IMG/VR virus record: IMGVR_UViG_3300025723_000095
Coordinates: 1 to 37,189 of that record
DNA length: 37,189 nt
Reading direction: 5' to 3' (one strand)
Source: a virus
Taxonomy: Duplodnaviria > Caudoviricetes
This document shows, in pieces, positions 1 through 37,189 of the stretch (position 1 is the stretch's first letter; every line of letters starts with the position of its first letter). The notes beneath the pieces were generated by a model. It was not told the DNA's origin. It ran no database searches and was given only the letters and a program-made list of their open reading frames with translations. The position numbers and the translations under genes are program-made.

Positions 1-1446
1 CGCAGGAGTTACAATAGCTACCAATGGATTTATAATACCTATAATTGATTGACCTAATTCTTGTAGGTTTTTATTTGCGGCATCCATATCAGCGGCTTGT
101 GATTTTTCGCGTTCTTCTTCTGCGGCCATTTTATTAAGTTCAGCGGCAATCTGTTCTTGCGTCATGTCTTTGAACTTTGTCTGTAATGCCGTAGAATCTG
201 CAAATGATTTACTTAACTTTCCTCCTGCAAGTGCATCTGCTTGCAATACTTTTTGCAGGGCTTTTTGGTCATTTGCTCCTTCAGCAATTTGTTTTGCCAG
301 CGTGGCTCTATTAAGTTCGGCGGCTTTTTTTGTACTAATACCTGCATCATCAGCTCTTGCAGTATAATCCTTTAAGGCTTGAACACCGGCCCTTTGCGTA
401 GCCATATATAATCTACCTTCTTCTGTCATTGGCGGTAATCCCAATGCCATGGCCTTAAATGCATCAACTGCTCCTTGTCCACCTTGTGTCATAGCCAGTT
501 GCATGCCTTGACGAAGTTTATCAGCCTTTTCTTTACTCATGCTAGCCAATGCTGATTGCCATTGGGCTTCTGTATTTTCTTTATCCATTTTGGCTTGTAA
601 CTCAGCTCGACTCTTGCCTGTCAGTTGTGCCATCATATCTAACTGTTGTGCATATTCGCCAATACTTGCACTAACAGCTTTGTTATCTTTTAAAGCTTCT
701 TTGTTCATTGTGCCTTGTGCTCGCATATAACTTGCCGTAAGGTCTGCGGCATCGGCAGCACTGTATCCTAAGCTGGCTAAATTTTGTTGAGTAGGACTAC
801 CTGAAGCTAATAATTCATTCTGTATTGAAACAAACTTTTTAACACCAGCCTCCATAGATCCTCCGAGGCTTCCTATAATGGCTTGATTTTTTTGAATAGC
901 TCCAGAAAATTCAGTTAATGTTAGATATGAGTTTGCGGCAGCGGCTCGTACTTCAGTTAGTGTTCCACCAAAGGCTGCTCCTGATTTAGCCAGAGCTTGC
1001 TGTGTTTCTAAATTCTGTTGCTGATATCCTGCTAATATAGCAAACGCATTCGCAACAATACCAATTGGTCCAGGAAGTAATCCTAGACTAGCATATAAAT
1101 CCTGTGACTTATAAGTACCTGCAACTAACTTACTAGTAGCATTGTTAAATGCATTATTGACTTTTTCAATTACACCTATTTGTGCATTGATTGCTTCAAT
1201 CTCGTCCCGCAGTTTTTTTTCTGCATCTGACAGTCCACTGGCAAAATTTTGAACACTGGTATTGGCTTTGGCTACTGTTGCAGGATTAATGCCGGCTGCC
1301 CCCGCCAACCCGGCAGTTTTACTAGCGGCACTAGAACCACCTACGGCTTTCATTGCTTCTAATAACTTTAAAAGCGTAGCCTCAGAGGCGGCATTATTCA
1401 ATTCAACATTGTCTTGCCCTATAAACCCTGTTACTTTTTCTACCAT
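1..1446 (-). CDS. Tape-measure-like tail protein, N-terminal part (3' end outside window)
   Basis: ATG at 1446 (MVEKVTGFIGQDNVELNNAASEATLLKLLEAMK...) and the left window edge (...ELGQSIIGIINPLVAIVTPA) are in the same frame. Absent from the ORF track, consistent with no stop in the window. Ala/Gly/Gln/Leu-rich helical composition, next to baseplate hub/chaperone genes, AATAAATA motif upstream. Confidence 0.7.
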   Translation of the reverse strand, partial: MVEKVTGFIGQDNVELNNAASEATLLKLLEAMKAVGGSSAASKTAGLAGAAGINPATVAKANTSVQNFASGLSDAEKKLRDEIEAINAQIGVIEKVNNAFNNATSKLVAGTYKSQDLYASLGLLPGPIGIVANAFAILAGYQQQNLETQQALAKSGAAFGGTLTEVRAAAANSYLTLTEFSGAIQKNQAIIGSLGGSMEAGVKKFVSIQNELLASGSPTQQNLASLGYSAADAADLTASYMRAQGTMNKEALKDNKAVSASIGEYAQQLDMMAQLTGKSRAELQAKMDKENTEAQWQSALASMSKEKADKLRQGMQLAMTQGGQGAVDAFKAMALGLPPMTEEGRLYMATQRAGVQALKDYTARADDAGISTKKAAELNRATLAKQIAEGANDQKALQKVLQADALAGGKLSKSFADSTALQTKFKDMTQEQIAAELNKMAAEEEREKSQAADMDAANKNLQELGQSIIGIINPLVAIVTPA

Positions 1447-1470
1447 TGTTTTTCCGTGGTTTTATGCGTA

Positions 1471-1478
1471 TATAAATA
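1471..1478 (+). promoter_or_regulatory. T4-type late promoter TATAAATA for the gp26-like gene
   Basis: Exact T4 gp55 consensus about 45 nt upstream of ATG 1523; a gp55-like sigma is encoded in the window. Confidence 0.75.
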
Positions 1479-1501
1479 CTCTAAAGAATATATCTTCAAG
1501 T

Positions 1502-1509
1502 TATTTATT
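1502..1509 (-). promoter_or_regulatory. Late promoter-like AATAAATA for the tape-measure-like gene
   Basis: Plus strand tatttatt; TAAATA core about 55 nt upstream of ATG 1446. Confidence 0.6.
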
Positions 1510-1522
1510 AGGAATCAAAACC

Positions 1523-2380
1523 ATGAATTCATCCGTTAATCCATTATCTGCATTTATGCGTCAGCCCAAGATCTACATTCGGCTGCCTAGTGGAGGTAAT
1601 TATTGGCCCGAAGGCAGTATTGAAATTCCAGAAACTGGAGAACTTCCTGTTTATTCGATGACTGCTAAAGATGAGCTAATGCTAAAAGTACCCGATGCAT
1701 TAATGAATGGACAAGCTATAGTTGATGTCATTCAGCATTGTATTCCTGCTATTAAAAATGCTTGGGTAACTCCAAACATTGATTTAGATATTATATTAAT
1801 TGCTATTCGTTTAGCCACATACGGTGAAATGATGACCACTCCTGTTAAGTTTGGCGATGATTTAGAATTAGAATATCAAATGGATCTTCGAGTATTAATG
1901 GATCAACTAATGAATCAAATTACTTGGAATCCTATAGTACCTATCACAGATGAGCTAACTGTATTTGTTCGTCCGTTAAACTATCGACAATTAAGTTCTG
2001 CGGCCTTAAAAACTTTTGAAACTCAAAAGATCATGCAAGTAGTAAATGATGACAAAATTTCTGAGGATGACAAAATAAAACTTTTTAAAGAAAGTTTTAA
2101 GAAACTCACTGATACTACTTTAGGAACTATCAGTGATAGTATCAGTAAAATTGAAAGTGCTAGTGGTAGCACAGAGGACCCTACTTTTATCAAAGAGTTT
2201 GTAGATAATATTGATAAAGAAATGTTTAATGTGATACAAAGTCACTTAGAGAATCTCAAAGATGTCAATGCAATTAAACCTATGACTGTAACTGTAACTG
2301 ATGAAATGAGAGAAAAGGGTATTACAGGCGATACCATAGAAGTTCCAATTACATTTGATCCATCAACTTTTTTCGTCTAA
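1523..2380 (+). CDS. gp26: T4 gp26-like baseplate hub/tail assembly protein
   Basis: Start reassigned to ATG 1523 (AGGA RBS upstream; MNSSVNPLSAFMRQPKIYIRLPSGG...). Motifs LPS.G, MTAKDEL, D.D.ILIAIR.ATYGE and a C-terminal ...STFF resemble the gp26 family. The ORF-track extension from 1262 is antisense to the tape-measure gene. Confidence 0.7.
   Translation: MNSSVNPLSAFMRQPKIYIRLPSGGNYWPEGSIEIPETGELPVYSMTAKDELMLKVPDALMNGQAIVDVIQHCIPAIKNAWVTPNIDLDIILIAIRLATYGEMMTTPVKFGDDLELEYQMDLRVLMDQLMNQITWNPIVPITDELTVFVRPLNYRQLSSAALKTFETQKIMQVVNDDKISEDDKIKLFKESFKKLTDTTLGTISDSISKIESASGSTEDPTFIKEFVDNIDKEMFNVIQSHLENLKDVNAIKPMTVTVTDEMREKGITGDTIEVPITFDPSTFFV
2368..2374 (+). promoter_or_regulatory. Candidate -1 programmed ribosomal frameshift heptamer T TTT TTC
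   Basis: X XXY YYZ pattern in the gp26 frame, one codon before its stop. The -1 frame is open from 2359 and is the frame of the downstream gp51-like ORF. Confidence 0.6.
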
Positions 2381-2385
2381 GGCTT

Positions 2386-2604
2386 TTGACACTAGACATA
2401 GACGGCATTAATCAACTTGTCAAAGATTACGAGTTAGAGTCAAAAGCCATTAAAGATGAATTATTTAGAATATGTTGGTATATGAGAGGTGGTGTTACCT
2501 TCTCAGAAAGTTTGATGTTGTGTCACGAAGACAGACAAATAATTGCTAAGATTATTGAAAAGAATTTAGAAATCACCAAAGAGAGTGGACAACCTTTCTT
2601 TTAG
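2386..2604 (+). CDS. T4 gp51-like baseplate hub assembly chaperone (probably expressed as a frameshift fusion to the upstream gene)
   Basis: 72-aa ORF (ELFRICWYMRGGVTFSESLMLCHEDRQII) in the gp51 position after gp26; only a TTG start with no clear Shine-Dalgarno. Confidence 0.6.
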   Translation: MTLDIDGINQLVKDYELESKAIKDELFRICWYMRGGVTFSESLMLCHEDRQIIAKIIEKNLEITKESGQPFF

Positions 2605-3320
2605 ATCATCTGTCCTAAGAACTTGCTGTGAAATTCCATAACAGATTTCTTTTTCTTCTTTTTGTTTTCGTGAATGCCTTGAGCGGCTGCTCTAGCTATT
2701 AGGCCTTTGTCTTGTTGCCATCCAGGTTTTGCTTTTTCTGCTTTAACAGCGGCAACCAAATCATTATCTTTCTGTGATGTAGCGGCATTGGCTTGCTGTG
2801 TTTGTTGCATTTGCTGTTGAGCTTGTTGTTGATCAGCTTGCCCTTGTGCTTGTCGAGCGGCTGATTGTTGTTTAAGTTGATCTAAATCAACAGCTTGCCC
2901 CTGCGCCGGTTGCGGAGCGGCTGGTTGATTTTGTATTTTAGAAATTACTTCTTTTTTGCTAACCGGATCCATCTTAGACACAGTTTGTACTATTTGATCT
3001 ACTTCTGAAGGATTGGTAACAGGAGGTTGTTGAGTAGTATTTTGTGTTGTTTGGGGATTTGTTGTAGTTGGTTGACCTTGTACTGGTTGTTGTACAGGTT
3101 TGGTAGATTTAAGTCCGCCTGCTCTACTAACATTCCTTTGAGCTACTTTGGCTACTCTATCTCGATTTTGTCCATAAACATCTTTAGCTCCCTGCCAGGC
3201 TCCTTGAACTCCACCTACAGCTTTTCCTAACCCTTTGGCTACTGTACCTATACCCTTACCTATCCCAGCTAGGCTTAATTCATCTAATTGTTGTTCAGAG
3301 ATAAGTTCAGAGATATGCAT
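2601..3320 (-). CDS. Q/P/A-rich hypothetical late protein, candidate internal head protein
   Basis: 239-aa ORF with TATAAATA upstream; N-terminus MHISELISEQQLDE; low-complexity Gln-rich middle; basic KKKKKK near the C-terminus. Confidence 0.6.
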   Translation of the reverse strand: MHISELISEQQLDELSLAGIGKGIGTVAKGLGKAVGGVQGAWQGAKDVYGQNRDRVAKVAQRNVSRAGGLKSTKPVQQPVQGQPTTTNPQTTQNTTQQPPVTNPSEVDQIVQTVSKMDPVSKKEVISKIQNQPAAPQPAQGQAVDLDQLKQQSAARQAQGQADQQQAQQQMQQTQQANAATSQKDNDLVAAVKAEKAKPGWQQDKGLIARAAAQGIHENKKKKKKSVMEFHSKFLGQMI

Positions 3321-3349
3321 AAAGGTAAAGTCCTAAGTAATAGTAAGTT

Positions 3350-3357
3350 TATTTATA
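3350..3357 (-). promoter_or_regulatory. T4-type late promoter TATAAATA for the 2601-3320 gene
   Basis: Exact consensus on the minus strand, 30 nt upstream of ATG 3320, directly after the last hairpin of the structured region. Confidence 0.75.
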
Positions 3358-3797
3358 ATGAGCTGACGCTCATTTGCTCTTTCGTTATCACTCAGAGCAA
3401 CTGTTATCTTCGTAGAAGATTCTAGTATCATCCAGATTCTTTGGTCACACTTTGCCCGCACAGGGCAAAAAATGACATCATCCGAGTTCGAACAGTCACT
3501 TAGTGTTAGAGCGTTACAGTGGCGGTTGACCGGTACCACGAGCTCCGTCTTTATATCAACGGCAGTTTACATATATACACTAACATATGTGTAAACCTGG
3601 GGTTTCTCTCCCCTCCTTTTTGCCTTTTTTCTATTCTTCAAACAACTAAACCACGGCGAATTTGTGATCTTGGTCCTGTAAAGGATACTAGTTGAGTACT
3701 CTTAGCGGCGAGAGATTTCCATCCCTGTGATCCGAGATCCAGGTCTAGGGCATCCGAAATTGGCTGATGCTTGCTTATGTACCGCTGATGAGCCTAG
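3358..3797 (-). ncRNA. Putative large structured non-coding RNA (~440 nt) of unrecognised family
   Basis: Only long intergenic gap in the window. About 44% GC by hand count over 3361-3780, against visibly AT-richer flanks. More than 10 stems (e.g. 3358-3373, 3374-3400, 3406-3420, 3444-3476, 3509-3545, 3565-3596, 3599-3613, 3643-3694, 3699-3714) and two loop-mediated long-range pairings. Strand inferred from co-orientation with flanking genes and minus-strand GGAA/GAAA loop sequences. Confidence 0.6.
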
Positions 3798-4219
3798 GGT
3801 TTTTTAATTATGTGTGAGCCATGGACACGAACTTGTATATTATTGTTATAATACTCAGTAGATTCTAATACTTTATGTTCAAATTGTAATTTTGCTTCGG
3901 TATAAGAACATTCTGATTTGCTTTTACAGTAATATAATATTTCTCGTTTAAAATTTTCTATGCCTAATTTTTCTATGTCTGCGGTGAGTTCGACACTGGA
4001 ACCCCAATATAGCCGCCAATCTGATTCTATTTTACTTCTAATCTTTTTCTTTTTCTTTGTGCCATTCTTTAATTTTACTGTCTTGTATGCGGTTTTACTA
4101 AATTTTGCCAGTTTCTTGCCTATGTATTTTCTATTGTTGGTTAAATTGGTGATGAGATATACAAAGCCCACCGTGTCTTCAGGAAGTTCCTCCACTATTT
4201 GATTTTGATATGTCCACAT
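3794..4219 (-). CDS. GIY-YIG family endonuclease (Seg-like catalytic domain only)
   Basis: GFVYLITN...KYIGKK motif, FKREIL, likely catalytic Glu in YTEAK, and YYN Asn. 141 aa with a Lys-rich insertion. Confidence 0.85.
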   Translation of the reverse strand: MWTYQNQIVEELPEDTVGFVYLITNLTNNRKYIGKKLAKFSKTAYKTVKLKNGTKKKKKIRSKIESDWRLYWGSSVELTADIEKLGIENFKREILYYCKSKSECSYTEAKLQFEHKVLESTEYYNNNIQVRVHGSHIIKKP

Positions 4220-4517
4220 TTTTTCTTCTTGAGTGACTAGGTCCGCCTGGTCCTCTTTTTTCCGGCAAGGTGAATCCTGTATAAGTCTTCTTTCTTTGTT
4301 CTTTGAGTAATATATTATTTTCTAAATATGCTTGTCTACAAGCCTTTTTCATTTCTCTTTCTAATCTAGCCATCGCTGTTAACGCAACTCTGACTTTTTT
4401 ACCAGATTCGTGTCCTATACGTTTCACAAATATGTTATGATAGTTATGTACGATAACAAGTTGCTTTACATATTCTGAGTAGAGCCTCTTGTATTCTTCC
4501 ATGTATTTGTTATACAT
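4179..4517 (-). CDS. Basic hypothetical protein, possibly nucleic-acid binding (weak resemblance to the Hc1-like helical domain)
   Basis: 112-aa K/R-rich ORF directly after the gp46 stop, overlapping the GIY-YIG start by 41 nt; segment GHESGKKVRVALTAMARLEREMKK. Confidence 0.55.
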   Translation of the reverse strand: MYNKYMEEYKRLYSEYVKQLVIVHNYHNIFVKRIGHESGKKVRVALTAMARLEREMKKACRQAYLENNILLKEQRKKTYTGFTLPEKRGPGGPSHSRRKNVDISKSNSGGTS

Positions 4518-4518
4518 A

Positions 4519-6300
4519 TTATACTACATCCAAACTATTAGAATATGAAGTAAAACCGCCTTCTTTTATCACTCGAAGGACACTATTTACCCGACCTTGT
4601 AGCTCATCCTTGTGAGATATGAGGTAAATGTTCTTGTTACGCTCGCGGCTCATCTTCTTAAGTACTGCTAGTGCACTTTCAACTCCTGCGGCATCCATAC
4701 CAGCATCAACTAACTCGTCGATGAACAGCAAGTTAATATGTTGATACAAGCCTTCCCATACATCACGGAAAGCAAAACTCATGCTGAGTATTAACCTATT
4801 GCGTTCTCCACGACTTAAATTATCAAAATCTAAGTCCTGACCTAGCTGAGTAATCTCAACGGTGAGGTCATTTTGAAACACAACCTGATGTGGTAGTCCT
4901 AGTTTGTCAATATAATAAGTCAATCGCTTGTTAAGGTAGTTCAAATTCTGATCAATAATCTTTTTACGGATAAAGCTATCTTTGTTTGTCAACAGTTTGT
5001 ACAAGAATTCCTGATGATCTCTAAGTTTAGTTAGAGTATTGATCATGTCCCAGTTGATTTCTTGAAGTGCGGTACTCTTTAATTCGTCAATTTGTTCGTT
5101 ATACGGATTAGGCTCGTCGGCTCTTTCTGTTAATTTCTTTTCTAGGCTGTCTAAATTGTTTTTATGACCCAGCGCTTCTGCTTCTGTTTCATAGAATGTC
5201 TGTGGCTTACGCGGTTGCTCCCCGATAGCATCAATTGCTGAACATATATCTGTGTAATCTTTTTTAATTTTATCAAGATATGTTGTAGCTTCTTCGACAT
5301 GTTTTATTGATTCTGTGGTCATCTCTCCATGTTTGTGGTCATGAAGATCTTGTTCACACGCCGGACATTGTTTATTGCCTAATTTTTTTAATTCATTTAG
5401 ATACTTGTTGAGAGTTTTTTCGCCTTGTATGGCCGCAGATTCCAGTGTGGCCTTTTGTTTTCTAAGACCTGTAAGTTTAGAATCGTTGTCAAGCCAAGTT
5501 TTTAACTCAACATGTGTTGTTAATTCACTTTCGATATCAACCTCAGTTAGCGTATGGATACTATTCAACAAAGAAGTTAAGTCGGCTTCTTTTTTACTTT
5601 CCCAAGCACTGCTTTTAATAGTCAAACTATCAATACTCTTCTGTACACTTTCGTTGGCTGCCTTGATACCTGAGATCTTAAACTCTTCTGCTTGTATAGA
5701 ATCCTTAGTTTCTTTAACCAAGAGCTTTAGCCCTTCGGCCTTTTCACTGAGTAGAGTAATACCCAGTAACTGTTCGATGATCTCACGCTGATCAGCGGCC
5801 TTCATACTTAGGAAAGGTTCAGTATAAGTGTTAAGGGCCACTAGATGTTTGAACATAGTATGCGACATTTCTAGCATCTGCTCAATGGCTTTCTGTGTTT
5901 CTCTACTATCACCTTGACTATCATCTTCGGATTCTTCAGTCTTAAGTTGATTGTCGTTGACAAATAATCGCAGAATATTAGGTTTACGGCCTCTCTCTAT
6001 ACGATATTTGTTGCCACCCTTTTCAAATTCAACAGTGACCAGCATACCTTTACTGTTGACTTTGTTAATTAGATTCTCTTTGCGGATGTTAGTTAATGCT
6101 TGACCATAGAGTGCATAGCTCAAGGCGTTGATAATGGTAGTTTTGCCTGTGCCGTTACGAGATCCTGTATCATCACCACCTAGATCTAAATTACTACCTA
6201 GTACCAAAGTTAAGTGTTCTTGGTCAAAGTCTACAGCCTGGGTCTGTGCACCCACACTCATAAAGTTTTTTACAGTTAAATTTAATATTCGAAATGTCAT
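4519..6300 (-). CDS. gp46: Recombination endonuclease ATPase subunit (gp46/SbcC/Rad50-like)
   Basis: KNFMS, Walker A NGTGKTT, coiled coil with zinc hook CPAC, signature LSRGE, Walker B LFIDE, ISHK. Confidence 0.93.
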   Translation of the reverse strand: MTFRILNLTVKNFMSVGAQTQAVDFDQEHLTLVLGSNLDLGGDDTGSRNGTGKTTIINALSYALYGQALTNIRKENLINKVNSKGMLVTVEFEKGGNKYRIERGRKPNILRLFVNDNQLKTEESEDDSQGDSRETQKAIEQMLEMSHTMFKHLVALNTYTEPFLSMKAADQREIIEQLLGITLLSEKAEGLKLLVKETKDSIQAEEFKISGIKAANESVQKSIDSLTIKSSAWESKKEADLTSLLNSIHTLTEVDIESELTTHVELKTWLDNDSKLTGLRKQKATLESAAIQGEKTLNKYLNELKKLGNKQCPACEQDLHDHKHGEMTTESIKHVEEATTYLDKIKKDYTDICSAIDAIGEQPRKPQTFYETEAEALGHKNNLDSLEKKLTERADEPNPYNEQIDELKSTALQEINWDMINTLTKLRDHQEFLYKLLTNKDSFIRKKIIDQNLNYLNKRLTYYIDKLGLPHQVVFQNDLTVEITQLGQDLDFDNLSRGERNRLILSMSFAFRDVWEGLYQHINLLFIDELVDAGMDAAGVESALAVLKKMSRERNKNIYLISHKDELQGRVNSVLRVIKEGGFTSYSNSLDVV

Positions 6301-7310
6301 ATATTACGATAAATCTCTAGCAATGTGTTTTTGTCAAACTGACCAGAGTCAATGTTTACAAGTTGTTCTGTAACAATCTGGTCTACGCTTTCAAATGTAG
6401 CATCCGGATTATCATCTATGGTACCATCTAAGTTTGTTTTATCTTGTATTAGGCTGATATCTCGAATGTCATAGTTTCTAGTAAATTCTTCTTTAATAAA
6501 ATTTGCTTCTTCAAAACTGATATCGATATCAAGATTAACACGGAAGTGCATCTTGCTCTTCATTATTGAATTTTTTTTATCAATAAGTTCTGATAGCTTG
6601 ATAGTACGGTACTTAGGACAGTCTGGCCAATCAATAAATTGTGGAGTACCTCCCCATTCTAATATCATCATACCCCTCTCATCATCCCAGGTGTCTGCAT
6701 AATTGTGAGGAAAAGCATTACCTATATACCAAATATTGCCTTTGTTTTGTCTTTTGTGAAAATGTCCGCTGAATACATATTCAGGACCTTTTAGAAGATC
6801 GGCACTTAACTCGCCATGGTCAGGCATCTGTACCATAGCGTTCATAAAAAACAGTGGAAGTTCTAAGTGACCGAATACATATCGACTTTTGATTTTATCC
6901 ATAGTACGCCATTCATCACCTACTAGCCAGGGGACAAGGGTGACATCATCAAGAGTTGTAATACCCTCTACGACGGTAACTCCTGGAATGTGACGACCAA
7001 ACGCACTGGAATGAATGTCACGCTTGTCTTTATAGAATAGATCATGGTTGCCAGGAAACCAAAAGAACTGTTCAAATGCCGCACCTAGTTTTTCTAGTAG
7101 GGTTAATGATACATCTAAAGTATATAAATTAAGATTATTGCGATTATGAGACCAATCTCCCATAAAGATACAAGTCTCGCACCCATTGGCTTGGGCTTGT
7201 TCAATAAACCAATCTACAAATTCTTCGCAGTCTCTAAGATGTACAGAACTATTGGACTTGAGTCCCACGTGAAGATCTGTAAAGACGGCAACCTTCTTGA
7301 ATAAGGGCAT
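6297..7310 (-). CDS. gp47: Recombination endonuclease nuclease subunit (gp47/SbcD/Mre11-like)
   Basis: Metallophosphoesterase motifs DLH, GD, GNHD, FGH, SGHFH; 4-nt overlap with gp46; AGGAG RBS. Confidence 0.93.
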   Translation of the reverse strand: MPLFKKVAVFTDLHVGLKSNSSVHLRDCEEFVDWFIEQAQANGCETCIFMGDWSHNRNNLNLYTLDVSLTLLEKLGAAFEQFFWFPGNHDLFYKDKRDIHSSAFGRHIPGVTVVEGITTLDDVTLVPWLVGDEWRTMDKIKSRYVFGHLELPLFFMNAMVQMPDHGELSADLLKGPEYVFSGHFHKRQNKGNIWYIGNAFPHNYADTWDDERGMMILEWGGTPQFIDWPDCPKYRTIKLSELIDKKNSIMKSKMHFRVNLDIDISFEEANFIKEEFTRNYDIRDISLIQDKTNLDGTIDDNPDATFESVDQIVTEQLVNIDSGQFDKNTLLEIYRNI

Positions 7311-7331
7311 TATAAAGTTCTCCTAACTAAG

Positions 7332-7360
7332 AGTTTAGCAGATAAGATAGAAAAGGTCAA
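7332..7360 (-). promoter_or_regulatory. Sigma70-like promoter for gp47-gp46 and downstream genes
   Basis: TTGACC-17 nt-TAAACT with TG extension (TGcTAAACT); the -35 box overlaps the gp55 stop codon. Confidence 0.6.
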
Positions 7361-8274
7361 ACCTCTTTGGCATCTTCTTCGTCAGCTTCTTCTTCAATAG
7401 GATCTTCTTCGCTCTTGGGCATACGCATGTTTTTATATAGTTCGGCTTGGCGAGCGATTTCTTCTGCGTACTCTTGACTGTTTTGACGGGTAAGACTTGG
7501 AGTAAGTCCAGCTTCTTCCAATAAATCATCACGGATGTTTTGACTTTTCTTCTCAATGTTTAGAATACGGGTAAATGAATTTGTCACAGCCGCGGTATAG
7601 TAGGCAAATGGATTTTCGGATTTACTTTCATCAAACTGTAGACCAATTTGACTCAACTGTAGAATAGCCTGGCCTTTCATTTCGTCAATATAGGTATAGC
7701 CTCTCCAATTTGAGCGTTGTGCATATCGCTCTGAAAGTTTAATAAACATCTTACCGAGATTTTCTGTAATGCGTCCGTGGTCTTTGTTGAACTTGCCTTT
7801 TTCAATACTGCCCTGCCAATGACTTTTACCTACACATACGAGTTCGTCTTGGTCATTGAACTTCCAATGTTGGAATGGAGGAAAGTTAACTTTATCATGC
7901 GCATCTGCTGTGGTCTTGGTTGTTTTTTTACGACCAGGTGCTAATGGAATATGTTCAAAGGTCATTATACGGATAATAACATCTGTTTTAGCAATAGTTC
8001 TATAGTCTGGTGTGCATTCTGCTAGTTTGATTTTCTTGTCGCCAGACATCCTTGCTAAGGCAAATGCCTGTAATCCTAATCTTTTGGCCTGTGCTCTTTT
8101 AGCATCAGCAACTGTTCGGATATTAATTTTGTCTATGCTTGATAAGATAATATCATATTGACTGTATTCAGGCTTGACAAAACTAGAGAATGAGCATTTA
8201 CTTCTATGAATTTCTGCTAATAAATCACGATTGTTTAGATATTTTGTTTTTCTGGTTGTGAAAATTGGCGTCAT
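7357..8274 (-). CDS. gp55: Late transcription sigma factor (T4 gp55-like)
   Basis: YLNNRDLL N-terminal motif; NWRGYTYIDEM...FDESKSENPFAYYT...NSF.R core; synteny with gp47/gp46 as in T4-like phages. Confidence 0.85.
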   Translation of the reverse strand: MTPIFTTRKTKYLNNRDLLAEIHRSKCSFSSFVKPEYSQYDIILSSIDKINIRTVADAKRAQAKRLGLQAFALARMSGDKKIKLAECTPDYRTIAKTDVIIRIMTFEHIPLAPGRKKTTKTTADAHDKVNFPPFQHWKFNDQDELVCVGKSHWQGSIEKGKFNKDHGRITENLGKMFIKLSERYAQRSNWRGYTYIDEMKGQAILQLSQIGLQFDESKSENPFAYYTAAVTNSFTRILNIEKKSQNIRDDLLEEAGLTPSLTRQNSQEYAEEIARQAELYKNMRMPKSEEDPIEEEADEEDAKEV

Positions 8275-8303
8275 ATTTTTATTATTATTCCTTATGTGTT
8301 GTT

Positions 8304-8331
8304 ATTATAACACAGAAAATTGTGAAATCAA
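8304..8331 (-). promoter_or_regulatory. Sigma70-like (extended -10) promoter for the gp55-like gene
   Basis: TTGATT-16 nt-TATAAT preceded by TGn; TAAGGA RBS downstream. Confidence 0.6.
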
Positions 8332-8349
8332 CCATTTAACTAAGCAGAT

Positions 8350-8365
8350 TATTTATCGCTAAATA
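8350..8365. promoter_or_regulatory. Back-to-back TAAATA late promoter cores
   Basis: Minus-strand TAAATA at 8350-8355 (toward gp55) and plus-strand TAAATA at 8360-8365 (toward the baseplate operon). Confidence 0.55.
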
Positions 8366-8383
8366 TTATATAAAGGAATTACA

Positions 8384-9385
8384 ATGGCCAGTGTATATAC
8401 TATAAATGGACAACCTGCTACTAAAGAACAATATGATGCTTTCATTGCGGCTAATCCCACATTGGCCAGTGCCGCAGATTTAGCCAGTACAGCTAAAATT
8501 ACTAATCCTCCTATACTTGGGGAACCGCAAGTCTCTAATCAAGGGTTTAGTGGAGCAACTACAACCGCTGGCGGAGCATTTGTAGGTTACAGAAATCCTA
8601 ATCGTACTCAACAAGGTGGATCAGGACAAGGGTCGGCAGAATTTGCTGCCAACGATCCTAGAAGATTGGATGGACCAATAAGAGATCTCGGAGTCCCGCA
8701 GGGCGCTCAACCAGATCCAGTAGTCCCTGTTGTAGAAACAAACATAACAACAATGGATGGACAATCTAGTGGGTTAAATCCTGATCTTAGAGTTAAGATA
8801 AGAGTACCCGGTGATTACCTTACTAATTTTACTTCCGGATCTGCCTTTTCAGAATTGGCAGATTTAGGAGGAATTATATTTCCATACACACCTACAATTG
8901 GGTTTGAGCATAAAGCAGATTATACAAGTCAAACTCCTGTTCATAGCAATTATGCTATACATTTTTATAAAAATAGTAGTGTAGGGGATATTAGCATACA
9001 GGGAAAATTTACAGTACAAAATGAAAAAGATGCCCTAATATATATTTCGACCATTCATTTATTAAAAGCTCTTACTAAAATGCGATTTGGACCAGATGCC
9101 GATGCAGGTGCTCCACCTCCTGTCTGCAGACTAGATGCATACGGTGCATTTATGTTAAAAAATGTTCCTGTAGTGATTACAAGTTTTAAAACCGATCTAC
9201 CAGACAGTGTAGATTTTTATACATTAAATGACAGTGCTTCCGGTCCATTTGGTCAAACATCAGTTCCTACGGTATCAACTATACAAGTTACTTGTAAGCC
9301 TATTTACAGCAGGGCAGAAATGCAAACTATGTCAGTAACTGGGTATCTCAATGATAGGTCATACAAACAACAAGGATTCCTATAA
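8384..9385 (+). CDS. Baseplate/tail-tube initiator-like protein (gp48/gp54-type)
   Basis: IIFPYTP...F-T...GAPPPVCRL..YG...KNVPVVI.SF tube-fold pattern; first gene of the baseplate block, directly before the gp53-like gene. Confidence 0.6.
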   Translation: MASVYTINGQPATKEQYDAFIAANPTLASAADLASTAKITNPPILGEPQVSNQGFSGATTTAGGAFVGYRNPNRTQQGGSGQGSAEFAANDPRRLDGPIRDLGVPQGAQPDPVVPVVETNITTMDGQSSGLNPDLRVKIRVPGDYLTNFTSGSAFSELADLGGIIFPYTPTIGFEHKADYTSQTPVHSNYAIHFYKNSSVGDISIQGKFTVQNEKDALIYISTIHLLKALTKMRFGPDADAGAPPPVCRLDAYGAFMLKNVPVVITSFKTDLPDSVDFYTLNDSASGPFGQTSVPTVSTIQVTCKPIYSRAEMQTMSVTGYLNDRSYKQQGFL

Positions 9386-9684
9386 TGGCTAACTATATTA
9401 AAACAAGCCCTTATTACCTTACTGATCAAAGTGCAGGATATTTAGATGTTATGACCTGGAGAACTATTCCTCAGGAGCCCGATGATATATTATTTACAGT
9501 AACCAGCAGTTATCAAAATAGACCAGATTTATTGGCCTATGATTTATATAATGATGTTAATTTGTGGTGGGTATTTGCTCAGCGAAATCCTAATGTTATT
9601 CAAGATTCCATATTTGATCTTCAAGTTGGGGTAAAAATATATCTTCCTAAACTTAGCTCAATGAAAAAAACATTGGGAATATAA
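9385..9684 (+). CDS. gp53: Baseplate wedge protein, gp53/LysM-like
   Basis: RPDLLAYDLY....LWWVFAQRN...IYLP motif; 99 aa. Confidence 0.75.
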   Translation: MANYIKTSPYYLTDQSAGYLDVMTWRTIPQEPDDILFTVTSSYQNRPDLLAYDLYNDVNLWWVFAQRNPNVIQDSIFDLQVGVKIYLPKLSSMKKTLGI

Positions 9685-9687
9685 TAT

Positions 9688-12600
9688 ATGGCCAATGACC
9701 CAAAAGTAGTTCGTCAAACAGAAGGCGCTAGTACAGGTACAGCCGTTCCTACAATTATAAGAGGAAATCAAAAAAATGTTCTGTACAAGTATCGATCTGT
9801 AACTTATAATTTTACACTCAGTGCATTACGAACTACTGATGTTAACACTCCTAAAAATTATCGAAACAACTCGCAGGACCTAGTAATAATAAAATCTGGA
9901 GGTAAAGGTACTACAGGGATTACAACCAATGTTACTCCAGTTACTCGCACATATGAATCTAAGCCATCAGTTACTTCAACAGGTACAAATGGCAGTGTAT
10001 CTTCTAAACCAACATCGACTGTATCAACATCAACAAAGATAACCTATCAAGATAAATCAGGTGGAGATTTAGTTGCAGGATTTAATGCCAACAGTCCTGG
10101 TAGATTTGATATGTTTATTGAAAATGTAGAAATTAATACTATCATCGAACCCGATGGTCAAAGTATAATGACTCAACCAACTAATATATCTTTTGATGTT
10201 ATTGAACCTTATAGTATTAACGGATTTATTGAAGCATTACAAGTATCAGCAGTGGCTGCCGGTAACCCTTCATATCAAGGAGCAACATTTTTACTAAAGT
10301 TGCAATTTTCTGGATATCCAGATGGTGACGATCTTCCTAATGTTGTTCCTGAGATTGAACAATCGACAAGATATTTTCCAATTATATTAACAGGGTTGGA
10401 AGTTACTATAGATGAAAGAGGAACCAAATATAAAGTATCTGCTATAGGTCAAAGTGATGCAGGTCTCGGACAATCTGCGGTATTGAAGAAATCAGTAAAA
10501 ATATCAGGCGGTACTATAAAAGACATACTTGAAGATTTAATGAAAAAAGTTACTAAACAACTTCAAGATGATGATAAAAAAAGTAAAAATACTGCACCTG
10601 CCGCTAATGGTTTTGATGAGTATCGTATAAAATTTCCAGTATGGGATCCTCAGCAAGGATTTGTTGATAATGGTAGAGTTAATGAGTTAGGTAAAGCTAA
10701 ATTATCTGAAAATCTCAAAGATAAATCTGTTAATAGTTTTCCAGATGCTGGAACCAATACAAAACCTGATGCTTATGATCCAAGAAGTAGCAAACAACCT
10801 AGCCCTCAAAAAGCTGCCGCAGCCCCTGAAGATAGTAAAGCTACACCTACAACTGATCCTATAAGTCAATTTGCTGAAGGTAAAAATTTACAAGAATGTA
10901 TCGAAGCGGTAATCAAAGACAGTGAATACATAAAAAACATAGCTAAAAAATTAAGTTCAAAAACAGAATGGCAACAAGTAGTTGATCCATTTGGTATGGT
11001 TGATTATTTTCTTATTAAGTTAGAAGTTACTAATAAGGAAACAATGAATCCTGACCTTAAAAAACCTTATCAAATTTTTACTTATGTTGTAACACAGCGT
11101 AAAATAATGTACACACGATTTCCTGGATACGGAAATGAAACGGTAGATCCTAGTAAGCTACTTGAATTAAGTTTGAGAGATTACGATTATCTTTATACAG
11201 GTCATAATCTTGATGTTTTGAATTTTAAATTAAATTTTAATACATTATTCTTTGAAGCTATTCCAAGTGCGCTTGGCAATGAAAATGTTCCTCCTTCGAA
11301 GTCAGCGGTTGCTCCTGGAAATAAAGTAGAACCTAAATCAAATTCAGATAATTTAAGTACAGTTAAATCAAATCAAGTACCATCTTCTCCGCAAAGACCA
11401 GATGCAACTCTTACATCAGTAGACAAAAATGCTGGCGGTCAAACTCAAAATGATGCTTATGCTAAATTAGCCAAAGGAATACACAATGCTATTACTAATC
11501 CTCAAGGTAGTATGCTAACAGGTGAAATAGATATTCTTGGAGATCCTTTTTATGTTGTTACCGGCGGAGTAGGAAATTATAATCCAGCTCCTGGTCCTAA
11601 TAGTCCTAGAATCACAACAGATGGGGAAGCCGCACACAATTTTGGTGAAGTATTGGTTACTATTAATTTTAGAAATCCTATTGATATTAGTCCCTTAGAA
11701 CAGGGCGGAAGAATGTATTTTGATCCTGAGTTAGTTCCTTTCAGTGGAATATACAGAGTTAATACAGCAAAATCAACTTTCAAAGATGGATTATTTAAAC
11801 AAACATTAGCAATAATGCGAGCTCCGGGGCAACCATCTCCATCTCAAGGAACATCTACCCCTGCAATTGTTACTAATCCTGGAAATAGAATTACACAAAC
11901 TCCTGATCCAACAGACCAAACTAAGCAAGATAATACCCCTGCAAGTCCTGTTATTAATACAGATACTGGGCAGAACGGTGATAGAGCATCAGTAGTGACT
12001 CTTGGAAATCAATTACAAAGAGGATTACCAAGTCCGGGACTGCCAGGTGTATTGAGCAATTTTACCAATGCCTCTGGCGGATTGGGAGGATCTAATAATT
12101 ACCTTCTTTCTCAAGTCAGCGGAGCGACTCCTAATCTAGCAGGCAATACAAGGATTGCTACACAAATTTTTGGCGGAGTTGTACCTGGAGGTATTAATCA
12201 AGGAATTCCGTTACAGGTATCAGGGATTGCAAATCTACAACAACAAATACTGAATCCTGCCAGTTTAGTATCACAGGTAGGAAATACCGCTCTGAGACAA
12301 TTTGGCATTACTAATCCTGCTGTTCAGTTAGCGGCGGTGCTTATCGGCAAAGCCAGTCAAGCACTTAATCAAGTATCAGTTCCTGGGTCTGGAATAGGTG
12401 CAGGATCTACTGTAAATTATACTCCAGTTACTCCAGTTTCAACATTGATTAATTCTGGACAAACAGTAACAGCACAAGATGTACAATTGCAAAATTCTAC
12501 ATTACCTACTAATGTTACTGCCATTACAGGTGCGGCAACAGGCCTTAACCCCAATACATTAGCCGCTGTGGCAAATCTTGAAACTGCAAATGCTAATCTA

Positions 12601-13278
12601 GTTAATAATATAGGTGCAAATGCATCGGCAATAACACAAGGAATTCCTACAGATCCAGACGCAGTGGCACAAAAATTTGGAGTAGATCCTACACAAATAT
12701 CTGGATTATCTGCTCCTTTAGAGAGCAAAGTACTGGGGCAAATGTCTAATATTGCTTCAACAGTTCCGTCTAATACAGATTTATCAGTGGCAAGCAGTCA
12801 AGGTGTAAACTTAAAATCGTTGTCTCCACAAGGTATTGCAAATCTTCCTCCTACTGCACCTTATGCTACTGCACCTGCCCCTGCTCCAGATACACAATAT
12901 ATAGATAATATAGCAAAGTCTGGCGGTCCGAGTGCTGTAGCTAATGCTTATGGAGTTAAAAATATTTCAAGCATACCTCAAAATTTACTATCATCTGTTG
13001 ATCTTAAATCTGCATTATTGCCATCAGTTAATCTAGGCACAGCCGGCAATTTATTACTGGCCGCGGCTGCAGGGTCTAAATACTTGTCGGGAAATTTACA
13101 ATTATCTAATCTTGTAGGATCATCATTATCACAAGAAGCTGGGTTGAATACAGTACAACAAAATTTTGGTTCAACAATGAATACAGGTGGTGACTTAACT
13201 AAATCAGTTACTAATCAATTTGGCAGTAAAAGTCAAGGATCGAGCCCACTAGATAAATTAATGTTAGGAAATAATTGA
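9688..13278 (+). CDS. Baseplate hub-like structural protein (gp27/VgrG-N position) with long low-complexity C-terminal extension
   Basis: Lies between gp53-like and gp5-like genes; EIDILGDP and FSGIYRV....TF..G.F.Q.L motifs typical of hub C-terminal domains. Confidence 0.6.
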   Translation: MANDPKVVRQTEGASTGTAVPTIIRGNQKNVLYKYRSVTYNFTLSALRTTDVNTPKNYRNNSQDLVIIKSGGKGTTGITTNVTPVTRTYESKPSVTSTGTNGSVSSKPTSTVSTSTKITYQDKSGGDLVAGFNANSPGRFDMFIENVEINTIIEPDGQSIMTQPTNISFDVIEPYSINGFIEALQVSAVAAGNPSYQGATFLLKLQFSGYPDGDDLPNVVPEIEQSTRYFPIILTGLEVTIDERGTKYKVSAIGQSDAGLGQSAVLKKSVKISGGTIKDILEDLMKKVTKQLQDDDKKSKNTAPAANGFDEYRIKFPVWDPQQGFVDNGRVNELGKAKLSENLKDKSVNSFPDAGTNTKPDAYDPRSSKQPSPQKAAAAPEDSKATPTTDPISQFAEGKNLQECIEAVIKDSEYIKNIAKKLSSKTEWQQVVDPFGMVDYFLIKLEVTNKETMNPDLKKPYQIFTYVVTQRKIMYTRFPGYGNETVDPSKLLELSLRDYDYLYTGHNLDVLNFKLNFNTLFFEAIPSALGNENVPPSKSAVAPGNKVEPKSNSDNLSTVKSNQVPSSPQRPDATLTSVDKNAGGQTQNDAYAKLAKGIHNAITNPQGSMLTGEIDILGDPFYVVTGGVGNYNPAPGPNSPRITTDGEAAHNFGEVLVTINFRNPIDISPLEQGGRMYFDPELVPFSGIYRVNTAKSTFKDGLFKQTLAIMRAPGQPSPSQGTSTPAIVTNPGNRITQTPDPTDQTKQDNTPASPVINTDTGQNGDRASVVTLGNQLQRGLPSPGLPGVLSNFTNASGGLGGSNNYLLSQVSGATPNLAGNTRIATQIFGGVVPGGINQGIPLQVSGIANLQQQILNPASLVSQVGNTALRQFGITNPAVQLAAVLIGKASQALNQVSVPGSGIGAGSTVNYTPVTPVSTLINSGQTVTAQDVQLQNSTLPTNVTAITGAATGLNPNTLAAVANLETANANLVNNIGANASAITQGIPTDPDAVAQKFGVDPTQISGLSAPLESKVLGQMSNIASTVPSNTDLSVASSQGVNLKSLSPQGIANLPPTAPYATAPAPAPDTQYIDNIAKSGGPSAVANAYGVKNISSIPQNLLSSVDLKSALLPSVNLGTAGNLLLAAAAGSKYLSGNLQLSNLVGSSLSQEAGLNTVQQNFGSTMNTGGDLTKSVTNQFGSKSQGSSPLDKLMLGNN

Positions 13279-13281
13279 TAT

Positions 13282-15591
13282 ATGCCATTTGAAGAAAGAC
13301 GCCGAGGTAAACTACCAACTCCTGGTCCGTTCCTAGCTGAAATTACTAGTCATTTAGATCCTAGTTATACAGGTAAGTTAGAAGTATCTTTGATTAAAAA
13401 TCTACAAAGCAATATAGATGATCAAGGACAGACTTATATTGTTAGTTACTTGAATCCTTTTTATGGAGTTACATCTGCACGATTTGAGGGTAACAACAGC
13501 AGTGATTTTAACGATGTACAAAAAAGTTATGGCATGTGGTTTATTCCGCCGGATGTTGGAACTACCGTTATGGTTATCTTCATTGACGGTGATCCTAATC
13601 AAGGATATTGGATGGGGTGTGTCCAAGACCCTTTTCAAAATCACATGGTTCCCGGAATTGCAGCCAGCAAACAAACTGCAATGACACAACAACAAAAAGA
13701 TAGATATGGTACAGAATATCTTCCTGTCGCTGAATTCCTCAAGGGTACACAAAAATTAAATGATCCTAATATAGATAAAATTCCTAAACCGATACATCCA
13801 TTTGCTGACAGATTATTGGCTCAAGGATTATTATTAGATACAGTGAGAGGAGTTACATCGAGCAGTGCTAGAAGAGAACACCCGTCAAATGTATTTGGAA
13901 TATCTACTCCTGGCCCCTTAGATACAAGTACCAATGCTAAGACAGGTAAGATTGGTTATGAGGGTAATCGTCAAGTGCCTGTAAGTAGATTAGGTGGTAG
14001 TACATTTGTCATGGATGATGGTGATGTTAACGGACAAAATGAATTAGTAAGAATTCGTACTCGAACTGGACATCAAATATTGATGCATAACAGTCAAGAT
14101 TTAATTTATATTGCTAACTCTAAAGGTACTGCCTGGATAGAAATGACCAGTAATGGTAAGTTAGATATCTATGCCGCAGACAGTGTTAGCATTCATTCTG
14201 AGGCAGATTTTAATTTCCGTGCTGATCGAGATATTAACATCGAAGCAGGGCGTAATCTTAATATGCGAGCCATGGGAAATATGGAAACCAATGTCAATGG
14301 TTATTATTATCTTGTAGTCGATGATTATGGAAAGATTTCATTTAAGAATGATTTAGATGAAACAATAGGCGGATCTCAAAGAACAAATATATCACAAGAT
14401 ATTAACATGGCCGCAGGTAAAGATATATTATTTACAGCAGATGCAAGTATGCACCTAAGTGCTGAAACAAATATGTTCCAGGGTTCTGGCGGTGATTTTA
14501 ATGTAGGCGCTAATGGAAACTATTATGGCAGTGCGGCAATATATCACATGAATGGACCCGCAGCCGCGGCACCTACTGCGGCAGTTGCGGCCACTGCTCC
14601 ACCTTTATTAAGTATCTATCATTTGCCTAATAGGGATCCTAAGACTGGATGGGCAGTTAACAACAAATATAAAACTACTCCTATCAATAGTATCATGCAA
14701 CGAGTTCCTACACATGAACCTTATGATCAGCATGAGAATATTAATCCTCAGGCATTTAGTTCTACTTCTACAGATGTAACATTACAAAGTCGTCCAGGGG
14801 TGGCACCTAATCCTAATTCTGGTATTGTAGATAGTGCTAATACACCTGAAGTTGTACCAGGTACCTGTGATCCTAAGTATGCTAAAGATATTAACAATTC
14901 TGCAAGCAAAGCAGGGATAGATGCATTAAAAGCCGCCGCAGAAAAATTAGGATTAACTGCTCCTACAGCAGTGGCAAGTTTATTGGGAATAGCAGGTGGT
15001 GAGAGTCGTTGGAAAGTTGTTACAGAAAGTTTCAACTATACATCTGCCGCAAGATTATTAGAAGTATTTCCCACAGTGTTTAAGGGCGATGCAAATTTAG
15101 CTCAACAATATGTCGGTAATCCTAACAATAGCTTACCTGAATTTTTGTATGGTTATCAAACTGCCAAAGGTAAAGGTCTCGGTAATACACAGGCAGGAGA
15201 TGGTGCCGCATTTATTGGCCGTGGATTTATACAATTAACAGGTCGTGCAAATTATGCAAAATACAGTAACTTAATGTTTAGTAAAGGTCTTGTAAGTTCC
15301 GCAACATCATTAACTGACAAACCTGAAATGCTTAATGATTTAACCATAGCCGCACAAGTAAGTGTACTATACTTCTTAGATCGTGTTAAGGTTCCTCAAA
15401 CAGATCCTGGATATTTTGAAGCCGCTTGTCGTGCCGTAGGATTTAATACACCCGATATTCATGCTACTAAACAAGGATTTTATCAATGTTTTCTAGGTCA
15501 ATTACAAGGCACCGTTGTACAATCCGGTAGTGGAACCATAGTAACAGACAGTTCAGGTAACCCTGTTAAGTCTGGTCAAATAGCGCAATAA
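13282..15591 (+). CDS. gp5: Baseplate central spike (gp5-like) with C-terminal glycoside hydrolase family 19 domain
   Basis: OB-fold region (SYGMWFIPPDVGTTVMVIFIDGD), RIRTRTGHQI, beta-helix-like repeats, then the GH19 signature FIGRGFIQLTGRANY at 15211-15255. Confidence 0.8.
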   Translation: MPFEERRRGKLPTPGPFLAEITSHLDPSYTGKLEVSLIKNLQSNIDDQGQTYIVSYLNPFYGVTSARFEGNNSSDFNDVQKSYGMWFIPPDVGTTVMVIFIDGDPNQGYWMGCVQDPFQNHMVPGIAASKQTAMTQQQKDRYGTEYLPVAEFLKGTQKLNDPNIDKIPKPIHPFADRLLAQGLLLDTVRGVTSSSARREHPSNVFGISTPGPLDTSTNAKTGKIGYEGNRQVPVSRLGGSTFVMDDGDVNGQNELVRIRTRTGHQILMHNSQDLIYIANSKGTAWIEMTSNGKLDIYAADSVSIHSEADFNFRADRDINIEAGRNLNMRAMGNMETNVNGYYYLVVDDYGKISFKNDLDETIGGSQRTNISQDINMAAGKDILFTADASMHLSAETNMFQGSGGDFNVGANGNYYGSAAIYHMNGPAAAAPTAAVAATAPPLLSIYHLPNRDPKTGWAVNNKYKTTPINSIMQRVPTHEPYDQHENINPQAFSSTSTDVTLQSRPGVAPNPNSGIVDSANTPEVVPGTCDPKYAKDINNSASKAGIDALKAAAEKLGLTAPTAVASLLGIAGGESRWKVVTESFNYTSAARLLEVFPTVFKGDANLAQQYVGNPNNSLPEFLYGYQTAKGKGLGNTQAGDGAAFIGRGFIQLTGRANYAKYSNLMFSKGLVSSATSLTDKPEMLNDLTIAAQVSVLYFLDRVKVPQTDPGYFEAACRAVGFNTPDIHATKQGFYQCFLGQLQGTVVQSGSGTIVTDSSGNPVKSGQIAQ

Positions 15592-15594
15592 ATA
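15587..15594 (+). promoter_or_regulatory. Late promoter-like AATAAATA before gp25
   Basis: TAAATA core overlapping the gp5 stop, only 4 nt before ATG 15599. Confidence 0.4.
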
Positions 15595-15598
15595 TAGT

Positions 15599-16036
15599 AT
15601 GGCCTACAAATCACTAGTTATTACCAATGCTAATGCAGTTCCTCAACAACCTGTTAAAACTAGCCAGTTTTATATGGGATTCACCAGTCAAGACCCTGCC
15701 AATACAACTTCACGATTATATGATCTTGATCTAATTAAGCAAGATATAATAAATCAATTTAATACACGCAAAGGTGAGCGTGTAATGAATCCTCAATTTG
15801 GTAGTATTATTTGGGATGCGTTAATGGAGCCTATGACTGACCAAATCAAACAAGCTCTTAACACAGACATTACAACAATATGTAATAGTGATCCTAGGGC
15901 TATTCCTACGCAGATTAATTTAACAGAATTTCAATCAGGTTATTTACTTGAAGTAACTTTACAATTAGCAGGCACTGATCAATCGAGTAATATGATATTG
16001 ACTTTTGATCAACGTGCTGGGTTAACAGTACAATAA
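15599..16036 (+). CDS. gp25: Baseplate wedge subunit gp25 (GPW/gp25 family)
   Basis: LIKQDIIN.FNTRKGERVMNPQFGS.IWD.L.EP...DPR signature. Confidence 0.9.
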   Translation: MAYKSLVITNANAVPQQPVKTSQFYMGFTSQDPANTTSRLYDLDLIKQDIINQFNTRKGERVMNPQFGSIIWDALMEPMTDQIKQALNTDITTICNSDPRAIPTQINLTEFQSGYLLEVTLQLAGTDQSSNMILTFDQRAGLTVQ

Positions 16037-16056
16037 TGTACATGGTTTATTGCCGC

Positions 16057-16064
16057 AATAAATA
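16057..16064 (+). promoter_or_regulatory. Late promoter-like AATAAATA before gp6
   Basis: Intergenic TAAATA core 18 nt upstream of ATG 16083, embedded in an 8-bp inverted repeat. Confidence 0.6.
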
Positions 16065-16082
16065 CGGTATAGAATTAAAATT

Positions 16083-19000
16083 ATGACTATTCCATCAACA
16101 ACATCCAAACTACTAGTCACTGAAGACTGGAAAAAAATCTACCAAAGTTTTCGTAATGCTGACTTTCAAAGTTATGATTATGAAACTATTCGTAGAGTTT
16201 TAATTTCTTATCTACAAGAAAATTATCCAGAAGATTTTAATGACTATATTGATAGTAGTGAATATATTGCGTTAGTTGATTTAATAGCATATCTAGGACA
16301 AAACTTAAGTTTTCGTATCGATTTAAATGCTCGTGAAAACTTTTTAGAAACAGCACAACGTCGAGATAGTATTTTACGACTAGCACAGTTAGTAAGTTAT
16401 GTTCCTAAACGCAATATTCCTGCCAGCGGATTATTAAAAATCACAGCTATAGCTACAACTGATTCTGTTACAGATTCTACAGGAGTCAATCTAGCTAATA
16501 CTACAATTTCTTGGAATGATCCAACAAACACTAATTGGTACAATCAATTTATTAGTATTATAAATTCTGCAATGCCTGCACCTATGACATTTGGTAAACC
16601 CAATGATCATGGAACAATTAACGGCATTATTACAGATCAATATTTGATCAATAGTTCAAATGCTGATGTTCCTATCTATAGTTTTAATAAAAATGTCAAT
16701 GGAACATCTATGTCATTCGAAATTGTTCCTGCTACATTCAAAGGACAAAGCTACATATATGAATCCGCACCTAGTCCCGGAAGTTCTGTAAGTTTATTAT
16801 ATCAAAACGATAATCAGGGATCAGGTAGTGCTAATACAGGTTTCTTTGCACTATTCAAACAAGGTACGTTAGGATTAAGTAATTTTAGTATCACAAATCC
16901 TGTTGCCAATGAAATTATTGGCATTAATGTTAGTCAAATTAACAACACTGATGTATGGTTATGGCAATTAAACAATGACGGAACTTATCCTACAACACCA
17001 TGGACTCAGGTTCCTGCTGTAGTAGGTAATAATGTTATCTATAATAGTATCGCCACAAATATACGAAATTTCTATAGTGTTACATCTAGAGATCAAGATC
17101 AGATTGATTTAAATTTTGCGGATGGTAGTTTTGGTGATTTACCTAAAGGTAATTTTAATTTATATTATCGTCAAAGCAACGGATTAACATATGCAATTAA
17201 ACCCGAGCAGATGAGTGGGGTAGTTATTAATGTGCCTTACGTTAATCAATCTGGACAAAATCAAACACTTACCGTAACATTAGGATTACAATACACAGTC
17301 AGTAATAGTTCGGCACCTGAAACAAATGCTACTATTCAGAGAAATGCACCACAGGCATATTATACGCAAGATCGTATGGTCACAGGTGAAGATTATAATA
17401 TAGCACCATTGACTTATACCAGTAATGTTCTTAAAGTTAAAAGTACTAACAGGGTCAGTAGTGGTATCAGTAAATATTTTGAACTCAGTGATGTTAGTGG
17501 AAAATATAGTTCTACAAATATATTTGCTACTGATGGAATACTTTACAAAGATGTAAATGAGAAAAATTTCAGTTTTAGTTTTTCTAGCAGAAATCAAATA
17601 TTATCTGTAATTAAAAAACAGTTAGAACCTATAATTAATTCACCTGCATTAAAATCTTTTTACATTGATACCTATAGAACCATTGCTCCTATAACACTTA
17701 ATAGTAATTTGGCATCACTACTTTCAAGATGGCATTTAACAAATAGTGTATCGGGTCAAAGTAGAGGATATTTTACATTAGACAAAATTTCATCTGGTAA
17801 TGTTTTACAAGTTCCGATATCAGTAGGAACAACGGTAAATTATCCTTATGCATATATTTCTGCCGGTACTCTAATAAAATTTACTCCACCAGTAATTAAC
17901 AATAAACAACAATATTTTTTACCTAATGGAAAAATTACAGCTATAAAAAATAATAAGACTACAGATTATATATGGTCTACTGTAATACAAGTAATAGGTG
18001 ATGGTGCTAATAACGGTCTAGGAAATCTTACCGATGGAACAGGTCCTATTATACTCGGAACACAAATTGATAACGGTGCTATTCCTGTTGAAATTGTTCC
18101 CCCATTTGTAAGCACATTGTCTTATAGTTTTGAAAACGCATTGATTAATCTATGTCTTACCCAACGTAATTTTGGATTATCATTTAATGTTGTTACAAGA
18201 AGTTGGACAATTATTGAAGATACAAATTTAGATTTAATAAATCCATTTAGTACGACGTACCAAGGCGATGCAAGTAATTCAAATAAAGATTCGAGTTGGT
18301 TAATAGCATTCACATGGGTTGGGGATAGTTATAAAGTTAGATGTAGAATTACAGATTTTATATTTCAAAGTGTAAATCAAACTGGGTTTTATGTAGACCC
18401 AACTGATATTAATTTTGATTTTACAACCAATACAGTTATCAAAGATAAAATAAATGTCCTTGCTATTAATTCGCTACCTGGTGTTAATGTAACATCCCAA
18501 GGATTAGGCAAAGATTACAGTTGGCAAGTTGACAATCCTATTATCGAAGTTGACGGGTATACTGACCCTTCAAAAATTTCAGTAAGTTTTTATAGTCATC
18601 AAGATTCTGGAACAGTCGGGCAAATTATCGACCCTGATGCATTTAACAATATCGTAGGTACAACTGTATCAGGAACATCCGATGGATATGTAATGTATCA
18701 AATTTCTTCAGATGGAATGACAGTTACTCCTGTTGATAATTCTGCATTTATAGTATTTGGTTCTGAATCTGAAGCCTACACTTATTATAATGAATACAAT
18801 GGATTAGATACAAGTTATCTTTATTATTTTACTTCAACAAATGTTGTAAAGAGTGCAACGTCATCTGCATTTGTATATGAACCAAATTATATTGTATATC
18901 CTGGTCGAGCAGAATTAAATTTTCATTACCTACATAATAGTGGTAATGAGCGTAGGATCGATCCTAGTAAAAGTAATATTATTGATATCTATATGTTAAC

Positions 19001-19541
19001 TGCCGAGTATGATACAGCATTTAGAAATTGGTTGTTAACAGGTTCAGGAACACAACCGTTATCTCCTACTAGTCAAAGTTTAGAAAATAATTACTCTAAT
19101 AGTTTAAATCCTATTAAAACTATCAGTGATGAAATAGTATATCAACCAGTAACTTATAAAGTTTTATTTGGACCTACTGCTGATATTAAACTACAAGGAA
19201 CATTTAAAGCAGTGATTAATCCTACAAGTACCGCAAGTCACAATAGTATTATATCTAGAGTGTTATCTGCAATTAATGAATTTTTTGCATTAGAGAATTG
19301 GGATTTTGGTCAAAGTTTCTATTTCAGTGAGTTATCGACTTATGTAATGAACTTGTTATCTTCGGATATAACAAATTTTATATTGGTGCCAACGATTAAT
19401 AGTTTTGGAAGTTTATATGAAATAAATTGCCAAGATAATGAAATTTTTATTAGCGGTGCTACTGCTGCCGATATCGAAGTTATTGATGCAATTACTGCTT
19501 CTCAACTAAACACTACATTTATTGTAACTAATGCCGGATAA
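16083..19541 (+). CDS. gp6: Baseplate wedge subunit gp6-like
   Basis: DYETIR..LI.YL...EDFND...E.FLETAQRRDSILRLA..V.Y.P; FADG.FG..P; AP..Y.TQDRMVT.EDY motifs; follows gp25. Confidence 0.85.
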   Translation: MTIPSTTSKLLVTEDWKKIYQSFRNADFQSYDYETIRRVLISYLQENYPEDFNDYIDSSEYIALVDLIAYLGQNLSFRIDLNARENFLETAQRRDSILRLAQLVSYVPKRNIPASGLLKITAIATTDSVTDSTGVNLANTTISWNDPTNTNWYNQFISIINSAMPAPMTFGKPNDHGTINGIITDQYLINSSNADVPIYSFNKNVNGTSMSFEIVPATFKGQSYIYESAPSPGSSVSLLYQNDNQGSGSANTGFFALFKQGTLGLSNFSITNPVANEIIGINVSQINNTDVWLWQLNNDGTYPTTPWTQVPAVVGNNVIYNSIATNIRNFYSVTSRDQDQIDLNFADGSFGDLPKGNFNLYYRQSNGLTYAIKPEQMSGVVINVPYVNQSGQNQTLTVTLGLQYTVSNSSAPETNATIQRNAPQAYYTQDRMVTGEDYNIAPLTYTSNVLKVKSTNRVSSGISKYFELSDVSGKYSSTNIFATDGILYKDVNEKNFSFSFSSRNQILSVIKKQLEPIINSPALKSFYIDTYRTIAPITLNSNLASLLSRWHLTNSVSGQSRGYFTLDKISSGNVLQVPISVGTTVNYPYAYISAGTLIKFTPPVINNKQQYFLPNGKITAIKNNKTTDYIWSTVIQVIGDGANNGLGNLTDGTGPIILGTQIDNGAIPVEIVPPFVSTLSYSFENALINLCLTQRNFGLSFNVVTRSWTIIEDTNLDLINPFSTTYQGDASNSNKDSSWLIAFTWVGDSYKVRCRITDFIFQSVNQTGFYVDPTDINFDFTTNTVIKDKINVLAINSLPGVNVTSQGLGKDYSWQVDNPIIEVDGYTDPSKISVSFYSHQDSGTVGQIIDPDAFNNIVGTTVSGTSDGYVMYQISSDGMTVTPVDNSAFIVFGSESEAYTYYNEYNGLDTSYLYYFTSTNVVKSATSSAFVYEPNYIVYPGRAELNFHYLHNSGNERRIDPSKSNIIDIYMLTAEYDTAFRNWLLTGSGTQPLSPTSQSLENNYSNSLNPIKTISDEIVYQPVTYKVLFGPTADIKLQGTFKAVINPTSTASHNSIISRVLSAINEFFALENWDFGQSFYFSELSTYVMNLLSSDITNFILVPTINSFGSLYEINCQDNEIFISGATAADIEVIDAITASQLNTTFIVTNAG

Positions 19542-19546
19542 TAAAA

Positions 19547-22500
19547 ATGGCAACTTCTAAAATTAATTCAGTAAATTTATTACCTATAACTTTACAAACT
19601 GATAAAAATACTAAATTTTTAGCCAGTACACTTGATCAACTTATACAACCGACTCAATTAAAACGCCTCGACGGGTATATAGGATCAACCCAAACTGCGA
19701 CATATAATTCTACAAATGATGTCTATCTACCTGGAAATGTTTATGATTTAACTCCGGCATTGGTAACCAATGATAGTGTTGGTAATATCCAATCTGTGCA
19801 AAGTTATAATGATTTAATAAATGAAATATCTGTTAAAGGTGGATTAACTAATAATCTTGACAGATTATTTAGATCAAAATCATACGCTTATAACGCACAT
19901 ATTGATTGGGATAAACTAGTAAATTATCAAGATTATTTTTGGTTAACAACTGGCCCTCAAGTAATTGAAGTTACTTCGGACACACTAGATATTGAATCAA
20001 CCATCATAGGACAATCTAATGCAACAGTCAATGTAGGAGATATGCAAGTTGCGTTAAGCAATGGAATGCTGATTACATTTGGCGGAATTAACATCGACAA
20101 AAAATACCATGAAAAGGAATTTTTTGTAGAAGGAGTTGGATCATCTATTGTACTAGTTCCATTCCAAAAATTAATTACTACTGAACAAATTGCTACTCCG
20201 CAAACTGAAGGATTTGATACAAAGCCTTTTGATGATTATTCTTTTGATGATAATCGACCTGTACCTATTAACGCAGAATACATTACCATCAATAGATCTA
20301 GTCTAGACTTAAATCCGTGGAGTCGTTATAATCGATGGATACATCGAGATATTATTGAAACAAGTGCAATTGCTAACGGTAAAATACCAGTCTATCCTGC
20401 AAATCTCAGAGCACAGCGACCTATTGTAGAATTTGAAGCTGGATTACAATTATTTAATTTTGGATCTAATGCAATACACCCCATCGACATTATTGATACA
20501 ACAACAACCAACGCATTTTTAACAATAAATGGTGCTGCCTCTGCTATAAATTCTATATCAACTGATGTAGTAGTAGATGGAGTGATATTATCTCCGGGGC
20601 TTCGAATTGTATTCAATGCTGATGAGAATCCTGATGTTAGAGGAAAGATATACGAAATAGATTTTGTTAAAGTTAATGGAGCTATAACATTAACATTGGT
20701 TCCTGCAGTTGATCATAATCCTGCTGTAGATTCTTCTGTATTAGTAATTAATGGGAGCTCAAATGGCGGAACAAGTTGGTGGTATGATGGCAATCAATGG
20801 CAGTATGCACAACAACGAACTGTATTAAATCAAGCACCTTTGTTTAATTTGTATGATGAATCTGGAAATAGTTATGCAGATAAAAATTATTATCTAAGTA
20901 ATTTTAAAGGTAATCAAATATTTGGATATCAAGTTGGTACTGGAACAAATGATCCTTATTTAGGATTTCCTTTAGCATATAGAAATATCAATGCTGTAGG
21001 TAGTTTTTTATTCTCTAATTATTTTTCAAGTGATACAATTGTTATTTCTTATTCAAATCTTACAACATCACAAATTTCTACCAACATAACGTATTGTAAA
21101 CGTAATACGGATTCTGGAATAATTTACGAAAATTCTTGGAAGTTAGGAGTTGATTATCCTATTCCTTTATTAACAACCCCATCATCGACCTCATATTATC
21201 AAGAACCACTTAGTTTAACCAACAACCCATTAAATTCAACAATTAATCAATTCACTATTAGCGAATTATATGAGCATGTTCAATCAATGACTATGCAAGT
21301 TCCGGGATATGTGACAACATCAAGCGGTCTATCAAGTAATTTAAGAGACTTAGGTGATTACACGACATACGGTATTAAATTAATTTCTAATTCTAATCCT
21401 ATTTCTTTTGCTCAAATGTTTATAGGAAAAAAAGAACATAGTATAATTGATGCTATTTCTAAAGTTGGTGATCAATACAATCAATTTAAATTAACATTTT
21501 TAAACAGTATTGTTAAAATTTCTAATCAGTTAGATCCTGTATCTGCGGTTGATGAAGTATTGACTACCTTAAATCAAAACAACGGTAGTTATAGTCCTTA
21601 CTATCTATCAGACATGTCAGCATACGGTAATCCAGAAATTATAAGGACATTTACAGTTACAGATCCGAGAAATGTTTTATATCCCCTAACTACTGAATTT
21701 GATCTTGATACGTTGGGTTTACGATCTGTGTTAACTTACCTTAATGGTAATCATTTAATCTATGGTATTGATTATAATTTTAATAAAGAATTGTCATGTA
21801 TTAATATATTAATACCATTATATAAAGGTGACACACTGGTTGTTAAAGATTTTACAAACACCGAAGGTGCCTACATTCCTCCAACTCCTACTAAGTTAGG
21901 AATGTATCCTGCGTTTATTCCTAAAATATATCAAGACAACACATACCTTACCCCTGTAAAAGTTATACAAGGACATGATGGTAGTATTATTCCTGCATAC
22001 AATGATTACAGAGATGCTATTATTCTTGAATTAGAAAAAAGAATTTATAATAATATCAAAGTACAATATCGTCCAGAGTTATTAGACATTAATAGTGTTA
22101 TACCTGGTGCTTTTAGAAATACTGAGTATTCGACACCTGAAATTACTAAAATACTATCACAAGATTTTATAAAATGGACAGGCACTTATAGCATTGATTA
22201 TAGTAGTCGTGCAGAATTTGATATCAATGATGCTTTTACTTGGAATTTTAATGGTAGTTATACACCTTTTAATAATATAGCATTATTTGGATCATGGCGC
22301 AGTGTTTACAAATATTTCTACGATACAGATCGACCGCATACTAATCCCTGGGAAATGTTAGGGTTCTCCGAACAGCCCAGTTGGTGGACATCGACCTATG
22401 GAACAGATTTTTCATCTAACAATACACAGATGTGGACAGACTTGGAGAATGGTTATATAGCAGGTACAGGAGAAACTAATCCTTTATATGCTCGACTAGG

Positions 22501-25500
22501 TCTAAGTGAAATTATTCCTACTTATAATAATGGTGCATTAAAAGATCCTGCTAAAATTTTTGGTCCTACTATAAGCGGAACTTTAATTCAACAAACTTGG
22601 GTTCCAGGAGATCAAGGACCTGCTGAAACCGCATGGCGTAGAAGTAGTCTATGGCCTTATACTGTACAAAAAATATTGGCATTGACCATTCCTGCAACTT
22701 ATGCTTCACTAATGTATGATACAAGTCGTATGCAAAAAAACATTGCTGGACAATGGACATACGGTGCCGACGAAACATTCTTACAATTAAATAATCTCTA
22801 TATATCTGGTGAAAATAATAATTTAACTAGCGGTTATAGTGTGTTAGTATCCGAAGTAGGACAGCAACGTACAACTAATTATATTGCTGAACTTCGCCAA
22901 GATTTAAATTATGCCAATTATAATTTATTTTATAAAGTTGGTGGATTTGTTGATCAAAATACACTGCAAGTTATTATAGATGCATATGATCCCACAAGTA
23001 CAGATCCTGGTTCTATATTACCTTCACAAAATTATAAATTAATTTTAGATATAAGTAATCCTATTAGATCTATTAGTATTTCTGGTTTTATAGTACAACG
23101 AACATCTACGGGATATACAATTAAGGGATATGATAGACAAAATCCTTATTTTACATATTATCCTAGTATAAGAAATCTTAATACACCTGCAATTACTATA
23201 GGAGGTAAAACTGCTCCTTATGTTACATGGGCACCTAGCGGAACATTAGGAGATACTGGATTAAGTAATATAGATATAACTACAGCAAAATCAGCAGTGG
23301 CCGGTAATTTTTATCAGAAAGGGCAGATAGTTGCATATGGTAATAATTATTATAGAGTTATTGTTGCACATCAAGCAGAAGCTACATTCAATCCGGCCTA
23401 TTATCAAATACTACAGTCTTTGCCTAGCACAGGTGGTGCTACGGTGCAGATTGCTAGCGGGTTTGCTACTACTGCGTTGCAAGTTCCTTATGGAACAACT
23501 TATTCAAGTATTCAAGAAGTCTATGATTTAATTATAGGATATGGACGATGGATAGTTAATCAAGGATTTATGTTCGATGAATATAATAAAGATCTAGGAA
23601 CAGTGCTTGATTGGAATTTAACAGCCAGTGAATTTTTATATTGGACAACTCAAAATTGGGCATCTGATAGTATTTTAACATTGAGTCCTTTTGCTAATCA
23701 GATAGTTTATCAGGCCACTGATTCTGTTGTGGATAATTTATTTGATGGTTTTTATGACTATAGTATTTTAAAAGCAGATGGCAGTCCATATCCTCAAAAG
23801 AGTTTAAGTATTTCTCGAAACAACGGGGTGTGTACCATTGCTACATTGCCCGACACTGATGGGATTTATTTTGCTAGATTAAATTGCATACAAAAACAAC
23901 ACGGTATGGTTTTTGATAATGTTGATGATTTTGGTGATGTCATTTATGATATTCAAACCGGCACACGACAAATGCGAATGAAATTAGTTGGCTTTAAAAC
24001 CGATGGGTGGAACGGAGATTTCTTTAGTCCTGGATTTGTATATGATAATGTAACTGTGAGTAATTGGGAATCTAATACAAAATATTTGGCAGGTACCGTA
24101 GTATATTGCAACGGTAATTATTATTCAGCAATTAAGAATATTAATCCTAGCGAATATTTTAATTTTACCGATTGGAGCTCATTACCTAAAAAACCTACTG
24201 CTGGTTTATTACCTAATCTTGATTATAAGATTACTCAGTTCTCTGATTTTTATAGTTTAGATATTGATAACTTTGATGCAGGCCAACAAAAAATGGCCCA
24301 ACATCTTACAGGATATACACCACGTGTTTATCTGAATAATATTTTTACAGATCCTATTTCACAATATAAATTCTATCAAGGATTTATTAAACAGAAAGGT
24401 ACTAAAAATTCTATTGATTCATTAAAGAAAGCAACTATACATAATTTACAAGGTCAAGTTAGTTATAATGAAGAATGGGCATTTAGAATTGGTGAATACG
24501 GATCTTATACAACGTATCAGGAATTAGAAGTTCCATTGATTGAAGGAACGTTTTTAGAAAATCCTCAAATTATTAATTTTGTTGATCAAGTACCTAATAC
24601 AGCTGGTAATAGTTTAATACATTATACTATTTCCGATAACCTTACAATTAAACCTAAAAATTATTCTCCTAGTACAACTTTTGCATCAACATCTGATCAA
24701 AGTTCAATGATATTAACACATTCTGGGTATGTTCGATTAGATGATGTTACTGCCACAGCCTATAATGAAAATAGTTTATTAGATATTGCTAACAATGGAC
24801 AATTAAAAGAAGGTGACACAATATGGTTAGGCTTTACTCAAAATGGTAATTGGGACATTTACAGATACACATATAACCCTGCAGGTATTATAGGAGTATA
24901 CGTAAGTTTTCCTGTTAGTCAAATTACATTTACCACTTCTGTAAATCATAATCTATCTGTAGGACAACTCATTAGCGTTTCTAATTTTAATAGTCAGGTA
25001 GATGGAATTTATACTGTACAATCTATACCAAAACTCAATCAATTTACAGTAGCAAGTACATTAGCTTCTATTACTAATTCAGAATTATTGTCTCCGGGTA
25101 AATTGTTTGAATTTAAAACTGCAAGGATATCTAATTTTGATAATTTACCTGCCGATAAAGAATTATACAAATTGCCTTACGGTACAAAATTTTGGATTGA
25201 TAATACTTTTGAAAATGATCAAAACTGGTCAGTCTATCAAAAAATTAATAATTACAACTCAACAGTAACATATGGACAATTTGTAGATGGTCTAGGAACT
25301 AGTATCAGCAAACGAAGCGGTAGCAATATTGTAGTAATAGGTGCACCAACCTATAATTATAATAATAAACAAGGTGCCGTGTTCCTTTATCAACAACAAG
25401 GAAATACATTAAAAAATATTTTAAGATATTTTATAGGATCTTCATATAGTTCTACAAACTTTGGTCAAACTGTAGTCTATGATGATATGCCTGTAAATTC

Positions 25501-28500
25501 TACGTCACCCTATGGATTTATATATGCATCAGCTCCAGATGCTAGTAGCGGAGCCGGAGTTGTTAAGGTTAGTACTGTTAATACAAATTCTCAAGAAGAA
25601 GGTTCTAATTTTTACATTACAAATCCAGATCCAACAAATGGATTTTTTGGTACATCTATATGGGTTCAGCGAAAGGCTGAAAATAAACTAGTTTTTATAG
25701 GTGCTCCGGGATCAAATACAGTTACTGGAAAAACTTGGATCTATAAAGTAAATTCAACATTGATATCTAATGCTGTGGCGGTGATTGATCACAATATAAG
25801 TTACACAATAGGCAGTCAATGGGGATATTCTATTAGTGGCGCAGATGATGTATCTTATATTGCTATTAGTGCTCCGGGTTATACAGATAATACTGGTATT
25901 GTTTCGGTATTTAAAAATGATATAAATTATGTACAAACTATAAGTTCTCCTTTTGGTGTTGGAGATAGATTTGGTCAGGTAGTTTCTATGTCACCGATGG
26001 GAGATTATCTGTTTATATCTGCACCGAACGTAGTGAATAGTGATAATTCTATAGGTGCGGTTGCAATATATAATTTTGTTGATGGTTTATTTGTATTAGA
26101 ATCAATTTTAGAAAATCCTGTAGCAGGTTCTTTAATGAAGTTTGGTTCGGCTATTGATATTAATACTACTTCAAATACTTTGGTAATTTCTGCATTAGGA
26201 ATTAATGCTACATTTCCAACTACTGTTGATAGCGGCAATACTACCTTTGACAATGGAATTACTGGATTTGTAGGAACAGAAACAAATTCTGGTGCAGTAT
26301 ATATGTACCATAGAAATTATCAAAGATTTATTTTGTCGCAAGAATTAACGGCATCTACAATTGCAATAACATCTGGAACAGATTTTGGAAGTAGTATAGC
26401 AATTGATGATGGAGTTGTATTTGTAGGTGCTCCAGCCGTTGATAACGATGCTGTAACTGGCGGAATATATCAATTTAATCAAATAGACTTAACAACTAAT
26501 AGTTTAAGTAAAATTAGAAATTTTGAAAATTTAGTTATACCTAATACTGTAGAAAAAGTATCATTGATTGATACTTACAACGAAGATATTTTACAATATC
26601 TTGATGTCATTGATCCGTTGAAGGGGAAAATAGCAGGTATTGCTGAACAAGAATTAACTTATAAATTAATCAGCGATCCTGCAATATACTCTCTTGGACT
26701 TGCTGGAGTTAATGTAGATACAAATACTAACTGGTTAGATGACCATGTGGGAGAATTGTGGTGGGATCTTAGCACTGCAAAATATGTATGGTACGAACAA
26801 AGCGATCTCGAATATCGTAAAAATAATTGGGGTAAATTATTTCCGGGTGCTACTATTGATGTCTACGAGTGGGTTGGTTCTACTCTGCTACCTAGTGAAT
26901 GGAGTTCCCAAGCAGATACTACTCAGGGATTAACATTAGGTATCAGCGGACAACCTAAATTTCCAGACAACAGTATTGTCAGCGTTAAACAAGTCTATGA
27001 CAACATAACTAATTCTTATAGTAACGTTTATTATTACTGGGTTAAGAATTCAATTATTGTACCTAATGCTAAAAATCGTAGAAAGAGCAGTTACGAAGTT
27101 GCCAGTATAATTGCCGATCCTACTGCTTACGGATTAGAGTTTGCGGCATTTATTTCGCCTGATGCTGTGGCGTTGAGCAATGTTAGTTCTTTATTAGTTG
27201 GTGAAAATATCAGTCTTAATATTGGACAAGATAGAGTTGCGGCTTCAATGACTAATTCTATACCTAAACATACCGAATGGTTGATTTTACAAGAAAATAA
27301 TGAGAATAGCAGTCCAAATGCATTGTTAGAAAAGAAATTAATTGATAGTTTGTTAGGACATGATAGTGTAGGAAATCCTGTTCCTGATCCGGCGTTGAGT
27401 TTAAGAACACGATATGGAATTGGAATTAGACCTCGACAAACATTCTTTAAAGATAGAATTACCGCTATAAGAAATGTTGTTGAATTTACTAACAATGTTT
27501 TAATCAACGAACTTATTACAGGTAATTATGATTTTATTAATCTTAATGCACAAGAACAAATTCCAAATAGATATCTAAACACTTATGATAAAATTGTTGA
27601 AGATAATAATGAATTAACTTTAATAGATACAACGGTATTTCAACAAGCAAAAATTCAATGTACAGTCAATGATAATGGTCAAGTTATTTCTGCTAATATT
27701 ATAAATCCTGGATTTGGATACGGCACGCTGAATTCTGTTGAAGGTGGGTATCAAGGCCCGACATTTATATATCCAGAATTTGGTAGCGGGATTAATTTAT
27801 CTACAGTTGTCGATAATACCGGTGCTGTTATTGATGTAATAATAGAAAATGGTGGTACTGGATATATCAATAATTTTATTATTACCTCTAGACCACAATC
27901 AGTGATCGTTGTTAGCGATGATATAAACAACGGAGGATGGACACAATACGTTTATGATTATTCTTCTAAAAACTGGATACGTTTTAAAACTCAAAGTTAC
28001 AATACTACTTTATATTGGAATTATGTAGATTGGTCTAGTAGTGATTACGATCAGTATAGAATATACTCTTCGATTATAGGTAGTTCCTATGAGTTAAGTG
28101 AGTTAACTATAACGCCCGGTCAGTATATTAAAATTAACAATAGTGGAAATGGAAATTATATAGTTATAGAAGCATTAGATCCTAGTATTCAAGGAACATA
28201 CGGACAGGGATTTAATTTAGTATATGCACAAAATGGTACAATACAATTATCAAACAGTATTTGGAATAGAGCAAATAGTACATATGGATTTGACTATGTT
28301 AAATCTTATGACCAAACACTGTGGGATCAAACTCCTGATCTTGAATTAAAATATATCTTAACAGCACTAAAAGAAAACATATTCATTAATTCATTAAAAA
28401 TTAACTGGAATTTATTATTTTTTACCGCTGTTAGGTATGCGTTGTCGGAACAAAAATTATTAGACTGGGCTTTTAAAACATCTTTTATAAATGTTGTTAA

Positions 28501-31500
28501 TCAGGTAGGACAATTAGGGCAACCGCCTATATATAAATTGCAAGACAGTAGTTTTTATCAACAATACATCGAAGAAGTCAAACCGTATCATACACAGATA
28601 AGAAATTTTGTTACTCAGTATTCTGATATAGAATCAACAAATACATATCTTGATGATTCTAATAGAAAAATTGATACTACAATTAAATTTGATAGAATTT
28701 CTAAAGGTAACGAAATAGGTAGTTTAACAGCAACTGATACTTTTATCTGTGATGGAGTGACTAATAAATTTACATTAAATTGGTTGGCGCAGCCTAATAA
28801 AAGTTTAATTACAATTAAACTTACTAAAGCTGGATTACCTAATGGTACAGTATCTGTTGAAGATTATACAATTATATCAGATTTACAAAATAGTGTATTA
28901 GTATTCTTAAATTATATTCCAACAGCTGATGAAACAATAACAATCACATATCAAAAAAATAATAATTTACTCAATGCCGCTGAACGCATATTGAATTTTT
29001 ATGAACCTACACCAGGAATGCCGGGTGTAGATTTAACACAATTGATGACCGGTATTGAGTACCCTGGAATCACAGTCGGCGGTCAATATGAAGGTCCTGG
29101 ATTTAATAATACATTTGGAGGTTGGTACCCTGATAGTTTTATCGATGGCGGTACATGGACTAACGGATTATCAACTACTGCTTTGGGAATTAATCCATCG
29201 GATATTATTATAGATGGCGAATACGGATTTGTAACACCGAATACCAGTTATGCTCCAGAAGAAGTTGTTCCAGGATTCGTTATGGATAGTTTAGGCATCA
29301 ATGTGTATACTAAAAACAAATATGGAGCTCCGTTAGTACTTAATCACAATGTCAGTGTATTAGCATCAACTTCCACCCAATCTTTTGTATTATCTACATT
29401 GCCTACTACAATTGATAATATTTTAGTATCTTATAATAATGTAGAATTAACTTATATTGATAATACTAATTTTACTTCATCTGTTCAATATAATATAGAT
29501 TGGGCTAATTCTACATTGATAATCCCCCCTCAAGTTGATAATGGATATCTGGGATATACTATAGTAAGTGTTGGCGGCGGAAATCCTGATGGAACAACTG
29601 TAGGAGTTATTGATAAAGCTGTAAAAACATTTTCTGGTAATACTATTCCTGTAGTAGAAAGTTTGGCTTTTTATAATGATATAACAGATGTTTTTGTTAC
29701 AATCAATGGACGACCTACCAGTGCATATACACTAGGACCAGTTAGTCTCAGTGATCAAAGAGCATCAGTAACAATTACTAGTTTTAACAATGCAGGAACT
29801 AATACAATTCAGGTATGGTTCTTTACAAATTCTCAAAGTTATTTTAATGTTATACATAATCAACAGTTAATGTTAAATGGGCATGACATTGCTGATCCGT
29901 TTATATTAATATGGCCTCCTGGAACTATCGAACCATTAAGTCAGCAAGCAATTGTTAAAATTACAGATTCAAACGGCACCAGACGATTGTTACCACCGGA
30001 CACGACTTATTATTCTGTTTCAGATCCATCCATTACAACATTTAATTTTACAATTAGTGGAATCAATAGCCTAATACCTAATTTATCATCATTTGAATTT
30101 GATAGAACCACGGTATATGTGTATGTCAATGGAGTAAAATTATCAAATTTTGATGACACTGAGTATACTGTTAACAGCATAGATAGAACAATTACTATAG
30201 CATTATCATTAACAACTGGTGATGCTATTGCAATCGAAGCTTTTGTTCCTAATGTTATAGGAAATAGCGATCCTTTAAGTAGTGATCCTTATACCTATCA
30301 ATATAGAATAGTTGGTGATAAATTATATCTATCTCCTGAAGCAGGTAGCTCATTTGAACCTGATGCATATCTTGATGTTATTACCTACGCAGATTCAAAC
30401 GGAATGTTAATTGAGACTCAGAAATTTACTGGACACGCTAATCGAAGATTTACAATAAATCGACCTATTTTAAATGATAATTATGTTTTTATAACAGTAT
30501 TCAAATATGATGGCACTAATATAATAAGTTATCCTTTAGTCAATGGTATTGACTTTATTATATTAGATGATGATGTAACAATACAATTAAGTGATAAATG
30601 GAAATTGACCAACAATGATATTGTTGAAATTATAAGTTTTGCTAGTCAGAATTTTAGTAGTGAAGTTCTAGGGTATCGTATATTCAACGACATATTAGGA
30701 AATACATCTTTTACAAGATTAGGTAATAAGTATTCAACAACATTGGCGCAACCTCTATTACTTGGTGATAATGAAATTTATGTCACAGATAGTTCTGTAT
30801 TAACTCCTCCTCAAATTGATGAAAATATCCCCGGTGTTGTTCTTATCAACACAGAACGTATTGAATTTTTTCAAATTTATGGAAATGTATTAAGTCAATT
30901 ACGTCGAGGTACACTGGGTACAAGTCCTAAATTATTTGTAGATCAAGGTACTGGTGTAATTGATCAAGGAGTGGATCAAATAATTCCATTCACTGAACAA
31001 ATTCGAATACAAAATACATTTACTAATACGTTAACTAATATACATAATATAGTTAAATCTGATACTTTGAGAACTTATCCTAATACATCAACTTTTGTGC
31101 GATGTGATGGAATAACACTATCTACAACTACTTCGTTGATTGATCAAATTGATGTTTATTATGGCGGAAGATTATTAAGAAAAACAGACAGCTATCGTCA
31201 AGAAACAACAGCAACTTATAATACTGTTAGCATACCTAATACACTAGGCACTACATCAACGGTCGAATTATTACCTATTAGTGCCAACATAGGTGATTCA
31301 TATATTATAAATTCTAATAATCAAATATGGACATATACAGGATATAGAACGCAGGCTCCGTCGACAACAGGATGGGTATATTCTGGATTAAAATATTTGC
31401 CACAAGAATATTCAGTTACATTAACTAACTCAACACAGGTATTAGTATTGAATACTGCTACATTGAGAATTCATCCAAATTTACAAGTTTCTATTGTACA

Positions 31501-31651
31501 GAAAGATTACCCGGTATCTGCATCATGGAATACAATCGATCCTATAAATTCTAAAAAGACGTTAAGTTTATTAGAAAGTACAACAACAGTAGCTCGATTC
31601 TTACAAGAAGCGCCTGCTGTACTCCCTGATAATTACTTTTATCGCAGGTAG
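19547..31651 (+). CDS. Giant (4034 aa) virion structural protein in the gp7 baseplate-wedge position
   Basis: Follows gp6; internal FY.GFIKQKGT motif reminiscent of gp7-like wedge proteins; FG-GAP-like repeats, carbohydrate-binding-like modules and beta-rich repeats. Confidence 0.7.
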   Translation: MATSKINSVNLLPITLQTDKNTKFLASTLDQLIQPTQLKRLDGYIGSTQTATYNSTNDVYLPGNVYDLTPALVTNDSVGNIQSVQSYNDLINEISVKGGLTNNLDRLFRSKSYAYNAHIDWDKLVNYQDYFWLTTGPQVIEVTSDTLDIESTIIGQSNATVNVGDMQVALSNGMLITFGGINIDKKYHEKEFFVEGVGSSIVLVPFQKLITTEQIATPQTEGFDTKPFDDYSFDDNRPVPINAEYITINRSSLDLNPWSRYNRWIHRDIIETSAIANGKIPVYPANLRAQRPIVEFEAGLQLFNFGSNAIHPIDIIDTTTTNAFLTINGAASAINSISTDVVVDGVILSPGLRIVFNADENPDVRGKIYEIDFVKVNGAITLTLVPAVDHNPAVDSSVLVINGSSNGGTSWWYDGNQWQYAQQRTVLNQAPLFNLYDESGNSYADKNYYLSNFKGNQIFGYQVGTGTNDPYLGFPLAYRNINAVGSFLFSNYFSSDTIVISYSNLTTSQISTNITYCKRNTDSGIIYENSWKLGVDYPIPLLTTPSSTSYYQEPLSLTNNPLNSTINQFTISELYEHVQSMTMQVPGYVTTSSGLSSNLRDLGDYTTYGIKLISNSNPISFAQMFIGKKEHSIIDAISKVGDQYNQFKLTFLNSIVKISNQLDPVSAVDEVLTTLNQNNGSYSPYYLSDMSAYGNPEIIRTFTVTDPRNVLYPLTTEFDLDTLGLRSVLTYLNGNHLIYGIDYNFNKELSCINILIPLYKGDTLVVKDFTNTEGAYIPPTPTKLGMYPAFIPKIYQDNTYLTPVKVIQGHDGSIIPAYNDYRDAIILELEKRIYNNIKVQYRPELLDINSVIPGAFRNTEYSTPEITKILSQDFIKWTGTYSIDYSSRAEFDINDAFTWNFNGSYTPFNNIALFGSWRSVYKYFYDTDRPHTNPWEMLGFSEQPSWWTSTYGTDFSSNNTQMWTDLENGYIAGTGETNPLYARLGLSEIIPTYNNGALKDPAKIFGPTISGTLIQQTWVPGDQGPAETAWRRSSLWPYTVQKILALTIPATYASLMYDTSRMQKNIAGQWTYGADETFLQLNNLYISGENNNLTSGYSVLVSEVGQQRTTNYIAELRQDLNYANYNLFYKVGGFVDQNTLQVIIDAYDPTSTDPGSILPSQNYKLILDISNPIRSISISGFIVQRTSTGYTIKGYDRQNPYFTYYPSIRNLNTPAITIGGKTAPYVTWAPSGTLGDTGLSNIDITTAKSAVAGNFYQKGQIVAYGNNYYRVIVAHQAEATFNPAYYQILQSLPSTGGATVQIASGFATTALQVPYGTTYSSIQEVYDLIIGYGRWIVNQGFMFDEYNKDLGTVLDWNLTASEFLYWTTQNWASDSILTLSPFANQIVYQATDSVVDNLFDGFYDYSILKADGSPYPQKSLSISRNNGVCTIATLPDTDGIYFARLNCIQKQHGMVFDNVDDFGDVIYDIQTGTRQMRMKLVGFKTDGWNGDFFSPGFVYDNVTVSNWESNTKYLAGTVVYCNGNYYSAIKNINPSEYFNFTDWSSLPKKPTAGLLPNLDYKITQFSDFYSLDIDNFDAGQQKMAQHLTGYTPRVYLNNIFTDPISQYKFYQGFIKQKGTKNSIDSLKKATIHNLQGQVSYNEEWAFRIGEYGSYTTYQELEVPLIEGTFLENPQIINFVDQVPNTAGNSLIHYTISDNLTIKPKNYSPSTTFASTSDQSSMILTHSGYVRLDDVTATAYNENSLLDIANNGQLKEGDTIWLGFTQNGNWDIYRYTYNPAGIIGVYVSFPVSQITFTTSVNHNLSVGQLISVSNFNSQVDGIYTVQSIPKLNQFTVASTLASITNSELLSPGKLFEFKTARISNFDNLPADKELYKLPYGTKFWIDNTFENDQNWSVYQKINNYNSTVTYGQFVDGLGTSISKRSGSNIVVIGAPTYNYNNKQGAVFLYQQQGNTLKNILRYFIGSSYSSTNFGQTVVYDDMPVNSTSPYGFIYASAPDASSGAGVVKVSTVNTNSQEEGSNFYITNPDPTNGFFGTSIWVQRKAENKLVFIGAPGSNTVTGKTWIYKVNSTLISNAVAVIDHNISYTIGSQWGYSISGADDVSYIAISAPGYTDNTGIVSVFKNDINYVQTISSPFGVGDRFGQVVSMSPMGDYLFISAPNVVNSDNSIGAVAIYNFVDGLFVLESILENPVAGSLMKFGSAIDINTTSNTLVISALGINATFPTTVDSGNTTFDNGITGFVGTETNSGAVYMYHRNYQRFILSQELTASTIAITSGTDFGSSIAIDDGVVFVGAPAVDNDAVTGGIYQFNQIDLTTNSLSKIRNFENLVIPNTVEKVSLIDTYNEDILQYLDVIDPLKGKIAGIAEQELTYKLISDPAIYSLGLAGVNVDTNTNWLDDHVGELWWDLSTAKYVWYEQSDLEYRKNNWGKLFPGATIDVYEWVGSTLLPSEWSSQADTTQGLTLGISGQPKFPDNSIVSVKQVYDNITNSYSNVYYYWVKNSIIVPNAKNRRKSSYEVASIIADPTAYGLEFAAFISPDAVALSNVSSLLVGENISLNIGQDRVAASMTNSIPKHTEWLILQENNENSSPNALLEKKLIDSLLGHDSVGNPVPDPALSLRTRYGIGIRPRQTFFKDRITAIRNVVEFTNNVLINELITGNYDFINLNAQEQIPNRYLNTYDKIVEDNNELTLIDTTVFQQAKIQCTVNDNGQVISANIINPGFGYGTLNSVEGGYQGPTFIYPEFGSGINLSTVVDNTGAVIDVIIENGGTGYINNFIITSRPQSVIVVSDDINNGGWTQYVYDYSSKNWIRFKTQSYNTTLYWNYVDWSSSDYDQYRIYSSIIGSSYELSELTITPGQYIKINNSGNGNYIVIEALDPSIQGTYGQGFNLVYAQNGTIQLSNSIWNRANSTYGFDYVKSYDQTLWDQTPDLELKYILTALKENIFINSLKINWNLLFFTAVRYALSEQKLLDWAFKTSFINVVNQVGQLGQPPIYKLQDSSFYQQYIEEVKPYHTQIRNFVTQYSDIESTNTYLDDSNRKIDTTIKFDRISKGNEIGSLTATDTFICDGVTNKFTLNWLAQPNKSLITIKLTKAGLPNGTVSVEDYTIISDLQNSVLVFLNYIPTADETITITYQKNNNLLNAAERILNFYEPTPGMPGVDLTQLMTGIEYPGITVGGQYEGPGFNNTFGGWYPDSFIDGGTWTNGLSTTALGINPSDIIIDGEYGFVTPNTSYAPEEVVPGFVMDSLGINVYTKNKYGAPLVLNHNVSVLASTSTQSFVLSTLPTTIDNILVSYNNVELTYIDNTNFTSSVQYNIDWANSTLIIPPQVDNGYLGYTIVSVGGGNPDGTTVGVIDKAVKTFSGNTIPVVESLAFYNDITDVFVTINGRPTSAYTLGPVSLSDQRASVTITSFNNAGTNTIQVWFFTNSQSYFNVIHNQQLMLNGHDIADPFILIWPPGTIEPLSQQAIVKITDSNGTRRLLPPDTTYYSVSDPSITTFNFTISGINSLIPNLSSFEFDRTTVYVYVNGVKLSNFDDTEYTVNSIDRTITIALSLTTGDAIAIEAFVPNVIGNSDPLSSDPYTYQYRIVGDKLYLSPEAGSSFEPDAYLDVITYADSNGMLIETQKFTGHANRRFTINRPILNDNYVFITVFKYDGTNIISYPLVNGIDFIILDDDVTIQLSDKWKLTNNDIVEIISFASQNFSSEVLGYRIFNDILGNTSFTRLGNKYSTTLAQPLLLGDNEIYVTDSSVLTPPQIDENIPGVVLINTERIEFFQIYGNVLSQLRRGTLGTSPKLFVDQGTGVIDQGVDQIIPFTEQIRIQNTFTNTLTNIHNIVKSDTLRTYPNTSTFVRCDGITLSTTTSLIDQIDVYYGGRLLRKTDSYRQETTATYNTVSIPNTLGTTSTVELLPISANIGDSYIINSNNQIWTYTGYRTQAPSTTGWVYSGLKYLPQEYSVTLTNSTQVLVLNTATLRIHPNLQVSIVQKDYPVSASWNTIDPINSKKTLSLLESTTTVARFLQEAPAVLPDNYFYRR

Positions 31652-31656
31652 TATAA

Positions 31657-31664
31657 CATAAATA
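31657..31664 (+). promoter_or_regulatory. Late promoter-like CATAAATA
   Basis: TAAATA core in the 18-nt gap before 31670. Confidence 0.5.
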
Positions 31665-31669
31665 TTATT

Positions 31670-32311
31670 ATGGAAATTAAAAAAATGAGATCTCAATCTA
31701 GCAATCAACCAAAAGATCAAGGACTTGTGTCTGTAAAAGGACATATTAAAATATTTGATCCTAAAACAAACGAAGTTTTCATTGATAAACCCAATGCAAT
31801 ACATTATGAAAATTTTAGTTTGGCATTGGCAAATAGTATCAGTAATCAAGGTTTTGGTACAATTGCTGAAATGGATTTTGGTAACGGTGGAACTAGAGTA
31901 GATGATACTGGTATCATAACTTACTTAACTCCTAATGTAATAGGATCTAGTGCCAGTCTATATAATCAAACTTATTTAAAGGTTGTTGATTCCCAACAAC
32001 CTACTGATTTAGATCCTTCTAGAAATTTTATGGAAGTTCGTCATGTAGCAGGTGCATACTATAGTGATATATTAGTTAGTTGTTTACTTGATTTTGGAGA
32101 ACCAAATGGTCAACAAGCATTTGATAATGAAACAAATTCAAATGGTACATTTGTTTTTGACGAGCTAGGTTTACGATCTTATAGTCCGGATGGTCCAGGA
32201 ACAGGGTTATTATTGACTCATGTTATTTTCCACCCTGTACAAAAATCTTTAAATCGAATGATACAAATTGATTATACAGTTCGTGTACAATCTCTTACTA
32301 ACGGGATGTAA
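31670..32311 (+). CDS. Virion structural protein, baseplate/tail-collar-fibre-like
   Basis: GHIKIFD...N.I...FGNGG...FDELGL...LLTHVIFHPVQKSLNR.IQIDYTVR; position between the wedge and fibre genes. Confidence 0.6.
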   Translation: MEIKKMRSQSSNQPKDQGLVSVKGHIKIFDPKTNEVFIDKPNAIHYENFSLALANSISNQGFGTIAEMDFGNGGTRVDDTGIITYLTPNVIGSSASLYNQTYLKVVDSQQPTDLDPSRNFMEVRHVAGAYYSDILVSCLLDFGEPNGQQAFDNETNSNGTFVFDELGLRSYSPDGPGTGLLLTHVIFHPVQKSLNRMIQIDYTVRVQSLTNGM

Positions 32312-32314
32312 TTT

Positions 32315-33082
32315 ATGGCCTATGTAGTTTATACAAGTAGTGGAACTTTCTTAACATCAATTCCTTCAGGAATTGTTAATTCAAATACAACTAGTTTAAG
32401 TCTCATTGGTAAAGATGTTGTTGGGTACGGTCAATACTACAATCAAAATTTAGTTAGTATGCTGTCTAATTTTTCAAATGTAACAGCGCCCTCAAATCCT
32501 TTACAAGGGCAATTATGGTATGATAGTAGGTATAATAAATTAAAAGTTTATAATAATAGTTGGCAATCAGTCCGTGCATCATTAATCTCACCGACTCAAC
32601 CAGTTGGTCAAGATCAAGGAGAATTATGGTATGACAGCGCTAACAAAGTAATGAATTTTATTGATAGTTTGGGTCAATATAATTCTATAAACAGTTTTCC
32701 TAGAAATAGTGTAGGAGGATGGCAGTACCCGTCGACACCGATTACAGATAATACACCATCTCCGATCCCATATAAAGTTACATTGTTGCAAAATTATGGT
32801 CAGACAATCGGTGCCTTAACAACATCAAGTTTCACAGTATCAACACAACAGTCAACATCAACATTTGCCTCTGCAAATACAACATCAGTAAAACTTGTCG
32901 CTGGATTAACCATTATTGGCAATATTCAAGCTACCAGCGGATTGCTAGTAAACAAACAACCAATTACTCCTACTTCTCCAGGAACACCGGGACAAGTGGC
33001 CTATGATTTAAATGGTTTTTATGTTTGTACAGGGACTAATCTTTGGTCCAAAATAGCTTTTACACAAACATCAGGATTCTAA
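32315..33082 (+). CDS. Short tail-fibre-like structural protein
   Basis: N-terminal TSL.LIG....GYGQ...NF...P.NPLQGQLWYD module shared with the next gene; C-terminal GTPGQVAYD...YVCTGTNLW. Confidence 0.65.
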   Translation: MAYVVYTSSGTFLTSIPSGIVNSNTTSLSLIGKDVVGYGQYYNQNLVSMLSNFSNVTAPSNPLQGQLWYDSRYNKLKVYNNSWQSVRASLISPTQPVGQDQGELWYDSANKVMNFIDSLGQYNSINSFPRNSVGGWQYPSTPITDNTPSPIPYKVTLLQNYGQTIGALTTSSFTVSTQQSTSTFASANTTSVKLVAGLTIIGNIQATSGLLVNKQPITPTSPGTPGQVAYDLNGFYVCTGTNLWSKIAFTQTSGF

Positions 33083-33088
33083 TATTTT

Positions 33089-34276
33089 ATGCCATACATA
33101 CTAACTAAATCAAACGGAACTATATTAGCCACAGTTCAAGATGCTACGGTAGATAATACTACAAGTTTAACATTTATAGGGCGTAATTATTCTGGATATG
33201 GACAAGCTGTTGAAGAAAATTTCCTACATCTATTAGAAAATTTTTCAAATACTACCGCACCTACAAATCCTATACAAGGGCAATTATGGTTTAACAGTGC
33301 GCTTCAACAACTACAAATTTGTTATGACGGTAGTAATTTTACCAACGCTTCGAATGCCACTGTATCAAATGTTAAACCGTCAGATCCTATTACAGGTAGT
33401 CTATGGTGGGATACCGGAAACAATTTATTAAAAATATATGTAGAAGGCTCTTGGCAGTCAAGTGAAGTATTTGGTGCCGCAGGATCATCTTGGGATTTTA
33501 ATAAAATTTCAAGCCTTGCAGGGTCACAATCTTCTATCAAAGCTCTGTATAATAACAATACATTTATTATATTCTCGGATCAAACTGAATACTCTGCATT
33601 TAATGATACATTGGTATCTAGCACAACATTTCCAATAATTAAAAAAGGTATAACATTGCCTGGTGCAGATCCTATAACAGGAAGCAGTGCCGCATCAACA
33701 TCTACTGGATACCTGTTATGGGGAACAGCCGCTGAAGCAATTACAACCAAAGGTGTTACAGTTACTACAACATCTTCCAATAGTACATATTATATTCCTT
33801 TTGCTGATGGTACTACTGGCAACCCAAGTTTTTATACGAATGGTTCTTTCAATTATAATCCAAACACTAATATTCTTCAAGTAACTGCATCTGCCGCATT
33901 GTATGCTGATCTAGCAGAAAGATATGAAGCTGATGCTATTTACGAACCCGGAACCGTTTTAGTCATTGGTGGCTCTAAAGAAGTCACTACTACAACAAAA
34001 TATGCCGATACAAGGGTAGCGGGTATAGTAAGTAAAAACCCAGCCTATATGATGAATTCAGAGGCAGGAACCGACGAAACTCACCCCTATATTGCCTTAA
34101 AAGGCCGTGTTCCTTGCAAGGTTGTAGGCAGTATATTAAAAGGTGATCTTTTAGTTACTAGTACTCGTCTAGGACATGCTGAGAAAGCAAATGGATTTTT
34201 GTCAGGCGCTATAATTGGAAAAGCCCTCGAAGATAACTTCGAAGGCTCTGCCGTTATTGAAGTGCTAGTAGTCTAA
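33089..34276 (+). CDS. Tail-fibre-like protein with C-terminal intramolecular chaperone/autocleavage (peptidase G2-like) domain
   Basis: Paralogous N-terminal module; C-terminal YADLAERY...GTVL.IGG...GIVS..PA...GRVPCKV.G...KGDLLV...IIGKALE. Confidence 0.7.
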   Translation: MPYILTKSNGTILATVQDATVDNTTSLTFIGRNYSGYGQAVEENFLHLLENFSNTTAPTNPIQGQLWFNSALQQLQICYDGSNFTNASNATVSNVKPSDPITGSLWWDTGNNLLKIYVEGSWQSSEVFGAAGSSWDFNKISSLAGSQSSIKALYNNNTFIIFSDQTEYSAFNDTLVSSTTFPIIKKGITLPGADPITGSSAASTSTGYLLWGTAAEAITTKGVTVTTTSSNSTYYIPFADGTTGNPSFYTNGSFNYNPNTNILQVTASAALYADLAERYEADAIYEPGTVLVIGGSKEVTTTTKYADTRVAGIVSKNPAYMMNSEAGTDETHPYIALKGRVPCKVVGSILKGDLLVTSTRLGHAEKANGFLSGAIIGKALEDNFEGSAVIEVLVV

Positions 34277-35160
34277 ACAGCCATTGGTGCTGTTATAGCT
34301 TCGTGACTTTGATAATTCTCTAATTTAATATCTTCCATTTCAAAATTCATTATTACAGATACATCTGGATTTAACACCAATGTAGGTGCTGGAAATGGTT
34401 TACGACTTAATTGCTCTTGAACTTGATCAAAGTGATTTTTATAAATGTGAGCATCGCCTACACTGATAATCAAATCACCGACTTCTAAATTACATACCTG
34501 TGCAATCATATGTGTGAACAATGCATATGAAGCAATATTAAAGGGAATTCCCAAGAACATGTCAGCTGATCTTTGATACATATGACAACTTAACTTGCCA
34601 TTGTTAACCCAGAACTGGCTTAATATGTGACAAGGCGGAAGTGCCATTAATTCTAATTCGCCGGGGTTCCACGCTGTAAGAATGTGTCTACGACTGTACG
34701 GGTCTTCTTTTATACCGGCAATTAAATCTATTAATTGATCGTGATTCTGTAGAACAACTTTATTAATACGAATAAGTGGCTTGCGCCATCTACGCCATTG
34801 TACTCCATATATGCGACCTAAATCGCCTATACTTCGTTTAAGTTTTTTAGCCGTCCAATATGGTGCAAGAGCATTGTCTGTCCATATTGTTTTCTTGGAC
34901 GAATTGCGATCACCGTGTAATATTTCACGCAATCTTAATTCATCACCACTACCTTCGATAAACCAAAGTAATTCACTTACGCAGGCTCGCCATGCTAGTT
35001 TTTTAGTAGTGACAGCAGGAAAGCCTTCAGTCAAATCAAAACGCATTTGAAGACCAAAGATACTGCGAGTTCCTGTTCCTGTGCGATCAGGCCGGTCTTC
35101 ACCGTTTTCTAAAATGTCTTTTAATGCGTTGAGATATTCTTGTTCAGAAGTTGTGTTCAT
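34273..35160 (-). CDS. thyA: Thymidylate synthase (ThyA type)
   Basis: DRTGTGT, ELLWFI.G, YGVQWR, catalytic LPPCH, YQRSADMFLG.PFNIASY, GDAHIY.NH. Confidence 0.96.
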   Translation of the reverse strand: MNTTSEQEYLNALKDILENGEDRPDRTGTGTRSIFGLQMRFDLTEGFPAVTTKKLAWRACVSELLWFIEGSGDELRLREILHGDRNSSKKTIWTDNALAPYWTAKKLKRSIGDLGRIYGVQWRRWRKPLIRINKVVLQNHDQLIDLIAGIKEDPYSRRHILTAWNPGELELMALPPCHILSQFWVNNGKLSCHMYQRSADMFLGIPFNIASYALFTHMIAQVCNLEVGDLIISVGDAHIYKNHFDQVQEQLSRKPFPAPTLVLNPDVSVIMNFEMEDIKLENYQSHEAITAPMAV

Positions 35161-35807
35161 TCAGCGTCTACAGTAACTAGTTTCTTTTTACTCTTAGGAG
35201 GATCAATTGCATCTGCTTGTTTACGCAATACTTGAGCCTGTTTAAAAAGAGCATCAGCTTTTGATCGTAATTGAGCAGGTGTCATATCTTCAGTTGATTC
35301 TTCAACTACTGCTACTGGAGCAGGCTTTGGAGTAACAACTGCTACTTCATCTAGATCATCTCCAGATACACTTTGACTAGTTGTCTTTGTAGGATCATCT
35401 TTTGGAGTCTTACGGTTAGGATGGATACCATCTGTAACAGCAAGTTCGTCAATAGTAACACCTTTTTGTTCAGCAATTAGTTGATTCAATTCACTTAACA
35501 AAATTGTAGCATTAGATGACGGAGTCATAATAACACCATTTGTGGGAACTCTCTTTAGATGACCATTACGATGCAATGATTCTAACATTGAACCGCCGTC
35601 TGGAAATTTTCGAACTGCAAGAATATCTGCAAGTTCGTTGGCTTGTTGTGCACTAACATCTTGAATCAAATTCATTAAAGAATTATGCCAAGCATCAGGC
35701 AAGCCACTAGTTCCTACTACTAGAGCATTTCCAGAATCTCCGGGCAATGTTCTATATACTACAGCAACTTTGGCATTATTGTTTGCCATTTTTCCCACAT
35801 GTTTCAT
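35157..35807 (-). CDS. Hypothetical phage protein
   Basis: 216-aa ORF with AGGAG RBS and 4-nt overlap with thyA; globular N-terminus, flexible linker, C-terminal helix. Confidence 0.75.
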   Translation of the reverse strand: MKHVGKMANNNAKVAVVYRTLPGDSGNALVVGTSGLPDAWHNSLMNLIQDVSAQQANELADILAVRKFPDGGSMLESLHRNGHLKRVPTNGVIMTPSSNATILLSELNQLIAEQKGVTIDELAVTDGIHPNRKTPKDDPTKTTSQSVSGDDLDEVAVVTPKPAPVAVVEESTEDMTPAQLRSKADALFKQAQVLRKQADAIDPPKSKKKLVTVDAE

Positions 35808-35820
35808 GTGTATTCTCCTA

Positions 35821-36054
35821 TTAAGCTGATGCTGGTGGTGTTTCTGTTTGTGCTTCAGGAGCCGGTGCTACTGAATTTAAAAAAGTATTCAAACGATCGA
35901 ATGTGGCACCAACTGAACTTAATTCAGCTCCACCAAATGCTCCGCGACGTGATGCTGTGTCTACAATAGCACGTAGATTTTGTAGGTCTACGATAGTCAA
36001 TTGTGGTTGTTCAGCTGGTGTTGCTGGTTGAGCTGTTGTGTCTTGATTTTCCAT
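35821..36054 (-). CDS. Small hypothetical phage protein
   Basis: 77-aa ORF with AAGGA RBS; helical core LTIVDLQNLRAIVDTASRRGAF..ELSSVG. Confidence 0.75.
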   Translation of the reverse strand: MENQDTTAQPATPAEQPQLTIVDLQNLRAIVDTASRRGAFGGAELSSVGATFDRLNTFLNSVAPAPEAQTETPPASA

Positions 36055-36067
36055 TTTACAAATTCCT

Positions 36068-36346
36068 TTAATTTTTATGTATGTGGGGACAACCTAATGT
36101 TAGCATAGTGATTTCCCTGGGATCCTCTAAGCCTATTTCTATCACCGAAACTACTTTTTTATCTGAGTCCAGTGATAAAGTCTTCTTAATTGCATACCTA
36201 CTATTTAAGTGGTAGTTAATCCAGTGGTCTAATAATTTGATATCTGCTTCTGGTATAGAAATTTTGGCAAAGTGTTCTGGAATAAAAGATAATTTCCTGT
36301 ATCCCAAAAACCCCAATGGATTAACTTGACCTCTACTTAATGACAT
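36068..36346 (-). CDS. Hypothetical phage protein
   Basis: 92-aa ORF tightly packed between co-oriented genes. Confidence 0.7.
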   Translation of the reverse strand: MSLSRGQVNPLGFLGYRKLSFIPEHFAKISIPEADIKLLDHWINYHLNSRYAIKKTLSLDSDKKVVSVIEIGLEDPREITMLTLGCPHIHKN

Positions 36347-36357
36347 TATATGCTACT

Positions 36358-37189
36358 TTATTTATAATGTGCAGTTTGTCCAAATGGTGCAATTATAGTT
36401 TCATTGCCATGTACAATAAACAATGTTTCACAATAATTTTCATCACCCCAGCTACCGCAAGGATATCCATCTGTAAACATAATAAAGCGTTTTGGCTCAA
36501 TACCTTCATTTTTCATGAAGTTCCAGTTAGCCTCAAAGTCAGTGCCGCCGCCGCCCTTACATTCATAATCCATAATCTCATCTGATGTATCGCCGGTAAA
36601 TTTAGCATAGTTGTAGACTTCTGTGTCAAAGCACCAAAGATCTAATTTAAAATCTTTGTACTCATCCATAATACCTTTGACCTCACTTAGGAAATCATTG
36701 GCCTGTTTGTCGCTGATACTGCCAGACATGTCAATAGCTACACTGACATCAATGGTTTCTTCATTTAACATACCTGGCAGAATAGCACCGCTGTGCTGTG
36801 ATTTACGATTTGGACGGCTAAAGCTAAAGTTGCTTTTTAGAATACTTTGGATATTCATACGCAACATCTGACGCCAATCCATTTTAGGTTCTGTAAATAC
36901 TTGAATGTAACGTGCAATACCTGCAGGCACTTTGCCGGCACCTGCTGATTGAGCAGCCGCTACCATTGCTTCTTTGATCTCATCGCGAATCTGTTTCTTT
37001 TCCTCTGTTGTGAGTTTAGGACGACCTTTACCATCTTTGTCTTCGTCTCCTTCGCCGGAGCCTTCTCCCTCACCTTCTCCATCTAAGTGATCATCTAGCA
37101 ATTCACCTAGCTCGCTGATATCAATTTTGATAGCATCTTTTTCCAGGTCTGCATAAATCTCTTCATAGCTCATGCCACGGTATTTGTTG
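36358..37189 (-). CDS. VWA-domain protein (DUF2201-like metallopeptidase/VWA type), C-terminal part
   Basis: MIDAS DMSGS, GGGTDF and FTDG motifs; acidic Gly-rich linker. The frame stays open past Met 37173 to the window edge (NKYRGM...), so the true start is probably outside. Confidence 0.8.
   Translation of the reverse strand, partial: NKYRGMSYEEIYADLEKDAIKIDISELGELLDDHLDGEGEGEGSGEGDEDKDGKGRPKLTTEEKKQIRDEIKEAMVAAAQSAGAGKVPAGIARYIQVFTEPKMDWRQMLRMNIQSILKSNFSFSRPNRKSQHSGAILPGMLNEETIDVSVAIDMSGSISDKQANDFLSEVKGIMDEYKDFKLDLWCFDTEVYNYAKFTGDTSDEIMDYECKGGGGTDFEANWNFMKNEGIEPKRFIMFTDGYPCGSWGDENYCETLFIVHGNETIIAPFGQTAHYK

Follow-up and report, generated by a model that had tools for sequence, protein, structure and literature searches.

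A conserved, multiply knotted RNA with a twin-box 3′ module in T4-like jumbo phages and its possible role as a replication origin

The intergenic gap and its neighbours

The window, i.e. the whole stretch of 37,189 nucleotides analysed here, belongs to a T4-like jumbo phage, being a fragment that is 11% complete; its late sigma factor is nearest to those of PA5oct and Asteriusvirus-type phages. Its genes are arranged in the order sigma factor, SbcD, SbcC, a small gene, a GIY-YIG nuclease gene, the gap under study, a variable gene and the convergent baseplate-hub genes, and the locus is the convergence point of two transcription units. A first interpretation made from the letters alone (the sequence-only reading) had described a gap of 473 bp, the only long one, at about 44% GC. 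The length (3321-3793) and the singularity of the gap were confirmed, the second largest measuring 109 bp in the gene set used, and the GC content was corrected to 42.9%, against 35.2% for the window. The minus strand folded better than dinucleotide shuffles, as that reading requires (z −2.92, none of 100 shuffles as good); the plus strand gave a z of −2.04, with one of 100 shuffles equally good. The features of the locus are collected in Table 1. The product of the variable gene gave no family match. The baseplate-hub gene pair at 2386-2604 and 1262-2380 ends in a TTTTTTC-G region, and an open reading frame of 4034 aa was seen at 19547-31651.

Table 1. Coordinates and evidence for the features of the locus (window numbering)
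Feature	Positions	Strand	Evidence and remarks
Variable gene downstream of the gap	2601-3320	-	239 aa, start MHISE; missing from some homologous loci
TATAAATA, presumed T4-type late promoter box for the next gene	3350-3357	-	sequence
Hairpin H3, C(GTCA)G loop	3357-3374	-	four pairs at E 0; strictly Watson-Crick
Hairpin H2, GATA loop	3375-3399	-	DNA fold, loop census
Hairpin H1	3406-3420	+	loop C(GTA)G on plus (template) strand
Box 2 (GGATGAT)	3427-3433	-	follows anchor ATCT; putative DNA landing site
Inter-box hairpin	3451-3469	-	fixed distance to box 2
Box 1 (GGAUGAU)	3477-3483	-	follows anchor ACUC; putative template-pairing RNA segment; same-base covariation with box 2
Most conserved core	3500-3563	-	five pairs at E ≤ 0.05; carries GCCG, AAGAC, GGUA, ACCGCC
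Long stem, loop 3577-3583 in pseudoknot 2 with 3500-3506	3565-3596	-	covariation; knot 98% paired
A-rich linker and GGGG/CCCC hairpin (3599-3613)	3599-3639	-	86% paired, best E 0.25
Polynucleobacter-1 domain	3640-3775	-	three hairpins and three-way junction; six canonical pairs at E ≤ 0.05
Pseudoknot 1, 5′ strand	3781-3785	-	partner loop 3705-3709; conserved structure ends here on the 5′ side; two pairs at E 0.2
Stand-alone SegE-type GIY-YIG nuclease gene	3794-4219	-	141 aa; Pfam PF19835, E 3.4e-33

The nuclease gene lies directly upstream of the element in 66 of the 70 RNA-anchored viral loci with enough flank. In two loci (L091 and L099) a RusA-like PD-(D/E)XK resolvase takes its place, with an RNase HI gene between resolvase and RNA in L091, and in three others (L106, L048, L061) a gene is inserted between nuclease and RNA. 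Conversely, 18 of 80 loci collected by means of the GIY-YIG protein carried no RNA match, one of them having just 20 nt downstream. The nuclease is thus a usual but replaceable neighbour, of which the element is independent. The PHROG family of the protein encoded at 3794-4219, phrog_447, carries the label 'NAD synthetase', which is repeated in many GenBank records and against which Pfam assigns the protein to GIY-YIG.

Conservation and fold of the RNA

Among the same 80 loci a match to the gap was found right after the nuclease stop codon in 58, mostly at full length, and a DNA pattern derived from the core retrieved at least 120 loci. In nine of the 80, other RNA bodies (types B and C) are followed by the same 3′ module. 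For the alignment, 183 profile matches were narrowed to 149 near full-length sequences and reduced to 121, with a mean identity of 65% and an effective number of 99. Covariation was measured by an APC-corrected G-test (our own script, not R-scape) against 20 tree-based null alignments. Conservation covered the entire gap, and 22 column pairs were found at E ≤ 0.1, made up of 18 canonical, three same-base and one non-canonical pair. G-U pairs far outnumbered A-C pairs in most helices, as in 207 versus 0, 325 versus 34 (the long stem at 3565-3596) and 121 versus 0, and we therefore take the minus strand as the folded one. The expectation that the gap would be conserved and covary at homologous loci 3′ of GIY-YIG genes was borne out, and the comparative data argue for a large, tertiary-folded minus-strand RNA as originally proposed.

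All stems listed in the sequence-only reading are present in the window. Covariation supported GCAUC/GAUGC, CAACUA/UAGUUG, GAGC/GCUC, GUGG/CCAC and the long stem 3565-3596, and also, well, the pseudoknot 3577-3583/3500-3506 (pairs at E 0.1 and 0.25). Weaker support was obtained for the other predicted pseudoknot, 3781-3785/3705-3709 (six pairs tested, 82% paired), for the CCUG-GAUC stem (best E 0.2) and for GGGG/CCCC. The stems CUCU/AGAG (82%), UCCU/AGGA (86%) and UUUGCCC/GGGCAAA (86%) are mostly paired in the homologues and lack significant covariation; the same is true of CGG/CCG (92%), which in addition competes with a covarying helix, 3556-3560/3525-3529. The hairpin GAU-GGAA-AUC, paired in only 64%, was not supported, and the CCUAG stem overlapping the nuclease stop codon was found in one of 36 homologues. 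The first inventory of stems had overlooked the twin boxes, the tail of hairpins reaching as far as 3350, and a third crossing helix. This helix, 3556-3560/3525-3529, belongs to the most conserved core, where 3542-3545/3509-3512 and 3535-3539/3519-3523 are the two nested helices that it crosses.

The one non-canonical pair, at window positions 3685 and 3673, was U-C in 80 and C-U in 41 of the 121 sequences (E 0). It is tied to two alternative forms of a small hairpin and possibly reflects a tertiary contact or an alignment shift. Natural deletions were seen in two loci, L139, which lacks the first 110 positions of the RNA profile, and L083, which apparently lacks a middle part of the RNA, the rest being kept in both; such deletions would reveal dispensable domains.

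The sole Rfam match in the window was RF01718 (Polynucleobacter-1) at 3640-3775 on the minus strand, with 109.9 bits against a gathering threshold of 37 (E 3.5e-23) and over the full model, positions 1-141. The model thus accounts for 141 positions out of the roughly 440 nt of the element; pseudoknot 1, knotted core, twin boxes and hairpin tail, all present in the window, have no counterpart in it. Of the suggestion that the RNA belongs to an unnamed class, the 5′ third has to be given up, since it is RF01718; for the other two thirds, which gave no match, it stands. Covariance models and ARAGORN returned no tRNA, tmRNA, RNase P or group I or II intron, as had been anticipated, and Rfam returned no GOLLD, ROOL or OLE. 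A permissive scan of the window gave only chance matches beyond RF01718; C/D-box snoRNA and microRNA matches, at E 0.4-8, were discarded as such. Polynucleobacter-1 was listed in 2010 as a probable RNA, probably cis-regulatory, with 16 representatives from Burkholderiales and fresh water, and the text and tables examined of that report give no function for it (PMC2864571). Neither the literature searched nor the accessible part of PMC7318152 describes the full element, term searches of PMC5259590 met with no origin or intergenic element, and term searches of the main texts of 10.64898/2026.09.22.753630 and 10.64898/2026.10.21.760802, whose supplements may list the family, gave no match. The element is real and in part catalogued, and mostly undescribed in the literature searched. 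Comparative sequence evidence shows a knotted RNA fold of roughly 300 nt within a conserved jumbo-phage element.

Twin boxes and hairpin tail in phages and islands

Downstream of the fold lie two copies of a heptamer that vary together. Four of the 121 sequences could not be parsed; box 1 equalled box 2 in 111 of the 117 others, compared with a mean of 25.8 and a maximum of 40 in permutations, and 112 sequences were used in later counts. Five of the six mismatches were due to mis-anchored parses, and the sixth has G in box 1 and A in box 2. The sequence of the boxes varies with the type of RNA and yet stays matched, with ACATGAA in four of four type C loci, and type A boxes keep near one consensus, R-G-A-T-R-A-T. 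The spacing between the boxes is mostly 47-57 nt, without helical phasing. The apex of the inter-box hairpin lies 20-21 nt from ATCT in 111 of the 117 sequences, and its distance from box 1 is variable.

The covariation set of 121 homologues held no canonical partner column for the boxes, and a third site complementary to the box was not found in the RNA (own box in 52 of 112 sequences, permuted boxes in 54); an RNA-RNA switch was rejected for lack of this third site. Pairing of the transcript of copy 1 with the template strand of copy 2 would be expected to leave just such a pattern, namely direct repeats that covary although neither has a partner in the RNA. Purine mismatches over 14 positions in 112 sequences ran one way only, the first copy having G and the second A in 134 cases versus 0 of the reverse. 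This excess is predicted by rG-dT wobble pairing; most of it, however, came from two positions with inherited states, and the pyrimidine mismatches in the flanks (C/T 42 versus T/C 23) run in the wrong direction for the pairing model.

Past box 2, two to three hairpins follow, with C(GNA)G, C(GNNA)G or TTTA loops. GNA and GNNA loops are typical of stable DNA hairpins. With stems of at least 4 pairs and counting either strand, C(GNA)G and C(GNNA)G hairpins occurred 1.53 times per sequence past box 2, compared with 0.01 upstream and 0.01 in shuffles. As a rule the loop motif of the first tail hairpin is found on the template strand, and those of the later hairpins on the sense strand. In H3, G-U and A-C were each found in three of 844 cells; the same hairpin also scores as a terminator-like site on the plus strand. 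The motif ATAAATA is common in homologues at the position of the presumed late promoter box, and the 60 nt from box 2 onwards are 68% A+T (115 sequences; window, 65%). Taken together, the last 140 nt, with twin boxes, DNA-type hairpins and late promoter, look like a cis-acting module rather than more of the RNA fold.

In the cultured Escherichia coli phage EcMJ a non-coding gap was found at the matching genome position, beside endonuclease VII, and this gap matches 72 phage records. An alignment of 13 sequences revealed about 480 conserved nt with twin boxes, a fixed-distance hairpin and GNA hairpins, and by eye a TATAAT box was seen upstream of most copies. No blastn match to cultured phages was obtained with the window gap, and no profile match joins the two elements; that of the cultured E. 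coli, Serratia and Cronobacter jumbo phages is architecturally similar and tied to the window's by synteny and architecture only. Four copies are present in EcMJ, five in BF, five in GAP32 and two clear ones in RaK2, leaving out for the latter a candidate near 7 kb that could not be anchored; all lie on one strand. Their spacing is more even than random (P 0.002 for BF, 0.001 for GAP32 and 0.03 for EcMJ, BF and GAP32 being related). In each of two freshwater genomes (G001 and G002) a single copy was detectable.

The box of the cultured phages, 6 nt long, is uniform within a genome and differs between genomes, being CGTCAA in EcMJ, CGTCAG in five of five copies each of BF and GAP32 and CTTCAA in both RaK2 copies, where it has to be considered that the parsing pattern fixed four positions and left only two free to vary. 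Identity of the box throughout a genome, across divergent paralogues, speaks for recognition by a protein or for pairing in trans. A triplet lying 5′ of the box, at an offset of one base, was the same beside both boxes in 23 of 23 copies that could be parsed, yet varies within single genomes from copy to copy (ACC at 93 kb in BF, 99 kb in GAP32 and 59 kb in EcMJ, ATC elsewhere); two unparsed copies read by eye gave ACC/ACC and ATT/ATC. Such a copy-specific match favours pairing in cis and is not predicted by a single protein consensus. At the matching position of PA5oct (L201:13860-15374) there is a gene-poor gap of 1.5 kb with four tiny annotated genes and, by eye, a similar hairpin tail, which may be a further RNA type. 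It gave no profile or BLAST match and was for this reason not counted as a member. The four annotated ncRNAs of PA5oct are located outside this gap, and its small genes had no rows in the searched parts of two supplements.

A genome scan revealed six bacterial contigs with a relative of the element, and RF01718 scored above cut-off in 18 of 151 genomes searched of the genus Polynucleobacter. Of 24 bacterial loci, 23 adjoin a gene for a DUF6641 protein, a domain on which the literature search found no paper, and the remaining one, with GIY-YIG gene and type A RNA, is probably a misbinned phage contig. The 23 are parts of islands of about 9 kb (7-11 kb), some of them at tRNA-Phe or tRNA-Met (L243:5511-14472, L290-L302, L241, L245); the island in L243, 8.9 kb long, is flanked by 40-bp repeats from tRNA-Phe. 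An integrase, DUF6641, a small Xer-like tyrosine recombinase and two unnamed proteins form a core found in 16 of 16 islands, in varying order and orientation, and a clamp-loader-like ATPase is encoded in 15 of them. No primase, Rep, terminase or capsid genes were recognised in the islands. A TAAATA box of the T4 late promoter type precedes the RNA in all 23. The island boxes differ from phage boxes and were matched in 15 of 21 copies (permutation mean 4.5, maximum 10), two of the 23 being cut by contig ends and left out. The island RNA gave no match among plasmids, nor did the island pattern among viral contigs. The structural models of the core proteins C2 and C3 (pLDDT 80 and 74) gave no Foldseek match at E ≤ 0.001, and C3 was found in the Atlas only in unnamed clusters; without family or fold match, these proteins might include an initiator encoded by the island. 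The islands are probable satellites of jumbo phages.

A possible RNA-primed origin and its alternatives

The reading that we favour, at a probability of about one half, is that the element is an RNA-primed, ColE1-like origin of DNA replication. Transcription of the minus strand would be provided in the phage by read-through from the gp55-gp47-gp46 operon and in the islands by the late promoter. During passage of the polymerase over box 2, box 1 of the transcript would pair with the template strand of box 2, looping out the intervening hairpin, and would nucleate a persistent RNA-DNA hybrid comparable to that of the rG/dC stretches of ColE1, with the folded 5′ body presenting box 1 or timing the event. 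A cut of the RNase H type would then yield the primer for the phage polymerase, and the GNA-loop hairpins folded by displaced and template strands would offer a loading place for helicase or primase. The islands, as satellites, would use the origin with the replisome of their helper. A gene of the T4-type RNase H family was found in five of five genomes. Several observations speak against this reading: RNase HI proper was present in only one of the five, the predicted hybrid of seven to nine pairs is short, and four of the 21 island boxes carry mismatches that are not wobble-compatible (two others are G/A). In 36 type A loci, the surroundings of the GIY-YIG stop codon showed no conserved promoter. 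In both freshwater genomes GC skew and skew at four-fold sites followed gene-orientation bias alone, with no inflection at the element; this result weighs little either way, because the phage may replicate mainly by recombination. The replication start of such 350-kb phages was not addressed in the literature found.

More tentatively, the RNA may be self-targeting, its knotted body holding box 1 as a guide, invading its own DNA without an initiator protein and perhaps making the primer end itself; several origins of this kind would be distributed at even distances along jumbo-phage genomes, and satellites of a class not yet described would have captured one under the helper's late promoter while supplying their own clamp-loader subunit.

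As an alternative, the twin boxes could be bound by a protein of the phage, be it an initiator, a helicase loader or a chromosome organiser, with the RNA as scaffold or transcriptional activator of the site. Uniform boxes among all paralogues of a genome and the closeness of type A boxes to one consensus would fit such sites, but the matched triplet is copy-specific, helical phasing is absent and the island boxes do not track C3, the same box occurring with proteins 22-24% identical and different boxes with proteins 92% identical, so that we consider this unlikely. Still less probable is a structured ncRNA acting on its own (regulatory, decoy or cage-forming, as in GOLLD/ROOL), downstream of which would lie ordinary terminators and the next gene's late promoter. 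The convergence of two transcription units, the terminator-like score of H3 and a hairpin with U-tract after box 1 in some cultured copies agree with it, yet it leaves unexplained the same-base covariation of the boxes, the GNA triloops on both strands and the retention of one and the same tail behind RNA bodies of four kinds.

Packaging sites are often copied by satellites, and the element could accordingly be a packaging or concatemer-processing signal that is mimicked by the islands and read by terminase or a neighbouring resolvase. Genes for endonuclease VII, RusA-like or GIY-YIG proteins often adjoin, and in the islands the RNA is placed after the late promoter box; we nevertheless regard this as improbable, since genomes carry multiple copies, those of EcMJ lie at least 38 kb from its terminal repeat of 21,525 bp, and several cultured loci have no annotated adjoining nuclease. 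An OMEGA-like guide or partner of the GIY-YIG protein, as the adjacency in phages might suggest, is very improbable and was rejected, for RNA and nuclease are not obligately together (the RNA-less loci, resolvase substitutions and inserted genes described above; no GIY-YIG gene at 23 of 24 bacterial loci), the genome position is fixed and a variable guide end is absent. Equally far-fetched is a derivative of a ribozyme or intron, be it a group I-like core or a reverse-transcriptase template RNA: invariant residues are dense in the multiply knotted core and P3-like and P7-like complements are present in the window, but these lie outside the covarying set, one strand pairing elsewhere, no Rfam intron or ribozyme matched, and reverse transcriptase PF00078 was found in none of five genomes (controls positive in three of 14), which disposes of a group I core and of a retron or RT-associated ncRNA.

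The favoured reading, an RNA-primed origin, can be compared with known systems. In ColE1, as described in PMC4412123 and PMC5043065, the persistent hybrid arises by pairing between an rG stretch in the RNA and a dC stretch in the template; the primer is produced by RNase H, and the helicase loads onto the displaced strand. The element would resemble RNA II in being a long folded transcript with a stretch that putatively pairs with template DNA. It differs in lacking sequence or Rfam similarity to RNA II/RNA I, in having as its pairing stretch a variable 7-mer about 50 nt from the site instead of an rG/dC run, and in its multiple pseudoknots and its phage and island context. In T4, oriF and oriG are among several transcript-primed R-loop origins per genome (PMC4412123). 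The window likewise derives from a T4-like phage with several copies per genome in cultured relatives, transcript priming being here a proposal, but the T4 origins consist of a middle promoter and an unwinding element, and the available text of PMC4412123 describes no conserved RNA fold for them, whereas in the window element the RNA fold is the most conserved part. With GOLLD, ROOL and OLE the element shares size class and dense tertiary structure, and it is set apart from them by its end, a module that apparently acts in cis as DNA. In OMEGA and bridge-RNA systems a structured RNA adjoins a nuclease gene, and a segment covaries with the DNA of its own element. Both traits recur here, but an obligate protein partner, phage mobility and a variable guide for foreign targets are missing, and fixed synteny with a single copy in G001 and G002 does not indicate mobility of the OMEGA type.

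If the origin reading is true, an Rfam orphan from 2010 would gain a function and priming of the ColE1 style would extend to an ornate RNA, and the pairing rule of the two boxes would make the question of where replication starts testable by compensatory mutation in cultured E. coli phages. It would also point to a family of jumbo-phage satellites in abundant lake bacteria and, potentially, to a plasmid origin that fires only upon infection.

Two minor observations concern the islands. In L243 a 25-nt imperfect palindrome occurs in five copies at gene boundaries (5749, 8720, 11446, 13082 and 14252), which may be sites for the small recombinase. At L241:8793-9197 and L244:3726-4250, a glutamine-rich or similar protein starts with M-x-I-x-E-I, like those of the phage variable genes (window 2601-3320), which possibly reflects a common N-terminal start for capsid targeting.
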